Sequence record: ON529860.1
DNA: 64,000 nucleotides
Direction: 5' to 3' (one strand)
Part shown: in pieces, positions 1 to 64,000 of the stretch
Layout: every line of letters starts with the position of its first letter
Numbering within the stretch: position 1 is the first letter of the stretch
The notes under the pieces: model-generated
What the model was told of the DNA's origin: nothing
The model's database searches: none
The model's input: the letters and a program-made list of their open reading frames with translations, nothing else
Made by a program: the position numbers and the translations under genes

Positions 1-79
1 ACCAGAACTTTCGCTCCGTCGGGGAGGGCGCGGATTTCGGCCGGGGTCAGCCTGGGGGTGTCGGGGACGGCGTGGGTCA

Positions 80-343
80 TCAGGCGCGGTTCGGCGGCGT
101 ATACGGCATGGGGCGCAGCCGAGGCTCGGCGCGCGGATGACTGATTCCGGTCGGCATGATGTTCAATTGCAGCCCGGCGCCCCGACGCAGCAGCATCATG
201 AGATCATGGGCGCGCACCGCCTCGGCCGGCGCGGCGAATGTCAGTTCGATCAGCACGCGATTGCTGTCGGTGCTGCACGCGGTCGCGATCTGGTCAGGCT
301 CCAGGTCCAGAGCCTGCGTGGGACTGATGTTGAGCCGGCTCAT
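80..343 (-). CDS. hypothetical protein (87 aa)
   Basis: 3' end of track ORF 80..1030; ATG at 341-343 overlaps the def stop codon (ATGA coupling). Confidence 0.6.
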   Translation of the reverse strand: MSRLNISPTQALDLEPDQIATACSTDSNRVLIELTFAAPAEAVRAHDLMMLLRRGAGLQLNIMPTGISHPRAEPRLRPMPYTPPNRA

Positions 344-882
344 GCGCGTGTCATCCGACGCACGTTGTCCTGGTGCTTCTTCAGCAGCATCGCCCGCTTC
401 AGCGACGAGACCCGGTCGATGTTGCGCACCCCGTCCAGGTGGTCCATCTCGTGCTGAAGGCAGATGGCCTTGTAACCCTTGCCCGACACGGTCTGCATAC
501 GGCCGTGAATGTCCTGGTATTCGACCGTCACTTCCCGATGCCGTCGCACGCGGAAAAAGACGCCCGGCATGGACAGGCATCCCTCCGGCATCTCGATCAT
601 GTCCTCGGACTTGTCGATGAACGTGGGGTTGATCAGGATCAGTTTGGGGCGATCGACCATGACGTCTTGCACCGGCAGTCCGGTGTCGGGCAGGTCGATC
701 ATGGTGAAGATGCGCAAGGGCACGCCGACCTGAACGGCGGCGAGCCCCGCGCCCTCGGCCATCAACATGGTGTCGACCATGTCGAAGCAAAGCGCCCGCA
801 CCTCGTCGGTGATCTCGAAGACCGTATCGGAGGGCTTCGTCATCAAGGCGTCGGTGCAGGGAATGATCTGACGCAGGGACAT
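340..882 (-). CDS. def: peptide deformylase
   Basis: Motifs GAGLAAVQ, EGCLS and HEMDH. Confidence 0.95.
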   Translation of the reverse strand: MSLRQIIPCTDALMTKPSDTVFEITDEVRALCFDMVDTMLMAEGAGLAAVQVGVPLRIFTMIDLPDTGLPVQDVMVDRPKLILINPTFIDKSEDMIEMPEGCLSMPGVFFRVRRHREVTVEYQDIHGRMQTVSGKGYKAICLQHEMDHLDGVRNIDRVSSLKRAMLLKKHQDNVRRMTRA

Positions 883-1115
883 CAGGGCAGGCTCCCCAGG
901 CCGCCGGCTGCGGACGCCCGCCCATCACGCCAACGGCCGACGGCGCTGACCATTCGATCGGCCTGGTCCTCGACGTTTTCCAAGACGTCGATCGCCTGCA
1001 TGAGCGCCATGCGCGCGTCTTCCAAGTCAAGGTCCTGGAGTTTGACGATGCGGCCCCGCACCACGACCTGATAGTCGTGGTACGGCGCCCGTTCGGCCGC
1101 GACGGAGTCGGACAT
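882..1115 (-). CDS. hypothetical protein
   Basis: Tightly packed ORF whose stop overlaps the def start. Confidence 0.65.
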   Translation of the reverse strand: MSDSVAAERAPYHDYQVVVRGRIVKLQDLDLEDARMALMQAIDVLENVEDQADRMVSAVGRWRDGRASAAGGLGSLP

Positions 1116-1118
1116 GGG

Positions 1119-1415
1119 TCAGATTTCGCCGAGCGCGCTCAGGTACAGGTCCAGGATGGCGTCTTCTTCCTGGCGCTTGGCCTTGTCCTGCTTGCGCAGG
1201 CGCAGCACCTTACGCAGAATCTTCACGTCGTAGCCTTCGCCCTTGGCTTCGGCGAAGACTTCCTTCATGTCGACCATGACGGCCTGCTTGTCCTCTTCGA
1301 GGCGCTCCAGCCGCTCGATGATCGAGCGCAGGCGGCCCTGGGCGGAGGCGGTCAGGGCGTCGTCGGCCGACATGGCGTTGGCGGGCTCGACGCCGGTGAT
1401 GGTGGTCTCGGTCAT
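1119..1415 (-). CDS. gapR: GapR/DUF2312 (UPF0335) nucleoid-associated protein
   Basis: SAQGRLRSIIERLERLEEDK...KGEGYDVKILRK...KRQEEDAILDLYLSALGEI closely matches Caulobacter GapR. Confidence 0.92.
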   Translation of the reverse strand: MTETTITGVEPANAMSADDALTASAQGRLRSIIERLERLEEDKQAVMVDMKEVFAEAKGEGYDVKILRKVLRLRKQDKAKRQEEDAILDLYLSALGEI

Positions 1416-1442
1416 AGGTCTCTCGGGGGGGTTGGTCGCCGG

Positions 1443-1688
1443 TTATCCGGTGACGAGGTAGCGAAGGATCGCGAGAAGTTCGCGGTCCGCATCAGGCTGT
1501 TGGGCCTTCTGGTCGATGAGGCGCAGGGCGGCGTTCTTGCGCGCCCGCTGTTTGGCGGCGTGGACGCCGAGAGTCTGCGCCAAGTCGCGCATCTCTGTCT
1601 CGTCCACATAGGCGCCGAGCGCATCCCCATACCGCCGGTTGGCGGGGTAGGTGGCGTAGTCCGGGGCCAGCGGCGGGAGGCCGTCCAT
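1443..1688 (-). CDS. hypothetical protein
   Basis: MDGLPPLAPDY start with a GGAGA SD and TGATG overlap. Confidence 0.6.
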   Translation of the reverse strand: MDGLPPLAPDYATYPANRRYGDALGAYVDETEMRDLAQTLGVHAAKQRARKNAALRLIDQKAQQPDADRELLAILRYLVTG

Positions 1689-1864
1689 CACATGTCTCCA
1701 CAAGGATCGTGCAGGGTGTCGCCCTGGTCGAGGTCCTCGACGAAGCGGCCGTTCAGGAAGCGCCCCGTGGTGGTCTGGCCGTTGAGCCGACGCACGACCC
1801 GCAACTGATGGTCCAGCCAGTAGTAGGGCACGCCCCACGCCTCGCGATAGACCGGCTCGGTCAC
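1688..1864 (-). CDS. hypothetical protein (58 aa)
   Basis: GTG start overlaps the upstream TGA; VTEPVYREAWGVPYYWLDH... Confidence 0.5.
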   Translation of the reverse strand: MTEPVYREAWGVPYYWLDHQLRVVRRLNGQTTTGRFLNGRFVEDLDQGDTLHDPCGDM

Positions 1865-2121
1865 GAGTAGGTCGCGCCCGAAGCCCGGACCACCAGGTCG
1901 GCGACGGGTTTGCCATGAGCGACGATCATCTCGTCGTAGGTGTTGATGTGGAAGCGCATCAGGGCGTTGTCGACCGTCTGCCAGGCATAGGCCTTCCAAG
2001 CGTCTCGGGCGTCTTCGCGGTGGGAGAAGGACCCCACGAAGATGATCTTGCGAGGATCGCGGAAGGCTTCCTCGCGGGGGTGGGGATGCTCGCCCCCATA
2101 GACGTAATAGGAGTCAGGCAT
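1861..2121 (-). CDS. DUF4170 family protein
   Basis: YVYGGE...FRD...VGSF...A..AWKA.A..TVDNA.MRF pattern typical of alphaproteobacterial DUF4170. Confidence 0.75.
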   Translation of the reverse strand: MPDSYYVYGGEHPHPREEAFRDPRKIIFVGSFSHREDARDAWKAYAWQTVDNALMRFHINTYDEMIVAHGKPVADLVVRASGATYS

Positions 2122-2123
2122 GC

Positions 2124-3011
2124 TTACAAAGTCACGATCAGGCGGGGATTGAAGTTCGGGTTCAGTTCATGCCCGACATAGCCGCGAGGATTGCAGATCA
2201 CGCGGGTCTCGCCGATCTGGTAGTCGCTGCTGTCATGCATGTGACCATGCGCCCACAAGGCGGGCTCCCACTCCAAAATCAGCGGCTCCAGCCGCGACGC
2301 ATAGGCGGGGTTCAGCGGCGATCCCCGATAACGAGGATGGCTCGACTGCTCCGACGGCGCATGGTGGGAGATCACCACGGTCGGGCCGTCATGAGGAACC
2401 CGTAGCGTTTCCGTCAGGAAGAAGCGGCTTTCCAGATGAAGGCGCCGCGTGTCGTCCGCCGTCAGGCGCTGCTGCTGCTTCAGTTCGATCTGCCGATAGT
2501 CGTTCATGTCCGACTGGGCGTGCCGGATCGACAAGGGCCAGGTCCCATAGAGGTCGAAATCGGTCCACAGGGTGGCGCCGAGGAAACGCACGTCGCCAAC
2601 ATGGACCTGCTCGTTATCCATGACGAAGACGCGGGCGGGCGCCAGTTCGTCAGCCTTGGCCTTCATCTTCTCGATGTGGCGGTGGTAGCGCCGCTTGCCG
2701 TAGAACTCGTGATTGCCCGGAACATAGAGGCAGGGGACGTCAGGGAAATGTCGCGCCAGCCAGATCACGCCGACGACGCCCGTCGCCAGGTCGCCGGCGG
2801 CGATGACCACGTCGATCTCGTCAGCCGAGGGCGCCGTCCAGGTGCGACGGTCCATGCCGCCGAACTCCAGATGGAGGTCCGACAGGATCAGGGCGCGCAA
2901 CGGCCGCCGTCCGGGCGTCCGCCGCGCCAGGCCGGCTTCGATGTCAGCCTGCATGTCGGCCGCAGCCGCCACAGTGAACTCCATCTCAGCCTTGCTCCAC
3001 TTGGTCTCCAT
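2124..3011 (-). CDS. calcineurin-like metallophosphoesterase
   Basis: SDLHLE, AGD, GNHE, SHH and HGHMH motifs. Confidence 0.92.
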   Translation of the reverse strand: METKWSKAEMEFTVAAAADMQADIEAGLARRTPGRRPLRALILSDLHLEFGGMDRRTWTAPSADEIDVVIAAGDLATGVVGVIWLARHFPDVPCLYVPGNHEFYGKRRYHRHIEKMKAKADELAPARVFVMDNEQVHVGDVRFLGATLWTDFDLYGTWPLSIRHAQSDMNDYRQIELKQQQRLTADDTRRLHLESRFFLTETLRVPHDGPTVVISHHAPSEQSSHPRYRGSPLNPAYASRLEPLILEWEPALWAHGHMHDSSDYQIGETRVICNPRGYVGHELNPNFNPRLIVTL

Positions 3012-3031
3012 CGTGGAGCATCCTTGAAATC

Positions 3032-3150
3032 TGGAGCGGGTGGACAGACTCGAACTGCCGCCTCCGGGTTAGCCACCCGGCGCTCCTGGGTCCACGCGAA
3101 CCCCCGACGATGATTCGCGTGATCATCGTCGGCCCTAGAGCCTCACCCGC
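3032..3150 (-). ncRNA. 119-nt tRNA-like RNA with a two-hairpin insertion in the D-loop
   Basis: GCGGGTG/CACCCGC acceptor stem, T73-CCA, GCTC/GAGC D-stem, CCGGG/CCCGG stem with TGGCTAA loop, GGCAG-TTCGAGT-CTGTC T-arm. Confidence 0.75.
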
Positions 3151-3353
3151 ATAAGTTGGCAGGAGTTTTCAGATATGGCGAACCATACCCAGGGCGACCC
3201 TCCTGCCAGGAACCCCCGTCTCGGTTTCTTTCACTGGCCCCGACACGAGCACCTGTCAAAGCCTATCTAGCCGCCAGGCTTGCGGAACGTCACGGGCGAT
3301 TAGGCGCCTCGGGATGAACAGCGTCGCGGACGGCGTAGCATCGGCTTGCCGTG

Positions 3354-3383
3354 ATTACTGGCAGACGGCGCCGGTGGTGTCAA
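3354..3383 (-). promoter_or_regulatory. sigma70-like promoter
   Basis: TTGACA-N17/18-(C)AGTAAT directly downstream of a terminator. Confidence 0.55.
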
Positions 3384-3388
3384 CAATG

Positions 3389-3420
3389 AAAAACGCCCCG
3401 ACCTTTCGATCGGGGCGTTC
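3389..3420 (-). terminator. intrinsic terminator
   Basis: AACGCCCCGA/TCGGGGCGTT stem followed by a U-tract on the minus strand. Confidence 0.85.
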
Positions 3421-3421
3421 T

Positions 3422-3733
3422 TCAGAGGTTCGCCATCCACTGCTTGCGGCAGCGCGTGTGATCCTTCCAGGACTTGCCGCCGGGGCGCGACGCCATGAGG
3501 TCGTCGTAGGACGACGGAAGGACCATGCGTCGGCCACGGGCGCGGTAGAGGCGATCGTGGGCTTCGCCGATGTTGCGCCGCCGCTCCTGCATGGTGCGGG
3601 GGCAGCGGTGCATGTAGCGCCAGCGGTGGCGGAAGCGACGGCAGCGGTAGGGCTCGCCGGGCTCCAGGTAGAGGACGCGCCAGCCCACGAAGTAGAAGCC
3701 GGAGTGGGTGACGCGTTCGAATTGGGGCTTCAT
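3422..3733 (-). CDS. small Arg-rich basic protein
   Basis: GGAGG SD; RCPRTMQERR...LPSSYDD...SWKDH..KQW pattern; followed by a terminator. Confidence 0.75.
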   Translation of the reverse strand: MKPQFERVTHSGFYFVGWRVLYLEPGEPYRCRRFRHRWRYMHRCPRTMQERRRNIGEAHDRLYRARGRRMVLPSSYDDLMASRPGGKSWKDHTRCRKQWMANL

Positions 3734-3833
3734 GTCAGCCTCCTGCTAGGTTGAGTACCTAGCGGGTGCTGTATTCCAGGTAGAATTTGATCATGAGGTC
3801 ATCCTAGCCCAAGCGGGGCTGTTCGTCTAGGAA

Positions 3834-3922
3834 TGGCGGATGGGGCAGGGATCGAACCCGCGTAACCCTCTCGGGTGTCGACCGCTTAGCAAGCGGCTGC
3901 CTTACCTCTCGGCCACCCATCC
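3834..3922 (-). tRNA. tRNA-Ser(GCT)
   Basis: Cloverleaf, long variable arm, G73, encoded CCA. Confidence 0.95.
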
Positions 3923-3929
3923 GGGGTGT

Positions 3930-4014
3930 TGGCGGTGCGCCAGGGAATCGAACCCTCAACCTTGCGGTCGGCGACGGTTTTCAAGGCCGCTTGTCCCCAT
4001 GGACGCTGCGCACC
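3930..4014 (-). tRNA. tRNA-Ser(TGA)
   Basis: CT-TGA-AA loop, long variable arm, encoded CCA. Confidence 0.88.
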
Positions 4015-4019
4015 GAAGG

Positions 4020-4111
4020 TGGCGGACGGCACGCGATTCGAACGCGTGGGACCCCAGGGGGTCCGCCTGCCTTCCAAGCAGGTGCCTTAAGCCGGGCTCA
4101 GCCAGCCGTCC
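4020..4111 (-). tRNA. tRNA-Ser(GGA)
   Basis: CCTGC-TTGGAAG-GCAGG arm, long variable arm, CCA. Confidence 0.93.
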
Positions 4112-4116
4112 GGTGT

Positions 4117-4334
4117 TGGTGGAGGCGAGGGGATTCGAACCCCCGTAGACGCCGAACCCTCGCATTACCGAGGGCCGATCTCAGGTTTAGAACGCGTGTG
4201 CCGCCCTGACCATCTTCCGCAGGCCAGGGGGTCTATCGTAACGACCCCGTCGATCGGTTGCCTCTGCGTCCCGGATTTACCCGGACCGTTGTTCTGTTCC
4301 ACGGTGCTCATGCCGAAACCCGAGCGACGCCCCC
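4117..4334 (-). ncRNA. compact one-piece tmRNA-like RNA (218 nt)
   Basis: 5' GGGGGCG pairs with 3' CGCCTCC-A-CCA giving G3.U70 and A73; GGTTTCG D-loop analogue; GGGGG-TTCGAAT-CCCCT T-arm; ~140-nt multi-hairpin interior in place of an anticodon arm. Confidence 0.7.
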
Positions 4335-4343
4335 GTGAAGAAA

Positions 4344-4431
4344 TGGAGGATGGTGTGGGATTCGAACCCACGGAACCTTGCGGTCCACCGGTTTTCGAAA
4401 CCGGCGCGATCGGCCTCTCCGCCAACCATCC
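4344..4431 (-). tRNA. tRNA-Ser(CGA)
   Basis: CCGGT-TTCGAAA-ACCGG arm, long variable arm; U73. Confidence 0.9.
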
Positions 4432-4438
4432 AGAACAG

Positions 4439-4627
4439 TCAGGCCGAGGCCGGACTGTAGTTGTCGATGTCGTCGACCCGGATCGCCGTGCCCGCCGCAA
4501 TCTGGCGGTCCGCGCTCAACAGTTCGGCGACCAGGTCGTCGGCCGTGACGGCGGCGCCGGAGGTGGCGAACTTCACGTTCACCAGGCGGCCGTCAGCGAA
4601 CATCTCGTCGATCGCGGCGCGATCCAT
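4439..4627 (-). CDS. hypothetical protein (62 aa)
   Basis: MDRAAIDEMF start with an AAGG SD, lying between tRNA genes. Confidence 0.6.
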   Translation of the reverse strand: MDRAAIDEMFADGRLVNVKFATSGAAVTADDLVAELLSADRQIAAGTAIRVDDIDNYSPASA

Positions 4628-4660
4628 GATAGACCTTTCTGCCGGCCTCGCCGGCGGTGA

Positions 4661-4731
4661 TGGTGGAGACAGTGGGGCTCGAACCCACCAAGGCGTCCTT
4701 GCAAAGGATGCCTGCGCCCTGCGCTGTCCCC
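4661..4731 (-). tRNA. tRNA-Ala(TGC), short D-arm
   Basis: G3.U70, A73, TT-TGC-AA loop, 71 nt. Confidence 0.85.
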
Positions 4732-4768
4732 GTAGGGGTTGAGTGTCAGCCATGCCGACAATCAGTGT

Positions 4769-4844
4769 TGGTCCTGGCACTCAGATTCGAACTGAGCCAT
4801 CGTGCTCCACAAACACGCGCCTCCACCGCAGAGGCTTTACCAGG
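4769..4844 (-). tRNA. tRNA-His(GTG), alphaproteobacterial type
   Basis: TT-GTG-GA loop; A73 and no genomic G-1. Confidence 0.9.
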
Positions 4845-4846
4845 GT

Positions 4847-4934
4847 TGGTCGCGACGACAGGGATCGAACCTGCCCGGCCTTTCGGCCACTACCACCTCA
4901 AGGTAGCGCGTCTACCAGACTCCGCCACGTCGCG
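4847..4934 (-). tRNA. tRNA-Leu(GAG)
   Basis: CTACC-TTGAGGT-GGTAG arm, long variable arm. Confidence 0.93.
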
Positions 4935-4943
4935 ATCGAAAGT

Positions 4944-5029
4944 TGGTGCCCGTCCCCGGACTCGAACCGGGACGCCGCGAGGGCCACGTCTTTTGAGGAC
5001 GCTGCGTCTACCTTTCCGTCCAGACGGGC
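4944..5029 (-). tRNA. tRNA-Leu(CAA)
   Basis: CT-CAA-AA loop, long variable arm. Confidence 0.93.
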
Positions 5030-5039
5030 AGTTGAAAAA

Positions 5040-5126
5040 TGGTGCGGGCGAGAGGATTCGAACCTCCCCGGCACAAAGGCCACGAGTACCTGAGACTCGC
5101 GCGGCTACCAACTTCGCCACGCCCGC
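5040..5126 (-). tRNA. tRNA-Leu(CAG)
   Basis: CGAGT-CTCAGGT-ACTCG arm. Confidence 0.93.
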
Positions 5127-5130
5127 ATTT

Positions 5131-5212
5131 TGGAGAACCCTGGTGGAGTCGAACCACTTGCGCCTGGATTAAAAGCCCAATCCCGGCCACCCGGATTTAA
5201 CGCTCAAGGTCC
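5131..5212 (-). tRNA. atypical tRNA-Lys(TTT)
   Basis: CT-TTT-AA loop and T-arm present; ~10-nt linker before the D-hairpin; U73. Confidence 0.65.
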
Positions 5213-5225
5213 CCTAAAGTTATGT

Positions 5226-5316
5226 TGGTGAACGTGGTCGGACTCGCACCGACGATGAAGGTTGTAACCTAACGGGATTAAGAGCCCCGGCCTCTCGCTA
5301 CTGAGGTGACACGTCC
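5226..5316 (-). tRNA. atypical tRNA-Lys(CTT) with long variable arm
   Basis: CGGGG-CTCTTAA-TCCCG arm; AGGTT/AACCT variable hairpin; TGCGAGT T-loop. Confidence 0.75.
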
Positions 5317-5352
5317 AAAACTGTTGTTCTTCTCCTGAAGACTTGATATGGA

Positions 5353-5423
5353 TGGAGCCGGCGGACGGTGTCGAACCGTCCCATGTCCACTACGAAAGGT
5401 CAGCCCTGCCACCAGGCGCCGGC
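5353..5423 (-). tRNA. degenerate tRNA, isotype uncertain (Arg-TCG or Glu-TTC)
   Basis: Perfect acceptor stem and T-arm with CCA, but the anticodon stem barely pairs. Confidence 0.5.
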
Positions 5424-5429
5424 GTTGTT

Positions 5430-5500
5430 TGGTGCCAAGGGAGGGAGTCAAACCCTCGCTGAACCCATACCAAGGGCTCGACCGATCACCCGGCCTTGGC
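5430..5500 (-). tRNA. tRNA-Thr(GGT), short D-arm
   Basis: AGCCC-TTGGTAT-GGGTT arm, 71 nt. Confidence 0.85.
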
Positions 5501-5508
5501 GTTGATGT

Positions 5509-5583
5509 TGGTCGGAACACCAGGACTCGAACCTGGGACCCCTAGCTTCCCGAGCCAGTGCGCTACCGCTGCGCTACATTCCG
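5509..5583 (-). tRNA. tRNA-Pro(GGG)
   Basis: C1-G72, loop TC-GGG-AA (non-canonical C33). Confidence 0.85.
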
Positions 5584-5592
5584 AGTTGATGA

Positions 5593-5669
5593 TGGTCGGC
5601 GAGGGAGGATTCGAACCTCCGATCCCTCCGACCCGAACGGAGTGACTTACCAGACTTGCCCACACGCCG
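5593..5669 (-). tRNA. tRNA-Pro(CGG)
   Basis: CTCCG-TTCGGGT-CGGAG arm. Confidence 0.93.
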
Positions 5670-5678
5670 ATGGAAACG

Positions 5679-5713
5679 AAAAAAAGGCCCCGGAGGCTTT
5701 GCGCCTGGGGCCT
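5679..5713 (-). terminator. intrinsic terminator (probably conditional, part of an attenuator) upstream of the main tRNA block
   Basis: AGGCCCCAGGCGCAAAGCCTCCGGGGCC-TTTTTTT. Confidence 0.85.
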
Positions 5714-5785
5714 GAAACATCTGCTGTTTTGGGGTTCAGCAGGTGATCGGCCCCTTAGGGCGCCTCACCTGCTTGGTGCCTGTTG

Positions 5786-5917
5786 TTACAGGAAACCTTC
5801 CAGGGAGACGCCACCGGTGGTGGGGGACTTCGTCGACAGTTTCGGCGCATGCGCGAGCGTCGACAGCGCCGTGGCGGCGGTCGAAAGCGGGCTCAGCTTG
5901 TGCGACAAGGTGGTCAC
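5786..5917 (-). CDS. putative 43-aa leader peptide of the tRNA array
   Basis: GTG ACC ACC...TTC CTG TAA between a promoter and a terminator; residues 2-34 use only T/L/S/H/K/P/A. Confidence 0.6.
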   Translation of the reverse strand: MTTLSHKLSPLSTAATALSTLAHAPKLSTKSPTTGGVSLEGFL

Positions 5918-5969
5918 GATGAAGGTCCAGTCCGAAGAAGGAGCGCAAGTGCGCTGTGATGAAGTCTGA

Positions 5970-5998
5970 TCTCTACAGGAAGCTTGAGCGTATGTCAA
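5970..5998 (-). promoter_or_regulatory. sigma70-like promoter
   Basis: TTGACA-N17-TAGAGA. Confidence 0.65.
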
Positions 5999-6020
5999 GA
6001 ACTTCCGAAGAAAAAGTTGG

Positions 6021-6166
6021 GAGAGGGGCCAGATTGGTTACTGACATACCCGGCTTCGACCGATGCCCTAGCCATTCCATCCTACCGGTCCAGTTGTATA
6101 CTCCCAGCGCGTCGCCGCGCCGGCCGTCGGACTTTCAGTTGGATGCGCTTGTTGAGCGACCCTCTC
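6021..6166 (-). ncRNA. candidate 146-nt structured small RNA
   Basis: Ends pair (GAGAGG-GTC with GGC-C-CCTCTC); internal GCGA-loop hairpin; 5' end matches the predicted TSS of TTGACG-N17-CACAAG at 6174-6202; U-tract follows. Confidence 0.5.
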
Positions 6167-6303
6167 GAAACGTCTTGTGCCAGGATCAACGGCAGACGTC
6201 AACAGGAAAATGCACGCGCGCGGCCGAGGGGGAGCGGAAGACCGCGCGCGTGCCGGCAGACCGTCGGGGGACGGGGCCTGGGGTCGTCGGGGGACGGGGA
6301 GGG

Positions 6304-6540
6304 TCAGCCGGCGCGGCGCTTGAGCGTCTCGTGCAGCGGCGGATAGGGGACCGGGGCGTAGATCACCTCGACCAGGCGAGGGCGGCGGCCGGTGCGGATT
6401 TTGGCAGGCAGGGGCACGTTGCGGCGCCGCAGTTCGGCGGCGGCGGCGGCGCTCGCCAGGGAGCCCGACAGGTAGACGCCGATCAGTTCGGCGACCGTCA
6501 GGGTCATCATGCGCTGGGCGCGGGTGGTGTTGTGAGCCAC
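6304..6540 (-). CDS. hypothetical protein
   Basis: GGAGA SD and GTG start. Confidence 0.6.
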   Translation of the reverse strand: MAHNTTRAQRMMTLTVAELIGVYLSGSLASAAAAAELRRRNVPLPAKIRTGRRPRLVEVIYAPVPYPPLHETLKRRAG

Positions 6541-6639
6541 GAGGGTCTCTCCATCTGGATGTGATCCAGGCGAGAGACACGGGCGCGCGCTAGGCGGCCG
6601 CGAAGGGTCTCCGTCCTGGAAGTTACCAGATGCGAGAGA

Positions 6640-6831
6640 TTAGTCGGAGGGCTTGGCCCCGAAGACCGAGGCGATCGCCGTCAAAGCCTTCTTGACCCGG
6701 TTGGGTCGTTGGGTCAGCGCCGAGGCGCAGACCTTCTTGATTTCGTCAAGGGTGAGCGAGGCCGGGTCACGCAGGCCGCGCGCGGCGATCGAGCCGACGC
6801 TGGCGGAGGTGACTTCGGTGGTGGTGCTCAT
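6640..6831 (-). CDS. hypothetical protein (63 aa)
   Basis: ORF immediately after tRNA-Asp; LTLDEIKKVCASALTQRP. Confidence 0.7.
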   Translation of the reverse strand: MSTTTEVTSASVGSIAARGLRDPASLTLDEIKKVCASALTQRPNRVKKALTAIASVFGAKPSD

Positions 6832-6841
6832 GGAAAACCTC

Positions 6842-6916
6842 TGGCGAGTCCAAGGGGAGTTGAACCCCTCTCTCCACCGTGACAGGGTGGTGTCCTAACC
6901 GATAGACGATGGACCC
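6842..6916 (-). tRNA. tRNA-Asp(GTC)
   Basis: CCACC-CTGTCAC-GGTGG arm, G73. Confidence 0.95.
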
Positions 6917-6947
6917 GTATCAGAGGGTCGATCCGCAGGAAGATGCT

Positions 6948-7025
6948 TGGAAGGGCGCCGGAGACTCGAACTCCGCTCACTTGGTTGAAAGCCAAGTATC
7001 CTGCAAACCGCTAGACGAGCGCCCC
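6948..7025 (-). tRNA. tRNA-Glu(TTC)
   Basis: CTTGG-CTTTCAA-CCAAG arm; U73. Confidence 0.9.
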
Positions 7026-7059
7026 ATAAAGCACAGGGCGTCGAACACGAGAGCCGCGA

Positions 7060-7125
7060 TTAGGCGGCGGTCGTATCTCGGCCCTGGAAGGCCTCTCGTT
7101 CGTAGCTGGTCAGACGGTAGGTCAT
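7060..7125 (-). CDS. putative leaderless 21-aa peptide MTYRLTSYEREAFQGRDTTAA
   Basis: ATG lies at the predicted +1 of the promoter at 7132-7160. Confidence 0.4.
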   Translation of the reverse strand: MTYRLTSYEREAFQGRDTTAA

Positions 7126-7131
7126 TTGTCG

Positions 7132-7160
7132 CTTGTATCAGAACTGTCGGTGGGTGTCAA
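7132..7160 (-). promoter_or_regulatory. sigma70-like promoter
   Basis: TTGACA-N17-TACAAG. Confidence 0.7.
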
Positions 7161-7336
7161 GAAGGACGGCGAATCTTTTTGGACCTTGCATGGGGTCGGT
7201 CTTCCTCGGCCTCAGGCTCGGCCGCGTCCCAGGCCATCCACAGGGCCGCGAGAAAAGCAGGCGGACCCATCAAGTCTTCCAACCGCTTCAAGGCCCGGTC
7301 GTTGGCCGCCAGGAAGGCGTCGCCGTATTCAAGCAT
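7157..7336 (-). CDS. hypothetical protein (59 aa, below the track cutoff)
   Basis: GAGG SD; MLEYGDAFLAANDRALKRLEDL...IRRPS. Confidence 0.6.
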   Translation of the reverse strand: MLEYGDAFLAANDRALKRLEDLMGPPAFLAALWMAWDAAEPEAEEDRPHARSKKIRRPS

Positions 7337-7616
7337 CGTGACCTCGGGAGATTTCAGGGGGCCGGCTTTGGCGCGCGGCGTTTAACCGCCGGCGCCTAGA
7401 CGGAGGCAGCGTGCCAGCCCTGCTCGACTGGCCCAGCCCCCTCAAGGCGATGAGTGCCAGGAAAGGCGGCAATGGTCAAGGGGAAATGCGGTGGGTACAG
7501 CTTCAACCGGCCTTGCGGCCTGCGGGTCTTTCGGGCGTCCTGCCCACCGCGCCTACTACGACGCCTTTTTCGGCCCCGGCGCGCCGGAGAGTAAAAATCG
7601 ACGGGTGACCGCTACC

Positions 7617-7772
7617 GGCCTCGCCTGCTGGCCCGTCCCAGCGCCTGACCTTCTCTTCGCGACGCCCTTGTGGGCGTTATGGCCTTCCCGTCCGAAGACA
7701 GACGCCGTGAAGGGTCAGCGGGACCGCATGATCGTCAGCCGCACGGCCAGCGCGGCGAGCGGATCAGAGGCC
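7617..7772 (-). ncRNA. candidate ~156-nt nested-stem RNA
   Basis: Nested pairs CTCGCC/GGCGAG, GCTGGCC/GGCCAGC, GTCCC/GGGAC, CTGACC/GGTCAG; apical cUUCGg hairpin. Confidence 0.45.
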
Positions 7773-7786
7773 TGTCCCGGAAAGAA

Positions 7787-7860
7787 TGGAGCGACTGGTC
7801 GGAATCGAACCGACGTCCCCAGGGTGGAAACCTAGTGCTAAGCCTCTCAGCTACAGCCGC
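7787..7860 (-). tRNA. tRNA-Gly(TCC)
   Basis: TT-TCC-AC loop, U73. Confidence 0.93.
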
Positions 7861-7874
7861 AGTATAAAAGAGGG

Positions 7875-7950
7875 TGGAGCGACTCTCGGGACTCGAACCC
7901 GACCCTGCGCGTTGGCAACGCGTTGTACCCACCCATAATACGTGAGTCGC
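7875..7950 (-). tRNA. tRNA-Gly(GCC)
   Basis: TT-GCC-AA loop, U73. Confidence 0.92.
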
Positions 7951-7963
7951 AGTGGTTAATAAA

Positions 7964-8045
7964 TGGCACGGGTGGAGGGATTCGAACCCCCGACGTATGC
8001 TGGTTTTGGAGACCAGTGCCTTGAGCCAGACTTGGCGACACCCGT
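7964..8045 (-). tRNA. tRNA-Trp(CCA)
   Basis: CTGGT-CTCCAAA-ACCAG arm, G73. Confidence 0.92.
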
Positions 8046-8058
8046 GTAAACTTGAAAG

Positions 8059-8583
8059 CTACTTATAACGCTCTTGAATGAACTTGACAACCCGCTGCGG
8101 CGTACTTTCGTCGGCGGTGGTGCGAAAATCGATCCGATCCCCCAGCAGGGCCAGCAGCTTCTGATCCACCTCCAGGGCTTCCGCCTCGTTGTGGTGGCGG
8201 CCGTAGGTCTGATAGGCGGACGCCGGGCGATCGAGCCAGACGTTGACGTTCTCGTAGGAATCGAAAAGGTCGAAGACCTCCTGATGGAACTCCGGCTGGG
8301 CGTAGTCGCCCTGGCCGTAGACGCAGCCCAACAGCAGGGGACTGTCGGTCAAAATCCAATCGACGTGACCGAGGAACCGTTTCAGCCGGGACGCCTGTTT
8401 CCAGGTGACGCGGCGCTGATCGGCCAAGGTCGCCCAGTCCTGACTGACGGAGCGCTCGGTGGCGTACTCCTCGACCTGGGCGGCGCGGTATCCGCCGATC
8501 TTCAGGTGAAAGAAGGTCCCGGCCTTGACCGTCGACTTACCGCCGCACGGGCCAGACCAGAAGTTCAGGACACGCGTCGTCAT
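8059..8583 (-). CDS. NadR/Ttd14-like P-loop (AAA_28) ATPase/kinase
   Basis: SGPCGGKST Walker A variant, EEYATE, ILTDSPLLL, GR...E.EA...D. Confidence 0.8.
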   Translation of the reverse strand: MTTRVLNFWSGPCGGKSTVKAGTFFHLKIGGYRAAQVEEYATERSVSQDWATLADQRRVTWKQASRLKRFLGHVDWILTDSPLLLGCVYGQGDYAQPEFHQEVFDLFDSYENVNVWLDRPASAYQTYGRHHNEAEALEVDQKLLALLGDRIDFRTTADESTPQRVVKFIQERYK

Positions 8584-8651
8584 GCAGCAAACGGACTTTC
8601 AACCGGCTGAAGGGATTCAGATTGTGGGGGTGGCGCATTGCGCCGGCAGGT

Positions 8652-8951
8652 TTAGCTGCGCCAGCTTCCGTCGGCGTCGTCAACGACGTCCGGGGCATCC
8701 AGATCGGCTTCGACCGTCCGGCGCTGTCGACCTCGACCTCGTCCGCGCGGCGCCTCTTGGGCGTCTTCGGGCTCAGCCTGCACGATCAGGGCCTCGACGG
8801 CATCGACGACGATCTCAACCGGAGGGGCGACTTCGACACGGGTCCAGGGCGTGCGCGACCATCCGTGCTGAAGCACGAGGGAGCCGGCCTTCGCCGAGGG
8901 AACGTCGAAGGGCTCGCAAGTTTCCGGATGATAAACGCGCTCGGTAGCCAT
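8652..8951 (-). CDS. hypothetical protein, N-terminus similar to 25398..25946
   Basis: VYHPETCEPFDV...A..LV...GWS resembles IYDSNGNPERHT..NARDLV...GYS; promoter TTGACA-N17-TAAGGT at 8960-8988. Confidence 0.7.
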   Translation of the reverse strand: MATERVYHPETCEPFDVPSAKAGSLVLQHGWSRTPWTRVEVAPPVEIVVDAVEALIVQAEPEDAQEAPRGRGRGRQRRTVEADLDAPDVVDDADGSWRS

Positions 8952-9000
8952 AAGGAGGGACCTTATACGAACTCTGCGCGATTGTCAATTATTACGGCAG

Positions 9001-9786
9001 TCAGTCGAGCGCCCAGTTGAACCACACCGCCTTTTTCTCGCCCGGCGCCTCAGCGTATTCGGGCTCCAGCGGCGTGACGAAGTCGTTGAGGAAGACGCCG
9101 TTCAAGAAGTCGCCGGTTGCGCGGTGGCCGTGAATGAAGCGCGGCTCCCCGCCGGCGCCATAGGCGTCAAACCCCTGGCCGAGTCGCCAGCCGTTGATAC
9201 GGCGAACCGTCCGCGCCTCCTGGGTCCACAGGTAAGCGCGATAGGCCCCGCGCCGCAGGCGCGTGTTGAGCGCGAGCCGCAGCATGACGCCGTTAAGCGG
9301 GGCCTCCTCGATATGCGAGAAGACGAGATGGTCGGCGGAATCGTAGAGACCGATCCGCACGGCGCCTGCGCCCGCGCTCAGCCATACCCCCGCCTCGGTC
9401 AGCCGAATCGTGTCCGAGGCGACGTGGAAGGTCTCGAACAGGATCGTCTCGGCCGGCAAGTCGGCTTCTTCCGGTGCGCCATCGAACGCCAGTCCCGGCA
9501 CCGCAAATCCCCCAGGAGGAGCGTCCACCGCCACGACCCCATCGACGACAGCCAGGGGCGCCAGGTCGGGGTCCCAGGTCAGGACGCCGGCTTTGCGCGA
9601 CAGCGGCGCGCCTTGCGGCCCCGTCGCGGGGGCCACGCCGGAGGCGGCTGACGGCAGATGGATGGATTCAGGACGGCCGTCGACGCGCAGGTGCAGCCTG
9701 CGGTCCGCCGTATTGTGCCCGACCTGCCCCGGCAGCAGGTGAGGTCGGGCGTTCGGCGTGGCCGAGTGTTTGTTCTGGATCGCCAT
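9001..9786 (-). CDS. putative virion fibre-associated protein
   Basis: C-terminal beta domain (AGAGAVRIGLYD...LRRGAY) similar to the end of the 3019-aa protein. Confidence 0.7.
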   Translation of the reverse strand: MAIQNKHSATPNARPHLLPGQVGHNTADRRLHLRVDGRPESIHLPSAASGVAPATGPQGAPLSRKAGVLTWDPDLAPLAVVDGVVAVDAPPGGFAVPGLAFDGAPEEADLPAETILFETFHVASDTIRLTEAGVWLSAGAGAVRIGLYDSADHLVFSHIEEAPLNGVMLRLALNTRLRRGAYRAYLWTQEARTVRRINGWRLGQGFDAYGAGGEPRFIHGHRATGDFLNGVFLNDFVTPLEPEYAEAPGEKKAVWFNWALD

Positions 9787-10397
9787 CAGAGGAACCGCAG
9801 GGAAACAACGTGGTGTTGAGGAATGGACGACCAGGGCGACATGGTCTGGACATGCTCCACAATCAGGTTCGACGTCGTGGGCGTCGTCTCGATCGTATAA
9901 TGCCCCGGCTCCAGCCAGCGGTCGAAACCTGGCTCCAGGGTCATGGCGCCGTTGATCGCGAAGTCGTGCGTTTCGAGCAGGAGCCCTTTCACATCGAACA
10001 GACGCGCAGTGAGCGTGCCCGTGCCGCCGTTGCTGCGCAGCCGCATCGCGATCAGTCGAGCCGGCTCGGCCAGAGCGATCGTCGTCGTGCGGACAATGCC
10101 GCCGAAGGGCAGGAAGCCGACCGCCACCGGCGCGCAGCCCGGCAGCACCCAGACCTTGCGGTCCATGGGACGCCCGCCGCCGCCTGCCTGAAGCGGGCCA
10201 TGCTCGACGCCTTCGGGCGTCATCAGGCGGACGTCGTCGCCCCCCAGGGCGCGTTCCGGCAGAAGCGGCACGCTCATGTCAAAGGAGTCCTGACCGACGC
10301 CCAGGATGCGCGCTTCTCGGTCAATCGTCAGTTCGCCCGGCGCGCGAGGCTCGACCGGGCTCACCTCGAACGGCGTGAGGTAGATGGTATCAGGCAT
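9786..10397 (-). CDS. putative virion fibre-associated protein
   Basis: TGATG coupling to the giant gene; related beta domain (GGTGTLTARLFD...LEPGHY). Confidence 0.7.
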   Translation of the reverse strand: MPDTIYLTPFEVSPVEPRAPGELTIDREARILGVGQDSFDMSVPLLPERALGGDDVRLMTPEGVEHGPLQAGGGGRPMDRKVWVLPGCAPVAVGFLPFGGIVRTTTIALAEPARLIAMRLRSNGGTGTLTARLFDVKGLLLETHDFAINGAMTLEPGFDRWLEPGHYTIETTPTTSNLIVEHVQTMSPWSSIPQHHVVSLRFL

Positions 10398-13300
10398 CAG
10401 GCGGTCGCCCACACATAGGCCAGAGCCGACGCCTCGCGGGAGGTCGGCGTCGGCGCGTCCAACAAGGAGCCCGTATCGGGCGCGGCGGGATCACCCACCA
10501 TCGTCATATCAGCGGCGAAGGCCGTCGGGCCGCGTCGGGCCGACAGCGTGGGAGCGGCGCCGGTGACGGCGATCATGGCGGCGTGCCACCCTGCTTCCAG
10601 CACCACGTCCTGGTCCACGGACTTCGGTCCGGTAGGTCCGGAGGCCGACACCTGCACGCTCACGGCGACATCGCCGGGCATTTGAAGCGCCTGGTCCCAA
10701 CGACAGACGCCGAACCGGATCGTGCCGGCCGACGCCGCAGTGATCGTGACGCCGAAACGGGTGAACCGGGTCGTGCGCGGCAGGAAGAACGGACGATAGA
10801 CCACCTTGCCGACGGGCGGCTGGTTGGCCGAAGCGTCCATGCCGAAGTCGGTCAGATAGCGATCGCCCACGCGCGCTGGCAACAGCACCGGCGCATCGTA
10901 GACGGGGTCCGGCGCGCGCCAGGTTCCGTCCGCATAGAGGATGTCCCCAGGCTCGCCGCCCTCGGGAGCCACGCCGCCCAACGCGATACGGCCCAGGGGC
11001 CGCGCCTGCATGACGCCGTAACCGTCGGTCGCGAAGAGGAGACCATCCGTCTCGTTCAGCGCAATTTCCAGCGGCTCAAGCGCGATGGGGACATTGCCGC
11101 GCACCAGGGTGCGTTTGTAGCGGATGACCACGCCGCCCGACCCCGAGACGTGCACCCCGTCGCCATCTTCGACATAGCCTTCGACCGGTTGGAGATAGAC
11201 CGTCGGCAAGGGCGCCGACGCCGAGGTTCCGCCCGCGCCTTCCGATTCCGGCGGAGAGACGAGGATGACGGAATCACTCAGGTCGCCGTCGACGACCGCC
11301 GCCGTCAGTTCGGCGGCGAAACCGCGCGGCGGCGTCACGTAGATGCGGTCGAAGTAGTTGATGCGGACGGTGGCGCTGCGGCTGAACGAGGCCAGCGGCG
11401 TGCCGACCAGGATCAGGCCGAGGTCGCGAGACACGCTCGCGGTCACTTCGACCAGGGGGTCTCCGTTCATGCCGACCGCGATCGTGACGAGAGGACCGCC
11501 CTGAGGCCCCGCACTGACGATGGCGTTGGCCGCGCCCGTCGCTCCGCCCGTGGCGAAGGCGATCGTGATGTCGTTCTCGAACGGCTCGGTGGTGTAAGGA
11601 ATGGGCAGTTCGCCCAACCCTGCCAGCGGCACGATCTGAACCGGCGCGCCGAAATCGCCGTCGGCCGTTTCATCGGGACCGCTCAGGTCGCCCTGGGGCG
11701 CCTGGAGCGTGACCACGCCCAGGAACTGACCCGGCTGCGGAGCCCAACCGGCATTGCCCTCGGCGGAGCCTTCAGGCGCCGTCAGCGGGATGACGCTGTC
11801 GATCTCACCGATCCACATGTCGGCGACGCCCATCTCGCCCTCGATCTCGGAGAGAGCGATCACCAGAGGGTCGAACATCTCGAAGCCGTTGCCGAGAATG
11901 TAGTTCATCGGCTGGAGCGTGACCGTCAGGGTCTGGTCCAGTTTGAGATCGACGCCGGCCTCCAGGCCCACGGACGGCGGGAAGGGATAGGCGAGGTCCT
12001 CGCCGATCCCCGTCACCACCAGGGCGTCGTTCTGAGGCTGACCGCCCAGATCACCCGAGACGTAGATGGTCGGCAAATAGGCGCCGATGCCGCCTGCGGC
12101 CTTGGCCTGCGGGTCCATCATCAGGATGGATTCGCCCAGGTCACCCGAACCTTGAGCGCCCATGGCGATGGCGCCGACCGGCGGAACGACGGTGACAACC
12201 GGCAAGGAACCGACCGCGTCTCCGGCTTTCGATCCCTCGCCCGATCCCGACGCCGAGGTCACCAGAACCGTGCCGATCTGCGTGACGTTGAACGTCACCG
12301 GGATGGACAGTTCACCCTCGAACACCGACAGAGCGGCCAGGCCAGGCCCGCCCGCCATGCCGGGCACGATGGCGAAGTTGGGCACCCCGCCCAGGCCGAC
12401 GCCGGACTGATACACCGGATTGGTGGTCCCAGCAGGCGTGCCCGTCGCGGACGTCTCCGTGACCCCCTCCAGGAGGAGGTCGCCCAGGAAGCCGGAGCCG
12501 CCGCCGGCTGATCCCGACGTCGATCCGCTGTTGAGCGCGCCGCCGCCGCCGCCGTAGTAGCCGCCGCCGCCGCCTGCGCCGGTCGCACCCACGCCGCTCG
12601 CGCCCACGACGCTTTCGCTGCCGTCGATCTGGAACCCGTCGCCGCCGCGAAGATAGGCTCCGTTGCCGTTGCCGCTGGTGTTCGACGCGCCTACGCCGCC
12701 CGCTGACTGCGTGCCGCCCGTGCCCATGCCTTGCGCCGTTCCGACGCCGTTGCCGCCGGACAGACCGCCACCGAACCCGCCGCGACGGGCCGCCGTCGCC
12801 GCCCCCGCGCCGCCTCCGCCGACGACCGCCACCAAGACGCCATTACGCCAGACGCGGGTCGAGCCGCCGCCCGCACCGCCGCCGTAGGTTCCCGGTCCGC
12901 CGCCGCCGCCGTCGGGCCAACCGCCCAGGCTGCCCGTGAAGTTGCCCGGCGAAGAGCCGCCTTGGCCCACTTCAATGCGAATGAGGTCGCCCGGCTGGAA
13001 CATGACGACGCCGGTCAAGTGACCGCCCGCGCCGCCGATCGAGTCCTGGGCGATCGTGTTGGTGTAAAGCTGCGAGCCTGCGCCGCCGCCGCCCCACAGG
13101 TTCAGATTGACGCCGCCGCTGAAGGTGGTGATGAAATCTCGGGGACCATAAACGTCGCCCAGCAGCGAGAGCGCGCCTTCCGGCAACGGCGCGATCGACG
13201 CGCCGGGCGTAAAGTCGAGAACCGCCCGGCCGTCGCCGCCGGGAAGGATCGCCGCCTTCGTCGCCTGGACGCCGCCCACGCCCACGCCCGCCGCATAATC

Positions 13301-16300
13301 CGCGTCGCCCGTCGCCGGGGGATTGGCCCCGACACCGCCCGCGAGGCGGTAGTTGAGCGCCAAGGGGCCGCCGTAGCTGGAACCGCCGCCGGCGCCCCCG
13401 GCTGAGGTCGCCGCCAGATTGGTGCCAGCGGCTCCGCCGTAATAGCCGCCGCCGCCGCCCGGACCCGCGTTAAGGCCTGCGGCCGTATCAGGGGTCGACC
13501 CATCCGGATAGCCCTGCCCGCCCGACAGATATGCGCCGGACGAAATCGAGCCCACCGCCCGCCCGCGCAGAAGCCCGCCACGATAATCTCGGCCGCCGTT
13601 GCCGACGGTGGTCGCCGGACCCGCGCCGGGAAGGCCGATACGACCGCCGGCCGCACCGCCGTCGCCCGGCACAGCAGCCGAATACCAGCTATTGGCTCCG
13701 CCGCCGCCGCCTGCGACGAGTTGCAGCACGCCGTTGATCCAGACCCGCGAGGAGCCGCCGCCCGAGCCCGCCAGGCTGGTGCCGGCGGCTTCATACTTGC
13801 CGCCCCGTCCGCCGTCGGGCCAGCCGCCAAGGCCAGAGACCGTATCCGTGGGCGCCGGGACGCCGCCGCCCGAGGCGACATCCACACGGACCACGTCGCC
13901 CGGCTTGACCAGGAACTCCGCGAGGCTGAAGGCGCCCGCACCGGCGACCGAGGGCGTGGTCACCGAGGGGCGAACGGCGGCGGAGCCGCCAGCGCCCCAC
14001 AGCTTGACCTTGAGGAGACCGGCGGTGGTGACGTTGAACAGGCGTTCAGAACGGTTCGAACCATACGCGGTCTTGCCGGTCGGCAGATCGACCGGAACCA
14101 GGTAGTTGAGGATCGCGAGACCGTCGCCGCCAGGCGCGGGGTTCTGCGCCAGCGTGGACGTTCCGGCGGAGCCCTGGGCCGTGCCCAGCACGAAGCCCGG
14201 CACGGCGGTTCCGCCCAGGCCGACGACGCTTTCGCCGTTGGCGGGCGTCAGGTGAGAGCCGCCCCCAGCCGAGCCGGCGGCCGTCGCCGCATTCAAGGAG
14301 GAGCCGCCGCCGCCGCCGTAGTAGCCGCCGCCGCCGCCCGGACCCATGCCCAGGCCGATGCCGTTAGAGCCGAGGCTGTATCGGGCGTTGCCGACGCCGA
14401 AGCCGTTGCCGCCCCGGAGGCTGGAGCCTGCGTAGGTGGTGTCGGTCGGATAACCCGTGTTGACGCCGCCGGAGACCTGAGTGCCGCCGGTTCCGGGCTT
14501 CAGATTGGCGTTGCTCGCCGGTCCGCCGTCCGCGCCGCCGCCGGCGCCGCCAGCCACTGCGACACTGGAGCCGCCGCCACCGCCGCCACCGCCGCCGGCC
14601 ACCATGACCAGGACGTCGTTCTTGTAAAGCCGCGTGGAGCCGCCGCCGCCGCCGTAACCCGTCAGGGCGGAGATGCGCGCGCCGTCGCCGCCGTCGGGCC
14701 AACCGCCTTGACCGCCGCCCGCCGTCGCGAAGGGACGACCGCCTTGTCCGACTTCAACCCGCAGCGTGTCGCCGGGCACGACTTCAATGGCGGCGCGCGT
14801 GTAGCCTCCGTCGCCGCCAGGGCGGAAGGTGCCGACCGTCGCGCCGGAGCCGGCGCCGCCCCACAGGTTGACGTTGACCGTCCCCTTCTGGGAGATGGTG
14901 ATGGTCCGGGCCGTCGCCGTGTGGCCGAAGACGTTGTTGCCCAGAACCAGGGTCGTCGGCTGGAGCGGGATCGCCGCCGGGGTCTCATCAAAGCGGATGA
15001 AGACCTGACCATCGCCGCCCTCAGTCACCCAGGGCTGGGTCAGCGTCGCCGATGCGCTGGCCGGACGCGCAACGCCCGAGACGTATTCCGGCAGGTCCGC
15101 GCTGGGAGGGGTGAACCCGCTGCCGGCCGCATTGGTGCCGTTGAGCGGGGTCAGCGACGAGCCGCCGCCCGCACCGCCCGCACCCGTGACGGCGCCTGCG
15201 ACCGTGTCGCAGCCGCCGGCTCCGCCGTAATAGCCGCCGCCGCCGCCGGGGCCGGTGCCCTCGCCGACCGAAGCGTTGGAGCCCCCGACCGGATAGCCGT
15301 GACCGCCCTTCAGGTAGTCGCCGGCGTAGGAGGCGTCCGTCGTGTAAAGCTTGTTGACGCCGCCCGCCGTCTGCGTGCCGCCGCCACCGACGGCGAAGTT
15401 GGCGTTGGAGGCCGGAGCACCATCCTGACCCGTCTCGCCGCCGCCTGCGCCGCCCTGGGCCGTATTGATGCCCGCGCCGCCCGCACCGCCGCCGGCGGCG
15501 ACCGCCAGCAGACTGCTGTTGAGATAGACGCGGGTCGAGCCGCCGCCGCCGCCCCAACCGATCGCCGCCGAGCCCATGCCGCCGTTGCCGCCGTCGGGCC
15601 AGCCGCCCAGGCCGCCGGTCGTTGCCGTGGGGCCTCGACCGCCCTGCGCCACCTGGAAGCTGAGCGTGTCGCCGGGCACGACGTCGCGCGTGAACGAGAC
15701 CATGCCGGCCGCGCCGCCGTTGGCGAGCGTTCCCGTGCCCGCGACGCCGCCGGCGCCGCCGCCCCAGGCGCGGACCGTCACCTTGCCAGGCTTGGTGGCG
15801 ACCCAGGTCTGATTGACGGCACCGGCGTAAAGCAGGGTCCGTTCGGGCGCGACCGTTTGTTGGGCGACCAGAGCCAGGACCGCAAGACCATTGCCGCCGT
15901 GCGTCGTCGACGAGAGGTTGGACGTGCCGTTGCCGCTGGCCGCGACGCCGGCGACGTAGTCGGGGTCCGAAGCGTTCGGAACGCCGTTGGAGCCGGTGTT
16001 GTTCGCGCCGCCGGCCTCGGTTCCACCGGTCTTGCCGTTGTTCCAGCGTCGCGTGTAGCCGTCGTAGCCCGCATGGATGTAACTGGAGCCGCCGCCGGAG
16101 CCCGCGCCCGATCCACCCGAACCGCCGCCATAGTAACCGCCGCCGCCGCCGCCGCCGTTGCGCGTGTCCGCCGTGGTCCGGTTTTGCCCGACGCCGTATC
16201 CGTGACCGCCGCGCAGCAGGCCGCCCGTCGCGGCCGCATCACCGTAGCGACCGACCGCATAGCCGCCCGCCGCCTGGGTGCCGCCCGCGCCGTAGTTGCT

Positions 16301-19300
16301 GCTGCCGCCGTGTTCGCCGTAGTAGTAGCCGCCGGAGCCGCTGAAGAAGGCGCCGCCGACGCCGCCGCCCGCACCGGCGACCGCGACCAGAACGTCGTTG
16401 ACGTAGATGCGCGTCGAGCCGCCGCCGCCGCCACCGCAATAGGTCGAGGAGGCGTAGCCGCCGTCGCCGCCGTCGGGCCAGCCGCCGAGGCCGCCTTCGG
16501 TGGTCACAGCCGGCTTGCGCCCGCCTTGCCCGACTTCAACCCGAACCGTGTCGTTGGCCTTGACGGGGATGGCGACATGCGTGAAGCCGCCCGCGCCCGC
16601 ATAGCGCGTGCCGGAGTTGGCGTAGCCGCCGGCTCCGCCGCCGCCCCACAACTTGGCCTCCAGAATGCTGTCGGCCGCGACCTTGTATTCAACCGGCGCG
16701 CCCCGGAAGGCGAGCGAAATCTTGGAGGGGAGTTCCGGCGTAGCGGCCGGAGGGCCGAGGTCGAGAACCGCGCGGCCGTTGCCGCCGGGCAGAGCCTGGT
16801 CAGTGGGTCCGCCCTGGACGGAGCCGGCCGCGACGCCCGTGACGTAGTCCGGGTCCAGCGCCCGAGGGGGGTTCTGGGCCAGGCCCATCTCGGTGACGCC
16901 GTTATCGACAGCCGGGTGCAGGAAGGACGAGCCGCCGCCCGCGCCGCTGGAGGTCGAGGACGCCAGGCCAGACGAACCGCCGCCGCCGTAGTAGCCGCCG
17001 CCGCCGCCCGCGCCGACGGTGCCCGAGGCGTTGGAGACTTCGACCGGCACTGAGGTGCTGCCGCCCGAGCCGCCCCGGAGGTATCCGCCCGAAGAGACCG
17101 CATCAGCCCCCCGCGCCATGCAGACGCCGCCGGCCGTCTGTGATCCGCCCGTTCCACGCACGCCGCCGGCCTCATCGCCGTCGGCCCCCGTCAGGCCGCC
17201 GCCCGCGCCGCCGTAACCGCGCGAGGCGGTCGTATTCTCGTGGACGTTGCCGCCGCCGCCGCCGGCCGCGACCGCCACCAGGGCGCCGTTCTTGTAGATG
17301 CGCGTGGAGCCGCCGCCCGCGCCCGCAGACCGCGAGGTGGCGAAGAACCCGCCAGGGCCGCCATCAGGCCAGCCGCCGACCGACGGCCCGGAACCGATGG
17401 CCCCCGTGTTGGCGCCGCCCGCGCCGACTTCCACCGTCAGGATGTCGCCGGCCTTAAACCGAATCACGCCCGACACGAAGCCGCCAGGGCCGCCGTAACT
17501 CAGCGGTCGGGTAGCGACAATCGACGCCCCGGAGCCCCCGCCGCCCCACAGTTTGAACGCGAGGTCCGAGGTCTCGGTGACCTCGTAGGATTTGGCGAAG
17601 CCTTCAAAGGGCAGCACGAACTTGCCGCGCCCCACGGGGGTCGGCGGATCGATCGCCATGACGACCACGCGGCCGTCGCCGCCGGGGACGCCGACGCCGC
17701 GATTGCTGCCGAATGCGGCGCGACCGGCCGCCTTGCCGCCGCGATCCGAATCCGAAGCCGCGCCAGGCGCGCCCGTCGTGATGACGCCCGTTTCCGTCAG
17801 GCCGTCGACCACGGAGGGATGAATATAGGAAGAGCCGCCGCCCGCGCCGCCGCCGGGGATGAAGGTGCCGGTGCTGGCGCTGCCCGAGCCGCCGTAGTAG
17901 CCGCCGCCGCCGCCCGCGCCGGAGTTGACGGAGTTCGAGGAAATCGTCTCCCCTACGGTCGAGTCGTAGCCGTCGCCGCCGCGCGCGCCAACGCCGTTGA
18001 ACGCCGGTTTGAACGGACTGACCCCAGGTCCGGTTTGCGAGCCGCCGATGCCGCGATAGGAATCGTTGGTGTAGTCAAGCGTGGCGTTGTTGGCTGCGTA
18101 GCCGTTCTGCCCGATCAGCCCGCCTCCGGGGCCGCCGTAGCCGCCGCTGGCGTAGCCCATGCCGGAGCCGCCGCCGCCGCCCGCGACCAGCATGATGACG
18201 CCGTTGACCTTGACGATCGTCGCGCCGCCGCCGCCGCCGAGTTGCCCGACGGTGAAATACTTGGCGCCGTTGCCGCCGTTCGGCCAGCCGCCAAAGCCGC
18301 CGCGCTCGGAACCGGTGCGGCCGTCGCCACCCTGCCCGCCCTGGGCGACGGAAATCTCGACCAGGTCGCCCGTGACAAGCGCGATCTTACCACGCACGAA
18401 GCCGCCGCCGCCCGACGCGCCGCCGAGCGCTGCGCTGCCGTCCGAACGGTGAGCCGGCGCACCGGCGCCGCCCCAGGCCTTGATGTCGAGCGTGGTGTTG
18501 CGGTCCGCCACGAAGGACTTGACCGCGCCCGTGAAGTCCAGGGTGGTCTTGCCCGGCGGAATCGGCGGGATGACCACGGCCGCGATGGTGAGCACCGCCA
18601 GGCCGTTGCCGCCAGGCAGCGCCATGACGCCAGTCGAACCGTTGTCGGCGCCCACGGCGACGCCCGCGACGTAATCCGCATCATCAGTCTTGGGCGCAGT
18701 CTTGCCCGCTCCGGCGACGTTGAGCGGGGTCGCGACCGACGCGTGGAGGAAGGACGAGCCGCCGCCGGCGCCCGAGGACAGGTTGGTGGTCCACTGACCG
18801 GCGCCGGCGCCGCCGCCATAGTAGCCGCCGCCGCCGCCGCCGCCGTTGCGGTTGTCGGCGTTGGCGACGAATCCGGAGCCGCCGCGCAGAGAGCCTCCCT
18901 GCTTGGCGGGCATATTGCTGGGATTGGAGAAGCCGCCGGCCGACTGCGTGCCGCCAAGGCCGGCCCAGCCCGCCTGGCCGAAGCCGTCTTGACCCACGAG
19001 GCCGCCGCCAGCGCCGGAGTAACCCAGGGCCACCGTCGTGCCGGTTTCGTTGTGGTTGGCCCCGCCGCCGCCGCCCGCAACCGCGACCAGGACGTTGTTC
19101 ACATAGAGGCGCGTGGAGCCGCCGCCGCCGCCTGCGGCGCGAATGGTGAAAGCGTATCCGCCCACGCCGCCGTCGGGCCAACCGCCGGGGGAGACCGCAG
19201 CGCCCGTGAGAGGATCAGTCCGCCCGCCCCCGCCGACTTCGATCTTGATCGTGTCGCCCGCCGCCACCACGACCTCGCCCGACACAAAGCCGCCGGCGCC

Positions 19301-19456
19301 GCCGTAGCCGACACGAGGCGCGATGTTGGAGGCGTTGGAGCCGCCGCCGGCGCCGCCCCACAGCTTGAACGACAGGGCTCCGCCCGTGGCGATCGTGTAG
19401 GTCTGCGCCACGCCCGAGTAGGGATGCGAAGACTTACCGGAGGGGAGATCAGCCAT
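10397..19456 (-). CDS. 3019-aa Gly-rich fibre/filament protein with 8 ALK/LTK-type glycine-rich domains
   Basis: Eight ~290-aa units, each with (L/A)WG, GGWP(D/N)GG, GGGGG(S/A)(T/S), GGGGGYYGG and GGGSS/GGGSG/GGGSH motifs; acidic Pro-rich stalk; C-terminal beta domain. Confidence 0.85.
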   Translation of the reverse strand: MADLPSGKSSHPYSGVAQTYTIATGGALSFKLWGGAGGGSNASNIAPRVGYGGAGGFVSGEVVVAAGDTIKIEVGGGGRTDPLTGAAVSPGGWPDGGVGGYAFTIRAAGGGGGSTRLYVNNVLVAVAGGGGGANHNETGTTVALGYSGAGGGLVGQDGFGQAGWAGLGGTQSAGGFSNPSNMPAKQGGSLRGGSGFVANADNRNGGGGGGGYYGGGAGAGQWTTNLSSGAGGGSSFLHASVATPLNVAGAGKTAPKTDDADYVAGVAVGADNGSTGVMALPGGNGLAVLTIAAVVIPPIPPGKTTLDFTGAVKSFVADRNTTLDIKAWGGAGAPAHRSDGSAALGGASGGGGFVRGKIALVTGDLVEISVAQGGQGGDGRTGSERGGFGGWPNGGNGAKYFTVGQLGGGGGATIVKVNGVIMLVAGGGGGSGMGYASGGYGGPGGGLIGQNGYAANNATLDYTNDSYRGIGGSQTGPGVSPFKPAFNGVGARGGDGYDSTVGETISSNSVNSGAGGGGGYYGGSGSASTGTFIPGGGAGGGSSYIHPSVVDGLTETGVITTGAPGAASDSDRGGKAAGRAAFGSNRGVGVPGGDGRVVVMAIDPPTPVGRGKFVLPFEGFAKSYEVTETSDLAFKLWGGGGSGASIVATRPLSYGGPGGFVSGVIRFKAGDILTVEVGAGGANTGAIGSGPSVGGWPDGGPGGFFATSRSAGAGGGSTRIYKNGALVAVAAGGGGGNVHENTTASRGYGGAGGGLTGADGDEAGGVRGTGGSQTAGGVCMARGADAVSSGGYLRGGSGGSTSVPVEVSNASGTVGAGGGGGYYGGGGSSGLASSTSSGAGGGSSFLHPAVDNGVTEMGLAQNPPRALDPDYVTGVAAGSVQGGPTDQALPGGNGRAVLDLGPPAATPELPSKISLAFRGAPVEYKVAADSILEAKLWGGGGAGGYANSGTRYAGAGGFTHVAIPVKANDTVRVEVGQGGRKPAVTTEGGLGGWPDGGDGGYASSTYCGGGGGGSTRIYVNDVLVAVAGAGGGVGGAFFSGSGGYYYGEHGGSSNYGAGGTQAAGGYAVGRYGDAAATGGLLRGGHGYGVGQNRTTADTRNGGGGGGGYYGGGSGGSGAGSGGGSSYIHAGYDGYTRRWNNGKTGGTEAGGANNTGSNGVPNASDPDYVAGVAASGNGTSNLSSTTHGGNGLAVLALVAQQTVAPERTLLYAGAVNQTWVATKPGKVTVRAWGGGAGGVAGTGTLANGGAAGMVSFTRDVVPGDTLSFQVAQGGRGPTATTGGLGGWPDGGNGGMGSAAIGWGGGGGSTRVYLNSSLLAVAAGGGAGGAGINTAQGGAGGGETGQDGAPASNANFAVGGGGTQTAGGVNKLYTTDASYAGDYLKGGHGYPVGGSNASVGEGTGPGGGGGYYGGAGGCDTVAGAVTGAGGAGGGSSLTPLNGTNAAGSGFTPPSADLPEYVSGVARPASASATLTQPWVTEGGDGQVFIRFDETPAAIPLQPTTLVLGNNVFGHTATARTITISQKGTVNVNLWGGAGSGATVGTFRPGGDGGYTRAAIEVVPGDTLRVEVGQGGRPFATAGGGQGGWPDGGDGARISALTGYGGGGGSTRLYKNDVLVMVAGGGGGGGGGSSVAVAGGAGGGADGGPASNANLKPGTGGTQVSGGVNTGYPTDTTYAGSSLRGGNGFGVGNARYSLGSNGIGLGMGPGGGGGYYGGGGGSSLNAATAAGSAGGGSHLTPANGESVVGLGGTAVPGFVLGTAQGSAGTSTLAQNPAPGGDGLAILNYLVPVDLPTGKTAYGSNRSERLFNVTTAGLLKVKLWGAGGSAAVRPSVTTPSVAGAGAFSLAEFLVKPGDVVRVDVASGGGVPAPTDTVSGLGGWPDGGRGGKYEAAGTSLAGSGGGSSRVWINGVLQLVAGGGGGANSWYSAAVPGDGGAAGGRIGLPGAGPATTVGNGGRDYRGGLLRGRAVGSISSGAYLSGGQGYPDGSTPDTAAGLNAGPGGGGGYYGGAAGTNLAATSAGGAGGGSSYGGPLALNYRLAGGVGANPPATGDADYAAGVGVGGVQATKAAILPGGDGRAVLDFTPGASIAPLPEGALSLLGDVYGPRDFITTFSGGVNLNLWGGGGAGSQLYTNTIAQDSIGGAGGHLTGVVMFQPGDLIRIEVGQGGSSPGNFTGSLGGWPDGGGGGPGTYGGGAGGGSTRVWRNGVLVAVVGGGGAGAATAARRGGFGGGLSGGNGVGTAQGMGTGGTQSAGGVGASNTSGNGNGAYLRGGDGFQIDGSESVVGASGVGATGAGGGGGYYGGGGGALNSGSTSGSAGGGSGFLGDLLLEGVTETSATGTPAGTTNPVYQSGVGLGGVPNFAIVPGMAGGPGLAALSVFEGELSIPVTFNVTQIGTVLVTSASGSGEGSKAGDAVGSLPVVTVVPPVGAIAMGAQGSGDLGESILMMDPQAKAAGGIGAYLPTIYVSGDLGGQPQNDALVVTGIGEDLAYPFPPSVGLEAGVDLKLDQTLTVTLQPMNYILGNGFEMFDPLVIALSEIEGEMGVADMWIGEIDSVIPLTAPEGSAEGNAGWAPQPGQFLGVVTLQAPQGDLSGPDETADGDFGAPVQIVPLAGLGELPIPYTTEPFENDITIAFATGGATGAANAIVSAGPQGGPLVTIAVGMNGDPLVEVTASVSRDLGLILVGTPLASFSRSATVRINYFDRIYVTPPRGFAAELTAAVVDGDLSDSVILVSPPESEGAGGTSASAPLPTVYLQPVEGYVEDGDGVHVSGSGGVVIRYKRTLVRGNVPIALEPLEIALNETDGLLFATDGYGVMQARPLGRIALGGVAPEGGEPGDILYADGTWRAPDPVYDAPVLLPARVGDRYLTDFGMDASANQPPVGKVVYRPFFLPRTTRFTRFGVTITAASAGTIRFGVCRWDQALQMPGDVAVSVQVSASGPTGPKSVDQDVVLEAGWHAAMIAVTGAAPTLSARRGPTAFAADMTMVGDPAAPDTGSLLDAPTPTSREASALAYVWATA

Positions 19457-19621
19457 CAGCAGGACTCAGACGCAGAAAAGCGCCCGGCGCGAAAACGCCG
19501 GACGCAAGAAGGTATGGGATGAGCGGAGAAGTCGCGCCGTCACAGCAAACCAAAGGGAACCGAAGCCCGCCTTGTACCACAAGACGGGCTCGATTGCCAG
19601 GAATTACGGCGTCGACTGCTG

Positions 19622-20035
19622 TTAGTTCTGGAAGCGCAGGGGCGCCGAGAAGGTCACGGCGAACGAGGCGTTCGTCGACGAGATTTCCTGGTTGAAATCG
19701 ACGTAGGCGACCAGAGGGTTGGCGGTGGCGACGCCGGCGGCGAAATAGATCACCGCGCCGCGCGCCGTGACGGTGGCGTTGGACCAGGCCACGTTCGAGA
19801 AAGACAGGTCGACACGGTTGCCGACGTTGTCCTTGGAGACCGTGACGGTGGTGCCCTGGCCGCCGGCGGTGTAGCCGGTGCCGGTCACTTCGTTGGTGAC
19901 GTCCGACATGCGCGTGTGCGACTTCACGGCGTTGTAGCCGGCGCCGACAAGCGCGACCTTGAAGCCGGTGACATCGAACTCAAGGTCCCCTTTGCAGAGG
20001 TCCTCGATCATGGAGTTGTAAACGAGAGAGGCCAT
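19622..20035 (-). CDS. conserved phage virion/fibre-base protein
   Basis: MASLVYNS...D.TGFKVALV...DVTNEVTGTGYTAGG...TARGAVIY pattern common in siphophage structural modules. Confidence 0.75.
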   Translation of the reverse strand: MASLVYNSMIEDLCKGDLEFDVTGFKVALVGAGYNAVKSHTRMSDVTNEVTGTGYTAGGQGTTVTVSKDNVGNRVDLSFSNVAWSNATVTARGAVIYFAAGVATANPLVAYVDFNQEISSTNASFAVTFSAPLRFQN

Positions 20036-20087
20036 GGGGTTTCTGTCTCCTAGAGGCCGTTAAAGTTGGGTTCCGACCGGCCCCCGG

Positions 20088-20777
20088 TCAGAAAGTTCCG
20101 CCGTCAATCTTGACGTTGGTGAGGGTCACGCCATCCAGGATTCCACCCGTGACGTTGATGTTGTCGGCGTCTTGGAGCGCCATGGTGCCGAGATCGTCGG
20201 GGTTGCCCGACCCTGAGCCCACGCCGGTCTCGCCGATGTAGCGGTAGGCCTCGAAGTAGACGCCGTGACTGGCGACGGAGACCGCGCCGGACCCGATCGT
20301 GGCGGTCTTGCCCGCCGGGATCGTGCCGGTGAAAATGAGGACGCCGGCGGCGTAGTCGAACACCCACTCTTCGTCGGTGGTGTCCGGGAAGATGCGCGCC
20401 GCCGGGCCGACGTTGGGATCGCCGACGAAGACCTTGACCGCGTAGCCGGAGCCGAAGGTGGGGGCGATGAAGTTGATCGCCCGCGTCTCGACGTCGCCGT
20501 GCGTGGTCGTCGCCAGCCAGGCCACGTTCGCCGGCGAAGTCGGATCAACCGTCGCCCGAATGCGCTGCGCGCCGGCGTAGGCCTGGATGAAGGCGTTCTC
20601 CACCGGCGTGACCGGAATGTCGTCGCCCTGCTGCCAGACCGTCGACGGCAGGACCGGAGACGGCGACGCGATCGTTTCGTTCGAGCCGAACTTGAGCGCC
20701 GCGCTGGCCGTCTTGGAGACGCCGAAGATGATCTTCTTCCAGAGGAAGTCGATCTTTTCACTGTCAATGATCGCCAT
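20088..20777 (-). CDS. putative structural protein, paralog of the N-terminal domain of 20788..22959
   Basis: MAIIDSEKIDFLWKK...EEWVFDYAAGVL. Confidence 0.8.
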   Translation of the reverse strand: MAIIDSEKIDFLWKKIIFGVSKTASAALKFGSNETIASPSPVLPSTVWQQGDDIPVTPVENAFIQAYAGAQRIRATVDPTSPANVAWLATTTHGDVETRAINFIAPTFGSGYAVKVFVGDPNVGPAARIFPDTTDEEWVFDYAAGVLIFTGTIPAGKTATIGSGAVSVASHGVYFEAYRYIGETGVGSGSGNPDDLGTMALQDADNINVTGGILDGVTLTNVKIDGGTF

Positions 20778-20787
20778 CGTCCGCGCC

Positions 20788-22959
20788 CTAGTTCGTGAAC
20801 GACAGGGCCGTGATCGCCTGCCCGGCGTTCAGCCGGAACCGGACCAGGATTTCGTTGCCGGTGGCGTTGGTCGACGACTGCGTGCCGAAGGTGATCTGGA
20901 AGGCGCCGGTCGCTCCGGTCATCACCGAGCCCAGGGCGCAACCCGCATCCGCATCTCCCGCTTCACCAGGGACGCCTGCGCCGTCATAGGGCTTGAAGGC
21001 GTTCCACCAGCCGTTGGGGGCATTCGGCGCACTATCCGACGCGCCCGGCAGCTTGATGCGGCAGTCGGCGTAGGTGCCGGTGACGTTGATCTTGAAGGCT
21101 GACAGAGCCGAGCGGTTGAAGCTGAAGGTGACGTATTGCTCGCCCGAACGGCCGACTGACATGTTGGGGCCGGCGGGCAGGTAGGCGCTGTAGTCGGTCT
21201 GGTCGTGCTTCAGCACGCCGCCGACCACCAGGGCTTCGTGGGTCGCCGGCGTCGGCGTGGAGTCCCAGGTGGCGGCCGCTCCAGCAGGGGTCGGCCCCGC
21301 CGCGAGCGACTTGCGCACGGCGGCGTTGCCGTTGGGCGCCGAGCCCAGGCCGGTGACCGGGACCGACATTTCATTGATGCGGCTACCGGACGTGCCGCGC
21401 TTGACCAGGATGTTCTTGGCCTGGATGGTGGTCGCGGCGGTCGCGCCGTTGACGTTGCGGGCCGTCGCCTGGAGGACGCCGACATTGTGGACGTTGGTCC
21501 CATCGATCGCCACGGTGGCGGACGTGATGGCGACAGGCGCGACGTCGCCGCGCGCCATGGGCGTGGTGATGCCGAGGGCGGCGTAGGCCAGAGTGTCGGC
21601 CGAGATGATCCCATTGGTGCCCGAAATCACCAGAGGGTCCGTCCCGCCGTAATAGGTCTCGCCGGGGACGAGATTGGCGAGGGTCAGACCGACCGTCAGG
21701 GTCGCGCCGTCGCCGTAGTGGGGGATGCCCGAGGAATAGGCCAGGGTCCCGGCGGCGGCCTGCACGACCGTCCCTGCCGAAATCGTCGGATTGCCGGCGC
21801 CAGCGTCGCGGACGAAGAAGACCTCGTTCGTCTGGCCTGCGCCGGTGTGCGCGATGCGCGCCTTATTGACCCCGATCTGCGCCGCGAATCCCGTCAGGCT
21901 GACGTCGATCGATTTCCAGAAGCCCGGCGTGGCGGCAGGGAAGTCTTTCTGATCCGCGATCGTCAGACCGTCGACCGTACCGTTGTCGGCCGTGCCGGTC
22001 AGGACCTTGGTCGCGACCACGGCGCCGTTGAGCGAGGCCGTGATGGTGCCCACATCGCCCGGCCCCACGTCCCCAAACACGTTGGAGTTCACGCCGGCGG
22101 CGGTGATCCGCGTGACGGCGTCGCCCGCCACCAGGGTCGAGGCCGCGTGGTCCGTCACGCCGGTCGCCAGACGCGGCGAATTCCCGGCGGCGTTCGCCAC
22201 CGACAGGGTCCCGTTCGGGAACATCGGGGGTTGGCTCGGGACCAGCTTGCCCAGGACCTCATTGAGGCGATCGACGGCTTCCGAGACCGGGGTTTCGTCG
22301 TCGAGCGGCACCGCACCAGGCGTCCAGGACCCGTCGCCGTGCGCGACGATGTCGCCCAGGGGCAGTTCGAATCCGTCCGAGGCTCCCGACTTCGGAATGC
22401 CCCGCAGGCCTTGATACTGGCAGGCCTCGATGTAGATGCCCGAGGTGGCGATGTCGACGTTGCCGGTGCCGATGGTGGCGGGCTTGGCCGCCGGGATGGT
22501 CGAGGCGAACAACAGGACGCCGGCGGCGTAGTCGAACACCCACTCCTCATTGGTGGTGTCCGGGAACAGGCGCGCGGCCGGTCCGACCTCAGGGTCGCCG
22601 ATGAAGACGCGCGCCGCATAGCTGGACCCGAAGGTCGGGGGGATGAAGTCGGTCAGGCGCGTGGTGATGTCGCCCTGGGTCTCGGTCGCCAGCCAGGTCA
22701 GGTTGGGCGTCGAAGTCGGATCGGTGGTGGCGGCGATGCGCGCCGCGCCCGTGCGCACCTTGACCTCAGGCGTGTCTGCGGCCGGCGCGAAGTCCGGGAT
22801 CAGGTCCGTCGCGCCCCAGATCGATTCCGGGTAAACCGGCGAGGGGGACGGGATGGTCTCGTTCGAGCCGGCCTTGTCCGCCGCCTTGGCCGACTTGGTC
22901 GTGCCAAAGCCGATCTTCTTCCACAGAAGGTCCAGCTTCTCAGAGTCTACAATCGCCAT
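20788..22959 (-). CDS. 723-aa putative virion structural protein
   Basis: Thr/Gly/Ala-rich beta protein; shares its N-domain with 20088 and its C-terminal ~500 aa with 22972. Confidence 0.8.
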   Translation of the reverse strand: MAIVDSEKLDLLWKKIGFGTTKSAKAADKAGSNETIPSPSPVYPESIWGATDLIPDFAPAADTPEVKVRTGAARIAATTDPTSTPNLTWLATETQGDITTRLTDFIPPTFGSSYAARVFIGDPEVGPAARLFPDTTNEEWVFDYAAGVLLFASTIPAAKPATIGTGNVDIATSGIYIEACQYQGLRGIPKSGASDGFELPLGDIVAHGDGSWTPGAVPLDDETPVSEAVDRLNEVLGKLVPSQPPMFPNGTLSVANAAGNSPRLATGVTDHAASTLVAGDAVTRITAAGVNSNVFGDVGPGDVGTITASLNGAVVATKVLTGTADNGTVDGLTIADQKDFPAATPGFWKSIDVSLTGFAAQIGVNKARIAHTGAGQTNEVFFVRDAGAGNPTISAGTVVQAAAGTLAYSSGIPHYGDGATLTVGLTLANLVPGETYYGGTDPLVISGTNGIISADTLAYAALGITTPMARGDVAPVAITSATVAIDGTNVHNVGVLQATARNVNGATAATTIQAKNILVKRGTSGSRINEMSVPVTGLGSAPNGNAAVRKSLAAGPTPAGAAATWDSTPTPATHEALVVGGVLKHDQTDYSAYLPAGPNMSVGRSGEQYVTFSFNRSALSAFKINVTGTYADCRIKLPGASDSAPNAPNGWWNAFKPYDGAGVPGEAGDADAGCALGSVMTGATGAFQITFGTQSSTNATGNEILVRFRLNAGQAITALSFTN

Positions 22960-22971
22960 TCCAGGGCCGCC

Positions 22972-25014
22972 TTAGTTCGTGAAGGAGAGCGCGGAGATCG
23001 CCTGGCCCTGGACCAGCTTGAACCGCACGAGGATGAGGTTGTCGGTCGCGTTCGTTGACGACTGCGTGCCGAAGGTGATGTTGAAGCTGCCCGAGGCTCC
23101 ATTCATGACGGAGCCGAGTGCGCAGCCCGCGAGCGGGTCGCCGGCTTCGCCGGGCACGCCCGCGCCGTCGTAGGGCTTGAAGCCGTCCCACCAGCCGCCA
23201 GGGGCGTTCGGCTGCTGATCGGACACGCCTGGCAGCTTGACCCAGCAACCGGCGTAGGCGCCGGCGACGTTGATTTTGAAGGCCGAGCGCGCGGCGCGGC
23301 GGAAGGCGAAGGTGACGTACTGGGCGCCGTCTCGGCCGACAGACAGGTCCGGACCCGCTGGCAGGTGGCCCTGCGCGTAGTTGGTGCGGTTGTGCGCCAG
23401 GACGCCGGCGACAACCGCTGCTTCGTGGGCCGGCAGGGCCGCTGCGGCGTCCCAGGTCGAGTGCGCCGCAGCCGGCGTGTCGCCAGCGGCCGTCGACACC
23501 CGCGCGGCGTTGAGCGTGTTGGGCAGGGCGCCGAGGCCGGTGACCGGCACGCTCATTTCGTCCAGGCGCGCGCCAGCCGCGCCGCGCTTGATCAGAATGG
23601 TCGGGCCGCCGAGATCAGTGGTGACGGAGCCGTTGACGTTGCGGGCGACACCGGAGACCTTGCCAGACACATGGCCCGAGCCGTCGACGGCGATCGTCTG
23701 CGGCGTCACGGCCTGCGCCGTCAAGGTGTTGCGCGCCAGCGGCGCGTCGATGCCGGTCGCGGGCACGTAACCGAAGGTCTTGGTCGCGATGACGGGACCC
23801 GAGAACTGAACGGGATCGCCGCCGCCGTAATAGGTTTCGCCCGCCAGATTGGCGATCGACATGGAGACCGTCAGGGTCGCGCCGTCGCCGTAGTGAGGAA
23901 CGCCCGAGGAATAGGCCAACGTCCCCGCCGAGGCCTGGGCCACCGATCCAGCCGAAATGATGGGCGAAGCCGTCATGTCGTCGCGCATGAAGACGACGGG
24001 ATTCGTGACTCCGGCCTGGCTGTGCGCCATCTGGACCGAGTTCAGTCCGAAGGGCGCCGACAGGAGGTTCAGGCTGACGTCGATCGACTTCCAGAAGCCC
24101 GGCGTCTCGACCGGGAAGTCCTTCTGGTCCGCAATCACGAGCCCGGCGTAGGACCCGTTGTCGTCCTCACCCGTCAGGGTGCGGCTGGTGACCACGGCGC
24201 CGTTCAGGCTGACGGCGATCAGGCCAGCGTCGCCAGGGCCGACGTCACCGAACACAAATGACGAGAAACCGGCGGCCGTGATGCGGCTGACGGCGGTGCC
24301 CGGCGTGAGGGTTGCGCTGAAGTTGTTGGTGTAGCCCTGGGTCAGGCGCGGCGATGCGCCGGCGCCGTTGGCGATCGCCAAGGTCCCGTTCGGGAACATC
24401 GGCGGCTGCGAAGGGATCAGCTTGCCCAGCACTTCATTGAGGCGGTCCACCGCTTCGGACACCGGCGTGGCGTTCTCCAGCGGCACAGCGCCCGGCGTCC
24501 AGGACCCGTCGCCGTGCTCGACGATGTCGCCTAGAATGACGTGGAAGCCGTCCAGGTTGTCGATCTTGTCGGCAGCGTCCTGGAGACGGATGTTGACCTT
24601 CGAGATCGCCGTGGCGACGTCGGTGGTCTCGTCCAGGTCGACCGCGCCGGCCTCCCACAAGCCTTCTCCCGAGATCGGATCAATGCGGTCGCCCAGGGGA
24701 ATGTTGATCCCGATGGGAGAGAAGTTCGCGAGGGCCAGGTTCAGGCGCTGAAGCGCCTCGGCCATGTTGTCGGTGGGCTCCAGCACCACCAGGCCGCCGG
24801 TCCAGTCGGTGTTGTCCCCCAGCAGGATTTCGTCGGCGTCTCGCGCCTCGGCGACGACGACGCTGACCGAACCGTCAGCCCCGTACTCGCCCGCAAACAG
24901 CAGCCCGCAGGTGTACCCCTCGTCTTCCGGAGGGGTCTTGGCGAAGAGGGGGAACGCCCGGTGGGTTTCGACGTCGACTGCGACATCGCCCGTGACGTCG
25001 ACGAGCAGAGCCAT
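22972..25014 (-). CDS. 680-aa putative virion structural protein
   Basis: Three LGD...W..GAV.L...T.V..A..RLN repeats, then a region paralogous to 20788..22959. Confidence 0.8.
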   Translation of the reverse strand: MALLVDVTGDVAVDVETHRAFPLFAKTPPEDEGYTCGLLFAGEYGADGSVSVVVAEARDADEILLGDNTDWTGGLVVLEPTDNMAEALQRLNLALANFSPIGINIPLGDRIDPISGEGLWEAGAVDLDETTDVATAISKVNIRLQDAADKIDNLDGFHVILGDIVEHGDGSWTPGAVPLENATPVSEAVDRLNEVLGKLIPSQPPMFPNGTLAIANGAGASPRLTQGYTNNFSATLTPGTAVSRITAAGFSSFVFGDVGPGDAGLIAVSLNGAVVTSRTLTGEDDNGSYAGLVIADQKDFPVETPGFWKSIDVSLNLLSAPFGLNSVQMAHSQAGVTNPVVFMRDDMTASPIISAGSVAQASAGTLAYSSGVPHYGDGATLTVSMSIANLAGETYYGGGDPVQFSGPVIATKTFGYVPATGIDAPLARNTLTAQAVTPQTIAVDGSGHVSGKVSGVARNVNGSVTTDLGGPTILIKRGAAGARLDEMSVPVTGLGALPNTLNAARVSTAAGDTPAAAHSTWDAAAALPAHEAAVVAGVLAHNRTNYAQGHLPAGPDLSVGRDGAQYVTFAFRRAARSAFKINVAGAYAGCWVKLPGVSDQQPNAPGGWWDGFKPYDGAGVPGEAGDPLAGCALGSVMNGASGSFNITFGTQSSTNATDNLILVRFKLVQGQAISALSFTN

Positions 25015-25015
25015 A

Positions 25016-25387
25016 CTAGCGGAGACGGACCTGGATGTGGTCCTGCGGGATGATGATCCCCTGACCGGCTTCGGTGGCGCGCGACGTGCGCAGACGGCCG
25101 TAGAGCACCATATCCCCGGCGGAGTCGAAGATCGCGAAGTAGTTGACCTGGACCCAGTCGTTAAGCGCCGGGCCGAAGGCCAGCGGGCCGACCGAGGTCA
25201 GATTGGTGATGCCGGCGGCGACGGTCTTGGCGAGCGTGATCGGGCGACGCTCGTAACCGAGGTCGGCCGCCGGCTCGACGATCAGCGTGCCGTCAGGCTC
25301 GGGTGCGGACGCGAGCAGGCCCAGGGTGAGATCATCACCCCAGGCCGCGAGGATCGCGTCGTGAGTCTTGTACGACAGGTTGGGCAC
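25016..25387 (-). CDS. small fibre-related structural protein (Gp80-like fold; start uncertain)
   Basis: GYERRPITL...LAFGPALNDWVQVNYFAIFDSAGDMVLYG pattern. Confidence 0.7.
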   Translation of the reverse strand: MPNLSYKTHDAILAAWGDDLTLGLLASAPEPDGTLIVEPAADLGYERRPITLAKTVAAGITNLTSVGPLAFGPALNDWVQVNYFAIFDSAGDMVLYGRLRTSRATEAGQGIIIPQDHIQVRLR

Positions 25388-25397
25388 GGTGGCGGCC

Positions 25398-25946
25398 TTA
25401 CTTGGCCTTGCGACCGCGACGGGGAGTCTTGGAGACGGCGGTCGTGTCGGCGGCTTCGGCGACAGCCGAAACGTCAATGGCGTCCTCGTTGTCCAGGTCC
25501 GACGAGTCGTCGGCCGGGGCGGCGGAGAAGTCCTTCACCTCGGGCTCCGGCAGGTGGGCGGCGGCGGCCGCAGCAGCGGCGGCCTTGGCCTGCACTTCAG
25601 CCTGGGCTGCCGCAGCAGCTTGGGCGGCGGCGGCTTCCAGAGCCTGCTGCTGAGCGATCGCGGCGGCCATGGCGGCTTGCTGTTGTTGCAGGGCCTGGGC
25701 GGCCTGCGACGCGGCCGGCGACTGCCCGTTCTCGTCCTTGCCGGTGGCGCGGTCGAGCACGCGCTGCGAGGGCGCGGGGCCTTCCGGCGGGGTCACAGTG
25801 GCGAAGGGCGCGTAGGCGGCCGGGTTCGCCGGGACGAAGCGAGTCCACGAATAGCCGGCGCCGACGACGAGGTCACGCGCGTTGGGGCGGGTGTGACGTT
25901 CGGGGTTGCCGTTGGAGTCGTAGATGATGACGGTGTTGTCGGCCAT
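25398..25946 (-). CDS. Ala/Gln-rich hypothetical protein
   Basis: MADNTVII start; low-complexity coiled region; basic tail TPRRGRKAK. Confidence 0.7.
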   Translation of the reverse strand: MADNTVIIYDSNGNPERHTRPNARDLVVGAGYSWTRFVPANPAAYAPFATVTPPEGPAPSQRVLDRATGKDENGQSPAASQAAQALQQQQAAMAAAIAQQQALEAAAAQAAAAAQAEVQAKAAAAAAAAAHLPEPEVKDFSAAPADDSSDLDNEDAIDVSAVAEAADTTAVSKTPRRGRKAK

Positions 25947-26017
25947 GTGCGGCGTAAATCCTGCGTATCGGGTAGATGCGAAAAAGGGCGCAGTCGAGCC
26001 GCGCGAGACTAGGCTTT

Positions 26018-26047
26018 CTGGCATGAATCCTGCTCAAAGTCAAGATT
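26018..26047 (-). promoter_or_regulatory. candidate late promoter AATCTTGAC-N11-TTCATGCCAG
   Basis: Same bipartite motif and spacing upstream of the portal gene (50007-50036). Confidence 0.5.
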
Positions 26048-26088
26048 TCCAGCACTGAGCGCCAGGAATCACGGCAATCAGAGTCCCC

Positions 26089-26137
26089 TTGACGAGCGAT
26101 CTAATCTCGATCTAAATCCGATCGTCTTTAGATCGAG
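26089..26137 (+). promoter_or_regulatory. plus-strand promoter overlapped by an 11-bp inverted repeat
   Basis: TTGACG(26089)-N17-CTAAAT; CTCGATCTAAA/TTTAGATCGAG at 26106-26137. Confidence 0.55.
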
Positions 26138-26146
26138 AGGAAACCC

Positions 26147-26317
26147 ATGGACAAACTGTATAGCTGGTCGAGCAAGCGCGCCGGCGGCCGCATCACCATC
26201 AAGCATGCGACCGGAAAGATCGTGAACGTGGACGTGATCGAACCCATCAACGGCAAGGTCGTCGCGATCGACAAGGACGGCCGGTCCTATGAACTGGTCG
26301 TCGCTCCGCCGATTTGA
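26147..26317 (+). CDS. 56-aa beta-rich protein, the only supported plus-strand CDS
   Basis: GAGAGG SD; MDKLYSWSSKRAGGRITIKHATGKIVNVDVIEPINGKVVAIDKDGRSYELVVAPPI. Confidence 0.75.
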   Translation: MDKLYSWSSKRAGGRITIKHATGKIVNVDVIEPINGKVVAIDKDGRSYELVVAPPI

Positions 26318-26353
26318 TCCACATATCCACAACAGCCCCGCTTCTGTGGATAA
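26315..26353. promoter_or_regulatory. three DnaA-box-like sites
   Basis: TGATCCACA 26315-23, ATATCCACA 26323-31, TGTGGATAA (reverse complement TTATCCACA) 26345-53. Confidence 0.6.
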
Positions 26354-26367
26354 GTCAGGATTCCTGA

Positions 26368-26396
26368 TTGACGCTCCAGGGCGACCCCGCTACATC
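26368..26396 (+). promoter_or_regulatory. sigma70 promoter of the large RNA
   Basis: TTGACG-N15-GCTACATC matches the Caulobacter TTGACG...GCTANAWC consensus. Confidence 0.8.
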
Positions 26397-26401
26397 CCTA
26401 A

Positions 26402-26913
26402 TCGTCGCTTCGGAAACGGAGCGGCCGGCAACCGGGCCTCGGCCCTACTAGCCGGGCTTCCAAGGGTATGCGGCCTCCGGGCTGATCCCACGGGAGTTGA
26501 GACCGGACGCCGGGGTGACCCGGTCCATCCGCCGAGACATGGTATCTCAAGGCTGCCGCAGCCCAAGAGACCACCCCTCGGACCGCCCGAGGCCGTAAGG
26601 CTGGAGGTCAGGAGTCTCAGGAGATCGGTCAGCAATGATCCGGTCGACCCTAAGGCGTCGCGGACTTCGCATCCTCGGGTGCGGGAGCCAAGATGTAGAG
26701 ATGCGGGTCTAGGCGTCACAGCTTCGACCTCCAGGTATGAGCCCCTCCACGGCGACGTGAAGGAAGCGTCAGCCTCACCTTCTTCGGGGAAACCTGATGC
26801 CCTGGTGAACTCTCCTGCCCAGACTGTAATGGTCGAAAGCAGGCGCGAAGTCGGACCAGAACCAGATTGTCGGGAAGGCCCGCCTCGTATCTTCGGATGC
26901 AGGCGGGCCTTTT
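26402..26913 (+). ncRNA. ~510-nt large structured non-coding RNA of unknown family
   Basis: Bounded by a promoter and terminator, no plus-strand ORF of 60 aa or more, multiple GNRA/UNCG hairpins and long-range helices. Confidence 0.7.
26876..26913 (+). terminator. intrinsic terminator (plus strand)
   Basis: AGGCCCGCC...cTTCGg...GGCGGGCCT-TTT. Confidence 0.8.
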
Positions 26914-26925
26914 GCGTTCTGCGCC

Positions 26926-26958
26926 AAGAAAAAAGGGCCGCCCCTAGAGGCGGCCCTT
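26926..26958 (-). terminator. intrinsic terminator (minus strand, convergent)
   Basis: AAGGGCCGCC-TCTAGG-GGCGGCCCTT-TTTT. Confidence 0.85.
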
Positions 26959-26963
26959 GTGGT

Positions 26964-27899
26964 TCAGGTCGACACCGTGAACGTCACCTCGACGGGAGGC
27001 GAGGTCCGCGTGATGGTGGTCGCGGTCAGGGTGACCGTGAAGTCGCCGCCGACGTAGCCGTGGCGGTAGAAAGACAGGCGCTGGATGTTCTGATAGACGA
27101 ACCCATCCGTCGTTCCGTCGACAATGTCGATGCCCTCGGACGGATTCTCCAGGTGGACCTTGCCGGCGGCGTCGGTGCGCAGCGTCAGCACCAGGTCGTT
27201 TTCCGGAGCCTTGGCGGTCACGGTCAGCGTAATCGCATAGAGTTCCGTCAACTTCTTGCCCGAGACCTTGTTGGTCAAGCCGAAGCTGAACGGGATGATC
27301 CAGTCGCGCCCGGCGGCGTTCGGCAGGGCGTACACACCCTCGACCGGCGTGACGACCGTCAGATCGTTCGGGTAGCGGGCGGCTCCGGCCAGTTCGATTT
27401 CGCCGTTCGAGGCGACCGTCATCCCGCCGATCGGATTGCCGGAGCCGTGGGTCAGGTAGCCTTCGGGCGACTGGAAGGCCGGCTCGGCGTCCGGCGTCAC
27501 CTCAGGCTCGACAAGTTCAGCCGCCGCGACGACGGTGATCTCGTAGGTTTCCTCGACCGTTTCCAAGCCGTTATGGGCTCGGACCGTGACGGACAGCGGG
27601 TCCAGGGCGGAGGTTTCGACCGCGCCTGCCACAAAGCGGGTCCCATCTAGGGCGATGCGCCCGCCGGCGTCGTCGATCAGGGTCAGGGTGGCGTCGGGGT
27701 CGGACAGGTAGACTTCGCCTACCGGCGCCCCCGCCTCGGATTCCGCCGCCAGCGTGCCGCCGCTGTAGAACAGGCGCAAGGGCAGCCGGCCCTGGCTTCC
27801 GGCGCCGCTCATGCGGCCCGAGATACGGCGCGGCGTGGGGTCGCCCGGAGAGGCTTTCGCCAGGGCGGAGAGATTGATACGGCGAGTACGCACAGCCAT
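26964..27899 (-). CDS. cadherin/Ig-like domain putative virion protein
   Basis: ESEAGAPVGEV.LSDPD...LIDDAGGRIAL.G.......SVTVRA......EETYEITV cadherin-like repeat. Confidence 0.7.
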   Translation of the reverse strand: MAVRTRRINLSALAKASPGDPTPRRISGRMSGAGSQGRLPLRLFYSGGTLAAESEAGAPVGEVYLSDPDATLTLIDDAGGRIALDGTRFVAGAVETSALDPLSVTVRAHNGLETVEETYEITVVAAAELVEPEVTPDAEPAFQSPEGYLTHGSGNPIGGMTVASNGEIELAGAARYPNDLTVVTPVEGVYALPNAAGRDWIIPFSFGLTNKVSGKKLTELYAITLTVTAKAPENDLVLTLRTDAAGKVHLENPSEGIDIVDGTTDGFVYQNIQRLSFYRHGYVGGDFTVTLTATTITRTSPPVEVTFTVST

Positions 27900-28055
27900 G
27901 GTGAGTTTCCTTGTCGCGTAGAAAGAGGTGATCGGCCGCTACCCGATCCGACGTCGTTCGACCTTATGTCCTGGCCGACGTCCGCGCCGCGCGGTCCCAC
28001 AGACCTCGCGATCTGCTCCATATTTACCCAGCGCGGGGCGTAAACGCGCTGCATG

Positions 28056-28083
28056 AAAAAGGCCGCCCCTTTCGAGGCGGCCT
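28056..28083 (-). terminator. terminator after the capsid genes
   Basis: AGGCCGCC-TCGAAAGG-GGCGGCCT-TTTT. Confidence 0.8.
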
Positions 28084-28112
28084 CAATCGTTACCCGAAGG
28101 TGAAGGCCTGGA

Positions 28113-28541
28113 TTAGGCCTTCGAGTTCGGGGCGGCGAACGCGTAGTACGACACCGTGCCCGTGGTCGGCTCGACGTCGGCGAAGACGCGGATGCCGGCG
28201 GCGTCGGCGTCAGCCGCAGCCAGGGTGGCGGGATCGAACTTCAGCACGAAGGTCTTGCCGGCGACGGCAGTGACCGAACCACCGGGGGCGTCGACCGGGT
28301 TGGCGCCAGCGGCGTCAACGGTCTGGACCTTGAGGGTGGCGTCCGTGGCGGCGTCGACGACGATGACGACGTCGAACGGCGTTTGGCCGTACAGGTTCTT
28401 CAGGTCGCCGCGACCAGCGGTCAGGCGGTGAAGGTCGACGACCAGGCCGCCGGGGCCATCAGCCGTGACGGCGGTGGCGCGATCATCGATCGAACGGAGC
28501 GCCAGAAGGGCGTCATAACCGTGCTTGATCTTGGAGTTCAT
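28113..28541 (-). CDS. minor capsid protein (phiCbK gp69-like)
   Basis: MNSKIKHGYDALLAL...AVTADG...GRGD...FDVVI...F.PATL...DADAA...YAFAAPNS; directly after the major capsid gene. Confidence 0.85.
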   Translation of the reverse strand: MNSKIKHGYDALLALRSIDDRATAVTADGPGGLVVDLHRLTAGRGDLKNLYGQTPFDVVIVVDAATDATLKVQTVDAAGANPVDAPGGSVTAVAGKTFVLKFDPATLAAADADAAGIRVFADVEPTTGTVSYYAFAAPNSKA

Positions 28542-28617
28542 CTTGAGATGTCCGTTTCGAAGGTTTTGTAGAGAGAAAGCCGGGGTGGCCGAAGCCACCC
28601 CTTAGCCATCATCGCCC

Positions 28618-29553
28618 TTAGGCGACGACGGCAGCCTTCTTGATGCCCCAGACGCGAGCGGCGGCGCGGCCCGACAGCACCGCGAGGCTGATCAGCCACT
28701 CGATGCGGGTACGGTAGACCGGCTTGTCGTTGACTTGGCCGAGGTCGTCGACTTCCATCACGCCGTTTTGCAGGCCCATGACGCCCGAGTCGCCGATGTT
28801 CACGACGTAGATCGAGGTGCCGACAGCGGCGCCGCCACCGGGGTTCGCTTCGTTGAAGTCGATGACCTGGGTGTTGGTGTCGTCGTAGTCGGTGGTCAGG
28901 ATGGGCAGGTCGTTGTAGAACGCGATGCGCTCACCGAACTCGTTCTTGTCCCAGGTGATGAAGCCGGCAACCGACGTCTGGCGCGAAGCGGCCGACAGCA
29001 GGTTACGCATGCGCTTCGACATGATCAGGTGCGTGGCACCGTCAACGGCGTCGATGGCTTCGTCCAGGACTTGCAGCGACAGAGCGTCGCCGCCGGCCGA
29101 GGCGCCAGCCGGGATCAGTTGGTCGCCGACGATGCGCTTGCGCAGGCCGTCGAATTCACGCGGATCAGCTTCCGAGTCGCCGGTGATGATCTTGCCAGCC
29201 AGGAACAGCGAGAGGGCCTTGACCTTCATCTTTTCCTGCATGGTGCGGATGTTCGCGCCATGGGTCTTGATCAGCGCCTTGTCGACGTCCAGGTCGCCGC
29301 CGACGATCTTCAGAACTTCGACCTGCGAGTTGATGACGCCGACGCCGTTGCCGTAAGCTTCGTTGAAGCCACGGAACGCAACGCCCGGCAGTTGGCCTTC
29401 CTGGGTGTAGGTGTACGAGCCACCCGGAACATCCATGAACGGCAGGACCTTCAGGAGGTCCGGATAGGCGAAGAGTTCGATGATCGCCGAACGCTTGACC
29501 TCGTCGTTGCCCATCGCCAGATCGGCGGCTTCGAGCAGAGTGAGAGCAGCCAT
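28618..29553 (-). CDS. major capsid protein (phiCbK gp68-like)
   Basis: MAALTLL.AA..A.GNDEVKR...VAFRG.NE.Y...GGDLDVDK...EFDGLRKRI...RTRIEWL..LAVLSGR.AARVWGIKKAAV. Confidence 0.95.
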   Translation of the reverse strand: MAALTLLEAADLAMGNDEVKRSAIIELFAYPDLLKVLPFMDVPGGSYTYTQEGQLPGVAFRGFNEAYGNGVGVINSQVEVLKIVGGDLDVDKALIKTHGANIRTMQEKMKVKALSLFLAGKIITGDSEADPREFDGLRKRIVGDQLIPAGASAGGDALSLQVLDEAIDAVDGATHLIMSKRMRNLLSAASRQTSVAGFITWDKNEFGERIAFYNDLPILTTDYDDTNTQVIDFNEANPGGGAAVGTSIYVVNIGDSGVMGLQNGVMEVDDLGQVNDKPVYRTRIEWLISLAVLSGRAAARVWGIKKAAVVA

Positions 29554-29871
29554 GCTACTGTATCCTCAGAGTTTTTAATGGTGGTCGCGATTGAGGAGGC
29601 GGCCCCCGCCTCGGGCTCCCCCTCGGACCGACCACCGGCACCCGAGGGAATGAGTGAGGAGTCATGTTTCCCAAGGAAACGTGACTCCGTTCTTGTTTCG
29701 CGGATCGCCATGCGGGCGCTCGACGCGGAAAGTGGGTTGCCCATTCGGGCGAAATCTGTGCCGGCAGTTTACGAGGGCCGGCGGCTCGGCGGGCTGTTTA
29801 AGGAGAGCCCGCAGTCTCCGATCGACGGTGCCGCCGATCACCTCTTGGCGGAGAGGAACCCGTGGGCGGCC

Positions 29872-30666
29872 TTAGTTCAGGCGCGCACCCTTGTCGCCGT
29901 TCGCCAGGGCCAGCTTGTCGTTGGCCGACATGCCGCGCATCTCGGCGGTCGTCTTGCCGAGCGGGCCGCGCTGGTCGCTACCGCCACCACCGCCGGCGCC
30001 GCCGCCGTGCGTGCCCTTGAACATGTGCGGGGCTTCGTCCTTCAGCTTCATGATCCACTCCTTGGGCGTCAGCGGCGAGCCGCCGTCAGCACCGTACAGT
30101 TGCAGATCGCCTTGGAACGCCAGCACACGGCCGTCGTCTTGGGCGCGCCACACATCGGCTGCGCGGGACAGGATGTCGCGAACCGCCGAGGGCTGGACAC
30201 CGAGTTCCGGGTCGATGATGGCGTCCTTGATCGCGGTCGACACCAGCGTGCGCTTGTGAACACCTTCGATCTCGCCGGCCTTGGTCTTCCAGAGCGCGCC
30301 TTCCTTCTGGGCGGCGCGAATCTGGTCCTCCAGGACCTTCTTCATGTCTTCAGTACGACGGATGACTTCTTCTTCGATCCGGCGGCTGTCGGTCAGTTGA
30401 CCGTCTTTGACGCGCTGCGAGGTAGCCCGCAGTTCAGTCAATTCGTTGGTGAAAGCGGTGGGGTCGTCGCCGACGATCGGCGCCAGGACCTCAACGGCCT
30501 TCTTGAGTTCGTCGCGCTCTTTGACGAGCCCGATGTTGGTTTCGCGGAACTCGTCCATCTTGTCCTGGGGGACCAGATTGATTTGGACCTTATCGCCGTC
30601 GGCCTTGGCGTAGCTGCGCAGGGCGTCCGGGATAGCGTCGAGCGAGTCGAACGTGAAAATCGGCAT
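29872..30666 (-). CDS. capsid scaffolding protein
   Basis: Coiled-coil ORF upstream of the MCP gene; KMDEFRETNI..., W...LK.EAPH.FK, Gly tract, C-terminal MSANDKLALANG. Confidence 0.8.
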   Translation of the reverse strand: MPIFTFDSLDAIPDALRSYAKADGDKVQINLVPQDKMDEFRETNIGLVKERDELKKAVEVLAPIVGDDPTAFTNELTELRATSQRVKDGQLTDSRRIEEEVIRRTEDMKKVLEDQIRAAQKEGALWKTKAGEIEGVHKRTLVSTAIKDAIIDPELGVQPSAVRDILSRAADVWRAQDDGRVLAFQGDLQLYGADGGSPLTPKEWIMKLKDEAPHMFKGTHGGGAGGGGGSDQRGPLGKTTAEMRGMSANDKLALANGDKGARLN

Positions 30667-30790
30667 AAGTGGATGTGTCTCTTGGACCCTGGACCCCAGG
30701 GCATGGCGCTACGACCCGTGCGTCGCGAGATGATGTGTGCGGACGACGCCTCGGGAGCGCAGTCCTATTCGGGATGAGCGGGACCCTAAC

Positions 30791-30854
30791 AAAAAAGATC
30801 GCCATTGTCAAGATTCTCAGCAAATAACGCTTGCAATCCTGACAATGGCGATCT
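30791..30854 (-). terminator. 20-bp-stem hairpin with U-tract, overlapping the scaffold-operon promoter
   Basis: AGATCGCCATTGTCAGGATT/AATCTTGACAATGGCGATCT; TTGACA-N17-TAGGGT at 30783-30811. Confidence 0.7.
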
Positions 30855-30885
30855 ACAGATGGGGGTTTGCCGGAAGTTCGGCGGT

Positions 30886-31455
30886 TTATTCGGCGAGACG
30901 CTGCTTCAATGTCTTGACAGGTTTGCGGTTCTTCCGGTCAATAACGAAGCCATAGCGGGCCATGTCGTTTTTAGACTTCGCCTTGTGGCACGGGTCCTTA
31001 CATAGTATCTGGACGTTCTCCGGCTCCCAGAACGACCAATCCCCAAAAGCCATGAAGAGGGGGATTACGTGATCCGCCTCCCATGCGTCGGACATATACT
31101 TCCAGACAGTACCGCACTCGGCGCATTCACCTTGGTCGCGGAAGAAGACATGCTGGCGCATGACCGCAGGATCAGATCGGAGCAAGTAGTTGCCGACGCA
31201 ACGCTTCGAACACCACGACCGCCGCAGGTTGAGCGTGCCATCCTTCTTCAGAATCCGGACGCCGCACCAGCGGCAATGGCCGGGCGGCTGGCGGTTGATC
31301 TTACTGGGATGGGTTCGGTGGTTATAGGACACAGGCAGTTTCGAGCCGCGCGGCTTCTTGGCGCGGCGAGGCCGGCGCGAGGTTGAGCGGCGGCGGCTAA
31401 CAGTACGGGACGTCGTCTTCGGAGGAGAGGCGCGCCGCGCGGGGCGGCGGGCCAT
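30886..31455 (-). CDS. HNH endonuclease with Arg/Lys-rich N-terminus
   Basis: CRWC...CSKRC zinc knuckle; RDQGECAEC...WEADHVIPL...NVQILC..CHKAKS. Confidence 0.9.
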   Translation of the reverse strand: MARRPARRASPPKTTSRTVSRRRSTSRRPRRAKKPRGSKLPVSYNHRTHPSKINRQPPGHCRWCGVRILKKDGTLNLRRSWCSKRCVGNYLLRSDPAVMRQHVFFRDQGECAECGTVWKYMSDAWEADHVIPLFMAFGDWSFWEPENVQILCKDPCHKAKSKNDMARYGFVIDRKNRKPVKTLKQRLAE

Positions 31456-31578
31456 CAGACGGTCTTCGGCTTTCGCCGGCTCCAGAAGAGGGCCGCCGCC
31501 GCGCGATGCGGCGAGCGGTCAAGCACCTTCTGCATCTCAGTCGCCAGGCGCGCGGCGCCCGGAAGGGTAGGATCGTAG

Positions 31579-32031
31579 TCAGTCATCAGTGAAGAGGTGA
31601 CGCAGCGCCATCGCGTCCCAGTAGGCGTTGTGCTGGACGGCGCCCTCCAGCGTGGTCGGATAGGCCTGGGCGCGGATCATCTCGAAGGTGAGGTGGCGCT
31701 TGGAGATCATCTCGCCCGGTCCGGTCATCAGGGCGCGGCAGAAGTAGGCGATGTCGTCGGGCCAGTCCGAGATGATGTGGGGGCGCTCATCGCCCAGCAG
31801 GAAGGCGGCGATGGTGCGGGCGGCGTTGGCCGGCGTCAGGTGATCCCAGATGGTCTGGGTCGCGGGGATAGAGCCCATCAGCGGCTTGACGTTCTCTTCC
31901 ACCCAGGGCGTGCAGGGTTGATAGGCCCGCTCCAGGATGATGTAGAGGGCGCGCCCGTCCTGGCGCACCAGGGCCAGGCTCAAGAGGTCTCCGCCGAAGC
32001 CGTCAAACTCGCAGTCGAGGAAGTAGTTCAC
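31579..32031 (-). CDS. DEDD-type 3'-5' exonuclease (Rv2179c-like)
   Basis: YFLDCEFDG, DWPDDI, HNAYWDA motifs. Confidence 0.8.
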   Translation of the reverse strand: MNYFLDCEFDGFGGDLLSLALVRQDGRALYIILERAYQPCTPWVEENVKPLMGSIPATQTIWDHLTPANAARTIAAFLLGDERPHIISDWPDDIAYFCRALMTGPGEMISKRHLTFEMIRAQAYPTTLEGAVQHNAYWDAMALRHLFTDD

Positions 32032-32276
32032 AGGAAGTAAATCCGTTGCTCTCGACCAGGAGAGAGCAGGGTGGGAAGCATCTCCACCAGCCAGCGCGAA
32101 TAGCCGTCGCGGGCGTCCTGGGTCTTCAGGCGGTGCTCCGGCGGCGAGACCACCAGGATGGTGTCAAATCGGGCGGCGGTGCAGGCCCCGACGACAAACA
32201 CCTTGATGTCGTCGCCCAGGGCCGGCGCCAGCCGATCGGCCTGTTTCGCGTCCCAGTGAAAAAGCGCGGTCTTCAC
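32028..32276 (-). CDS. hypothetical protein
   Basis: Overlapping operon packing. Confidence 0.6.
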   Translation of the reverse strand: MKTALFHWDAKQADRLAPALGDDIKVFVVGACTAARFDTILVVSPPEHRLKTQDARDGYSRWLVEMLPTLLSPGREQRIYFL

Positions 32277-32545
32277 GTCAACTTCCCCTTCAAGGCCGCC
32301 AGGTGGGCCAGGTTGTCGTGGTGGATGCGCATGGCGTCGAGCAGCGCTTCGTAGGCCGTGACGGCGTGCAGCCGCAGGTTCTCCAGGTCCGTGCCGCTGC
32401 GCCGGCCCTTGGCGGGCGCTTCGGTCATGGCGCTGTTGTAAGCGTTGTGGGCCAGGGCCTGCTCACGATGGACGATCGTGATCTGGGCCAGCGAGACCTT
32501 GGCCTGCTGGATCGCCTCGCGCAGCTTGTCCTTGCGGGTGCTCAC
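32273..32545 (-). CDS. hypothetical helical protein
   Basis: GTGA coupling. Confidence 0.6.
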   Translation of the reverse strand: MSTRKDKLREAIQQAKVSLAQITIVHREQALAHNAYNSAMTEAPAKGRRSGTDLENLRLHAVTAYEALLDAMRIHHDNLAHLAALKGKLT

Positions 32546-32979
32546 AGGCGGGTGTCCTCGTCGCCGTCGTCGGCGCCGACCCACTCGACGAACCGTACCT
32601 CATGTGGGTGCGCATCGGCAGGGGCGCGCGGCCCGAACATCGTCTCCAGGTCCCCCAGCGACCAGGGTCCGGTCGGGTTGGCGCGCAGGATGGCGTCGAT
32701 CTCTTCGGTCACGGCGTAATCCAGGCGTTCGATCACCGTGCGCAAGGTCAGCGCTTCGGCGTCGGCCTCGAACACTTCGGCCAGCAGCGCGTCGCTGAAG
32801 CGGGCGGACACGGCGGCAGGGGTGCTGTGGAGCACGGGCGACGCCGCCATCTCGGCCGTCAGGTGAACCGTTTCCGGCTCAGTGCGCACCAGGGCGTCGT
32901 AGAGGTCCGGGTCCGACAGATAGAGGGCGCGTTCGTCCCGCTCGGCGGCGATCTCGCCCAAGGTCTTGTCAGCCGACAT
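32542..32979 (-). CDS. hypothetical protein
   Basis: MSADKTLGE start; operon packing. Confidence 0.6.
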   Translation of the reverse strand: MSADKTLGEIAAERDERALYLSDPDLYDALVRTEPETVHLTAEMAASPVLHSTPAAVSARFSDALLAEVFEADAEALTLRTVIERLDYAVTEEIDAILRANPTGPWSLGDLETMFGPRAPADAHPHEVRFVEWVGADDGDEDTRL

Positions 32980-33391
32980 GGCGGTGCTCTTCTTCTTCAA
33001 CAGCTTGCTCGGCCTTGGGGCCGAGAGTGGCGCGGACCTGTTCGATCCAGGCGCGGTTGTCTTCCGCCGTCGCGGCGCGCGGCGGCAGGTGAGGACGAAA
33101 GCCGACGACTTCATGGGAGCCGGGGGCGTAGACGATCTCGACCGCCTCCGCGTGAGCGATGTCGCTCTCCAGTTCCTCGGCCGGGCCGGCGATCTCCAGA
33201 ATCGCCAGCGCCAGCCGACGCGCCAGGCGACGGTCGAACAGCATCGTGTTCTGCCCGGTCACGATCTCCACACAGCGACCGTCGGGGTTGCCGATCGTGC
33301 GGAAGACGTAGTGGAACCGGGGGTCCATCGCCTCGGTGCAGCGCCAGACCATGAGACCGGCCTGGATGGTCACGCTGAAGTCGTCGACCAA
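32969..33391 (-). CDS. hypothetical protein
   Basis: Operon packing. Confidence 0.6.
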   Translation of the reverse strand: MVDDFSVTIQAGLMVWRCTEAMDPRFHYVFRTIGNPDGRCVEIVTGQNTMLFDRRLARRLALAILEIAGPAEELESDIAHAEAVEIVYAPGSHEVVGFRPHLPPRAATAEDNRAWIEQVRATLGPKAEQAVEEEEHRHVG

Positions 33392-33548
33392 CGTCGTCAG
33401 CGCCGCGAGATCGGCTGCAAGGCGGAGGTGTTCATCAAGGCGCTACGCAGCGTCTTGTAGACCGGGACTTCGTAGACCTTCGGCGGCGCGCCGGTGCTGA
33501 AGTCATCGACGTAGGTGTATTGGATGGGGTCGGCCATGGAGGGTCTCG

Positions 33549-33770
33549 TTAACGGGGTTGGATGTTGTGGCGGCGTTGGGCGCGCCGGCGACTTTCCTGG
33601 TCGCCCAGGTCGAGCCAACGCAGGAAGGCGAGAAGGGAAAGGCACAGACTGAGCGACGCGCCCAGTTCGACGCCCATCGACGAAGGCGGGGTCATGGACC
33701 CGAAGATCACGAACAGGCTGGACGCCAGCGCGATCAACGAGGTCACCAACCACAGGGCACGGTTGCTCAT
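33549..33770 (-). CDS. two-TM membrane protein
   Basis: Two hydrophobic segments. Confidence 0.55.
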   Translation of the reverse strand: MSNRALWLVTSLIALASSLFVIFGSMTPPSSMGVELGASLSLCLSLLAFLRWLDLGDQESRRRAQRRHNIQPR

Positions 33771-34015
33771 CGGAACCACCGCGAGAACACGAACTCCGCC
33801 AACAGGTAGAGCCCGGCCGCGACAGGCGGGATCGCCGCGAAGATCGCGACGGGCAGGATCATCACGGCGAAGTCGTGCTTCCACAGGGCGAACGGCAGCG
33901 AGAAGATCGCGCCGACCAAGGCGCCCAGGAAGGCCAGGGCCACGGCGGCGCCGAGGAAGGCCAGGCCGACGAGGAAGGTGAGCGCGCCTTTATCGATGAC
34001 GGGAGCAGCGGCCAT
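33767..34015 (-). CDS. two-TM membrane protein
   Basis: Two hydrophobic segments, ATGA coupling. Confidence 0.6.
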   Translation of the reverse strand: MAAAPVIDKGALTFLVGLAFLGAAVALAFLGALVGAIFSLPFALWKHDFAVMILPVAIFAAIPPVAAGLYLLAEFVFSRWFR

Positions 34016-34016
34016 G

Positions 34017-34760
34017 TCATTCGCCTCCGTCGAGCAGGTGCTGGACGCGGTCCCAGCCCGCCGTGTCGATCTTGGAGATCGCCGCCAGCAGCAGGCCGAC
34101 CAGGGTGTCCTTGTGGACCTGGGGTCCCGCCATGCCATGCACTGGCGGCTGACCGCGCGGGGCGATGATGCCGGCCCAGGTCTCTTCCTGGTTGAACTTC
34201 TTCATCACCGTCAGGGTGACGCCGTGGCCCCGGCTCTCATGGTAGCGGCGCTTCGGGAAGCTGTAGGTCTCGCCGGCGCGGATGACTTCGATGCCGTCGA
34301 TCGTCACGTCGACGCCGGGGCGGCGGATGGTCGGCTCGGCCGATCCGAGGTGGGCCGGCATGACTTCCCACTCGTCGAAGAAGCCGTAGCCGGGGACCTT
34401 CTCGTCGCCGGAACCGGCGATATGGCGCGCGCCCTCCGACGCGCTCAGGAAGATGTTGGTCACCGCGCCCAGCAGCACCGTCGAGGTGAAGTCGAAGCGG
34501 TGGTCATGGCGGCAGCCGAAGGACTCCGGCTCGGTCGGCAGTTCCGGATGCCACAGGTGCAGTCGGACGTCCTCGTTCAGATAGACCTGGGCGAAGCCGA
34601 CCCCGGCGTGATAGCGCGGCTTCAGCGCGCCGCTGATCAGCCCGGCGCGGACAGTTTGGTGCAAGGGGTGCGGATCGGGCACGGAGAGGATTTCCTTGAT
34701 ACGGGCGTTGGCGGACGCGCTGGCGCGCTTGAGGGTTTCGGGGGAGACGCGCCGCGTCAC
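34017..34760 (-). CDS. cupin-like protein
   Basis: RLHLWHP...RHDHRFDFTS.VL.G...N...YHES. Confidence 0.65.
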   Translation of the reverse strand: MTRRVSPETLKRASASANARIKEILSVPDPHPLHQTVRAGLISGALKPRYHAGVGFAQVYLNEDVRLHLWHPELPTEPESFGCRHDHRFDFTSTVLLGAVTNIFLSASEGARHIAGSGDEKVPGYGFFDEWEVMPAHLGSAEPTIRRPGVDVTIDGIEVIRAGETYSFPKRRYHESRGHGVTLTVMKKFNQEETWAGIIAPRGQPPVHGMAGPQVHKDTLVGLLLAAISKIDTAGWDRVQHLLDGGE

Positions 34761-35668
34761 CCCTCGCCCTCCCATCCGGCGGGGACGCGGAAGCCGGCGG
34801 CGTTCTTGTGGCCGCCGCCGCCGAACTGGCTGGCGACCTGGGAGACGTCCACCGCCTTGGGGTCGTCCTTGTCGGAACGCAGCGAGAACGAGCGCTGGCC
34901 GTCCGAGGTGTCGAAGTAGCTGGCCGAGAAGGCCTCGCCGCGACACATGATGTTGCCGCCTTCGGAAGCGAAGATGTAGGGCAGGTTCGCGACCGGCACA
35001 TCGTAGCCGCCGATCACCATGCGGCGCTTGGCGGCGCGGATGGCGCCCGAGATTTCGGCGTCCTGCTTCTTGACCAGGGCCTCGCCGATCTTCACGGCGT
35101 GGCGCATGCCTTCGTCGTCGTCGAGCGTCTGGGCCATGTCCATCCAGCTATCGAAGTCCAGCGGGGTCAGGCCCATCCAGGCGCAGACCGCCTTGGCGTT
35201 GGGCAGCGCCCAGGTCCATAGATCGCGATCCTGGACGTAGCGGATGAGCGCCGGCGCGCCTTCGTCGTCCTTCAGGTCCCAGACGGCCGCGACACCCTCT
35301 TCGCCGCCGAAGCAGAACTCCCACGACAGCATGGCGCCCGACTTGGTCATGTCGAAGACGCCCATGATCGTGCCGTCGGCGATCAGCGGCTCCAGCAGGC
35401 GCTGGGCCGAAACGTGGTGATCCAGGATGGTCACCGAAGCGGCCTCGGACACGATCTGCAACGTCGCGTCGGGCTTGTAGGAGAAGTCGACGATCAGGAC
35501 GTGCTTGCCGGCGACATCGGGCAGGCTGTCGGCCTGGTAGACGCCGGGGACCATCTTGCAGTTCGGCCAGCGAAGCTGCACGGCCCAGGCGGCGGAGAAG
35601 CCGTCGGCGCAGGGGTGATGATAGATGCAGACGTCGGGCTCGTAGCCATACGGGGCGAGGTAGGCCAT
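34757..35668 (-). CDS. DHH/DHHA1 phosphoesterase (nanoRNase-like)
   Basis: CIYHHPCADG, IVDFS, ILDHH, D...SGA.L.W, FSLRS, GGGGHKNAAGF. Confidence 0.9.
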   Translation of the reverse strand: MAYLAPYGYEPDVCIYHHPCADGFSAAWAVQLRWPNCKMVPGVYQADSLPDVAGKHVLIVDFSYKPDATLQIVSEAASVTILDHHVSAQRLLEPLIADGTIMGVFDMTKSGAMLSWEFCFGGEEGVAAVWDLKDDEGAPALIRYVQDRDLWTWALPNAKAVCAWMGLTPLDFDSWMDMAQTLDDDEGMRHAVKIGEALVKKQDAEISGAIRAAKRRMVIGGYDVPVANLPYIFASEGGNIMCRGEAFSASYFDTSDGQRSFSLRSDKDDPKAVDVSQVASQFGGGGHKNAAGFRVPAGWEGEG

Positions 35669-35934
35669 CAGTCTTCGTCCCCGAAACCGTCAGCGTCTTC
35701 GTCTTCATCCACGGCGAGATTCTCGATCTCTTCCACGGCGCGCTCGATCAGGTCGTGCGTGACGGGCGTGGTGGTCGAGGAGGCGACGTAGATTTCGTCG
35801 TCGTCGGTCAGGCCGATGACGACGACTTGCTCCAGGTCGGCGTCCAGGGCGCCTTCCAACACCTGGTGAACCGGGACGCGGAACTGCGGGCCTTCACGCA
35901 CGATGCGCTGGCGGGTGAACTTCTTGGTACTCAT
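35668..35934 (-). CDS. acidic hypothetical protein
   Basis: Operon packing. Confidence 0.6.
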   Translation of the reverse strand: MSTKKFTRQRIVREGPQFRVPVHQVLEGALDADLEQVVVIGLTDDDEIYVASSTTTPVTHDLIERAVEEIENLAVDEDEDADGFGDED

Positions 35935-36152
35935 GGGAGGGTCTCGGGGAACAGGTCGTATTGGCGGGGGACGAACCCGACGCCCTTGCACGTTGGGCAA
36001 TGGACGGTGCGGGCGCGCAGGGTGTAGGAATCGATGTCGTCGGGGTCGGGAGCGATCCACCCGGCCTGACAGCCGGCGAGGCAGACGGCGTGCTTGTCGT
36101 GGTAGGCCTCGGTCATGGCCTTGAGGTCGGCCCTAGTGATCTGGTGTCGCAT
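35931..36152 (-). CDS. small Zn-finger protein
   Basis: CLAGCQAGW...CPTCKGVG (DnaJ-like CxxCxGxG). Confidence 0.55.
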   Translation of the reverse strand: MRHQITRADLKAMTEAYHDKHAVCLAGCQAGWIAPDPDDIDSYTLRARTVHCPTCKGVGFVPRQYDLFPETLP

Positions 36153-36510
36153 CGAGCGGCAGGCCGGTCTTGAGGTCGAAGGTCAGGCCGGCGGCCTTGG
36201 CCTCTTCCATCTTGCGCTTGACGTGGGTGAACTCGCAGCAAGCGAACTGGAAGCCATGGACCGGATCGGCGTAGACGAAGATCGGCAGTTCGCCCGCCAG
36301 CTTGGCGGCCGCGAAACGTGACTCCCACGCCGCCTTCAGGCGCACGATGTCCAGCGGCGTCTCCTTGACCGTCAGATAGTCGGTCTTGTCGGTCGCGAAG
36401 GTCGTGTAGACCTGGGTGCGCGGGACGGAGGCGGCGTTGCCGCGTGTCGAAACGATCTGCTCGGGCACGACGTAGACGTGCTCGCCGGTGGTGAGGGTGA
36501 GGCGGATCAT
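36133..36510 (-). CDS. FlbD/SwrD-like domain protein
   Basis: MIRLT..TG..V.V.PEQI...T.V...LTVKETP..I..L. Confidence 0.55.
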   Translation of the reverse strand: MIRLTLTTGEHVYVVPEQIVSTRGNAASVPRTQVYTTFATDKTDYLTVKETPLDIVRLKAAWESRFAAAKLAGELPIFVYADPVHGFQFACCEFTHVKRKMEEAKAAGLTFDLKTGLPLDATPDH

Positions 36511-36872
36511 TCGGCGATCAGCCGGAACGACATATCGCCGTCCTCGTCACGGTGTGCGTAGAGGGCCGGCCTCGGCGGGGCGTACTCGGCCTGCGCGCGC
36601 CAGGCCGCGCTCAGCGTGGCGACCTCGTCTGGCGTCTCGACCACGTCGATCGGGTCATGACCGCCCGTCATCAGGACGAAGGTGCGCAGGGCGGCGCCGT
36701 CTGTCCCCACCGGCACGGCGAAACCGCGTTCATCGCAGGTGTAGGTCCCGATCTCCTGGATCATGGCGGGGTTCAACAGGCGCTTGAGGCCGTCAAGCAG
36801 GGTCACTTGAATCACAGGATCACCGTCGGCGCCCCAGGCGCCACGTAGCAGTGGATGGAATCGCGGAGCCAT
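36507..36872 (-). CDS. FlbD/SwrD-like domain protein (tandem paralog)
   Basis: IQVTLLDG...LLNP..I.EI...T.V.MTGG..I.VVETPDEV. Confidence 0.55.
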   Translation of the reverse strand: MAPRFHPLLRGAWGADGDPVIQVTLLDGLKRLLNPAMIQEIGTYTCDERGFAVPVGTDGAALRTFVLMTGGHDPIDVVETPDEVATLSAAWRAQAEYAPPRPALYAHRDEDGDMSFRLIAE

Positions 36873-37288
36873 TCGTCGAAGGCTTCGCGGGTGATGAGGT
36901 CGCCTTCACGGGGCGGGATCACGACCAGGGCGCGGAAGTTCTCCTGCCGGCGGCCGACATAGGTCAGGCCCTTCGCGCCGTAGGGGATGACGCGAACGCC
37001 GTCGTGGGCCTCGGTCGGGAAGGACGTCACCAGAGGAATCAGGGCCTCGGCCTGGGCGTGGCTCGCCACCGCAAAGGCCAGGGCGCCGACCCGCTCCGGG
37101 TGGGTGGAGATGGGCCGCGTGAAGCCGCCCAACTTGTAGGCGTCCATCTGGGCCTGGGTCGGCTCATGCAGGAAGCGCAGGTGCGTCGGGTAGACGTGCC
37201 CGTTGCCGCATCGATCGTTCCCACCGGGTCGGCGTTCCCGCGAGTGTCCGCCGTCGCCGCAGACGGGGCAGTAGCCGAGCAGGCTCAT
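36812..37288 (-). CDS. hypothetical protein with N-terminal Zn ribbon
   Basis: YCPVCG...SRERRPGGNDRCGNGHVYP. Confidence 0.65.
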   Translation of the reverse strand: MSLLGYCPVCGDGGHSRERRPGGNDRCGNGHVYPTHLRFLHEPTQAQMDAYKLGGFTRPISTHPERVGALAFAVASHAQAEALIPLVTSFPTEAHDGVRVIPYGAKGLTYVGRRQENFRALVVIPPREGDLITREAFDEWLRDSIHCYVAPGAPTVIL

Positions 37289-37602
37289 TTCTGAGCCCAC
37301 GAAACGTCGAAGGATGCGGAGCCGTGATGCCCGCCCTGATTGTAGGTGACCGCGTATCCGGCTTTCACCAGGGCGCGGTGCGTCGCCACGCGACATTCGT
37401 TGATGTAGGACGACGTCAACTGGCCGTCGTGTCGGGGCATGACGCTGATGACGTCCACCTGGTCACGCCCGACGCGGGCGGCCGCCACGATCAGGGCTTC
37501 GATACGCTCCAGGGCCTCGTCGAGGTCGAAGACGGGCATGAGGCCACGCACGGCGTCCGCCGAAGCGATGCCGTTGATGCGCTTGAGGTTCGGTCGTTCC
37601 AT
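37285..37602 (-). CDS. hypothetical protein, paralog of 37641..37964
   Basis: SA..(V/A)R...P..D...I...(I/V)..A...GRD.VD...P shared. Confidence 0.65.
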   Translation of the reverse strand: MERPNLKRINGIASADAVRGLMPVFDLDEALERIEALIVAAARVGRDQVDVISVMPRHDGQLTSSYINECRVATHRALVKAGYAVTYNQGGHHGSASFDVSWAQK

Positions 37603-37640
37603 AGTCGGCTCCGGATCAGGGCGCGGCGTCGAGGCCCACA

Positions 37641-37964
37641 TCAGGCTTCGGCCGTTTCCGCCCACGAGAGGTTGATGAAGCCGCGCTTGGCAGGCGAACC
37701 CTCGAACGTCTCGACCTGATAGCCGGCGTCGGCGAGGGTTTCGATCAGGCCCAGGACCGTGGCGTTGCCGGCGATCTTGCCGGTCATCCAGGCGCCCGAG
37801 TTGGGCTGCGGGACGATCGTCGAGATGTCGACATGGTCGCGACCGAGCGAGACGGCGTTGCGCACGGCGTGATCGATCTTGGCGTAGACGCCGGTCGGGT
37901 CCAGCGCCGGCACATAGGCGCGGGCTTCGGCGGCGGACAGGAGGGGGAGGGTCTTCTTGGTCAT
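37641..37964 (-). CDS. hypothetical protein
   Basis: Paralog of the preceding gene. Confidence 0.7.
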   Translation of the reverse strand: MTKKTLPLLSAAEARAYVPALDPTGVYAKIDHAVRNAVSLGRDHVDISTIVPQPNSGAWMTGKIAGNATVLGLIETLADAGYQVETFEGSPAKRGFINLSWAETAEA

Positions 37965-37965
37965 G

Positions 37966-38673
37966 TTACTCGGTGGTGGTTTGAGTCGCCAGGTAGGCCT
38001 GGATCGACTCGTGGTCGCCGCGCTGGGCGGCTTCGATCTGTTCGCGGGGAAGGCCCGTCATCCGCATGAGACTGCGGATGTTCCGCTCCGCCAGTTCAGC
38101 CGGCGTCATCTCGGGGATGACGAAGGTCTGGGGGTCCTTCATCTGACCGAACATCCAGGTCTTGATCTGGGCGCGGTGCGCGACTTCCCAGACGCGGAAC
38201 GCATTCTGGAGCAGACGCTGAAGGTCTTCTTCGGCCGTGACGTCGTCCGGGCTGCGGATGAAAATCCAATCGCCGGCCGCCTTCGTGAGGGCCGAGATCA
38301 GGGCGATCGCGGCGGCTTCAGCGTCGCCGGTCAGGCCGTCCCAGCCGTCCTCGCCCCAGCAGTCCTCATTGGCCTCCATGAAGAGGTCCAGGACTGCTTC
38401 ACTGTCGAAACGAAGCGCGCCGGTGGCTTTGTATTCCGCCAGCAGCGCCTGGGTGTCGAAGGCCGGCGGCACGGTGGTGCGCTTGTCGGCTTCACAGACG
38501 TAAATCGTGACTCCAGGCTCGGGGCCGAAGGTCGTTTCGACCGCCTGCTTGAGGGCGTGCGCCTTGGCGGCCGCGAAGCTGCCGAACGGCCCGTGGGCGT
38601 ATTCGAACTCTTCATGATCCGCCCAGTAAAAGCGGAAGACGCCGTCGGAGGGCGAATCATCCCACAGCGCCAT
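37966..38673 (-). CDS. hypothetical protein
   Basis: MALWDDS start with TGATG coupling. Confidence 0.7.
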   Translation of the reverse strand: MALWDDSPSDGVFRFYWADHEEFEYAHGPFGSFAAAKAHALKQAVETTFGPEPGVTIYVCEADKRTTVPPAFDTQALLAEYKATGALRFDSEAVLDLFMEANEDCWGEDGWDGLTGDAEAAAIALISALTKAAGDWIFIRSPDDVTAEEDLQRLLQNAFRVWEVAHRAQIKTWMFGQMKDPQTFVIPEMTPAELAERNIRSLMRMTGLPREQIEAAQRGDHESIQAYLATQTTTE

Positions 38674-38852
38674 CAGCGAGCGCCCTCCAGAACGGCGATC
38701 AGGGCGCCGATCTCGGCCCGGTGCAGGACGAAGCGCCGCTCGCCCATGTAGGTCTCGCCCGAGGTCTGCTCGACCAGGACGAAGGGCGAGTTGGGATCGC
38801 ACTCGACGATGTCGCCCTGCGGATTGCAAGGGGAGGCGGTGAAGGCGGTCAT
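38673..38852 (-). CDS. hypothetical protein (59 aa)
   Basis: Fills the gap with coupled start and stop codons. Confidence 0.55.
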   Translation of the reverse strand: MTAFTASPCNPQGDIVECDPNSPFVLVEQTSGETYMGERRFVLHRAEIGALIAVLEGAR

Positions 38853-39196
38853 GCCGCGACATCCTTGCGCAGGGCGTAGACGACCGGGTTGGCGACGACG
38901 TCTTCGGCCTTCGCGATGGTCTCGGTGATCTGCTGATGCGCCTTGGTGATCGCCTCGACGTCGATGTCCAGGCGCTCGGCCGGGCTGCCTTGCAGCAGGT
39001 TGTAGAGACGGTTCTGTTCGCGGCGCAGCGAGGCGATGCCGACGCCTTTGAAGGCCAGCAGCCCCAGGCTGATGTCGCCGGCCTGATAGCGCGCCAGCAC
39101 GTCGTTGTAGCGGCCGTCGGCGTTGTTGGCGGCGATGTAGTCCAGGGCGTCCTGCTCGGACTCCGTCGGGGACTGGAGATGCGGTTGCACGGTCAT
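38849..39196 (-). CDS. hypothetical protein, paralog of 39201..39440
   Basis: (E/Q).DAL.Y..ANN..G.Y...L..Y.AG.I..G shared. Confidence 0.7.
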   Translation of the reverse strand: MTVQPHLQSPTESEQDALDYIAANNADGRYNDVLARYQAGDISLGLLAFKGVGIASLRREQNRLYNLLQGSPAERLDIDVEAITKAHQQITETIAKAEDVVANPVVYALRKDVAA

Positions 39197-39200
39197 GGGC

Positions 39201-39440
39201 TCAGAGGGCTCGCGGCGTGAAGTAGATCACCGGCTGGGCGATCGAGATTTCAGCCTGTTTGATGATGTCGTCGTACTTGCCCAGGACGTTCGCCTGCTTG
39301 AGGATGTGCAGGCTCGGGCCGAGGTAGCGAATGATGCCGACATTGATCTTGCCGGCGGCGTAGTCTTCCAGGGTCTGGTCGTAGACCCCGGTCTGGTTGT
39401 TCGCCCGCATGTACGCGAGGGCGTCTTCCTGGTTGGTCAT
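39201..39440 (-). CDS. hypothetical protein
   Basis: Paralog of the preceding gene. Confidence 0.7.
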   Translation of the reverse strand: MTNQEDALAYMRANNQTGVYDQTLEDYAAGKINVGIIRYLGPSLHILKQANVLGKYDDIIKQAEISIAQPVIYFTPRAL

Positions 39441-39451
39441 GGAACTCGTTA

Positions 39452-39841
39452 CTAGGCAGGATAACTCGGCGCCGTCCGCTGGCTTTGATCCGACGCGTCG
39501 TAGCGGCAGACCGAGCCTTCGAACGGCGGGGTCGTATGGGAATAGGAAACAGGGGCGCTGACCTCGGCCTGGACCAGGATCGCCTCGATCAGGTCCTTGA
39601 CCGCGACGCCCGCGTCGACGGCCGCTGCAATCACCATGCGGGCCAGTTCCGGCGCCTTGGGCTTGATGGGCGGGGCGGCGGTGATTGTGGCGTCGGGCTC
39701 ATGCCGGAGGTTGTCGACGAGAACGGCCTGGTCGCCGCTCCCGATCACGAGGGCTTGGTCAGGCCGCAGACCGGGAACGCCGCCTCGGGCGTAACGATCG
39801 CTCGCGATCTCGCGCTCAACCTGGGCGAAGATGTCGGTCAT
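39452..39841 (-). CDS. hypothetical protein
   Basis: Operon packing. Confidence 0.65.
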   Translation of the reverse strand: MTDIFAQVEREIASDRYARGGVPGLRPDQALVIGSGDQAVLVDNLRHEPDATITAAPPIKPKAPELARMVIAAAVDAGVAVKDLIEAILVQAEVSAPVSYSHTTPPFEGSVCRYDASDQSQRTAPSYPA

Positions 39842-40824
39842 CAGTGACGCCCCACAACGGAGTGGATCGCCGTGCCGTGCCAGGGATAGGACGGAGGCGT
39901 GACGGGGTTGGCCCGGCGGAAACCTTCCACGTATGCGGCAGGTGCGTCATTGTGTGGCGTGGCGTAGGCTTCGCCGGGCTTGGGGAACACGCCCTGGGTC
40001 AGGTACGCGTATCGGTGCAGGAACCGCTGGCGCGCTTCGAGCGGCGACCAGGGTTCAATGGTGAAGGGGAGCGGCGCGACGTCGTGCAACATCGTCCAGA
40101 CGGCGGCGTCGTCATCGCGGCGCGGCATCAGATCGCGCTTCTCGGTCGCCAGCATCACCAGGTCGATCGCCTTGACCTCGGGGCTCAAGGTGGTCGGCAC
40201 GCCGAAGGTGGTGAAGATGCAGTTCTCGACGCGGGCCTCGACCGTCTTGTAGCAGGGCAGAAGCTGCTTCAGCGGGCTTGACATGTCGCCGATGACGCTC
40301 TCGGCGGCGTCGTGCAGCAGGGCCGCCAGTTCGTGGCCGGGTTCGCAGTTCTCGCTCGCCAGGACGGAGTGCTGGGCGATCGTGTAGATCGCGTCATACG
40401 CAACGTGGTCGCCGAGTTGCCCGGTGAAGCGACACAGGCGCGACAGGCCGGCGGCGATGTCCTCGATCGACAGCGGGGTGTCGCACGGATTGAGGAAGTC
40501 GAAGTAGACGCCCGAAGCCAACTGGATCGACGGATACATCTTCAGCGGGGCGGTGGTCTTGGCGCGGGCGTTGATCGCCGCGACGTGAAGAGCGTTCTGG
40601 TCGTCCCGGTTCGCCTTCACCAGGTCAAGATAGGCCTGGGCGACCAGGGCGGCGTCGGTGCCGGGATCGGAAGCGCCCGAGCGATAATCCGCGCCGCCGA
40701 TCCGCGTCTTCATGGTCAAGCGGAACGCGGCGCGCTCAAGTTGGACCTCGGTCATCGACAGGCGATTGTTGTCCACTTGGACGTCGCGCTCTCGATTGTT
40801 GCGGGCGGTGTCGGAGAGGGGCAC
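39841..40824 (-). CDS. HD-domain phosphohydrolase (YfbR/YfdR-like nucleotidase)
   Basis: IEDIA..LS..CRF.G...Y.IAQHSV...ALLHDAAE..IGD..SPLK. Confidence 0.9.
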   Translation of the reverse strand: MPLSDTARNNRERDVQVDNNRLSMTEVQLERAAFRLTMKTRIGGADYRSGASDPGTDAALVAQAYLDLVKANRDDQNALHVAAINARAKTTAPLKMYPSIQLASGVYFDFLNPCDTPLSIEDIAAGLSRLCRFTGQLGDHVAYDAIYTIAQHSVLASENCEPGHELAALLHDAAESVIGDMSSPLKQLLPCYKTVEARVENCIFTTFGVPTTLSPEVKAIDLVMLATEKRDLMPRRDDDAAVWTMLHDVAPLPFTIEPWSPLEARQRFLHRYAYLTQGVFPKPGEAYATPHNDAPAAYVEGFRRANPVTPPSYPWHGTAIHSVVGRH

Positions 40825-40916
40825 TGGTGCAGGGTCCAGATATGGTTAACGCCAGCCGTTGTGTCACGACTGGCGCTCCATGTCAACAATACTGGCAATC
40901 AATGTTGCCAGAGGAG

Positions 40917-41276
40917 TCAGTCACAACCCCCGCCGCCGCCACTGTCACCGCCGCTGCTGCCGCCGGACGAGCACGACCCGCCGGAATGGTAGCTGCTGCT
41001 GGACGAGCCCCCGTACTCGACATAGCCGAAGTCCACGATCTCCGAGCGCGCCGGCGGATAGGTCGCGGCGGTCGGTTTGCGGTAGGCGTCGGACTTGACG
41101 GCCTGGATCGACAGTGAAGGCTCGCGCATCTGGCGGGCGCGGGCCGCCGAGGCCGCCGTGTTGGCGCGGACTTGGGCTTCGTGTCGACGATTGGCGGCGG
41201 AGATCGCGCCGCGCGCCCACAGGATCAAGGCGATGGTGAGGGCGATGACGACCCCGATGGTGATGGCGAGCCCCAT
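40917..41276 (-). CDS. single-TM protein with Gly/Ser tail
   Basis: N-terminal TM; SSSGGSSGGDSGGGGGCD tail. Confidence 0.7.
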   Translation of the reverse strand: MGLAITIGVVIALTIALILWARGAISAANRRHEAQVRANTAASAARARQMREPSLSIQAVKSDAYRKPTAATYPPARSEIVDFGYVEYGGSSSSSYHSGGSCSSGGSSGGDSGGGGGCD

Positions 41277-41286
41277 GCTCGTCTCC

Positions 41287-41538
41287 TTATGTTGCGGTCA
41301 AAAAGGGCGCCGGCGGCGAACGGCCGTTCCACCCGAGGGCGCGGTCTTGTCGGCGCCGGCGCGCGGTTGGTGGCCGCGACCCCGACCGCACCCCAGGGCG
41401 ACGCTCAGGATCAGCAAGGCGAGGATGAAGGTCAGCAACCACATCGGCTAACTCCATTCCGACATGGTCAGCGTCAGGTAGGCCAGGCCGACCACCACGA
41501 ACAGGGCGATGGCGCCCAGGATCGCATTGAGCGCCCAC
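41287..41538 (-). CDS. probable small membrane-protein gene(s); frame uncertain
   Basis: Hydrophobic codons between neighbours; the track ORF translation itself looks atypical. Confidence 0.3.
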   Translation of the reverse strand: MGAQCDPGRHRPVRGGRPGLPDADHVGMELADVVADLHPRLADPERRPGVRSGSRPPTARRRRQDRALGWNGRSPPAPFLTAT

Positions 41539-41634
41539 ATCAGCGACGCCCTTCCGAAGGCAGCCACAGCACCGAGACGATTTCCACGATGGTGGCGGCG
41601 AGCAGCACGAACAGGATCAGGTGCGGCAGCGTAA

Positions 41635-41817
41635 TCAGAAGCGTCCCGACATGAAGGCGCGATGCAGCCCCATGACCTGGGCGTCGGTGGCCTTCTTGGT
41701 CTGGGCCGGCAAGAGGCGGCGGCACATGGCGATGATCTGGGCGTCGCGCGCTTCGCCGTCCGGCTCGGGGGCGGTGTCGTTCTGGGTGAACCGGGCGATG
41801 TAGGTGCGGCTGGTCAT
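41635..41817 (-). CDS. hypothetical protein (60 aa)
   Basis: MTSRTYIARF start. Confidence 0.5.
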   Translation of the reverse strand: MTSRTYIARFTQNDTAPEPDGEARDAQIIAMCRRLLPAQTKKATDAQVMGLHRAFMSGRF

Positions 41818-41924
41818 GGCCCCGGAGGCCTTGGCGCGCTTCTCTTCCGCGTCCGGATTGATGCGGGTCGGCCGCACCGGCGATTGCGCAGCGTCCGGGC
41901 GCGGCTTGCGTTCAGTCTGTCGGC

Positions 41925-42344
41925 TCAAAGGGTCAGGCTCCGGATAGGGCCGCCGGAATGGATGTCCAGCTTGATGGCGGCCTCGACCGCTTCCACCGCC
42001 GAGGCGCCGGCGAGCATCGCGCCCATCGCCAGGTCGCCGCCGGAACCGAACGCCACCACGCCGGTGGTGTTGATCCAGGGACCTTGCGAGCCCCAGACGA
42101 CCATGGTGCCGTCCGGCGCGATGACGAATCCGTTGGCGTTGTTGGTCCCCTCGACGGGGCACTTGCCCCGCATGCCGCCGCGCACCCATTCAGAGAAACG
42201 GTGGCAGATGGCGGTGCAGCCGGCCCCGCCGATCAGCAAACGACCATGTCGCCAAATCTTCTGTGAGAACCCGTCCCGTTGTCCGCCGGACGTCACGAGG
42301 GAATCGGCGGCGAGCACGCCGGCCTTGAATGCGATGGTCGTCAA
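41925..42344 (-). CDS. Ntn-hydrolase / proteasome-beta (HslV-like) fold protein
   Basis: MTTIA...LAADS..T...KI...G.AG...AFGSGG.LA.GA...GA.A.EAV.AA..LD..SGG. Confidence 0.8.
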   Translation of the reverse strand: MTTIAFKAGVLAADSLVTSGGQRDGFSQKIWRHGRLLIGGAGCTAICHRFSEWVRGGMRGKCPVEGTNNANGFVIAPDGTMVVWGSQGPWINTTGVVAFGSGGDLAMGAMLAGASAVEAVEAAIKLDIHSGGPIRSLTL

Positions 42345-42358
42345 GAGGGAAATCGATA

Positions 42359-42646
42359 CTAGGGGCGAGGCTTGATGTTGCGGAAGTCCGCAGGCAGGGG
42401 CCAGCAGGTGATCAGGATGTCGTCGACGAACACGTAGAGATGTCCGGCGTGGATGCGCATGTTGTTCGCGGTCCGCTCTCGCAGGTAGACCCCGTCCAGG
42501 TATCGCCGGAACTTCCCGGAAAACTGGCTGTGGGTCGCGCCCTTCTCCAGGGCGGCGGCGGCCTGCCGTTCAACGGCGCGGCGTGGTAGACCCAGGCGTT
42601 TCCGCACTCTCAGGTCCGCGTGGTCGGTCACTTGAACATCGGTCAT
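42359..42646 (-). CDS. hypothetical protein, possible RelE/DUF4258-like fold
   Basis: VTDHA..R.RKR N-terminus; YVF....LIT.WPL C-terminus. Confidence 0.6.
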   Translation of the reverse strand: MTDVQVTDHADLRVRKRLGLPRRAVERQAAAALEKGATHSQFSGKFRRYLDGVYLRERTANNMRIHAGHLYVFVDDILITCWPLPADFRNIKPRP

Positions 42647-42685
42647 GGCGCATTGTCAGCTATCCCGGCGTTCAGTGTCAAGGAA

Positions 42686-42880
42686 TCACTGGACCTGCGG
42701 CGGCGTTTTCGCAAGCGGCGCTTCGGTGAGAGCCTTGTAGTCTTCTTCGGACATCAGGACGTAGCGGTGGTAGCCGTCCACGATCACCAGGGGCTCGACA
42801 TAGGCCTTGCGCGAGAAGTTCGACCAGTGGTCGCGAATCTGGCCGGCGGAGATGCGCAGCAGGCCGTTGAAGCTGATCAT
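42686..42880 (-). CDS. Phd/YefM-like antitoxin-fold protein
   Basis: ISAGQIRDHWSNF...EPLVI......YVLMSEEDYKAL. Confidence 0.6.
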   Translation of the reverse strand: MISFNGLLRISAGQIRDHWSNFSRKAYVEPLVIVDGYHRYVLMSEEDYKALTEAPLAKTPPQVQ

Positions 42881-43116
42881 TGCGGACGATCCTTGAAACC
42901 GAACTGGGCGGGGGCGCCGTAGTTAGGGGCGTAGGCCGAGTAATCCTGGTCATTCAGGATCACCCCATGGAAGTTGCGCATGTAGCGCCGGTAGAAGATG
43001 TGGGCGCTCTTGGCGTCGTCTTCATCGAAAGCCAACTGCCGGCCGTTGACCTGGGCGCCGAACGCCTCCAGCTTGGCCGTGCCGGACGGGTTGAGCGTGA
43101 AGATGAACCGGGTCAC
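42877..43116 (-). CDS. hypothetical protein
   Basis: ATGA coupling. Confidence 0.6.
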   Translation of the reverse strand: MTRFIFTLNPSGTAKLEAFGAQVNGRQLAFDEDDAKSAHIFYRRYMRNFHGVILNDQDYSAYAPNYGAPAQFGFKDRPQ

Positions 43117-43275
43117 ATCGTCTCCGCGATGAACTGCTCATCCCATTCGCCGATCCCCATCGTCGACGGCCAGTGATCCGGGTCCAGCGCGTTGTGGGCG
43201 CGCCACTTCTCGGCGAAGGCGGTGATCTCGGCCTGAAGGCGCGCGACGTACTGATCCAGCGTGAGTTCGGTCGGC

Positions 43276-43476
43276 TCAGGCATCAGGCGTCTCCAGTTCG
43301 GCCTGCTTCTGACGGCGGGCGTGGTGTCCGGCGATGCGGGCCTGACGGTCCCGCTCTTCGCGCCAGTATTTGAGGCGGATCACCAGCCGCGCCATCTGCT
43401 CCTCCATGGAGGCGACCTGGTTCTCCAGGACGATGCAGCGCTGCGCGGCGGCGGCCGAGAGGATGGTGTCGGTCAC
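43276..43476 (-). CDS. coiled-coil hypothetical protein
   Basis: Operon packing. Confidence 0.6.
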   Translation of the reverse strand: MTDTILSAAAAQRCIVLENQVASMEEQMARLVIRLKYWREERDRQARIAGHHARRQKQAELETPDA

Positions 43477-44132
43477 ATCAAGGCTCCCTGAGGCGTGATC
43501 ACGACGGACTTGCCCGAGGCAATGGCGGCCTGCATCGTCTCGTCATCCACAACGACGAGGCCGGGATGATTCTGGAAAGAGGAGTCATACTCCGGGTGCC
43601 ACCGCACCATCGCCATGGCGCAGTCCACCGCCTCACGCAGGGTGCGGAACGGCGTGTTGGGCGAGCCGTTCTTGGTCCGATAGCCCGCGACCGAGAACAG
43701 CGGGACGCCGGCGATGCAGGCGGAATGGCAGATGACCGAGGCGATCTTGCCGTCGTCGTCGTCTCGCTTGTAGATGTCGAACGTCGGCAGGGATTTCGAC
43801 TGGGTAGCGTTCTCGACGCGGTGGTGCTTATCGAGGAGGGCTTTCACCACCTCCAGCAACGGCGTCTCCAGCACGGGGCCGCGTTCGGCTTCCCCGACCC
43901 GCTTCAACTCGGCCGAGAAGGTCGACGCCATCTGCTGCGCTTGCTTGATCTCGGCGCAGATGCCCTCCTCGACCGCCGCCAGGGCGTCGTGCTCCCCTTG
44001 AAGACGGGCGATTTCGCGGCGGAGTTCTTCGGCGCGAGGAGCAAGTTGGGCCTGGGCCTTGCGCCGCTCACGAATGAACGACAAGCGATCGGTGATGAGC
44101 CGATCAAGCATGGTGTAGGTCTCGTGACTCAC
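43473..44132 (-). CDS. coiled-coil hypothetical protein
   Basis: Operon packing. Confidence 0.7.
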   Translation of the reverse strand: MSHETYTMLDRLITDRLSFIRERRKAQAQLAPRAEELRREIARLQGEHDALAAVEEGICAEIKQAQQMASTFSAELKRVGEAERGPVLETPLLEVVKALLDKHHRVENATQSKSLPTFDIYKRDDDDGKIASVICHSACIAGVPLFSVAGYRTKNGSPNTPFRTLREAVDCAMAMVRWHPEYDSSFQNHPGLVVVDDETMQAAIASGKSVVITPQGALM

Positions 44133-44419
44133 TTCGGCTCTCCCTCCAGTGCAACCTTGGTCAGGCGCGCGAGGTCTTCAGGGCGGAGCCCCGCCGCGTT
44201 GACGGTGATGGTCGACTTGACCTCGACGGTCTCGCTGTCCTTGGTCGCGACCAGGATGACGCCGGCCAGGCCCGACCCGACGCCGCAGATCAGTTCGACG
44301 TGCTCGGGCTGCACGACGACGCCGAACGCCGCCAGCAGGGCGATGACGCCGAGCCAGGTCGAGCGTTCGGTGGCGCGGGCGAGGGCCGTGGCCCAGAGGA
44401 TGTTCCAGTCGATAGTCAC
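44129..44419 (-). CDS. holin-like two-TM protein
   Basis: A.ERSTWLGVIALLAAFGV...E.I...G..LAGVI....KD. Confidence 0.6.
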   Translation of the reverse strand: MTIDWNILWATALARATERSTWLGVIALLAAFGVVVQPEHVELICGVGSGLAGVILVATKDSETVEVKSTITVNAAGLRPEDLARLTKVALEGEPK

Positions 44420-45285
44420 GCGGTGGTTCCGTGCATGGTGTGGTTCGCGCCGCCAACAAGCAGGGCCGAGGCGTTGACCGCCTGGGGCTTGGCGTGGGGC
44501 ACGCCGAAGCGGATGTGGGAGAGGTCCAGCTTCGGTGCAGCGGGCTCATCCAGAATCGCCAGGACCTTGTCCGGCGTCATCGGCTCGGGGATCGGGGCCT
44601 GATCCATTTCCGGGTGATACGCCTGCGTCAGCCGCAGCGCCTGGGTCTCGCGATCCAGCAGACCCTTCGGTTCGTTGATCCCGTAGGGCAGGCCGGCGAG
44701 CAGGGGCGCATAGGCGTTGTCGACGTAGAAGCGGGCCAGTCCGGTCGGCAAGTCGACGTCGATCTGGGTGAAATACTCGCCCGAGCCGCAGGCCGCGACC
44801 TTGAGGCCGGCGTCGGCCGCCAGGCGGGCGTAGGCGATGATCAGATGGTCGTAGTCCTCGCGCAACTTCAGCGCGGCGTCGTTGGCGCCCTTCAGGTCAT
44901 CCTTCAGGGCGAGGTTTTCCTGGGTGGCGGCCGCCAGGGCGGCCTCGGCGCGCTTGGCCCGTTGCAGGTTCGCGTCGGCTTCCGCCCGAATTTCCTGAGC
45001 CGCCTTGGCTTGCGCCTCGTAACTCCTATCTCGCTGCGCGATCGCGGCGCGGTATTGCTCCGGGGTCAGTTCCGGCGGCGCGGCGGCCTTTTCGTCCAGC
45101 TTGGCGCGGGCCTCTTCCAGGAACTTCAACTTCTCAGGGTCGAAGCACTCCGGCTGCTTGGCGAGGCGGTCGAACTCGTTCGCCTTCTTGACCAGGTCGT
45201 CGAAGATCGGCAGGGCGCCGGGCAGCGTCCAGGTGTCCTGGGGCAGCTTGGCGCCGTAGTCATGAACCATGGAGACGATGCACAT
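44416..45285 (-). CDS. hypothetical protein with coiled coil
   Basis: MCIVSMV.D...KKA.EFD....QP.C.DPEK N-terminal block. Confidence 0.7.
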   Translation of the reverse strand: MCIVSMVHDYGAKLPQDTWTLPGALPIFDDLVKKANEFDRLAKQPECFDPEKLKFLEEARAKLDEKAAAPPELTPEQYRAAIAQRDRSYEAQAKAAQEIRAEADANLQRAKRAEAALAAATQENLALKDDLKGANDAALKLREDYDHLIIAYARLAADAGLKVAACGSGEYFTQIDVDLPTGLARFYVDNAYAPLLAGLPYGINEPKGLLDRETQALRLTQAYHPEMDQAPIPEPMTPDKVLAILDEPAAPKLDLSHIRFGVPHAKPQAVNASALLVGGANHTMHGTTA

Positions 45286-46229
45286 TAGCCGCGCCCTTCC
45301 ATCAGCTTGGCGATCACGGGATGGGCGAGGGTGTCTTTGTCCAGGCCTCGCTCGATTTCCGAAGCGAGGGTGACTTCATTCTGGTGAACGCTGGTGCGGG
45401 GGATGCTGGCGCGGGCGCCCCGGTTCGCCATCGAGTCGCCGACCGCTTTTGCGTGGTCGTCCAGACCGGCGGCGACGACCTGCTCGGCCGACGTCACCGG
45501 GCGCGCGCCGTTCGCCAGGGCCAGCTTGTCCGCAGCGCTCAGTTGACGGGCGGCGGCGCGGCGTTCCAGGGCGACGTCCGTCGCGGTCTTGGCGCGGGGG
45601 CGCTCTCCGGTCATGGCGCAGGTCAGGAGCGCATGCGCCTCACGCAGGCGGGCCTCGGCCTCGTCGCGCATCTTGGCGGATTCCGTCTTCAGGTCCTCGG
45701 TGCGACGCACCACCTCCTGCCGATCGCGCTCGATGATGGCGCTCTCGCGGGCATAGGTCAGAGCCTCGGTGATCATCGCCTCGGCCTTGGCGGGCGAGGG
45801 GATGCGGTCGCGCAGGTCGGACAGTTCTTTGGAGCGCTCGATGAGGGCTTGACGGAACTCGCCCAGTTTGGCCTCAGTCTGCGCGGCGCGGGCGGACGCT
45901 TCGGCCGCTTCCTGGCGCGCGGCGGTGAGCGCCTCGGCCAAGCCCTCGGTGCGCTCGACGTAACCTTCCAGTTCATCGGCGATGTCCTTGGCGTCCACCA
46001 CCACGGTCAGGGTTTCGACGCCGGGCTTCGCCTCGCGGAAGGTGACGTGATAGGGGCGCGACAGGTCCGAGATCGCCCGCGTGGTGCTCGGCGTGCCTTC
46101 AGGCACTTCGACGGAATGGCCGGCGCCGCTCAGGGCCTGGGCCAGCACCGCCATCAGGGTGGACTTGCCGGAGCCTGCGGCGCCGGACACCGTCACGGTC
46201 ACTTCGCAGGTTTGGTTCTTATCGGTCAT
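45285..46229 (-). CDS. P-loop fragment plus coiled-coil protein carrying a scaffold-like DKLALANG motif
   Basis: VSGAAGSGKST; LSAADKLALANG. Confidence 0.75.
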   Translation of the reverse strand: MTDKNQTCEVTVTVSGAAGSGKSTLMAVLAQALSGAGHSVEVPEGTPSTTRAISDLSRPYHVTFREAKPGVETLTVVVDAKDIADELEGYVERTEGLAEALTAARQEAAEASARAAQTEAKLGEFRQALIERSKELSDLRDRIPSPAKAEAMITEALTYARESAIIERDRQEVVRRTEDLKTESAKMRDEAEARLREAHALLTCAMTGERPRAKTATDVALERRAAARQLSAADKLALANGARPVTSAEQVVAAGLDDHAKAVGDSMANRGARASIPRTSVHQNEVTLASEIERGLDKDTLAHPVIAKLMEGRG

Positions 46230-46238
46230 GGAGTTCTT

Positions 46239-46523
46239 TCAGAGCCACACGGGGCGGCGGGTAGGGCGCAGGCGAGGCGCGACGATGGTGTTGACCCAGT
46301 CCACGAGGCGCTTGCGCAGGTCGGGATCGACGAGGCGCGCTTCGGCGTCCGGACAGGAATAGAGACTGGACCAGCAGATGATCGCGGTTTCGAACCGGAA
46401 ACCGTAGATCGCGTCGCTGTCGAACGCTTCGACCGCGTGGACCATGGAGCCCTCCAGGCCGACGTCGATCTTGTCCTCAACGACGTTGAACGCCACCAGA
46501 AGGATGGGCTTGGGGAACTGCAT
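46239..46523 (-). CDS. hypothetical protein
   Basis: TGATG coupling. Confidence 0.55.
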   Translation of the reverse strand: MQFPKPILLVAFNVVEDKIDVGLEGSMVHAVEAFDSDAIYGFRFETAIICWSSLYSCPDAEARLVDPDLRKRLVDWVNTIVAPRLRPTRRPVWL

Positions 46524-46684
46524 CAGAAGCACTTCCCGAGAATGAAGCCGATGGCGACGCCGGTCATGACGGGCGTTCCGCCGACGACCACAAGGGTGGC
46601 CCGCCAGTGGGAGACGCACCAGGCGAGAAGCCGGTCGCCGCCCTCATCGAGCCATCCGAAGTAGTCGTCGGAGGTGGAGTTCAT
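46523..46684 (-). CDS. small TM protein
   Basis: MNSTSDD start; C-terminal TM. Confidence 0.5.
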   Translation of the reverse strand: MNSTSDDYFGWLDEGGDRLLAWCVSHWRATLVVVGGTPVMTGVAIGFILGKCF

Positions 46685-46841
46685 CAGTTTGAGCCCAGGC
46701 CCTCGAAGATCGCTCCGAGGAGTTCGCCGCAACCTTCCAGAAGGTCGCCGAGGAAAGCGAAGAGGAAGAAACCGTCCCAGAAGCTGTCGTTGTGTCGACG
46801 CTGCGGCCGGGCCGGCTCCTTCTTCTTCAGATCGATGCGGG

Positions 46842-46988
46842 TCACGCGTAGAGGACGCAGCCGGACATCACGCCGAGGATGAAGATCATCGCGGCGGCGA
46901 TCTTGGTCTCCTTGACGATGGTGACAGCCTGCTTGGCGCCGGCTTCAAGGGCGGCCTTGACGGCCAGGAAGATGGAGTTGAAGTCCAT
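46842..46988 (-). CDS. small TM protein
   Basis: MDFNSIF start; C-terminal TM. Confidence 0.5.
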   Translation of the reverse strand: MDFNSIFLAVKAALEAGAKQAVTIVKETKIAAAMIFILGVMSGCVLYA

Positions 46989-47144
46989 AGGATCAGGTCT
47001 CGGTTCGTTTGGGGGCGGTAAGGAAGGCGTAGTAGAGGCGGGCGGCCTCGACCACGTCATGCTTGTCGGCGTGTTCGTGACGGGTGGCGATGGCGGCGCG
47101 CAGGGCCTCCAGCGCCAGGTCGGGGTTGTATTCGGTAGAAATCA

Positions 47145-47354
47145 TCAGGGATTCTTCCGGGGTCGACCGCGTTTCGGCTTGGCCGGCGCGGGCTTCTTGG
47201 CGGGGACGGGACGCGGACCGTCGGGCGAGAAGCCGCCCAGGATCGCAAGGTCTTCATCGTCGAACTCGGCGATCCCGAAGGGGTTGTCCGAGTGGGCCTC
47301 TTCTTCATCCAGGTCGTGGATGAGATCGTTGAGGTCGGAGTAGCGGCGAGACAT
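47145..47354 (-). CDS. acidic/basic small protein
   Basis: Acidic N-half, AT-hook-like PKRGRPRK end. Confidence 0.55.
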   Translation of the reverse strand: MSRRYSDLNDLIHDLDEEEAHSDNPFGIAEFDDEDLAILGGFSPDGPRPVPAKKPAPAKPKRGRPRKNP

Positions 47355-47374
47355 GATCTGGGCGGCTGACGCGG

Positions 47375-47785
47375 TTACGGGTTCGGGTTGATCCGGTAGA
47401 TCGGCAGCGGCGCCGCTTCCTGACCGTTACGGGCGGCGTGGAAGAGGGCCGAGGCTTCCTCGACCGCGCCCTTGGCGACCAGTTCAGGGATGCGGAACCC
47501 GCGCACGCGGTGCGCCGCCAGGTCACGATCCGCAAACGAACGCCACTGGGTCTCCGTCACCCAGCCGGCGCCCGAGGCTTCCATCACGCGCGCCAGGCCG
47601 ACGCAGGCCTTGATCTCGGTGTTGGTCATGCCGACGGTGGTCAGGTGGGCGGGCAAGGCCGTCGCGGTCAGCGTGTCTTCCGCCTCGGGCAGCTTGCCAA
47701 AGGAGACCGAGCCGGCGGGGCGGAGTTGCTGGGGCGCGCCGGCGGCGCCGGGGCCAGTGCGGAACTTATCGGTTTGGGAGGGCAT
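47375..47785 (-). CDS. hypothetical protein
   Basis: Coding-like composition. Confidence 0.65.
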   Translation of the reverse strand: MPSQTDKFRTGPGAAGAPQQLRPAGSVSFGKLPEAEDTLTATALPAHLTTVGMTNTEIKACVGLARVMEASGAGWVTETQWRSFADRDLAAHRVRGFRIPELVAKGAVEEASALFHAARNGQEAAPLPIYRINPNP

Positions 47786-47907
47786 GTACGGTTACGACTT
47801 CTTGCGCTTGTGAGGCACGGGGTTCTTCTTGGTGTTCGGTTTGGCCTTGCCGGGCTTTCCGGCGGGCTTGGCGAACGGGTTGGCGGTGAGGATGTCGAGC
47901 GGCGGCA

Positions 47908-49890
47908 TCAGGTGGCGCTACCGGGTCGACGCGGGGTGGTGGCGGCGGGAGCCGGCTTGTTCGCGGCGGCCTTGGCGGCGGCGTCAGCCTGCTTCTCCTG
48001 GATGTCCAGTTGGCGCTGGGCCTTCTGCGACGGCGGGGCCTGCTCGATGTCGCCCAGTTCGCGCGAAGCCGAGACGGACGTCGCGCCATACTGCTGCGCG
48101 AAGGCCAGCTTCTCTTCCTCCAGGGCGCGGGCGCGTTCCTGAAGGTCGATTTCCTGCTGCTGGAAGTCGGCTTCGCGCGCGATGCGGGCCTGCTCCAGTT
48201 CCTGGGCGCGGGAGACGTAGCCGCGACGCATGGCTTCGGCGTCCGGTTGACCGACAAAGGAGTTGACGTCCTTCATCTTGGTGGTGAACTCGTCCAGGGT
48301 TTCGCTCGACGGGATCAGGCCGTACTTGATCCACACCTCATAGACATGCTCGGTGGTCAGGAGCCCGGATTCGACCAGTTGCTGCACCGCGCGGATGGCG
48401 CGGGCGTCCAGGGCGGTCGACAGGAAGGTGGTGTCGATCTCGTAGCGCACCTTGGCGGTGTCGCTGAGCAGGACGTCGCGGAACATCAGCCAGAAGCGCA
48501 CGACCTGGGTCATGCCTTCTTCCAGGGCGGTGATGACGTTCAGCAGCAGCGACTGCTCATTGGCCTCGCGCATCGCCGACTGCTGGTTGGACTCCGAGGT
48601 CGACTTCGAGGCGCCCGGCATCATGCGGCCGCCGATCGCGGCGATCTGCTGCTCCTTCTCGTTCAAGGCGCGTTCCAGGGTCTTCAGACCCTCGCCCTTG
48701 AACTCCAGGATGCCCGGCTGTTCGCCCGACGGCACTTCCCAGACGGTGCCGGGGCCGATGTGGTATTCCGCCGCGTCGTTGTCGGCGTTGCCCGGCGCAT
48801 AGTAGGTCGGCAGGGCGGTGTAGAAGCGGCCGTATTCCAGTTCGGCATACGTGCGGTAGTGCTTCAGGTTCAGATCGACGATGTCGAGGATCGGCGGCTT
48901 TTCGCAGTCCGCCGCATTGGAGAAGGCGCCGAAGAAGACGAAGGGGATGAACCGCAACGGGTTGCCCCGGATCAACGGCGTCAGCACTTCCTCGGGGATG
49001 CCGGTCGGGTCTTCGCGATAGACGCGCTGGACATAGACGCGGCTGCCGTCTTCCTGGAACTCCAGAACCAGTTCGCGGTAGAGGGTGGCGTAGTGATAGC
49101 CGCCGGCGGTGGACGGCTCGGGCATGGGCTGGCGCGCCTTGCCCGCCGCCGGGGTCAGGCTGCCGTCAGCGGTGCGGACCATGGCGGTCTGGGGGCGTTG
49201 CCGGCGTCCACGGCGGTTCGGCTCATTGATCCACCGGTTATCGTGACTCCCCGGTTCCTGCTCGCGCACGAACTCGCGCAGGAGGACGCGGGTGGGGACA
49301 TAGAAGCCGTCGACCTCGTCGATCTGCCAGTCGATGATGTTCTCGGCCGAGTAGCCGACGGCGAACGCCTGGGGCTTGGCGCCGGGCGCCGACTTGGCGG
49401 CGTCGACCAGGACGCCGAAACGGCCCAGGGCCAGTTGCTCGGTGGCAATCGTCTTGGCGAAGGTGGAATGGCTGGAACCGTCTTTGGCGAAGCGATAGAG
49501 CGACGGCGCGATGTCCTGGCCGGCGTTGACCACGATCTCTTCACCGTTGACGCCGCGCGCGATCACAGCGCCGGGACGCGGCAGGCCGCGCACCTGGGGC
49601 GGACGGCGGAAGACCTGGCCCACCATGCCCGCCAGGGTCTGGTTGGTCATGTTGTAGAAGACCGCACGGTGCAGGTATTCTTCGTACTGGTCGCCGTCAG
49701 AACCCGTCATCGGGCGCAGGTATTCCGCACCCTTCTTCTTGATCTCACGCTCGCCGGCGATGGCGTCACGGATTTTCGACCACTCGGGGCGCCAGTATTC
49801 GTATTCGGGGTGGACGACGAGGTGGCTGAACGCCTGGATCGCGCGCTTGGTGCGGCTGATGTTCGTCGAGTTGGGCGCGGTGCCGGCCAT
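47908..49890 (-). CDS. portal protein (DUF4055 type, phiCbK gp42-like)
   Basis: HPEY...W..IRDA..GE..IK..G..YL...Y..YL.RAVFYN.T..T..GMVG.VFRR.P; IPFVF.G...PP.LD...LN..HYR. Confidence 0.92.
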   Translation of the reverse strand: MAGTAPNSTNISRTKRAIQAFSHLVVHPEYEYWRPEWSKIRDAIAGEREIKKKGAEYLRPMTGSDGDQYEEYLHRAVFYNMTNQTLAGMVGQVFRRPPQVRGLPRPGAVIARGVNGEEIVVNAGQDIAPSLYRFAKDGSSHSTFAKTIATEQLALGRFGVLVDAAKSAPGAKPQAFAVGYSAENIIDWQIDEVDGFYVPTRVLLREFVREQEPGSHDNRWINEPNRRGRRQRPQTAMVRTADGSLTPAAGKARQPMPEPSTAGGYHYATLYRELVLEFQEDGSRVYVQRVYREDPTGIPEEVLTPLIRGNPLRFIPFVFFGAFSNAADCEKPPILDIVDLNLKHYRTYAELEYGRFYTALPTYYAPGNADNDAAEYHIGPGTVWEVPSGEQPGILEFKGEGLKTLERALNEKEQQIAAIGGRMMPGASKSTSESNQQSAMREANEQSLLLNVITALEEGMTQVVRFWLMFRDVLLSDTAKVRYEIDTTFLSTALDARAIRAVQQLVESGLLTTEHVYEVWIKYGLIPSSETLDEFTTKMKDVNSFVGQPDAEAMRRGYVSRAQELEQARIAREADFQQQEIDLQERARALEEEKLAFAQQYGATSVSASRELGDIEQAPPSQKAQRQLDIQEKQADAAAKAAANKPAPAATTPRRPGSAT

Positions 49891-50006
49891 ATAGGGATGT
49901 GTCGGTCAAAAAGACCGGGAGGGACGCGGGCCGAACGACGGACCTCGACCCTCCCGTAGGGTCAGACGAAAATGTCGGGGCCAGGTGGCTCCGAACGCCG
50001 CCATAC

Positions 50007-50036
50007 CTGCCATGAAACGGCATCTGTGTCAAGATT
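50007..50036 (-). promoter_or_regulatory. candidate late promoter AATCTTGAC-N11-TTCATGGCAG
   Basis: Matches 26018-26047. Confidence 0.5.
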
Positions 50037-50330
50037 TACGGCAATCAGGGCCGCCGTTCGAGTCATCAATCGACGCGTTAACCCTCTTTTGCCGTTGACG
50101 CTGGCAGAATCATGGCTAAGGTCAAGGTTTCCCACCGAGGCCTGCGGGCTTCCTGATAACCCGAACGGAGGAGGTCGCCATGAAGTGAGAGACGCACCGC
50201 CCTGGGGGAGCCAGGGGTCGGCCGGCGCGAGACCTTACCCAGAGGCGCGTCCGGTCTTCAGCAGCGCACTCATGCCATATTGTGTGAAGGCCCCGCCGAG
50301 TGATCGGCGGGGCCTTTGTTCTGGCGGAGC

Positions 50331-51038
50331 CTACGGCTGGGGGGCCTTCCATTGCAGGGCCGCGCACAAAGGCGTCTCGACGAGGTTGCGGGCGCCGGCC
50401 GATCTCGGTCCGCCCGTGTTGAAGATGGCGACCACCTCGCCGGCCCCGTTGACGATCGGTCCGCCCGACATGCCGGGATGGGCCTCGCCGCCGAGGAGGG
50501 CCTGGTGATGGGCGGTCTCTCCCGTCTTGAGACGCTGGTCCGCATAGTCGCCGGCGAAGGTCAGGCGCTGAACGGCGAAGTCGACGCCATGGGCGTATCC
50601 GAACCCCAGATATTCGACGCCGGCGCGCAGGCCGTCGCAGTTCACCGGCGTGACCGGCGTGTCGCCCAGATCAGCGGTCAGGACCGCCGTGTCCAGACGG
50701 CGATCGATGTAGGAGACGGCGACCAGGCGATCCTTGAAGAGGCAGGCGGCGTTCTTGTCGACGACGTGGGCGGCGGTAAGGATGCGATTGCGGGCGATGA
50801 TCGTGCCGGTGCCCGTGTAGATGCGCGACGCAGCCTTCTGTTCCGGCGACAGGGTGTCCATGTCGGCGAGCCCCAGCCCGTCCGGCAGGCGCAGGCAGGT
50901 GATGAGGCCGACCGTGTTCAGGTTGAGGAAGTATCGATCCTGGGAGGACCCTGTGAGGCCCAGGGGAGACGCCGACGGCGTCAGAGAGGACGCAAAGAGG
51001 ACGACGGCCGTGAACAGCACGGCGAGCGATCGGCGCAT
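50331..51038 (-). CDS. exported trypsin-like (S1) serine protease
   Basis: Signal peptide MRRSLAVLFTAVVLFA; GTG..I....ILTAAHV, D.AVL, PGMSGGP. Confidence 0.88.
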   Translation of the reverse strand: MRRSLAVLFTAVVLFASSLTPSASPLGLTGSSQDRYFLNLNTVGLITCLRLPDGLGLADMDTLSPEQKAASRIYTGTGTIIARNRILTAAHVVDKNAACLFKDRLVAVSYIDRRLDTAVLTADLGDTPVTPVNCDGLRAGVEYLGFGYAHGVDFAVQRLTFAGDYADQRLKTGETAHHQALLGGEAHPGMSGGPIVNGAGEVVAIFNTGGPRSAGARNLVETPLCAALQWKAPQP

Positions 51039-51231
51039 GGCGATGACCAATGAGGGAGTGTCAGAAATACTGACACACCTGCCTGCGAAATGCAACGCTT
51101 GCGCAACGCCGGCGCGAAAATAGCGAGAACCTTGCGGGGGCGAAGCGATCCTGCGCCAGATGGTCCCCGGAGGGCCGCGCGGCGGATGAAATGTGTCGCC
51201 TCTTGGGCAGGTTTCGCGGGGATCGCACCTG

Positions 51232-51535
51232 GAGTCTCCCCGAAGCGGATTCGCTAAATTTTGATTCAATAAAATTTCAGAAATTCGATTCTCGGATTCG
51301 ATTCCGATTTCCGAAAAACACGCCGGCCGTTTTGATCAAGACCCCCTACCCGCCCCCTCCCTGGCGGCTGCGTCAGGTTCGGAAGGGAATGCTCAAATCT
51401 CAATCCATCCGCCTGGCGCCCCGGCGAAAATCGGTCGAGGGAGGGGGGCCTTGGGTCCCTGACCGTCCCGTTTTGAAACAGGGGGGGCCATGGGGGGTCC
51501 GGCCCCCATGGGAGGGGGCCGGGGGCGGCGGGGCG
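51232..51535. other. non-coding junction: AT-rich GANTC cluster, then G/C homopolymer tracts; probable inner boundary of the terminal repeat
   Basis: Six GANTC sites in 73 bp; abrupt change of gene architecture on either side. Confidence 0.45.
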
Positions 51536-51536
51536 G

Positions 51537-51764
51537 TTAGGCCGCCGCCGCCATTTCCTCCGCGACCGCCGCCGAGATGCGGGCGAAGTCGGCGGCGGTG
51601 GTGTTGGCTTCGAGGTCCGCCATGGAGCGGATTTGACGGCCCGCCATGTTGGCCTTGCGGAAAGCGGCGTTCAGGACGTAGTGGAAACGGGTGGCGAGTT
51701 CACCGGCTTGTTGCGAGGCCAGCATGGTGGCGAGAACTTCGTAGTGCGATTGAACCGTTTTCAT
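51537..51764 (-). CDS. early hypothetical protein
   Basis: Own CtrA-box promoter (51829). Confidence 0.7.
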   Translation of the reverse strand: MKTVQSHYEVLATMLASQQAGELATRFHYVLNAAFRKANMAGRQIRSMADLEANTTAADFARISAAVAEEMAAAA

Positions 51765-51966
51765 TTTCGTCAGTCCCTGTGCGGGGGGCCAATCCCTCCG
51801 TCCATGTGAAGACTATGCCCTGAAAGTCTTAACAAGAAGTTAACGGGCAGAAGAAAATGCGCGCCGCGCGAAGAAAAACGCACGTCGCCGGGAAGGCCGT
51901 TTTTAGCCCCATACAGGGCAGGGGAGGGCTCGCCGCTGTCAGGCGACGGGCGAGCCCCTGAAGCCC

Positions 51967-52212
51967 CTAGCTGGCCGCCCCCTCGGCCTCGCAGCGCAGG
52001 TCGTCGGAGGCTTGCGCCGCGTTCAGGCAATCTTGCGCGCTCATGCCGTAGTCGTCCACATAGGCGTGAACCTCGCCGCCCTCGATCACATATTGAACGA
52101 GGGAGTAGGATTCGGCGGGCGGCTTGGGCAGGGCGAAGCCGTGACCGTCGAAGGCGACAACGGCGAGGGTGGCGACGGCGAACAGGGCGGCGGGCAGGAT
52201 CAGGCGGGGCAT
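51967..52212 (-). CDS. small exported protein
   Basis: N-terminal signal peptide; two Cys. Confidence 0.65.
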   Translation of the reverse strand: MPRLILPAALFAVATLAVVAFDGHGFALPKPPAESYSLVQYVIEGGEVHAYVDDYGMSAQDCLNAAQASDDLRCEAEGAAS

Positions 52213-52236
52213 GGGCGGGATTCCTTTGGGCAGGGG

Positions 52237-52395
52237 TCAGGCGTGAAGGTCGAGGGCGGCGGCGTCCGCCTTCGCCAGCGCGTCCGCCTTGGCGTAGGCG
52301 ACGGCGGCGAGGGTCAGCGTGTCCAGCCGGGCGGCGATCTGGCGGCGGGCGGCGCGGCGCTGGCGGCGTTGCAGGGGGGTCAGGTCGCGGAGCAT
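52237..52395 (-). CDS. hypothetical protein (52 aa)
   Basis: MLRDLTPLQRRQRRAARRQ... Confidence 0.5.
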   Translation of the reverse strand: MLRDLTPLQRRQRRAARRQIAARLDTLTLAAVAYAKADALAKADAAALDLHA

Positions 52396-52447
52396 GGGGG
52401 AAGCCTTGGCAGGAGGGCGGGAGGCGGGCTTGCGCCCGCCCCTTGGG

Positions 52448-52612
52448 TTAGGCCAGAAGGGCGGCGATGCGGGCGGCGGCGCCTTGCGGGCGGGCTTGCT
52501 CGCCGGTCCACTCGGCGCGGACGTGCGCGGGGGCGGGGGCGGCGGCTTCCATGGCGGGCTTGCGCTGGCCGAAGGTGGCGGTGCGGGTCAGGGGCGAGGC
52601 GTTCTTGAACAT
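52448..52612 (-). CDS. hypothetical protein (54 aa)
   Basis: GGAGA SD and CtrA box at 52655. Confidence 0.6.
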   Translation of the reverse strand: MFKNASPLTRTATFGQRKPAMEAAAPAPAHVRAEWTGEQARPQGAAARIAALLA

Positions 52613-52738
52613 GGGTCGTTCTCCGTTGTTGAACCCACTATAGGGGCGCAGAACTTAACAGCAAGTTAAAATCGTCAGGCCCTTGAATCTTTTTTGAGGG
52701 CAGGGCGGGGGAGGCGCTGGGCCTCCCCTTGGGGCGGG

Positions 52739-52903
52739 TCAGCCGCGCGCGCCGCGCAGCCATCCATCCGTCCAGTTCGCGGCGTCCGCCGTGTCGAGGG
52801 GATGCGGGCAGGCGTCGAAGGGCAGGCCCGAATTGTAAGCGTCACGGCCAGCCTTGTAAGCGGAGGTCAGGGGCATGAGAGGCGTTCCCGTCGGCGCTGT
52901 CAT
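52739..52903 (-). CDS. Rmf/CrpP-like small protein (54 aa)
   Basis: AYKAGRDAYNSGLPFDACPH......NWTDGW. Confidence 0.65.
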   Translation of the reverse strand: MTAPTGTPLMPLTSAYKAGRDAYNSGLPFDACPHPLDTADAANWTDGWLRGARG

Positions 52904-53103
52904 GGGGCCAATCCCCTAGCGGCGACATAGGCAGATTAGCCGCCCAACCGTTAACAAGAAGTTAACGCCGCGAAAGTTTTTCAGGGCAGGATGGTTAACG
53001 GATTCAACCCCGGCGTTAACCATAGGGCCAGGCGCGGCGCGCGGGCGCGTTAACCTTAACGCCGCATTAGGGTTAACGGCGGCGTGTGCGCCTAGCCCCG
53101 ACT

Positions 53104-53175
53104 GGCGCGCCGGGCAGGGCGGGCGCGCCGGGCAGGGCGGGCGCGCCGGGCAGGGCGGGCGCGCCGGGCAGGGCG
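53104..53175. repeat. 4 x 18-bp tandem repeat GGCGCGCCGGGCAGGGCG
   Basis: Exact tandem copies. Confidence 0.95.
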
Positions 53176-53179
53176 GGCG

Positions 53180-53380
53180 TCAATGCACCTCGCGGCCTAG
53201 CAGCTTGCCGCGCGGGCCGATTGTGACCTTCTGGGCCGCGCCATACATGGTGACGTTAACAACCGTTTTGTGGCCCGACTGGCGCACGGTCAGGGCCTCG
53301 ACGGCGCCGCCGCCGACGATGCGGCGCAGGGCGTCGCGTTGCGCGGGGTTCAGCTTGGCGATCTCTTGGGCGGTGGTCAT
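53180..53380 (-). CDS. early hypothetical protein
   Basis: GGAGA SD, CtrA box at 53422. Confidence 0.7.
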   Translation of the reverse strand: MTTAQEIAKLNPAQRDALRRIVGGGAVEALTVRQSGHKTVVNVTMYGAAQKVTIGPRGKLLGREVH

Positions 53381-53496
53381 GGCGGCTCTCTCCGTTGATG
53401 CTTCTGTATCGCATCGTTTCCTTAACAACAAGTTAACGGCGGAAAGTTTTTCGCTGGCGCGGGCCGCCCGGCGCGCCGGGCGGCGGGTTCAGCGTA

Positions 53497-53739
53497 TCAG
53501 AACAAATCCAACCCCTTGTGTGAGGGGTCAGCGCCGATCTCGGCGCAATAGCCGCGCCATGCCGGGCTATGGCCGCGATCCCCGTTCAGGGCGTCTTTCA
53601 GGTCATCGTAACGGTCGCAAAGGGTTTGACTACGCAGCGAGTTCAGGCCTTGGGCGCCGCGCGCGACATGGGCGGAAATGCTTTGGCGGGTGCGGTGAAG
53701 GGCCTTGATGATCTTGGCTTCGGACTGGGCGGCGGTCAT
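53497..53739 (-). CDS. early hypothetical protein
   Basis: CtrA box at 53792. Confidence 0.75.
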   Translation of the reverse strand: MTAAQSEAKIIKALHRTRQSISAHVARGAQGLNSLRSQTLCDRYDDLKDALNGDRGHSPAWRGYCAEIGADPSHKGLDLF

Positions 53740-53864
53740 GGCGTTTCTCTTGGGGTTGCCGTTGCTGTCCCTCCCTAATAGCCGCGATTCGTTAACAAGA
53801 GGTTAACAGGTCGAGAATTCTTAGGCGCGCCGGGCGTTAACCTTAACAGGCGCGCCGGGGCCTG

Positions 53865-53894
53865 AAAAACCCCGCCCGGCGCGCCGGGCGGGGT
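53865..53894 (-). terminator. intrinsic terminator
   Basis: ACCCCGCCCGGC-GC-GCCGGGCGGGGT-TTTT. Confidence 0.8.
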
Positions 53895-53900
53895 CTGGCG

Positions 53901-54179
53901 TCAGGCGACCTGACGAATCAGCCGCCGTTCCCGGAACAACCGGTAGGTGAAGAACGCCCGGCCCATGTCCGATTCGGTTTCGCCCGCGAAGTGGTCGGCG
54001 AACGCCAGCGGCATCGACGTATAGTCGGCGCCGTCGTCGCCCGTCCGGGCGATCAGCGAGCCTTCCGCGTCGCAAAGGTAAAGGTCGAAGTCGCGACCGT
54101 CGTTCGGCGCGACCGCCGCGACCAGACGGCAGGCGGCGCAGTCATGAGCGAAGCGGGCGGTTTTGAAGAAAGAGGCCAT
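53901..54179 (-). CDS. early hypothetical protein
   Basis: RFAHDC..C...DLYLC....LIARTGDDG.DY.S; CtrA box at 54232. Confidence 0.75.
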   Translation of the reverse strand: MASFFKTARFAHDCAACRLVAAVAPNDGRDFDLYLCDAEGSLIARTGDDGADYTSMPLAFADHFAGETESDMGRAFFTYRLFRERRLIRQVA

Positions 54180-54296
54180 GGCGTGTCCCTTGGGGTTGCC
54201 GTTGATGTCATCCCCTTATCCCACCCAACCCTTAACAAGAGGTTAACAGCGGAAAGAAAAATCGCCCGCCCGGCGAACCGGGCGGGCGGGGTCGTC

Positions 54297-55208
54297 TTAG
54301 GCGGCGAGGGCGACGTCTAGGGCCTCGCCAGCGGGCTCCGCCTCGCCCGCGTCGGCGCTGGCGTTCAGAATGAACTCGGCGGCGGCTTGGGCCTTCGTGC
54401 AAGCCTGAATGAAGGCCTTGGGGTTGGAGCGGATGCGCTTGGCCCATGCGCCGATATAGGCGGCGTGGTCGTCGCGCTCGACGCTGGCGAAGCCTTGCGA
54501 GGCGCAGACAAACGCCGCTGTCAGTTCCGCGACCAGTTCCTCAAAGGCGTAGGCGTCATCGCCGAACTCGCGGCCAAAGACGCGATTCAGGCGATGCGCC
54601 GCGCCGGTCCAGTGGCCGATCTCATGGAAGGCCGTGGAATAAAAGCCATCGACCGAAACGAAGTCGGCGAAGGCCGGAAGCTGGATGCGATCGACGCTCG
54701 GCGCGTAAAAGGCTTTCGTGCCGCCGTAGCGGATTTCGGCCCCGGTGGCGAGCATGAGGGCGTCAGCGGCGGCGATGCGCTCCAGTTCCGGGCGCGCCGC
54801 GACGGGCTCGCCTTGGGGCAGTTCGATTCCGTCGCACTGGGCGATGTTGAACACGGTGTAAGCCTTGGCGAAGAACGACGCCGTTTCCTCGCCCGTGGCC
54901 TTGTCTTTGCGGGTCGTGCGCGACCAGAAAAAGACCTGCGTTCCCTTCTCGCCCGCCCGGACGGAACCGCCCTTGGCCTTGGCTTGCTTGAACGTCAGCC
55001 AGACGGGTTCGGCATAGCCGCGCGCTTCCTGTTCCATCCACAACCAAAACACGTTGGCCCCGCGATAGGCGCGGCCTTCGATGTTGTGCGGCATGGCGAT
55101 AGCGCCGGGGCGCGAGGTCCAAGGCTTGGCCCAAGGGCGCACGCCCGATTCCAGCTTGCCCGCGATGGTCGCGGCGATCTTGTCGAAAACGTCGTTTGCT
55201 TGGGCCAT
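54297..55208 (-). CDS. ardC: ArdC-like ssDNA-binding antirestriction protein (DUF1738 plus zincin-like domain)
   Basis: PWAKPW, YRGAN, WLTFKQA...GG.VR.GEKG, VFNIAQ, AFY.P..D.I.LP, FHEIGHWTG, YAFEELVAE. Confidence 0.92.
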   Translation of the reverse strand: MAQANDVFDKIAATIAGKLESGVRPWAKPWTSRPGAIAMPHNIEGRAYRGANVFWLWMEQEARGYAEPVWLTFKQAKAKGGSVRAGEKGTQVFFWSRTTRKDKATGEETASFFAKAYTVFNIAQCDGIELPQGEPVAARPELERIAAADALMLATGAEIRYGGTKAFYAPSVDRIQLPAFADFVSVDGFYSTAFHEIGHWTGAAHRLNRVFGREFGDDAYAFEELVAELTAAFVCASQGFASVERDDHAAYIGAWAKRIRSNPKAFIQACTKAQAAAEFILNASADAGEAEPAGEALDVALAA

Positions 55209-55495
55209 GTCAGGCGCTCCCGTTGAGGTGATAGGGCCAAACTACCGTCCAACCCTTAACAAGAAGTTAACGGCAGAAATCTTTTCCGGCAAGCCCTATT
55301 TTAATCTTTTGTTAAGACTTGCGCCCTATGGTGTATCTTGGGGAGGGATCGGCTGGGCCGTTAACCATGTTCGTTAGGGCGGCGTTAACCTTAACGGAAT
55401 CGAAAGCCGCGTTAAGGTTAACGAATCGGGCGGCGGCGTTAACCATGGGCCAGGGCCTCCGAAGGGCGGGCGGGGCCGGAGCCCCGCCGCGCCGG

Positions 55496-55858
55496 TCAGA
55501 ACGGCTTGACGATTCGATAGGCGTCGTTCGCCCGCGCTTGGGCTCCGGCGTAGTCGCAAGCGAGGAAGTTTTCAGCCGCGCGGGCTTGCAGCATGAGCGA
55601 CTCTTGCAGGGGCGTCGCCGGGGCGTTGTCCGGGCGCCCTTCGATCAGCTTGGCGATCACAACCCGAACCATGCCGGTCGCGTCGTTGCGGGTCAGTTGG
55701 CGCGTGTCGCGCATCCACTGAATCGCCTTTTCGTGAACGTCGTGAACCATGGTCAGGCACTCACGGTCAAAGGCCGATGCGCCGCGCGCGGCGGCGGTGA
55801 TGTCGCCCAGCGTTTGCAGCATGAAGCCTAGAGCCCGATTTTTACGTTCGTTCCGCAT
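55496..55858 (-). CDS. early hypothetical protein
   Basis: AAGGA SD, coding-like composition. Confidence 0.7.
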   Translation of the reverse strand: MRNERKNRALGFMLQTLGDITAAARGASAFDRECLTMVHDVHEKAIQWMRDTRQLTRNDATGMVRVVIAKLIEGRPDNAPATPLQESLMLQARAAENFLACDYAGAQARANDAYRIVKPF

Positions 55859-55954
55859 CGCGGTGATTCCTTGGCAGGGGCGGCAACAGCGCCGCCCGTC
55901 TGTTAGAGCACGCGGAACATTCCTTTACAAGAGCGTTCCGCGCTTTTTTTGAGG

Positions 55955-56140
55955 TCAGCGGCGGGCCGGGCGCGACCAGCGGGGTTCAGTCCCGCGCGGC
56001 GGCATCGGAGCCGAATCGTCGTCGTCGTGGTCGCGCCACTTGCGCGAACGGGAGGCTTCGCGGCTGGCGAATCGGTCCTGCTTGTCGAGCGTGTTGCGGG
56101 TGTCGTCGAGGGCGGCGTTACGGCGGAAGGTGCGGGCCAT
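55955..56140 (-). CDS. small charged protein
   Basis: MARTFRR start with GGAG SD. Confidence 0.6.
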   Translation of the reverse strand: MARTFRRNAALDDTRNTLDKQDRFASREASRSRKWRDHDDDDSAPMPPRGTEPRWSRPARR

Positions 56141-56454
56141 GTCTGGACTCCAAGGGTTCGGGCGGCGGCCAATCCGTCGCCCTGTTGACACCCTAGAGGC
56201 CGAGGTCTTAACAAAACGTTAAGAACGGGGCCAGTCGAAAATCTTTCTGCTGTTAATCTTTTGTTAAGACTTCCGCCCTATGCTGTATCTTAGGGAGGGA
56301 TCGGCTGGGCCGTTAACCATGTTCGTTAGGGCGGCGTTAACCTTAACAAAACCTTAAGCCCGTTAACCTGAATCGTTAAGGTTAACGGATTCGCCCGCCG
56401 CGTTAACCATGTTTCCCACGGCACAAAGAGAGGGGGCTGTCAAGCCCCCTCGCC

Positions 56455-56697
56455 TTAATCGTGGCGGAAGATCGTGCGGGGCTTGGCGGCCAGCCGCATG
56501 GCGTGGCGGCGCTCGATTCGCTTGCCCTGATAGAAATAGGTGCAGCGACCGAAACGGCCCTTCGGGCCGCGATGGATGCGCGTGACCAGTTCGCCGCCGT
56601 TCACTTGCGCGACCAGAACGGTCAGGCGAGCGGTGCGGGCCTCGACCAGCGAGGCGGTCAGGGCGTTGCGGGCGTGCAGGGTGCGGGCGGTTTGCAT
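56455..56697 (-). CDS. early hypothetical protein
   Basis: GGAGA SD, CtrA box at 56754. Confidence 0.7.
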   Translation of the reverse strand: MQTARTLHARNALTASLVEARTARLTVLVAQVNGGELVTRIHRGPKGRFGRCTYFYQGKRIERRHAMRLAAKPRTIFRHD

Positions 56698-56822
56698 CGG
56701 GCGTCTCCGTGAGGGCCAATCCCTCTTGACCTGACCAATATGGGGCCAAGAAGTTAACAAGAGGTTAACAGCGCGAGAAAAGTTCGCTGAAAACGACTCG
56801 CAAGTTTTCGGCCCTCGGCGCC

Positions 56823-57150
56823 GGGCGCGGAGGGGGGTGCGGGCCTCGACCGGGCCGGGGCGGCGCTGGAGCCCGGCGGCGACCGGGCGGGCGCGGAGGG
56901 GGGCGCGGGCCTCGACCGGGCCGGGGCGGCGCTGGAGCCGGGCGGGAGGCTTCGCCCCCGTGGGCGGAAACGGCCCGACGTCAAGTTCGCCCGCGTGGGT
57001 GAAAACGGCCCGACGTCAAGTTCGCCCGTGGGCGGAAATGAAGCCGCGTCAAGTCAAGTCCGCAAGCGAAAGCGAAGCGGCGTCAGGTCAAGCCCGAAGG
57101 CGAAAGCGAAGCGGCGTCAGGTCAAGCCCGAAGGCGAAAGCGACGCCGCG
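56823..57150. repeat. non-coding repeat block (iteron-like)
   Basis: ~55-bp GC-rich direct repeat twice, then AAACGGCCCGACGTCAAGTTCGCCCG twice and GCGAAAGCGAAGCGGCGTCAGGTCAAGCCCGAAG twice plus a partial copy. Confidence 0.85.
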
Positions 57151-57155
57151 TCAGG

Positions 57156-57635
57156 TCAGGCGGTCAGCGTCCGCCGATTGACCGAATCGGCGTAGGCCCA
57201 GGCGCGGTTGCGCTCTTCGGCGCGGGCGTAAGCCTCGGCGGCTTCGGCGGCGCATTGCGCCTCGAACGCCTCGCGCGGGAAGTCCCGCTCGATGCGCTCG
57301 CGTTGGGTCTCATGCCACGGGCGCGGGTCATGTTTCGGGGCGGGCGCCGGCGGCGCTTTGCCGTCCAAGGTGACGCGCGCGCCTTTCAGACCGTGCGACC
57401 AGCAGCCGCCGGGGGACAGGTTGTCCAGCAGGGTCTCCGCGCTCATGCCCTCGGGCGCGGTCAGGGCGAGGCCGGTGCGGCGGTGCAGGACGTGGGCCGG
57501 GAACAGGCCCGTCGCCGGGTCCGGCAGGATCAGGGCGTAGGCGGGGGCGTAGCCGTCGGAGTCGGTCGCGCCGTTTTCCAGCAGATAGGCGTTGATGGCG
57601 GGGTTGGCCTTGAGGGCTTTGGCGAGGGTCAACAT
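57156..57635 (-). CDS. early hypothetical protein
   Basis: GGAGA SD, CtrA box at 57681. Confidence 0.7.
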   Translation of the reverse strand: MLTLAKALKANPAINAYLLENGATDSDGYAPAYALILPDPATGLFPAHVLHRRTGLALTAPEGMSAETLLDNLSPGGCWSHGLKGARVTLDGKAPPAPAPKHDPRPWHETQRERIERDFPREAFEAQCAAEAAEAYARAEERNRAWAYADSVNRRTLTA

Positions 57636-57771
57636 GACGGGCGTCTCCGGTTTCGATCCTGCTACTCTAGCGGACAAAAGTTAACAAGAGGTTAACGCCG
57701 TGGCGATTTTTCAGGCGCGCTCGCGGCGAACGGGCGTTAACCTTAACGGCCGTTTACAAAGCCAGGCCCGC

Positions 57772-58101
57772 CTAGTGCGCGTGGAAGTCCACGCGCCCGG
57801 CGGGCGAGACGTCGAAGTCCCAGACGTTGAAGCGGGCGGCCTCGGCGGCCTCGGCCTCTTCAGCCGCGCGGGCGGCGGCATAGGCCTCGCCTTCGGCCTT
57901 GTGGGCCGCTTCGGCCTCGGCCAGTTCCGCGCACTCGCGGGCGTAGGCCTCGGGGCAGCCGTAGCCCGTGGGGCGGTTGGGGCGCGCGTCGAGCCACGCC
58001 TGCGCGGCGGCGACCGTGACGCCCGCCATGACCGGGCGGACGCCGTAGTCGTTGCGGTGCAGGGCGTAGTAGAGGTCGAGGGTTTCCTGATCGGCGGTCA
58101 T
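57772..58101 (-). CDS. early hypothetical protein
   Basis: GGAGA SD, CtrA box at 58155. Confidence 0.7.
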   Translation of the reverse strand: MTADQETLDLYYALHRNDYGVRPVMAGVTVAAAQAWLDARPNRPTGYGCPEAYARECAELAEAEAAHKAEGEAYAAARAAEEAEAAEAARFNVWDFDVSPAGRVDFHAH

Positions 58102-58179
58102 CACGTCTCTCCGGCGGGCCAGTCCCGCCACGTCCTCACCCTAGCGGACAGGTGTTAACAAGAGGTTAACACCCGCGAG

Positions 58180-58248
58180 AAAATCGGGCAGGGTCCCCGG
58201 TCGAAAAATCAGGCAGGGTCCCCGGTCGAAAAATCAGGCAGGGTCCCC
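58180..58248. repeat. ~2.8 x 25-bp tandem repeat AAAATCAGGCAGGGTCCCCGGTCGA
   Basis: 25-bp period. Confidence 0.9.
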
Positions 58249-58276
58249 ATTAACCTTAACGGGCGGGGCGCTCTCG

Positions 58277-58510
58277 TCACTGGCGCGTGTGCCAGTGACG
58301 CGCCAGTCGGGAGGTTCGCGGGTTTGTCCCGTCACTATCCCATTGCCCCGCCGCGACCCAGCCGATGGCGTCGCGCGCGTTGCGGGGATTGTGCTCGGCA
58401 CCAGAGTCCAAGTCTAGCAGAACCGCGCCATGTGCTCGAACGTCGTCTGGATAACGGGCCTCTATGGCGTTGGCGAGGCGAACCGCTAAGACGTTGCTGC
58501 GTCGGATCAT
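58277..58510 (-). CDS. early hypothetical protein
   Basis: Follows the ArfA-like gene. Confidence 0.65.
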   Translation of the reverse strand: MIRRSNVLAVRLANAIEARYPDDVRAHGAVLLDLDSGAEHNPRNARDAIGWVAAGQWDSDGTNPRTSRLARHWHTRQ

Positions 58511-58511
58511 G

Positions 58512-58625
58512 TCAGCGCCCTTTCCGGGAGTAGGAGCCTTTGCCCTTGCGGGCCTTGACCACGCGGACCCGGTAAGCGGGGGTGGCGAGGGCGGCGGCGG
58601 CGGGGTTGCGTTTCGGGGCGGCCAT
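58512..58625 (-). CDS. ArfA-like ribosome-rescue peptide (37 aa)
   Basis: MAAPKRNPAAAALATPAYRVRVVKARKGKGSYSRKGR (ArfA core P.FR.RV...KGKGSY.RK); GGAGA SD; CtrA box at 58668. Confidence 0.75.
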   Translation of the reverse strand: MAAPKRNPAAAALATPAYRVRVVKARKGKGSYSRKGR

Positions 58626-58678
58626 GGGTGTCTCCGTGGTTGATAGAGACACCCTAGCCGACAGAAGTTAACAAGAGG

Positions 58679-59125
58679 TTAAGCGTCTGGATATTGCGCC
58701 TGAAGCTTCGCCAGCGTGGCCCGGTCCTCGGCTTCGGCGGCGCGGCGGGCCTCGTCGCGGCGCTTTGCGGCGGCGGTGCGCTTGGCGTCGCGGGCGGCGG
58801 TTTCAGGGGCCAACCACGCCGGGTCCGCGCCCTCGGCGACCGGGGCCAGGTAGGACAGGGGGAAGGACACCTCGGCCCAGTCCTGATAGCCGTAGCTTCC
58901 CGAAACGTAGAATTTGACGTCCACGGTTTCAGGCTTGTCGCCGCGCGCCTCGTCCAGTTCCCAGCTTTCGAGATAGCCATAGACGACAGTGTCCAGACGT
59001 TGGTCCTTGGGCTTCACAGGCTCATCCAGCCGGAAGATGTAAAGCGCGCGGGCCAAGTGCTCCAGCGCCTCGTTCAGGGCGTCGCGCTCGGTCACAAAAG
59101 CCTTGAGACGGTCAGGGGTCAGCAT
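58679..59125 (-). CDS. early hypothetical protein
   Basis: GGAGA SD. Confidence 0.75.
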   Translation of the reverse strand: MLTPDRLKAFVTERDALNEALEHLARALYIFRLDEPVKPKDQRLDTVVYGYLESWELDEARGDKPETVDVKFYVSGSYGYQDWAEVSFPLSYLAPVAEGADPAWLAPETAARDAKRTAAAKRRDEARRAAEAEDRATLAKLQAQYPDA

Positions 59126-59140
59126 GGGCGGTTCTCCGGT

Positions 59141-59614
59141 TCAGGTCGCGGCGGTTTCGGTCAGGGCGGCGCGCAGGGCTTGGGTGACGGGGCGGATCGT
59201 CAGGGGATAGGCTTTCGAGACGTCCCAGTGGCGTTGCATCAGGGCTTCGGCCTCGTCCAGAGTCTCGGCGGTCCCCTCCTTCAGCTTGACCCAGCCGGGG
59301 GCGATTGACGACACGTCCTCGATCACGACATAGGGCGCGGGCAGACGCACAACCTCAAACCGCAAGGCCGGGTTTTCCGCCACGCCGCACGACTTGACGA
59401 CTTTGAAGTGCGACTCATCCACGACGCGCAAGGCAAAGCGCGCCTGATAGGTGTCGGCGTCTTTCTTTTCGACGAAAAGGCCCAGTCCGTTGTTGCGCTC
59501 CCACTCGGCCAGCTTCTTGGTGAAGCGGGCGGGCGGCTTCGGCGCGCCGTCCGTGAAACGGATCGTGGCGCCGTAGGGGGCCAGCGCGTGCAGTTCGGTG
59601 GCGGTCAGAAACAT
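59141..59614 (-). CDS. early hypothetical protein
   Basis: GGAGAG SD, CtrA box at 59659. Confidence 0.75.
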   Translation of the reverse strand: MFLTATELHALAPYGATIRFTDGAPKPPARFTKKLAEWERNNGLGLFVEKKDADTYQARFALRVVDESHFKVVKSCGVAENPALRFEVVRLPAPYVVIEDVSSIAPGWVKLKEGTAETLDEAEALMQRHWDVSKAYPLTIRPVTQALRAALTETAAT

Positions 59615-59753
59615 GGGGGCTCTCCCGTAGATGATGCGTCGGTTCTAGCACCGATTCGTTAACAGGAGGTTAACGGGCCGGGCGGGACTGGCGGGCGTTA
59701 ACCTTAACGGCGGGCAGGCAGGATCAGGCCCGCCGAGGAGGCGGGCCGTCGCC

Positions 59754-60266
59754 TTAAACCGTGATGGCGTCGCGGGCCTTGGTCAGTTCCTCGATCAGCA
59801 CATCAAGGCGGCGCACCGCCTCTTCGCCGCTGTCACAGTCTTCCTTGGCGTCCAGTTCCACCATGACGGCGGTGAAGATGGTGTCGCCCCCGTCCGTCGC
59901 ATCGGCCAGGGTTTCCATCCACGCGTAATCCGCCTCGCCGTAGGCGTTGGCGAACTCGCGTTGCCACGGCGACAGGGGCGTGTCGGGCAGGGTGACGCCC
60001 AGCGTATGCGGCATCAGGTTGGTGGCGACTTTCAGGATTTGGAATGACCCCGCCATGCCGTCGTCATAGGCGCATTGCAGTTCCTTGGCGATCTGGCGGG
60101 CGAGGGCGTCGCCGGTCGCCGCGCCTTGATCGTCGCCCAGCACGGCCTCGTCGTCGCCAAGGTCTCGGGTCAGCAGCACGATGGCCTGATATTGATGGTC
60201 ATGGTGGGCGCGGCAGTGCTCCACCACGTCGGCGCGCGGCAGGATGAAAGGGGTAAGGTCGGTCAT
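59754..60266 (-). CDS. early acidic hypothetical protein
   Basis: GGAGAG SD, CtrA box at 60309. Confidence 0.75.
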   Translation of the reverse strand: MTDLTPFILPRADVVEHCRAHHDHQYQAIVLLTRDLGDDEAVLGDDQGAATGDALARQIAKELQCAYDDGMAGSFQILKVATNLMPHTLGVTLPDTPLSPWQREFANAYGEADYAWMETLADATDGGDTIFTAVMVELDAKEDCDSGEEAVRRLDVLIEELTKARDAITV

Positions 60267-60378
60267 GGGCTCTCCCGTCGATGATGCGTCGGTTCTAGCA
60301 CCGATTCGTTAACAAGAGGTTAACGCGCCGGGCGGGGCGGCGGGCGTTAACCTTAACGGAAGGTGAAGGGTCGGCGCG

Positions 60379-60708
60379 TCAGGGGAGGCGCGCCGGGTTC
60401 AGTGACAGACTGACGCGGCGGGCCTTGGACGGCTTGCCGGTCAGGATTCGCTTGTCGGTCTTGGCCCCGCAGCAGGTGCAGACGGCCCGACCGAGATCGA
60501 ACCGGACCGAGGCCAGGGGGTCGGCGGTGCCGTTCACGGTCAGTTTGAGCGCCACGTCTGACAGCTTGGGGTGATGGCCCTGTCTGCCCCGGCGGCGCTC
60601 GACGTGGGCGCTCATGCCCGCCGCGTTGCGGTTGCCCCGGCGGACCACAGTCCCGGCGACCTTGTAGAGGCCGCCGGAAAAGGTGTTGTCGATGGCGTAG
60701 CGCCGCAT
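60379..60708 (-). CDS. early hypothetical protein
   Basis: TGATG coupling; CTCC near the C-terminus. Confidence 0.65.
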   Translation of the reverse strand: MRRYAIDNTFSGGLYKVAGTVVRRGNRNAAGMSAHVERRRGRQGHHPKLSDVALKLTVNGTADPLASVRFDLGRAVCTCCGAKTDKRILTGKPSKARRVSLSLNPARLP

Positions 60709-60881
60709 CAGGCGTTCACGTCAAAGCGGCCAACGCGGTTCCCATTGACGTCGCGCACGGCGCCCATGTCGGCCCCGTTCTCGATCTTGTCGGCGAGGTC
60801 GCGCAGGATGCGGGCGAGTTCGCCGGGCTTGGCGTCGTCGTCAAAAGCGGCGTTGCCGGTGTCGATTTCCAGTTTGAACAT
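60708..60881 (-). CDS. conserved small phage protein (57 aa)
   Basis: MFKLEIDTGNAAFDD...ELARILRDLADKIE....G.VRDVNGNRVG; CtrA box at 60924. Confidence 0.75.
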   Translation of the reverse strand: MFKLEIDTGNAAFDDDAKPGELARILRDLADKIENGADMGAVRDVNGNRVGRFDVNA

Positions 60882-61067
60882 GGTCTGTCTCCGTTTCGAT
60901 CCTTAGACCATAGCCGACAAAAGTTAACAATAGGTTAAGGGCTTCGCGGCCTGTTGCGAGGGGTTGGCGTTAACCTTAACGGGGCGGGGCAAAAGAGGGA
61001 CGGCGGCCATCCCGGCGCCGTCCAGTTTACCGCGATCAGCGTTCGCGGCGACGCGTTCGGTTGCCGC

Positions 61068-61367
61068 CTAGAGGGCCGTCAGGGCGTGCCACAGGGCGTT
61101 AGGGACCACGCCGCCCGCCGCGACCGGATCGAAGGCGGTTTCCCCGCCCTCGGGGCCGTAGTGGGGCATGACGCAGCCGGGCAGGGCGTCGATCATGCGG
61201 ATGCGGTAGAGCGGAACGTCTGCGAAAGGGGGGTTCTCAACCCGGCCCAGGACCTCGGCGCGACCTTCGCCGCCATTGAGGTAGCCCGGCGCATAGGTCA
61301 CGATCTGGCCCGGCGCAAAGGCGGTGTTTTCCGGGGTGCGGATAGGGGCGACGGCGATGCGGGTCAT
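61068..61367 (-). CDS. early hypothetical protein (SH3-like)
   Basis: FAPGQIV.Y......G.AEV. Confidence 0.65.
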   Translation of the reverse strand: MTRIAVAPIRTPENTAFAPGQIVTYAPGYLNGGEGRAEVLGRVENPPFADVPLYRIRMIDALPGCVMPHYGPEGGETAFDPVAAGGVVPNALWHALTAL

Positions 61368-61368
61368 G

Positions 61369-61548
61369 TCAGGCTCCAGCGGACAGAAGAACGGCGGTCG
61401 AAAGGTGTTGCGTCGCCTGCTTGCGCAGGGCGGCGGTGAGGAGGCGGGCGGCTTCCTTGGCGTTCCCGGCCAGCGCCGCCGCTTCGGCGCGCTTGGCGAA
61501 AAAGGCCTTGGACTTGCGGGCGCGCCGGGCGCGTTGGTAGTCGGTCAT
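61369..61548 (-). CDS. basic helical protein (59 aa)
   Basis: GGAG SD, CtrA box at 61593. Confidence 0.6.
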   Translation of the reverse strand: MTDYQRARRARKSKAFFAKRAEAAALAGNAKEAARLLTAALRKQATQHLSTAVLLSAGA

Positions 61549-61678
61549 CGGGCTTGCTCCCTTGTGATGCCTCTAGTCCTACAGGACAGAAGTTAACAAG
61601 AGGTTAACGCCGCGACCTTTTCGACCGCCGGGCGGCGCGGGCGGCGTTAACCTTAACGCCGGGCGGCGGCGGGGCGGC

Positions 61679-61894
61679 CTAGCGGCGGCCAGCCCCTTGG
61701 GTCTTTTGGGCCAGGCGCCGCTCGCGCCCGGCGGTCCAGCCCCGGCGGTAGGCGTCGCCGATCTGGCGACGGTCCACGCCCGCCGCCCACGACATCCGGT
61801 TGTCGCGGCGCCCGTATTCCAGCCCGGACTCGGCGTCGATGACGCCGCCGTGATATTGCGCCATCAGGGCGCGTTCCGTGACCGGGAGCCCCAT
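61679..61894 (-). CDS. early hypothetical protein
   Basis: QY..G..DA...; AYRRGW pattern. Confidence 0.65.
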   Translation of the reverse strand: MGLPVTERALMAQYHGGVIDAESGLEYGRRDNRMSWAAGVDRRQIGDAYRRGWTAGRERRLAQKTQGAGRR

Positions 61895-62118
61895 CAGTGA
61901 ACCCCGCCCAGCCGGGCGGCGCGCTGGTCGTCGTTTTCCATATAGAAGTGACCGTCGATGCGGTAGATGCGTTTTCCGGCGTCATAGGGGCGCAGGCCCC
62001 CGAACGCGACTTGGAAGGTGGCGGGGGCGTCGCCCACGTAGAGGGTCGCGCCGTCCGGCTTGACGCAGACGGCGGCCCCCTCGCGGACCTGAACGGTTCC
62101 GATCAGGCGGCGGGCCAT
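61894..62118 (-). CDS. early hypothetical protein
   Basis: Coupled to both neighbours. Confidence 0.65.
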   Translation of the reverse strand: MARRLIGTVQVREGAAVCVKPDGATLYVGDAPATFQVAFGGLRPYDAGKRIYRIDGHFYMENDDQRAARLGGVH

Positions 62119-62417
62119 CAGGCGGCGGCCTTCTTGGCGGCGGGCTTATAGCCCTCGACGCGGCCTTCCAGCAGGGCGGACCCGTCCAGCGGACCCTCGA
62201 ACGAGTCCACGTCGTCCATGGCCGCCATCGTCACGGCGCGGAAGGCCTTTTTGCGGACGACGGAATTCACCGCCCCGTCGTTGGCGCGGCTGACGGCGCG
62301 GTAGCAGGCTTCGGGGTGAGATTGAGCGCGGACGGTCTGCTTATAGACGCCCATGTCGTCGCCCATCCAGAACAGGACGACGAACTCTTGGCGTTCGGGG
62401 CGGATCGGGTGTTGCAT
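62118..62417 (-). CDS. early hypothetical protein
   Basis: MQHPIRP start; CtrA box at 62469. Confidence 0.65.
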   Translation of the reverse strand: MQHPIRPERQEFVVLFWMGDDMGVYKQTVRAQSHPEACYRAVSRANDGAVNSVVRKKAFRAVTMAAMDDVDSFEGPLDGSALLEGRVEGYKPAAKKAAA

Positions 62418-62568
62418 CGCGGGTGGTCCCTTGCGGTGGTTTGTTCCCTTATACATAGGGGACAGAAGTTAACAAGAGGTTAAGACGCGAAAGTTTTTTG
62501 GGCGGGGCAGGCGGGCGTTAACCTTAACGACGGGTTAATGGATCAGCGGCCCCGAAGGGCCGCCCCTG

Positions 62569-62988
62569 TCAGGCCGCGACCGGCTGGCGCAACAGGGTCC
62601 ACAGGCGGTCCATCGCCTTGTTGACGACGTGGGGCGACCCGACGCCGAACGGCGTGACGTTGACCACGTCGGCGGACTTCCAGACATAGGCCCGGATCGT
62701 CGCGACGCGGGGTCCGTGCGGCGGCTGTTCGGTGGTGACGAACAGGGTCACGCCCAAGCCGTGGAAGTCGTAGAAGCCGCCGGGGAACTTCGTGCCGAAG
62801 CCCTTCATGGCGCCTTTGTCGAACCAATGGCCGCGACGGCGGCGGTCGTAATCGCGCTCGATGTTGGCGAGGCAATTGCTCGATCCCTCGAAGGCCGGGC
62901 CTTCGTGCGGCGCGGGGGCGGCGGCGGCCAGCAAGCCCGGCAGGGCGGCGGCGGCGGCGAGGGCGATGCGTTCGGCTTGGGTGGTCAT
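62569..62988 (-). CDS. early hypothetical protein
   Basis: GHWFDKGAMKGFGTK motif; GGAGA SD; CtrA box at 63030. Confidence 0.75.
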   Translation of the reverse strand: MTTQAERIALAAAAALPGLLAAAAPAPHEGPAFEGSSNCLANIERDYDRRRRGHWFDKGAMKGFGTKFPGGFYDFHGLGVTLFVTTEQPPHGPRVATIRAYVWKSADVVNVTPFGVGSPHVVNKAMDRLWTLLRQPVAA

Positions 62989-63135
62989 GGTCGTCTCCGG
63001 TTTGATAGGTCCAACCTACAGGGGAGAAGTTAACAAAGCGTTAACGGCCGTCAAGGCCTTTCTGGCCGCGCGTTAAGGTTAACGGCGGGCGGGCGACAGG
63101 GATGCGCCCCGGCGCGAGGCCGGGGCGATCCTGGG

Positions 63136-63456
63136 TCAGCCGATCAGGCGCGTCTTGAGCGTCGCCCGGCCTTCCGGCGTCAGCTTGGCGCGTTGGGCGC
63201 GGAGGAAGTCAAGCCCCTTTTGATAGGAGTCGATCCTGCCGCCGTATTGGCGCTCCAACCACTTCAACGGCTCCGGGTAATGCGAGGCGTAGAAGGCCAC
63301 GCGACCCGGCCTGATGCGGGGGAACAGCTTGGCGCGGGCCTCTTTGATCGAGGTCGCGCCGGGGACGGGCAGTTCCGCGACCACGCGCCCCTTGCGGAGG
63401 ATATGGGCCGTGTTCAGTTCCGGCGCGTAGGCGTGGCGTTCGAGGATCAGTTTCAT
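63136..63456 (-). CDS. early hypothetical protein
   Basis: GGAGA SD; CtrA box at 63499. Confidence 0.75.
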   Translation of the reverse strand: MKLILERHAYAPELNTAHILRKGRVVAELPVPGATSIKEARAKLFPRIRPGRVAFYASHYPEPLKWLERQYGGRIDSYQKGLDFLRAQRAKLTPEGRATLKTRLIG

Positions 63457-63509
63457 CGGTCGTCTCCGTTTCGATCCTTAGACCATAGGCGACAGAAGTT
63501 AACAAGAGG

Positions 63510-64000
63510 TTAAGAGGTGAAGTTTTCCAGATAGCGGCGGCGCATCCCCGCAACCGTCGTCGGCGTGACCCGGACAATGTCGGCGTTTTTGCGCATCATG
63601 TCCGCCCGCATGAACGACGTCGTCGCCAATTGCAGGGTGTGATTCACGCAGGAATGATAGCCGTCTTTCAGGCGTTCAATCGGCCACGTCGCCGGATGCA
63701 GCTTGGCGCGTTCCAAGGTCTCCAACGGGATAGGCACGGCGAGGTCGTCGCGATGCTGATCGGACTCCGTCCGCTCATAGGTCGCGCCGCGCGGATAGAC
63801 GCCCAAGATCAAATCCCCGTTGTTCAGCCGGAACCACGTCAGGCCGGAACGCCCGTCGTCGTCAACCGCTTGCGCCAGCACGTAGCGGGCCACGGCGGCG
63901 TCCGCCGGGACGGCCCACGCCACAACCGAATCGAGCATATTGCCGTCTTCGTCATGGGCGAAGATCGCGGACGGGGGGCCAGGTTCCTCCACGACGCCGG
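63510..64000 (-). CDS. hypothetical protein, truncated by the window edge
   Basis: Open to the end of the window. Confidence 0.65.
   Translation of the reverse strand, partial: GVVEEPGPPSAIFAHDEDGNMLDSVVAWAVPADAAVARYVLAQAVDDDGRSGLTWFRLNNGDLILGVYPRGATYERTESDQHRDDLAVPIPLETLERAKLHPATWPIERLKDGYHSCVNHTLQLATTSFMRADMMRKNADIVRVTPTTVAGMRRRYLENFTS

What the first reader, a model, noticed from the sequence alone, without database searches (positions are those of the whole stretch)
3032..3150. tRNA mimic with a kissing-loop domain inserted into the D-loop
Seen: a full cloverleaf frame (7-bp acceptor, GCTC/GAGC D-stem, 5-bp anticodon stem, TTCGA T-loop, CCA). The D-loop holds about 52 nt forming an 11-bp perfect hairpin (CCGACGATGAT-CACGCGA-ATCATCGTCGG) and a 6-bp hairpin (GGGTTC-GCGT-GGACCC). 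Their apical sequences ACGCGAA and TTCGCGT are complementary, suggesting a loop-loop pseudoknot. A8, G33 (loop TGGCTAA), U73 and a short variable region are incompatible with a normal tRNA-Ser(GCT). A canonical tRNA-Ser(GCT) is already present at 3834. Inference: not a decoding tRNA but a decoy or adaptor, for example bait for anticodon nucleases, T-box-like or Ro/Y-type tRNA mimicry, or a tRNA with a D-loop intron.
Basis: partly seen in the sequence, partly recalled or inferred. Interest (0 to 1): 0.74.

Follow-up and report, generated by a model that had tools for sequence, protein, structure and literature searches.

The report
Phage tRNA mimic with expanded D-loop
An unannotated, tRNA-shaped RNA gene in a jumbo Brevundimonas phage carries a conserved two-hairpin module inside its D-loop; it is real and under selection in nine related phages, it is probably not an ordinary decoding tRNA, and its function has not been tested.

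Summary
On the minus strand, 3150 to 3032, lies a 119-nt tRNA-shaped gene: 7-bp acceptor, GCUC/GAGC D-stem, 5-bp anticodon stem, UUCGAGU T-loop, U73-CCA. Its D-loop holds 52 nt: UAGGG, an 11-bp hairpin, a 6-bp hairpin, AG. ARAGORN and Rfam miss it. With the 45-nt insert removed, ARAGORN calls a 74-nt tRNA.

The window is Brevundimonas phage Papperlapapp. The gene is unannotated. It recurs at the same place, at the head of a metallophosphatase-deformylase operon inside the tRNA island, in nine Dolichocephalovirinae genomes (four distinct sequences).

The frame has 21 pairs, no mismatch and four compensatory double changes. The insert has diverged (44% identity) yet keeps two hairpins, and their apices stay complementary with a different sequence in each lineage. 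Position 33 is G/C/C/A, never U. The anticodon is GCU or GUU with the other anticodon-arm and acceptor-end identity positions unchanged. The acceptor end is glycine-type and the anticodon stem initiator-type.

This is a selected RNA, probably matured like a tRNA but unlikely to be a normal decoder. I favour a trans-acting tRNA mimic; this is untested. There is no intron signature, and metagenome and genome scans found no relatives. It is a new variant of a known kind, of moderately high interest.

The parts
3353..3383 (-). Promoter-like motif TTGACA-N17-CAGTAATC, just downstream of the terminator hairpin of the preceding gene
   Evidence: GTTGAC...TGCCAGTAATC is conserved in Papperlapapp, Marchewka, Gurke, CcrColossus and CcrPW, 200-230 nt upstream of the element. 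It occurs once in the window. The E. coli-type consensus scan does not flag it, so its promoter function is inferred.
3151..3352 (-). About 200-nt structured leader between the promoter-like motif and the tRNA-like 5' end. It ends in the conserved CUUAU immediately before G+1.
   Evidence: Alignment A1 shows conserved blocks: GACGGGG(U)U, UCUGAAAAC, CUUAU. No Rfam family matches.
3157..3209 (-). Leader helix P1 (CUGGCAGGAG 3209-3200 pairs with CUCCUGCCA 3165-3157). It encloses a hairpin that overlaps a 5-codon mini-ORF, AUG GUU CGC CAU AUC UGA (3186-3169).
   Evidence: P1 co-varies: GGCAGGAG/CUCCUGCC in Brevundimonas phages, UGGUGG/CCACCA in CcrColossus and CcrPW. The start-to-stop distance of the mini-ORF is 15 nt in all three lineages, although the hairpins differ. 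Its function is unknown.
3032..3150 (-). The tRNA-like RNA gene: 119 nt, with encoded U73-CCA
   Evidence: Covariance model R1 finds exactly one copy in the window (125.9 bits). It is unannotated in ON529860.1.
3086..3137 (-). Expanded D-loop (52 nt): UAGGG + H1 + H2 + AG. With the D-stem it forms a three-way junction.
   Evidence: UAGGG is invariant in all four distinct sequences.
3104..3132 (-). Hairpin H1: 11 bp, loop CACGCGA. The apex 8-mer CACGCGAA lies at 3121-3114.
   Evidence: H1 is 29 nt in Kikimora and Gurke as well, with a different sequence. Between CcrColossus and CcrPW, all five H1 substitutions keep pairing, and two pairs change on both sides (read).
3088..3103 (-). Hairpin H2: 6 bp with one U.G, loop GCGU. 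The apex 8-mer UUCGCGUG lies at 3100-3093 and is complementary to the H1 apex.
   Evidence: The duplex energy of the two apices is -11.3 kcal/mol.
3064..3080 (-). Anticodon arm CCGGG-UGGCUAA-CCCGG. It has three G-C pairs next to the loop, G33 and anticodon GCU.
   Evidence: The stem and positions 32, 34 and 36-38 are invariant in the family. Position 33 is G/C/C/A and position 35 is C/C/U/U. Only 1 of 39 neighbouring phage tRNAs has the three G-C pairs.
3043..3059 (-). T-arm GGCAG-UUCGAGU-CUGUC
   Evidence: The T-loop is canonical. Two T-stem pairs change on both sides across lineages.
2124..3011 (-). First gene of the downstream operon: calcineurin-like metallophosphoesterase. The annotated start lies 20 nt after the CCA. 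This is context, not part of the RNA.
   Evidence: Pfam PF00149 and phrog_1649. The same gene follows the element in all homologous loci. DUF4170, GapR-like and peptide deformylase genes follow it.

Best explanation
The element is a genuine RNA gene derived from a tRNA and kept by selection.

How it is probably made (inferred):
- It is transcribed from its own promoter-like site, through a 200-nt structured leader, at the head of the phosphatase-deformylase operon inside the phage tRNA island.
- It is most likely matured like the neighbouring tRNAs. RNase P would cut after the conserved CUUAU leader. The 3' end would be the encoded U73-CCA.
- The product would be a stable RNA of about 119 nt.

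What the sequence shows:
- Acceptor, anticodon and T arms are canonical, and the invariant UAGGG can still supply G18-G19 to the T-loop.
- The rest of the D-loop is replaced by a three-way junction with two hairpins. Their apical sequences co-evolve to stay complementary.
- I infer that the apices pair, as a kissing complex or an alternative duplex, and build an extra domain at the tRNA elbow.

Why it is probably not a standard decoder (inferred):
- The anticodon switches between GCU and GUU without any change in the other anticodon-arm and acceptor-end identity positions.
- Position 33 is never U.
- The body fits neither serine nor asparagine identity.
- Canonical tRNA-Ser(GCU) and tRNA-Asn genes exist in the same genome.

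Most likely mechanism (inferred, untested): a trans-acting tRNA mimic. Its invariant initiator-type anticodon stem-loop and glycine-type acceptor end would engage a tRNA-binding factor. That factor could be a host tRNA-targeting toxin or nuclease, or a processing or charging enzyme. The elbow domain would keep the RNA off the ribosome or make it a poor substrate.

My confidence that it is a selected, structured tRNA-derived RNA is about 0.9. My confidence in the non-decoding mimic mechanism is about 0.45.
For: Frame:
- 21 base pairs, 0 mismatches in four distinct sequences.
- Pairs 1-72, 5-68, 51-63 and 52-62 change on both sides.
- Insert-deleted versions are called 74-nt tRNAs by ARAGORN.
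- The frame-enforced fold is within 0.3-1.0 kcal/mol of the free MFE in all four.

Insert:
- It is 45 nt (29 + 16) in both Brevundimonas clades at only 44% ungapped identity, against 85-96% for the frame.
- It is 51-52 nt in CcrColossus and CcrPW, again as two hairpins.
- Apex-apex complementarity is 8, 8, 6 and 8 nt with different sequences: CACGCGAA/UUCGCGUG; UCGGCCGA twice; AGCGCU twice; GAAGCGCU/AGCGCUUC.
- A structure-preserving permutation gives P = 0.006, 0.011, 0.14 and 0.011, and the match is always at both apices.

Conservation and context:
- The element sits at the same position in nine phage genomes.
- UCCA is invariant while the 3' flank diverges. All 15 canonical tRNAs of the window also encode CCA.

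Against a decoding role:
- The loop is U-N-G-Y-U-A-A with position 33 = G/C/C/A.
- There is no long variable arm.
- The acceptor starts GCG or ACG, whereas the phage's tRNA-Ser start GGA.
- The discriminator is U73, whereas serine and asparagine identity use G73 (Table 1 of PMC9976931).
- Canonical tRNA-Ser(GCU) and tRNA-Asn are present.

For a mimic:
- The acceptor end carries the bacterial glycine set U73, G1-C72, C2-G71, G3-C70. U73 + G71 is also the identity of the TacT toxin.
- The anticodon stem has the three G-C pairs typical of initiator tRNA. The exact stem and positions 32 and 36-38 recur in phage tRNA-Met(CAU) genes, several of which look initiator-type by my own reading of their D-arm and 1-72 position.
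- A non-U33 version of this stem-loop was found as a tRNA only in viral contigs. None of 45 hits in 185,579 genomes is a tRNA.
- Alphaproteobacterial VapC toxins cut tRNA anticodon loops (PMC10945364, PMC8522696). Phage tRNAs are known to carry anticodon-loop changes against such nucleases (PMC10264068).
Against: - There are no expression, end-mapping or charging data.
- Only four distinct sequences from three lineages exist, so covariation counts are small. CcrColossus and CcrPW are not independent.
- Thermodynamic z-scores are modest: -3.1, -2.0, -1.2, -1.5.
- In Kikimora the free MFE pairs the two apices as a nested duplex and disturbs the D-stem and anticodon stem. In the Colossus clade CUAGG(G) can pair with CCU(U)AG instead of forming the D-stem. 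The D-stem itself shows only a one-sided change.
- Most apices are GC-only palindromes on perfect hairpins. That could arise from template-switch mutation rather than from selection for kissing. A kiss between an 11-bp and a 6-bp hairpin with no linker may be strained.
- A bait should copy its target exactly, yet positions 33 and 35 vary.
- C33 and extra arms also occur in otherwise canonical tRNAs of these phages. These oddities therefore do not by themselves exclude decoding.
- The constant position directly upstream of one operon also fits a cis role.
Confidence: 0.45

Rival explanations
1. It is a decorated but functional decoding tRNA. On this view it is a spare phage tRNA whose non-U33 loop and extra elbow domain protect it from host tRNA-targeting nucleases, or mark it for phage factors. 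It would still be charged and used on the ribosome.
For: - T-loop, acceptor, CCA and U36-A37-A38 are canonical.
- Other, otherwise canonical tRNAs of these phages carry C33: Pro-GGG at 5509-5583, and CcrColossus Pro-CGG, Pro-GGG and Ile-GAU.
- Class-I isotypes there carry long extra arms: tRNA-Asn 89 nt, Lys 90 nt, Trp 82-86 nt.
- Phage tRNAs with anticodon-loop changes that evade nucleases are documented (PMC10264068, PMC11464382).
- In CcrColossus and CcrPW, G34-U35-U36 matches the anticodon part of asparagine identity.
Against: - The anticodon changes GCU to GUU without any change at the acceptor-end or other anticodon-arm identity positions, so at least one clade would be uncharged or mischarged.
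- There is no long variable arm and no GGA acceptor start for SerRS.
- The discriminator is U73 instead of G73.
- The A8/U14 swap is unusual.
- A 45-nt domain emerges next to G18-G19, where (from general knowledge of tRNA structure, not tested here) RNase P, the L1 stalk and other elbow readers dock.
- Canonical tRNAs with the same anticodons are already encoded.
Confidence: 0.2
2. It is a cis-acting element of the downstream mRNA. A tRNA-like structure in the 5' UTR would recruit RNase P, RNase E or a tRNA-binding protein. That would set the mRNA 5' end, its stability or the translation of the phosphatase-deformylase operon. The leader mini-ORF could be part of the same switch.
For: - The element always lies directly upstream of the same operon, under one promoter-like motif.
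- The CCA is 17-20 nt from the annotated start codon in Brevundimonas phages.
- The conserved leader has an SD/anti-SD-like helix and a 5-codon ORF.
- From memory: the tRNA-tufB type of co-transcription, and the thrS operator that mimics a tRNA arm.
Against: - In CcrColossus and CcrPW the start codon is about 130 nt downstream.
- In Papperlapapp the homology-supported start may also be about 110 nt further on.
- A UTR operator needs neither an invariant U73-CCA, nor a full T-loop, nor a co-varying two-hairpin elbow domain.
- The anticodon arm is more conserved than anything near the ribosome-binding site.
Confidence: 0.15
3. It is a tRNA gene interrupted by a D-loop intron that is removed to give a 74-nt tRNA.
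For: Removing the 45-nt insert restores a standard-size tRNA that ARAGORN accepts. D-arm introns exist in archaeal tRNA genes (bioRxiv 10.64898/2026.10.13.758758, seen).
Against: - There is no bulge-helix-bulge. The sequences flanking the two junctions (CCGA... and ...ACCC) cannot form the central 4-bp helix.
- No ribozyme or group I hit appears at E up to 10, and 45-52 nt is far too short for group I.
- From memory: protein-dependent tRNA splicing is not known in bacteria.
- Even the spliced product would keep non-U33, A8/U14 and the identity conflicts.
- Selection acts on the insert's structure and on apex complementarity. That is not expected of a spacer that is discarded.
Confidence: 0.04
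4. It is a decaying tRNA pseudogene that picked up a GC-rich palindromic insertion and has no function.
For: - The island contains several degenerate or uncalled tRNA-like sequences.
- CcrColossus is annotated with tRNA pseudogenes.
- Perfect palindromes can arise by template switching.
Against: - There are zero mismatches in 21 frame pairs across lineages whose inserts have diverged to 44% identity.
- Compensatory changes occur in the acceptor stem, T-stem and H1.
- The insert architecture and length are retained, and the apices co-vary.
- The insert is not a repeated element in the window.
Confidence: 0.05
5. It acts at the DNA level: the inverted repeats would be protein-binding or cruciform sites, such as an operator or an origin, that merely lie inside an old tRNA gene.
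For: The two apical motifs are copies of one site in inverted orientation, 22-26 bp apart centre to centre (my reading). Most are palindromes.
Against: - This does not explain conservation of the whole cloverleaf with RNA-type G.U pairs (G10.U25, G50.U64, U.G in H2), or of the CCA.
- The motif sequence differs completely between lineages, whereas a binding protein would be expected to hold it constant.
Confidence: 0.03

Closest known systems
Phage-encoded tRNAs with anticodon-loop changes that escape host tRNA nucleases (T5 and mycobacteriophage examples; PMC10264068, PMC11464382, PMC11555353)
   Same: It is encoded in a phage tRNA island. The anticodon loop departs from the norm at position 33. 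Non-U33 versions of this stem-loop were found as tRNAs only in viral contigs.
   Different: Those tRNAs keep a normal body and a defined amino-acid identity, and they act as replacements in decoding. This RNA has a 45-52-nt D-loop domain, conflicting identity elements, and an anticodon that differs between clades.
[quoted passage not shown]
   Same: It is a non-tRNA stable-RNA candidate embedded in a phage tRNA cluster, with no known function.
   Different: I tested no sequence or structure relationship. From memory, the T4 RNAs are not described as full cloverleaves with a D-loop domain.
Class II tRNAs and allo-tRNAs (an extra helical arm in the variable region; PMC7609411)
   Same: An extra helix is added to a tRNA core. 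The same phages give class-I isotypes long variable arms.
   Different: Here the expansion is in the D-loop, consists of two hairpins in a three-way junction, and is far larger. The variable region is only 4 nt.
Archaeal tRNA genes with non-canonical introns in the D-arm
   Same: An intervening sequence lies at a D-loop position, and its removal restores a standard tRNA.
   Different: There is no bulge-helix-bulge motif and the host is bacterial. The structure of the insert itself is under selection.
Bacterial Y RNA YrlA (a tRNA-like module tethered to Ro60; PMC4201824)
   Same: It is a non-decoding RNA that mimics a tRNA, and examples also occur in phages.
   Different: In YrlA the tRNA-like part is internal and continues into a Ro-binding stem. 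Here there is a free acceptor end with CCA and a full anticodon arm, no Rfam hit, and no Ro gene in the operon.
Loop-loop (kissing) modules: purine riboswitch L2-L3, hammerhead stem I/II loops, ColE1 RNA I/RNA II, HIV-1 DIS (from memory)
   Same: Two hairpins with complementary apical loops; in the riboswitch and the hammerhead they belong to one three-way junction. There is a fully complementary 7-8-nt loop pair as in ColE1, and palindromic loops as in the DIS.
   Different: This is a structural analogy only. None of these modules is built into a tRNA D-loop. The stems here are unequal (11 and 6 bp), and most loops are tetraloops that would have to open.

Membership tests
Canonical tRNA (Rfam RF00005 / ARAGORN) | Four-stem cloverleaf with 7/4/5/5 bp and a 7-nt T-loop UUCRANY | tested here: met
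   21 pairs, no mismatch in four sequences, four pairs with double changes. T-loop is UUCGAGU or UUCAAGU.
Canonical tRNA (Rfam RF00005 / ARAGORN) | D-loop of about 7-11 nt, and detection by standard tRNA finders | tested here: not met
   The D-loop is 52 nt (58-59 nt in the Colossus clade). ARAGORN finds nothing. Rfam gives no hit in Papperlapapp even at E = 10. Gurke scores 31.1 bits only in an alternative register that uses an internal GCGGGUC.
Canonical tRNA (Rfam RF00005 / ARAGORN) | Near-universal U33, U8 and A14 | tested here: not met
   Position 33 is G, C, C, A. Position 8 is A and the first D-loop base is U in all four sequences. Most of the canonical tRNAs nearby have U33, except four with C33; most have U8.
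Canonical tRNA (Rfam RF00005 / ARAGORN) | Mature 5' end made by RNase P, 3' CCA, aminoacylation | not testable with these tools
   CCA and U73 are encoded and invariant, and CUUAU precedes +1. There are no RNA data.
Bacterial tRNA-Ser(GCU) | Long variable arm, G73, G2-C71 (Table 1 of PMC9976931) | tested here: not met
   The variable region is 4 nt, the discriminator is U73, and pair 2-71 is C2-G71. The phage's real tRNA-Ser genes are 88-92 nt and start GGA.
Bacterial tRNA-Asn(GUU) | G34 U35 U36 and G73 | tested here: not met
   The anticodon is met only in CcrColossus and CcrPW. The discriminator is U73 in all (identity set).
Bacterial tRNA-Gly | U73, G1-C72, C2-G71, G3-C70, C35, C36 | tested here: inconclusive
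   All four acceptor-end elements are met in the Brevundimonas clades, and three of four in the Colossus clade (A1-U72). C35 occurs only in the Brevundimonas clades. C36 is never present; it is U36.
Bacterial initiator tRNA | Three G-C pairs 29-41, 30-40, 31-39 | tested here: met
   The stem CCGGG/CCCGG is invariant. Only 1 of 39 neighbouring phage tRNAs has this feature.
Bacterial initiator tRNA | 1-72 mismatch, A11-U24, anticodon CAU | tested here: not met
   Pair 1-72 is G1-C72 or A1-U72, pair 11-24 is C11-G24, and the anticodon is GCU or GUU. The defining features are from memory.
Intron-containing tRNA (archaeal type) | Bulge-helix-bulge motif at the two junctions | tested here: not met
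   Read: the junction flanks cannot form the 4-bp central helix with 3-nt bulges.
Intron-containing tRNA (bacterial group I type) | Group I ribozyme core, over 200 nt, usually in the anticodon loop | tested here: not met
   The insert is 45-52 nt and lies in the D-loop. There is no Rfam intron or ribozyme hit.
tmRNA (one-piece or permuted) | tRNA-like domain without an anticodon arm, plus a tag reading frame | tested here: not met
   ARAGORN reports no tmRNA. A full anticodon arm is present. The 5-codon leader ORF has its own start codon and lies 5' of the tRNA-like part.
Y RNA / YrlA | Match to the family model, and a Ro60 (Rsr) partner | tested here: not met
   There is no Rfam hit. The operon proteins are a metallophosphatase, DUF4170, a GapR-like protein and a deformylase. 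The rest of the 357-kb genome was not searched.
T-box riboswitch | Stem I specifier, T-box sequence and antiterminator | tested here: not met
   There is no Rfam hit in the element or the leader. The element is tRNA-shaped, not a tRNA binder.
Anti-defence phage tRNA or decoy | Resists or titrates a defined host tRNA-targeting effector | not testable with these tools
   Only circumstantial evidence exists: the non-U33 loop is phage-specific, and alphaproteobacterial VapC toxins cut anticodon loops.
Kissing-loop module | Complementary apical loops maintained by covariation | tested here: met
   Complementarity is 8, 8, 6 and 8 nt with different sequences, always apex to apex. P = 0.006-0.14 per sequence.
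Kissing-loop module | The loops actually pair while both stems persist (three-dimensional structure) | not testable with these tools
   Nested alternative duplexes compete in Kikimora and CcrPW. Chemical probing or a solved structure is needed.

The most novel reading that the evidence does not exclude
This may be the first described member of a phage-specific class of tRNA-derived RNAs, in which the tRNA core is kept but a large structured domain is grafted into it. Here the domain is a kissing-loop three-way junction in the D-loop.

Separate phage contigs show comparable grafts:
- L024 has an unrelated 51-nt D-loop hairpin.
- L031 has an insert in the T/variable region.
- Both carry C33.

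Such RNAs would not decode. They would act in the tRNA-centred phage-host conflict. They could serve as uncleavable decoys or sponges for tRNA-targeting toxins. Alternatively they could be non-proteinogenic aminoacyl carriers: the acceptor end is glycine-type and the elbow would be blocked from the ribosome.
Probability: 0.3. Interest if true: 0.8.

Novelty: new variant of a known kind. Interest (0 to 1): 0.62.

Why it matters
Phage tRNAs are now seen as players in defence and counter-defence. So far the known examples are normal tRNAs with point changes in the anticodon loop.

This element would add a different solution: a tRNA core carrying a selected extra domain at the elbow. Its anticodon arm and acceptor end belong to different identity classes. 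To my knowledge, and in the searched literature, no natural tRNA has a structured D-loop expansion of this size.

It also shows that standard tRNA finders miss such genes:
- The element is unannotated in all nine genomes.
- Several further tRNA-like sequences in the same island are also uncalled.
- An unrelated D-loop-expanded tRNA-like gene turned up by accident in a viral contig.

The phenomenon may therefore be wider than these phages.

The system is tractable. The phages and the host, Brevundimonas pondensis LVF1, are isolated. The loop-loop hypothesis can be tested directly with compensatory mutants.

Tried and rejected
Searches for more relatives:
- Exact-pattern scans for the 3' half found nothing in metagenome or genome contigs.
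- The D-arm pattern gave 10 metagenome hits, all chance.
- Viral contigs gave only CcrColossus and CcrPW.
- blastn with the Colossus element at E up to 0.1 added no phage.
- The family therefore stays at four distinct sequences, and no large covariation test was possible.

The genome scan for the non-U33 stem-loop gave 45 hits, none a tRNA.

Covariance model R1 behaves mainly as a general tRNA detector. L024 (56.9 bits) and L031 (47.6 bits) score barely above ordinary tRNAs (35-47 bits). Specific homology with them is not shown.

Paralogue search: no phage tRNA is a close relative of the insert-deleted body. The best matches are tRNA-Gly for the Brevundimonas clades and tRNA-Trp for CcrColossus, at 66-81% identity.

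Readings rejected:
- tmRNA, Y RNA, T-box, riboswitch and ribozyme: no Rfam or ARAGORN support.
- Insert as a mobile repeat: rejected.
- A longer conserved leader peptide: the reading frame of the conserved nucleotides differs between lineages.

Downstream phosphatase:
- Only generic Pfam and PHROG matches; no PDB or NCBIfam hit.
- Its Cr30 homologue sits one gene from an RNA ligase.
- No RNA ligase is in this window, so an RNA-repair link stays speculative.

The consensus promoter/terminator scan found nothing in 2800-3900.

Literature searches found no description of this element, nor of D-loop-expanded phage tRNAs.
Full report
IDENTITY OF THE WINDOW AND THE OBSERVATION

The window is the start of the Brevundimonas phage vB_BpoS-Papperlapapp genome (ON529860.1). 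This is a 357-kb jumbo siphovirus of the Dolichocephalovirinae; the match is 100%.

The feature lies on the minus strand, 3150 to 3032.
- a 7-bp acceptor stem, A8 G9, and a GCUC/GAGC D-stem;
- a 5-bp anticodon stem with loop UGGCUAA, and a 4-nt variable region;
- a 5-bp T-stem with loop UUCGAGU, then U73 and CCA;
- a 52-nt D-loop made of UAGGG, a perfect 11-bp hairpin (H1, loop CACGCGA), a 6-bp hairpin (H2, loop GCGU, one U.G pair) and AG.

The complementary apical stretches are 8 nt long (CACGCGAA and UUCGCGUG). Each occurs only once in the 64-kb window.

The unconstrained minimum-energy fold is exactly cloverleaf plus H1 plus H2 (-62.3 kcal/mol, z = -3.1). ARAGORN, Rfam at gathering threshold, and Rfam at E up to 10 all fail to call it. 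The GenBank record has no feature there. When the 45-nt insert is deleted in silico, ARAGORN calls a normal 74-nt tRNA with anticodon GCU.

HOMOLOGUES AND SELECTION

The element occurs in nine phage genomes:
- five Papperlapapp-type Brevundimonas phages, with an identical 119-nt core;
- Kikimora and Gurke, identical to each other;
- Caulobacter phages CcrColossus and CcrPW.

This gives four distinct sequences in three lineages.

Across them the 21 frame base pairs show no mismatch. Four pairs change on both sides (1-72 G-C/A-U, 5-68 G-C/A-U, 51-63, 52-62) and two change on one side through G.U.

The frame is 85-96% identical, whereas the insert is 44% identical between the two Brevundimonas clades. 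Yet the insert is 45 nt in both clades and divides identically:
- H1 is 29 nt with 11 pairs. In Kikimora these are 6 + 5 pairs around a small internal loop.
- H2 is 16 nt with 6 pairs and a 4-nt loop.

CcrColossus and CcrPW have a 51-52-nt insert, again with two hairpins (9 and 8 pairs). Between these two phages, the five substitutions in H1 all preserve pairing, and two pairs change on both sides (read).

In every lineage the two apices are complementary, with a different sequence each time:
- CACGCGAA/UUCGCGUG;
- UCGGCCGA in both hairpins;
- AGCGCU in both hairpins;
- GAAGCGCU/AGCGCUUC.

I ran a permutation that keeps each hairpin's structure and composition. It gives P = 0.006, 0.011, 0.14 and 0.011 for a run that long anywhere between the hairpins. 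In reality the match is always apex to apex. The predicted duplex energies are -8 to -14.5 kcal/mol.

The insert is not a repeated element of the genome.

LIMITS OF THE STRUCTURAL INFERENCE

- Only three lineages exist.
- Thermodynamic z-scores of the homologues are modest, -1.2 to -2.0.
- Apart from Papperlapapp, the apices are GC-only palindromes capping near-perfect hairpins. Such palindromes are self-complementary as well as mutually complementary.
- In Kikimora, and in CcrPW under frame constraint, the folding program pairs the two apices as a nested duplex instead of two hairpins. This costs or gains at most about 1 kcal/mol.
- In the Colossus clade CUAGG(G) can pair with CCU(U)AG in competition with the D-stem.
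- Sequence alone cannot distinguish an intramolecular kiss, an alternative conformer and intermolecular pairing.

The Papperlapapp pair is the clearest case for true loop-loop pairing. It is not palindromic beyond CGCG, and it has a 7-nt loop that is fully complementary.

CONTEXT

In all lineages the element has the same neighbours. A conserved promoter-like motif (GTTGAC...TGCCAGTAATC; window 3383-3353) follows the terminator hairpin of the preceding gene. A leader of 200-230 nt comes next, then the element.

Downstream lies an operon encoding a calcineurin-like metallophosphoesterase, a DUF4170 protein, small ORFs, a GapR-like DNA-binding protein and a peptide deformylase.

The whole unit lies inside the phage's tRNA island. 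In Papperlapapp, fifteen called tRNAs lie upstream in the window and five more follow after the deformylase. In CcrColossus, arrays lie on both sides.

The five bases before +1 (CUUAU) and the UCCA at the 3' end are invariant, while the flanks diverge. All 15 canonical tRNAs in the window also encode CCA. From this I infer tRNA-type maturation. It is not shown.

WHAT KIND OF tRNA-LIKE MOLECULE

The anticodon arm is the most conserved part: the stem and positions 32, 34 and 36-38 are invariant. Position 33 is G, C, C, A, never U. Position 35 is C or U, so the anticodon is GCU in Brevundimonas phages and GUU in Caulobacter phages. The other anticodon-arm and acceptor-end identity positions do not change with it.

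I compared the sequence with the identity sets in Table 1 of PMC9976931:
- Serine: the long variable arm, G73 and G2-C71 are absent.
- Asparagine: G73 is absent.
- Glycine: the acceptor end is a complete bacterial set (U73, G1-C72, C2-G71, G3-C70) in the Brevundimonas clades, but C36 is missing.
- The combination U73 + G71 is also what the TacT toxin reads.

The anticodon stem has three consecutive G-C pairs next to the loop. From memory, this is the hallmark of initiator tRNA. Only 1 of 39 neighbouring phage tRNAs has it. The identical stem with U32 and U36-A37-A38 occurs in phage tRNA-Met(CAU) genes, several of which look initiator-type. The other initiator marks are absent.

Canonical tRNA-Ser(GCU) and tRNA-Asn genes are present in the same genomes.

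A molecule whose anticodon changes meaning while nothing else adapts is unlikely to be a standard decoder. The same holds for one whose arms belong to different identity classes. That is inference.

A CAUTION FROM THE NEIGHBOURS

These phages treat their tRNAs unusually in general:
- C33 occurs in otherwise canonical tRNA-Pro(GGG) (window 5509-5583), and in CcrColossus tRNA-Pro(CGG), Pro(GGG) and one of two tRNA-Ile(GAU).
- Class-I isotypes carry long variable arms: Asn 84-89 nt, Lys 90 nt, Trp 82-86 nt.
- Several further tRNA-like sequences are not called at all.

The element may therefore be the extreme of a lineage-wide tendency to decorate tRNAs.

The tendency appears to be phage-specific. 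I scanned for the stem-loop CCGGG-U-V-NN-UAA-CCCGG-AGG, where V at position 33 is any base except U. In 185,579 representative bacterial and archaeal genomes this gave 45 hits, about the chance expectation, and none is a tRNA. The much smaller viral collection held at least eleven non-U33 tRNA-like genes with that stem-loop.

One of them, L024 at 1009-1136, is an unrelated 128-nt tRNA-like gene. It has a 51-nt branched hairpin inserted in its D-loop, C33 and CCA. Another, L031, shares the acceptor, the D-arm and the exact loop UCGUUAA with CcrColossus, but carries its insert in the T/variable region. Covariance model R1 does not separate these two from ordinary tRNAs. They are parallels, not demonstrated homologues.

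MECHANISM

Shown:
- a conserved tRNA frame with compensatory changes;
- a conserved two-hairpin D-loop module with co-varying complementary apices;
- invariant CCA, anticodon arm and UAGGG;
- a fixed genomic position.

Inferred:
- transcription from the upstream motif;
- maturation by RNase P and at the CCA end;
- an L-shape with an extra domain at the elbow;
- no ordinary decoding.

My preferred reading (about 0.45) is a trans-acting tRNA mimic that engages a tRNA-binding factor through its anticodon arm and acceptor end. The elbow domain would exclude it from the ribosome or make it a poor nuclease substrate. The setting makes a role in the tRNA-centred arms race plausible. Alphaproteobacterial VapC toxins cut tRNA anticodon loops (PMC10945364, PMC8522696), and phage tRNAs are known counter-measures (PMC10264068, PMC11464382, PMC13056530). 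No specific target is indicated, and the variation at positions 33 and 35 argues against exact bait.

Rivals:
- a decorated but working tRNA (0.2);
- a cis-acting processing or regulatory element for the operon (0.15);
- a pseudogene (0.05);
- an intron (0.04);
- a DNA-level site (0.03).

COMPARISON WITH KNOWN THINGS, AND NOVELTY

- It is not a member of the canonical tRNA family as operationally defined. It fails on D-loop size, U33 and U8/A14, and the finders miss it.
- It is not a tmRNA, Y RNA, T-box, or intron-bearing tRNA.
- The nearest functional precedents are anticodon-loop-mutated phage tRNAs, and the unexplained T4 RNAs C and D from the T4 tRNA region (PMC3014915).
- The nearest structural precedents for the insert are loop-loop modules in three-way junctions (from memory).
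- The genome papers and the reviews of non-canonical tRNAs that I searched do not describe it. Gill et al. state that Rfam found no RNA other than tRNAs in these phages (PMC3556154).

I rate it a new variant of a known kind, with interest 0.62. It is a clear, selected and unusual structure in a tractable system. However, it is confined to nine related genomes and has no functional evidence.

Noticed in passing
window 3157-3209 (-); L002 about 2005-2060; L003 about 1865-1905: The leader holds a helix whose 5' strand looks like a Shine-Dalgarno sequence (GGCAGGAGG) and whose 3' strand is its complement. The helix co-varies to UGGUGG/CCACCA in Caulobacter phages. It encloses a hairpin that overlaps a 5-codon ORF: MVRHI or MARHI, VTHHL, MRTRI. 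The start-to-stop distance is 15 nt in all three lineages, although the hairpins differ. The stop lies 17-18 nt (35 nt in CcrColossus) before the tRNA-like 5' end. This could be a translational switch or a coincidence of the hairpin.
   Followed up: partly
window 5509-5583 (-); L050 11500-11577, 11661-11737, 18612-18687: Otherwise canonical phage tRNAs with C33 instead of U33: Pro-GGG here, and Pro-CGG, Pro-GGG and one of two Ile-GAU in CcrColossus.
   Followed up: partly
L050 19055-19143, 12020-12109, 9241-9326; window 7964-8045 (-); L097 6524-6607: Class-I isotypes carry long variable arms in these phages: tRNA-Asn 84-89 nt, tRNA-Lys(CUU) 90 nt, tRNA-Trp 82-86 nt.
   Followed up: no
window 5430-5500 (-), 5353-5423 (-), about 5226-5316 (-), about 5131-5213 (-), about 4117-4230 (-); L097 7009-7083 (-), 6325-6405 (-): Further tRNA-like sequences in the island that ARAGORN and the GenBank record do not call.
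- Two in the window and two in L097 are found by model R1 at 21-25 bits.
- One looks like tRNA-Lys(CUU) with a long variable arm and an odd T-loop, UGCGAGU.
- One looks like a degenerate tRNA-Lys(UUU).
- One has a good T-arm, acceptor strand and CCA, but an aberrant anticodon region containing UUCUAAA.
The last three were read by eye.
   Followed up: partly
L024 1009-1136 (+) (IMGVR_UViG_3300038682_000215): An unrelated 128-nt tRNA-like gene in a 41-kb viral contig. It has a normal-looking D-loop start (AAAUGGUCA) followed by a 51-nt branched hairpin inserted before the 3' D-stem strand. Its loop is UCUUUAA (C33) and it ends in CCA. The free fold recovers the cloverleaf. It is a second, independent case of a large D-loop insertion.
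   Followed up: partly
L009, L018, L023, L011 (viral contigs); L031 6107-6215 (-): - L009, L018, L023 and L011 carry tRNA-like genes with a long variable arm just upstream of a gene that looks RecT-like by eye. Near-identical copies differ in the anticodon (CAU or CUU) and at position 33 (A or U).
- L031 shares the acceptor, the D-arm and the loop UCGUUAA with the CcrColossus element, but has a roughly 30-nt hairpin in the T/variable region instead of the D-loop.
   Followed up: partly
L037 711-782 (+) (Gurke): The Rfam tRNA model scores 31.1 bits, above its threshold, in an alternative register. An internal GCGGGUC at the H1/H2 boundary replaces the true 5' acceptor strand. This is specific to the Kikimora/Gurke lineage and is probably a coincidence.
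   Followed up: yes
window 2124-3011 (-): The annotated metallophosphatase starts 20 nt after the CCA. Homologues in Kikimora, Gurke, CcrColossus, CcrPW and other phages align only from residue 38. The first 37 codons may be a lineage-specific extension or an over-extended start call.
   Followed up: no
L096 2474-4561 (Caulobacter phage Cr30): The Cr30 homologue of the phosphatase lies one small gene away from an RNA ligase gene. This hints at an RNA end-healing role for this phosphatase family. No RNA ligase is detectable in this 64-kb window.
   Followed up: partly
window 1119-1415 (-): A phage gene with a strong GapR-like DNA-binding domain lies in the same operon (PF10073, E = 5e-32). The family takes its name from the nucleoid-associated protein GapR.
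   Followed up: no
L007, L008, L012, L020, L021, L025, L028 (viral contigs): The same hairpin sequence, CCGGG-UGUUUAA or UGAAUAA-CCCGG, occurs with no tRNA around it. It directly abuts a Shine-Dalgarno sequence (AGGAAGGAG) and a start codon of a conserved gene. It looks like a separate regulatory hairpin.
   Followed up: no

What the first reader, a model, noticed from the sequence alone, without database searches (positions are those of the whole stretch)
4117..4334. 218-nt one-piece tmRNA-like RNA without an obvious degradation tag
Seen: Ala identity (G3.U70, A73, CCA), a tmRNA-type 5' end GGGGGCG...GGTTTCG and a GGGGGTTCGAATCCCC T-arm. The interior has hairpins GGGGTC/GACCCC, CCTGGCC/GGTCAGG and CCCTCG/CGAGGG, and a CCGATC/GATCGG long-range pair. 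Established: alphaproteobacterial tmRNA is circularly permuted and two-piece, ~350 nt, with tags ending in -AA for ClpXP. This RNA is unpermuted and much shorter. None of its three interior frames ends in -AA (they end PEIGPR, TGSLR and RAAHAF). Inference: it may free stalled ribosomes without marking phage proteins for proteolysis, or act as an SmpB/AlaRS decoy.
Basis: partly seen in the sequence, partly recalled or inferred. Interest (0 to 1): 0.75.

Follow-up and report, generated by a model that had tools for sequence, protein, structure and literature searches.

The report
Alanine tRNA-like RNA with structured insert
A 218-base RNA gene hidden inside the tRNA cluster of a giant Brevundimonas phage has the top half of an alanine tRNA, but carries a conserved, folded 136-base domain where a normal tRNA has a short loop; it is a real, undescribed RNA family resembling the ribosome-rescue RNA tmRNA in layout but not in its defining details.

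Summary
On the minus strand at 4334→4117 lies an unannotated 218-nt RNA with a perfect alanine-type acceptor stem (G3·U70, A73, encoded CCA) and a canonical T-arm. It sits 9 nt and 5 nt from two tRNA-Ser genes. It is a real gene. Seven Brevundimonas jumbo phages carry it at 95-100% identity, and two unrelated metagenomic phage contigs carry it at 74-78%. Across these, 13 of 55 base pairs show compensatory changes. It is not a canonical tmRNA. ARAGORN and the Rfam thresholds miss it, it keeps a covarying D-stem that tmRNA lacks, and no reading frame is conserved. Two of its three invariant UAAs sit in GUAA hairpin loops. It is also not a decoding tRNA, because the anticodon-position hairpin has an 11-12-nt loop, and not an intron-containing tRNA. 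The layout is a tRNA-Ala cloverleaf body. A helix at the long-variable-arm position, where tmRNA helix H2 emerges, carries a multi-helix domain. That domain probably pairs back onto the anticodon-position loop. My best guess at function, which is inferred and untested, is a processed, alanine-chargeable, codon-independent tRNA mimic acting on ribosomes or trans-translation without a degradation tag. The main rival is a tRNA scaffold for an unrelated functional RNA domain.

The parts
4117..4334 (-). Whole 218-nt RNA. RNA position p corresponds to window coordinate 4335 - p.
   Evidence: Sequence. Unannotated in ON529860.1. CM R1 scores it at 274 bits. Conserved in 9 loci.
4328..4334 (-). Acceptor stem 5' strand GGGGGCG (pos 1-7)
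   Evidence: Forms 7 pairs with 4121-4127, including G3.U70. Invariant in all 9 copies.
4117..4127 (-). Acceptor stem 3' strand CGCCUCC (pos 208-214), then discriminator A73 and encoded CCA (pos 215-218)
   Evidence: The 28-nt 3' end is identical to bacterial tRNA-Ala(CGC) genes in L013, L015 and L016.
4306..4325 (-). D-arm (pos 10-29): stem GCUCG/UGAGC, loop GGUUUCGGCA with a GG...A pattern
   Evidence: Two compensatory pairs against L010 (U-A>C-G and C-G>U-A). UCGGCAU is invariant.
4286..4304 (-). Hairpin c at the anticodon-arm position (pos 31-49): 4-bp stem CCGU/ACGG and an 11-nt loop. The loop's 5' half GGAACAG (4294-4300) is invariant and its 3' half varies.
   Evidence: The loop is 12 nt in L017.
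4271..4284 (-). Hairpin d (pos 51-64): CCGG/CCGG stem with a GUAAAU loop
   Evidence: one C-G>U.G change. The loop begins GUAA in all lineages.
4262..4270 (-). P2 5' strand (pos 65-73, GACGC-A-GAG). This helix leaves the tRNA body at the variable-arm position.
   Evidence: Pairs with 4148-4156. Three pairs show compensatory change and A-U>G.U occurs in 3 sequences.
4148..4156 (-). P2 3' strand (pos 179-187, UUC-G-GCGUC), followed by the UAC linker to the T-stem
   Evidence: UCUAC before the T-stem is invariant.
4252..4257 (-). P3 5' strand CCGAUC (pos 78-83), preceded by the conserved GCAA (4258-4261)
   Evidence: Four of 6 pairs show compensatory change. A soil variant has C79>U, giving a wobble.
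4175..4180 (-). P3 3' strand GAUCGG (pos 155-160)
4228..4248 (-). P4 hairpin region (pos 87-107). The inner 4 bp GGUC/GACC are conserved. G87 and G88 more likely pair with C150 and C151.
   Evidence: The outer pairs are broken in Gurke and L017.
4206..4227 (-). P5 hairpin (pos 108-129), CUGGCC/GGUCAG
   Evidence: One compensatory pair, U-A>C-G.
4184..4193 (-). Invariant single-stranded block GUUCUAAACC (pos 142-151). GUUCU is complementary to GGAAC of the hairpin-c loop, a candidate pseudoknot.
   Evidence: Invariant in all lineages. Duplex energy -6.3 kcal/mol in each. The pairs never vary, so covariation cannot test them.
4157..4174 (-). P6 hairpin (pos 161-178), CCCUCG/CGAGGG with the invariant loop GUAAUG
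   Evidence: Three pairs show compensatory change, including within the Brevundimonas phages.
4128..4144 (-). T-arm (pos 191-207), GGGGG-UUCGAAU-CCCCU
   Evidence: Invariant.
4344..4431 (-). Upstream neighbour tRNA-Ser(CGA), with a 9-nt spacer to the RNA's 5' end
4020..4111 (-). Downstream neighbour tRNA-Ser(GGA), 5 nt after the RNA's CCA

Best explanation
Shown: this is a genuine, selectively maintained RNA gene of large phages. It has a tRNA-Ala-type cloverleaf body: acceptor with G3.U70/A73/CCA, D-arm, a short hairpin at the anticodon-arm position, and a T-arm. The variable region is replaced by hairpin d plus a helix (P2) that carries a three-way-junction domain (P3-P6). Inferred: it is co-transcribed with the flanking tRNAs and cut out by the tRNA-processing enzymes RNase P and the 3' nucleases. 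It is then charged with alanine by the host AlaRS and bound by EF-Tu, because its acceptor/T minihelix is base-for-base that of a real bacterial tRNA-Ala. It has no 7-nt anticodon loop. The invariant GGAAC of its anticodon-position loop is predicted to pair with the invariant GUUCU of the inserted domain. That would make a roughly 9-bp closed 'lower limb' with no free anticodon. The RNA would therefore act as a codon-independent alanyl-tRNA mimic. Its layout is an all-RNA counterpart of tmRNA-SmpB: P2 takes the place of tmRNA helix H2, and the D-arm plus hairpin c take the place of SmpB. Most likely it enters, or competes for, ribosomal A sites that lack a codon. It would then either release stalled ribosomes without adding a proteolysis tag, or damp the host's own trans-translation during infection. 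Confidence that it is a real structured tRNA-Ala-like RNA family is about 0.95. Confidence in the ribosome/trans-translation function is about 0.35, and that is the figure given.
For: - Real gene: 95-100% identity in 7 phages, above the 88-89% of its flanks. Homologues at 74-78% identity occur in a 543-kb phage contig (L010) and in L017. In every case it lies inside a same-strand tRNA array.
- Structure: 13 of 55 pairs have compensatory change against 3.3 expected, and slid controls give at most 2.
- Alanine identity and processing signals: G3.U70, A73 and CCA are invariant, and spacers to the neighbouring tRNAs are 9 and 5 nt.
- Strong constraint on the tRNA half: all 35 acceptor/T-arm/ACCA columns are identical in three lineages, while only 55-58% of other columns are. 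The 3' 28-mer equals bona fide tRNA-Ala(CGC) genes.
- Cloverleaf body: with pos 50-185 removed in silico, the remaining 82 nt fold as a cloverleaf in all three lineages.
- No anticodon or tag: the loop is 11-12 nt and no frame is conserved.
- Precedents: a TLD-only phage tmRNA, and a similar molecule that strongly inhibits tmRNA (PMC4131195; PMC11915505). Huge phages carry tmRNA, SmpB and release factors (PMC7162821).
Against: - There are no data on expression, end-mapping or aminoacylation. The only RNA-library signal (run X7, contigs over 4110-4279) cannot be told apart from DNA carry-over.
- The GGAAC:GUUCU pairing is invariant, so covariation cannot test it.
- Its geometry differs from a codon-anticodon helix. 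GGAAC continues the 5' strand of the stem and there is no U-turn.
- Nothing shows ribosome binding.
- The RNA is rare and patchy. It was absent from phiCbK and CcrRogue arrays, from 80 related phage loci, from 50,697 phage genomes at BLAST sensitivity, and from 185,579 bacterial species genomes in the two specific motif patterns scanned. That is unusual for a core translation function.
- Invariance of the acceptor/T half might partly reflect exchange with tRNA-Ala genes.
Confidence: 0.35

Rival explanations
1. tRNA-scaffolded RNA. The functional part is the inserted P2-P6 domain, which would bind a protein, ligand or RNA unrelated to aminoacylation. The tRNA-like half would only ensure excision from the tRNA operon transcript by RNase P and 3' nucleases, and stability. 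This would be comparable to the stable RNAs C and D of phage T4, whose function is still unknown.
For: The inserted domain has its own invariant unpaired blocks (GCAA, GGCAC, GUUCUAAACC, and two GUAA-type hexaloops), typical of tertiary contacts or binding sites. The RNA is embedded in tRNA arrays next to different neighbouring tRNAs in each lineage, like a portable module. T4 RNAC and RNAD are 'RNAs of yet unknown functions' (PMC9697503).
Against: A mere processing handle should tolerate covariation. Yet all 12 acceptor and T-stem pairs, including the G3.U70 wobble, plus A73 and CCA are invariant across lineages that differ at 22-29% of positions. That points to sequence-specific readers such as AlaRS and EF-Tu.
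Confidence: 0.3
2. A true but minimal one-piece tmRNA. A short tag would be translated from the single-stranded stretch and ended at one of the invariant UAAs. One frame is ...UUC UAA at pos 143-148. The other is ...UCU AAA CCN... ending at the UAA in the P6 loop, which would resemble the stop codon in the tmRNA H5 loop. SmpB would be used as usual.
For: Invariant UAAs lie at pos 146 and 168. The P6 hairpin has UAA in its loop. Papperlapapp and L017 share GCA CAC GCG UUC UAA. tmRNAs with tags of only 2 aa exist (PMC11915505). Rfam tmRNA is the best-scoring family, although it falls below threshold.
Against: L010 has a 1-nt insertion between the conserved GGCAC and GUUCUAA, so neither frame is conserved from a common resume point. 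The predicted tails differ completely (PEIGPR, PKSSPW, PAAGLG; and AHAF, HPKF) and lack the usual hydrophobic -AA end. The differing codons lie in covarying helices P3 and P6. The UAA in P6 is part of a GUAA loop motif that also occurs in hairpin d next to the tRNA body, so it looks structural. A D-stem is present. No PK1 was identified. ARAGORN -m finds nothing.
Confidence: 0.1
3. A decoding tRNA with a giant variable arm. One candidate is anticodon CAG within the invariant GGAACAG, read from a 7-nt loop closed by G36-C44. That would insert Ala at CUG codons or act as a suppressor or frameshifter.
For: At a relaxed threshold, ARAGORN calls the insert-less 82-mer a tRNA and picks CAG in L010. 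The changes at C44 in Kikimora and Gurke are C>U, which would keep G36 paired as a wobble. tmRNA shows that a ribosome can accommodate a large appendage at the variable-arm position (PMC3968760).
Against: The calls are inconsistent (agc, cag, cagg) and are made only at -ps80. Position 33 would be A rather than the near-universal U. The stem would be 6 bp with a G x A mismatch. In L017 the 7-nt loop cannot form. Each array already has tRNA-Leu(CAG), and tRNA-Ala(UGC) is seen in the window and in L017. Ala at CUG would be proteome-wide mistranslation in a 65% GC genome.
Confidence: 0.04
4. A tRNA-Ala gene interrupted by an intron or mobile insertion that is spliced out to give an ordinary tRNA-Ala.
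For: The acceptor, D-stem and T-arm equal those of a real tRNA-Ala(CGC). Bacterial tRNA genes, including some in alphaproteobacteria, can carry group I introns (general knowledge).
Against: No Rfam group I or II intron hit appears even at E<=10. ARAGORN in intron mode finds nothing at default settings, and only mutually inconsistent calls when relaxed. No segment before the T-arm is complementary to the 5 nt after the D-arm, so no 5-bp anticodon stem with a 7-nt loop can be made by removing any internal piece (reading). About 136 nt is well below known group I sizes. The insert is conserved with covariation as part of the same fold.
Confidence: 0.03

Closest known systems
tmRNA (SsrA; Rfam RF00023), including phage-encoded copies
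   Same: It shares the alanine-type acceptor stem with G3.U70, A73 and CCA, and the canonical T-arm. A helix (P2) adjoins the T-arm through a short ..AC linker and projects from the variable-arm position like H2. It leads to a multi-helix, probably pseudoknotted domain. tmRNA genes are also encoded by large phages.
   Different: It is 218 nt rather than roughly 350. It retains a covarying D-stem and a hairpin at the anticodon-arm position, plus an extra hairpin d between the acceptor and P2. There is no conserved tag frame, no recognisable PK1-PK4, and it falls below the Rfam and ARAGORN thresholds.
TLD-only tmRNA of mycobacteriophage DS6A, and CDS-less organellar tmRNAs (PMC4131195, PMC11915505)
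   Same: It is phage-encoded, alanine tRNA-like and lacks a tag CDS. A similar TLD-only molecule strongly inhibits tmRNA, perhaps by titrating SmpB, which gives a plausible function as a modulator of host trans-translation.
   Different: Those RNAs are 'little more than the TLD' (the plastid CDS-less forms are about 65 bp). This RNA has a tRNA-type D-arm and a conserved domain of about 136 nt, so it is not simply a truncated tmRNA. I did not compare the DS6A sequence directly.
Canonical tRNA-Ala (e.g. the tRNA-Ala(CGC) genes in L013, L015 and L016)
   Same: The acceptor stem, D-stem GCUC/GAGC, T-arm and ACCA are identical. The cloverleaf body is recovered when the insert is removed in silico.
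   Different: There is no 5-bp anticodon stem with a 7-nt loop. The 5-nt variable loop is replaced by about 136 nt of structured RNA. It is not detected by the Rfam tRNA model at its gathering score or by ARAGORN.
Long-variable-arm (class II) tRNAs
   Same: An extra helix emerges between the anticodon-position arm and the T-arm.
   Different: Class II variable arms are single hairpins of about 10-25 nt. Here the arm is branched (hairpin d plus P2 with P3-P6) and is predicted to fold back onto the anticodon-position loop.
Phage T4 stable RNAs C and D (PMC9697503)
   Same: They are phage-encoded stable small RNAs of unknown function. Their linkage to the T4 tRNA gene cluster is from my own knowledge.
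   Different: No sequence or structure comparison was made here. The T4 RNAs are not known to carry alanine identity.

Membership tests
tmRNA (one-piece, RF00023) | Acceptor stem with G3.U70, discriminator A and CCA (alanine identity) | tested here: met
   GGGGGCG/CGCCUCC plus ACCA, invariant in 9 copies.
tmRNA (one-piece, RF00023) | tRNA-like T-arm | tested here: met
   GGGGG-UUCGAAU-CCCCU. It aligns to the T-arm of the tmRNA model.
tmRNA (one-piece, RF00023) | Reduced D-loop without a stem, which is the SmpB-binding surface (PMC3968760) | tested here: not met
   A 5-bp D-stem with two compensatory pairs is present, and the loop has a tRNA-type GG..A pattern.
tmRNA (one-piece, RF00023) | Internal tag reading frame with a resume codon and an in-frame stop, conserved among relatives | tested here: not met
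   No frame is conserved. There is a 1-nt indel in L010, and the tails are unrelated and lie in covarying helices.
tmRNA (one-piece, RF00023) | Helix 2 joining the TLD to the body, and pseudoknot PK1 upstream of the tag | tested here: inconclusive
   A P2 helix with covariation adjoins the T-arm. However, it is separated from the 5' acceptor strand by three hairpins, and no PK1 equivalent was identified. The candidate pseudoknots never vary.
tmRNA (one-piece, RF00023) | Detection by curated models | tested here: not met
   Rfam gives 32 bits against a cut-off of 47, with the wrong 5' end. The permuted model gives 17 bits. ARAGORN -m finds nothing down to -ps60.
tmRNA (one-piece, RF00023) | Alanylation, SmpB and EF-Tu binding, and trans-translation activity | not testable with these tools
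   These need biochemistry.
tRNA (RF00005) | Acceptor, D and T arms of a cloverleaf | tested here: met
tRNA (RF00005) | 5-bp anticodon stem with a 7-nt loop and U33 | tested here: not met
   The stem is 4 bp and the loop 11-12 nt. The best forced 7-nt loop has A33 and fails in L017.
tRNA (RF00005) | Detection at the Rfam gathering score or by ARAGORN defaults | tested here: not met
tRNA gene with a group I intron | Intron core recognisable, and exons that join into a canonical tRNA | tested here: not met
   No intron family scores at E<=10. ARAGORN -i finds nothing consistent. No anticodon stem can be formed.
TLD-only phage tmRNA (DS6A type) | [quoted passage not shown] | tested here: not met
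   There is no tag CDS, which fits. But the RNA is 218 nt with a conserved structured domain of about 136 nt and a tRNA-type D-arm.

The most novel reading that the evidence does not exclude
This would be an SmpB-independent, all-RNA ribosome-rescue molecule, a natural intermediate form between tRNA-Ala and tmRNA. Its own inserted domain would supply a codon-like strand (GUUCU) that pairs with the anticodon-position loop, so an A site without mRNA accepts it. After transfer of the nascent chain to alanine, the adjacent invariant UAA would be presented for release-factor termination. Stalled ribosomes would be freed with a single added Ala and no degradation tag, which would suit a phage that wants its truncated products and ribosomes spared.
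Probability: 0.08. Interest if true: 0.92.

Novelty: new variant of a known kind. Interest (0 to 1): 0.62.

Why it matters
Phage tRNA clusters are usually annotated automatically, and anything ARAGORN or tRNAscan misses stays invisible. The authors of these genomes reported that no tmRNA could be detected. This element shows that giant phages carry at least one more class of alanine-identity tRNA mimic. Its architecture, a tRNA body plus a structured domain at the variable-arm position, is what the tmRNA-SmpB complex imitates with protein. If it is charged and ribosome-active, it would be a new, tag-less way for a virus to manage stalled ribosomes or blunt host trans-translation. It would also be a living model for how tmRNA could have arisen from tRNA-Ala. 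If it is only a scaffold, it is a natural example of the tRNA-scaffold strategy, with an unknown cargo domain worth identifying. Either way it deserves an Rfam family, and covariance model R1 is a starting point.

Tried and rejected
- Standard detectors. ARAGORN at defaults, in tmRNA mode down to -ps60, and in intron mode made no consistent call. Rfam at gathering thresholds found nothing, and in E-value mode gave only a sub-threshold tmRNA hit with a misplaced 5' end.
- Searches for more homologues.
  - BLAST against 50,697 phage genomes, using both the Papperlapapp and L010 copies, found only the 7 Brevundimonas phages. Plasmids gave none.
  - Six DNA-pattern scans of IMG/VR returned only L010, plus the truncated L011.
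  - One metagenome scan gave L017, plus ordinary tRNA-Ala genes and an att-like fragment.
  - Two scans of one genome per bacterial or archaeal species found nothing.
  - The CM found nothing over the phiCbK and CcrRogue tRNA arrays, nor over 80 IMG/VR loci encoding relatives of the neighbouring metallophosphatase.
- Shared neighbour genes. Across the three lineages only the metallophosphatase is shared, and not in a fixed arrangement.
- Sequencing runs. Soil metagenomes hold a Kikimora-like variant, adding only C79>U (wobble), C75>A and loop changes. An RNA-virome run has contigs over part of the gene but cannot prove transcription.
- Promoter and terminator scan. It was uninformative.
- Sphingobium phage Lacusarx tmRNA as a comparator. 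It was not in the region fetched.
- Ideas considered by eye and dropped.
  - A sarcin-ricin-loop mimic in the P4 loop is not conserved in L010 or L017.
  - A kiss between the D-loop and the P5 loop would be 5 bp in two lineages but only 3 bp in L017, and it conflicts with the D-loop GG.
  - An alternative acceptor stem using the internal GGGGUCG, which is the Rfam alignment, is poorly conserved.
- Mao et al. 2009 (PubMed 19617710) is not held, so it is cited only through later papers.
Full report
**Identity and location**

The window is the start of Brevundimonas phage vB_BpoS-Papperlapapp (ON529860.1, 356,874 bp, Dolichocephalovirinae). Window and record coordinates coincide. The feature lies on the minus strand, 4334→4117. 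I number the RNA so that position p corresponds to coordinate 4335 - p.

It sits inside a same-strand tRNA array. It starts 9 nt after the CCA of tRNA-Ser(CGA) (4344-4431) and ends 5 nt before tRNA-Ser(GGA) (4020-4111). It is not annotated in any of the seven genomes that carry it. The authors of those genomes stated that ARAGORN detected no tmRNA (PMC10070969).

**Check of the observation**

- the acceptor GGGGGCG/CGCCUCC with G3·U70, followed by A73 and CCA;
- the T-arm GGGGG-UUCGAAU-CCCCU;
- the three hairpins and the CCGAUC/GAUCGG long-range pair.

The three frame tails (PEIGPR, TGSLR, RAAHAF) are reproduced. The minimum-free-energy fold of the single sequence uses most of these helices but is not significant alone (z = -1.79).

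**Conservation**

- Seven B. pondensis jumbo phages carry the element at 95.0-100% identity. In the two most distant, Kikimora and Gurke, the surrounding kilobase is only 88.6-89.5% identical.
- An exact-match scan with the 3' 28-mer found a 219-nt homologue in a 543,035-bp viral contig. This is L010, the same contig as L012.
- The same scan found a 214-nt homologue in metagenome contig Ga0196963_10003717 (L017).
- Pairwise identities are 74%, 78% and 71%.
- In both of these contigs the RNA again lies within a same-strand tRNA array, but between different tRNAs: Gln/Leu in L010 and Glu/Leu in L017.

Nothing comparable was found elsewhere:
- one genome for each of 185,579 bacterial and archaeal species, using two motif patterns;
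- plasmids;
- the other 50,690 phage records at BLAST sensitivity;
- the phiCbK and CcrRogue tRNA arrays;
- 80 IMG/VR loci encoding relatives of the neighbouring metallophosphatase.

Soil-metagenome runs hold a Kikimora-like variant.

**Secondary structure**

I built a covariance model (R1) and a structure-aware alignment of the nine copies, seven of them distinct (A4). Of 55 nested pairs, 96.6% of cells are standard pairs. Thirteen pairs have a change on both sides, against 3.3 ± 1.5 in shuffles (0 of 500 reach 13) and at most 2 when partners are slid by 1-3 columns.

| Helix | RNA positions | Note |
|---|---|---|
| Acceptor | 1-7 / 208-214 | invariant |
| D | 10-14 / 25-29 | two compensatory pairs |
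| Hairpin c | 31-34 / 46-49 | 11-12-nt loop |
| Hairpin d | 51-54 / 61-64 | GUAA-type loop |
| P2 | 65-73 / 179-187 | three compensatory pairs |
| P3 | 78-83 / 155-160 | four compensatory pairs |
| P4 | 89-92 / 102-105 | inner 4 bp conserved |
| P5 | 108-113 / 124-129 | one compensatory pair |
| P6 | 161-166 / 173-178 | three compensatory pairs, some within the Brevundimonas group |
| T | 191-195 / 203-207 | invariant |

P2b, P3 and P6 meet at a three-way junction whose only single-stranded linker is the conserved GCAA. Inside P3, G87-G88 with C150-C151 probably close a second junction carrying P4, P5 and a 20-nt single strand.

Blocks identical in all three lineages are:
- pos 1-9;
- UCGGCAU (D-loop);
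- GCACCGUGGAACA (28-40);
- CGGGUAA (52-58);
- GUUCUAAACC (142-151);
- GGUAAUGC (166-173);
- the last 33 nt.

All 35 acceptor/T-arm/ACCA columns are invariant, against 55-58% of the other columns.

**tRNA-type or tmRNA-type?**

[quoted passage not shown] This RNA keeps a D-stem with compensatory changes. Its D-loop reads A/G-R-...-GG-C-A, which is the tRNA pattern (established tRNA knowledge). Its acceptor stem, D-stem and T-arm are identical to those of ordinary bacterial tRNA-Ala(CGC) genes found by the same scan (L013, L015, L016).

When positions 50-185 are removed in silico, the remaining 82 nt fold as a cloverleaf in all three lineages. ARAGORN at 80% threshold then calls the whole piece a tRNA, though with inconsistent anticodons, and never a tmRNA.

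The body is therefore tRNA-Ala-derived. The resemblance to tmRNA lies in the layout. P2 leaves the body exactly where a long variable arm, or tmRNA H2, would, and it is joined to the T-stem by UAC (tmRNA has ..AC).

**No messenger part**

Three UAAs are invariant, at pos 56, 146 and 168. Those at 56 and 168 lie in hexaloops that both begin GUAA (hairpins d and P6). One of these hairpins sits next to the tRNA body, so a structural loop motif is the simpler reading.

The distance between the conserved GGCAC and GUUCUAA is 4 nt in Papperlapapp and L017 but 5 nt in L010. As a result neither frame is conserved from a common point.

The predicted C-terminal tails are unrelated in sequence. The codons that differ lie in the covarying helices P3 and P6. 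None ends in the usual -AA. A very short, non-degron tag cannot be strictly excluded with only three lineages.

**Not a decoding or intron-containing tRNA**

Hairpin c has a 4-bp stem and an 11-12-nt loop. The only way to force a 7-nt loop gives A33 and a 6-bp stem with a G×A mismatch, and it fails in L017.

No segment upstream of the T-arm can pair with the nucleotides after the D-arm to make an anticodon stem. No intron family scores even at E ≤ 10. ARAGORN's intron mode gives nothing consistent.

**Candidate tertiary pairing**

GGAAC (35-39), at the 5' side of the hairpin-c loop, is complementary to GUUCU (142-146). The duplex energy is -6.3 kcal/mol in each lineage. Because GGAAC directly continues the 5' strand of stem c, the two helices could stack into a rod of about 9 bp. 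That is roughly the length of an anticodon arm, but with no free anticodon.

Both strands are invariant, so covariation says nothing for or against this pairing. The variable, A-rich 3' half of the loop fits a loop that merely bridges.

**How it most likely works (inference)**

1. The RNA is co-transcribed with the array and excised by the tRNA-processing enzymes (short spacers, encoded CCA).
2. It is charged by AlaRS (G3·U70 and A73 are invariant) and bound by EF-Tu (its T-stem is that of a real tRNA-Ala).
3. It lacks an anticodon, its lower limb is made of RNA, and a large domain sits at the H2 position. It would therefore behave as a codon-independent alanyl-tRNA mimic, an all-RNA analogue of tmRNA-SmpB.
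4. I favour action at A sites without a codon. The outcome would be either tag-less rescue or competition with the host's two-piece tmRNA.

Precedents exist. Mycobacteriophage DS6A encodes a TLD-only tmRNA, and a similar molecule strongly inhibits tmRNA (PMC4131195; PMC11915505). Huge phages carry tmRNA, SmpB and release factors (PMC7162821).

None of these steps is shown here. There is no evidence yet for expression, charging or ribosome binding. The one RNA-library signal cannot be separated from DNA carry-over.

**Rivals**

The main rival is that the tRNA half is only a processing and stability scaffold for a functional inserted domain, as may be the case for T4 RNAs C and D, whose function is still unknown (PMC9697503). 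Total invariance of the acceptor/T half, including the G·U wobble, argues against a mere handle but does not exclude it. The minimal-tmRNA, decoding-tRNA and intron readings are each contradicted by a tested feature, as described above.

**Novelty**

The RNA matches no Rfam 15 family at threshold and is unannotated in GenBank. I found no description of it in the papers searched. I file it as a new variant within the known kind 'tRNA-/tmRNA-like RNAs of phages'. It fails membership tests for tmRNA, tRNA, the DS6A-type TLD-only RNA and intron-containing tRNA.

Noticed in passing
window 4661-4731 (-); also L008 4093-4163 and L009 4001-4071: The phage's tRNA-Ala(UGC) is only 71 nt. It has G3.U70 but no U8/N9 linker, a D-arm reduced to GCGC-AGG-GCGC without the GG, and an extended anticodon stem with one A x C mismatch. 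ARAGORN calls the same 71-nt type in phiCbK and CcrRogue, where the RefSeq records used here (NC_019405, NC_019408) leave it unannotated. Kikimora and Gurke carry a canonical 76-nt tRNA-Ala(UGC) instead.
   Followed up: partly
window 3930-4015 (-): This is a tRNA-Ser(UGA)-like gene that ARAGORN missed in this phage. Rfam's tRNA-Sec model gives 34.6 bits (cut-off 47), but the anticodon is UGA (serine), not UCA. It is annotated as tRNA-Ser only in Domovoi.
   Followed up: partly
L011 4658-4713 (-) (IMGVR_UViG_3300035563_000013, contig end): A second viral contig has the identical 28-nt T-arm plus acceptor 3' end, but a different upstream body (..GCUUAGUUCUGCAUUUU). It may be another member or a sister family, but the contig end cuts it off.
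   Followed up: no
window 2124-3011 (-); L017 1216-2157 (-): A metallo-dependent phosphatase-like gene lies near the tRNA array both in this phage and, at 28% identity, in L017. IMG/VR holds 272 relatives, several in contigs of 280-560 kb. A link to tRNA or RNA-end metabolism is possible but was not examined.
   Followed up: partly
window 340-882 (-): A phage-encoded peptide deformylase lies about 3 kb downstream of the tRNA array on the same strand. It is another translation-related function in this region.
   Followed up: no
L014 7250-7283 (-): This is a lone 3' half of the same tRNA-Ala type (T-arm plus acceptor plus CCA) without a 5' half. It looks like an integration-site (att) duplicate in a bacterial contig.
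   Followed up: no
window 10397-19456 (-): A single 9,060-bp ORF is annotated as a 'putative lectin-like domain protein', directly upstream of the tRNA array in the structural-gene block.
   Followed up: no
window 3834-4279 and 4402-4582, run X7: A small 'viral metagenome' RNA-Seq library (2.25 million letters) has contigs 90-99% identical to this tRNA region, including RNA positions 56-218. Whether this reflects transcripts, packaged RNA or DNA carry-over could not be decided.
   Followed up: partly
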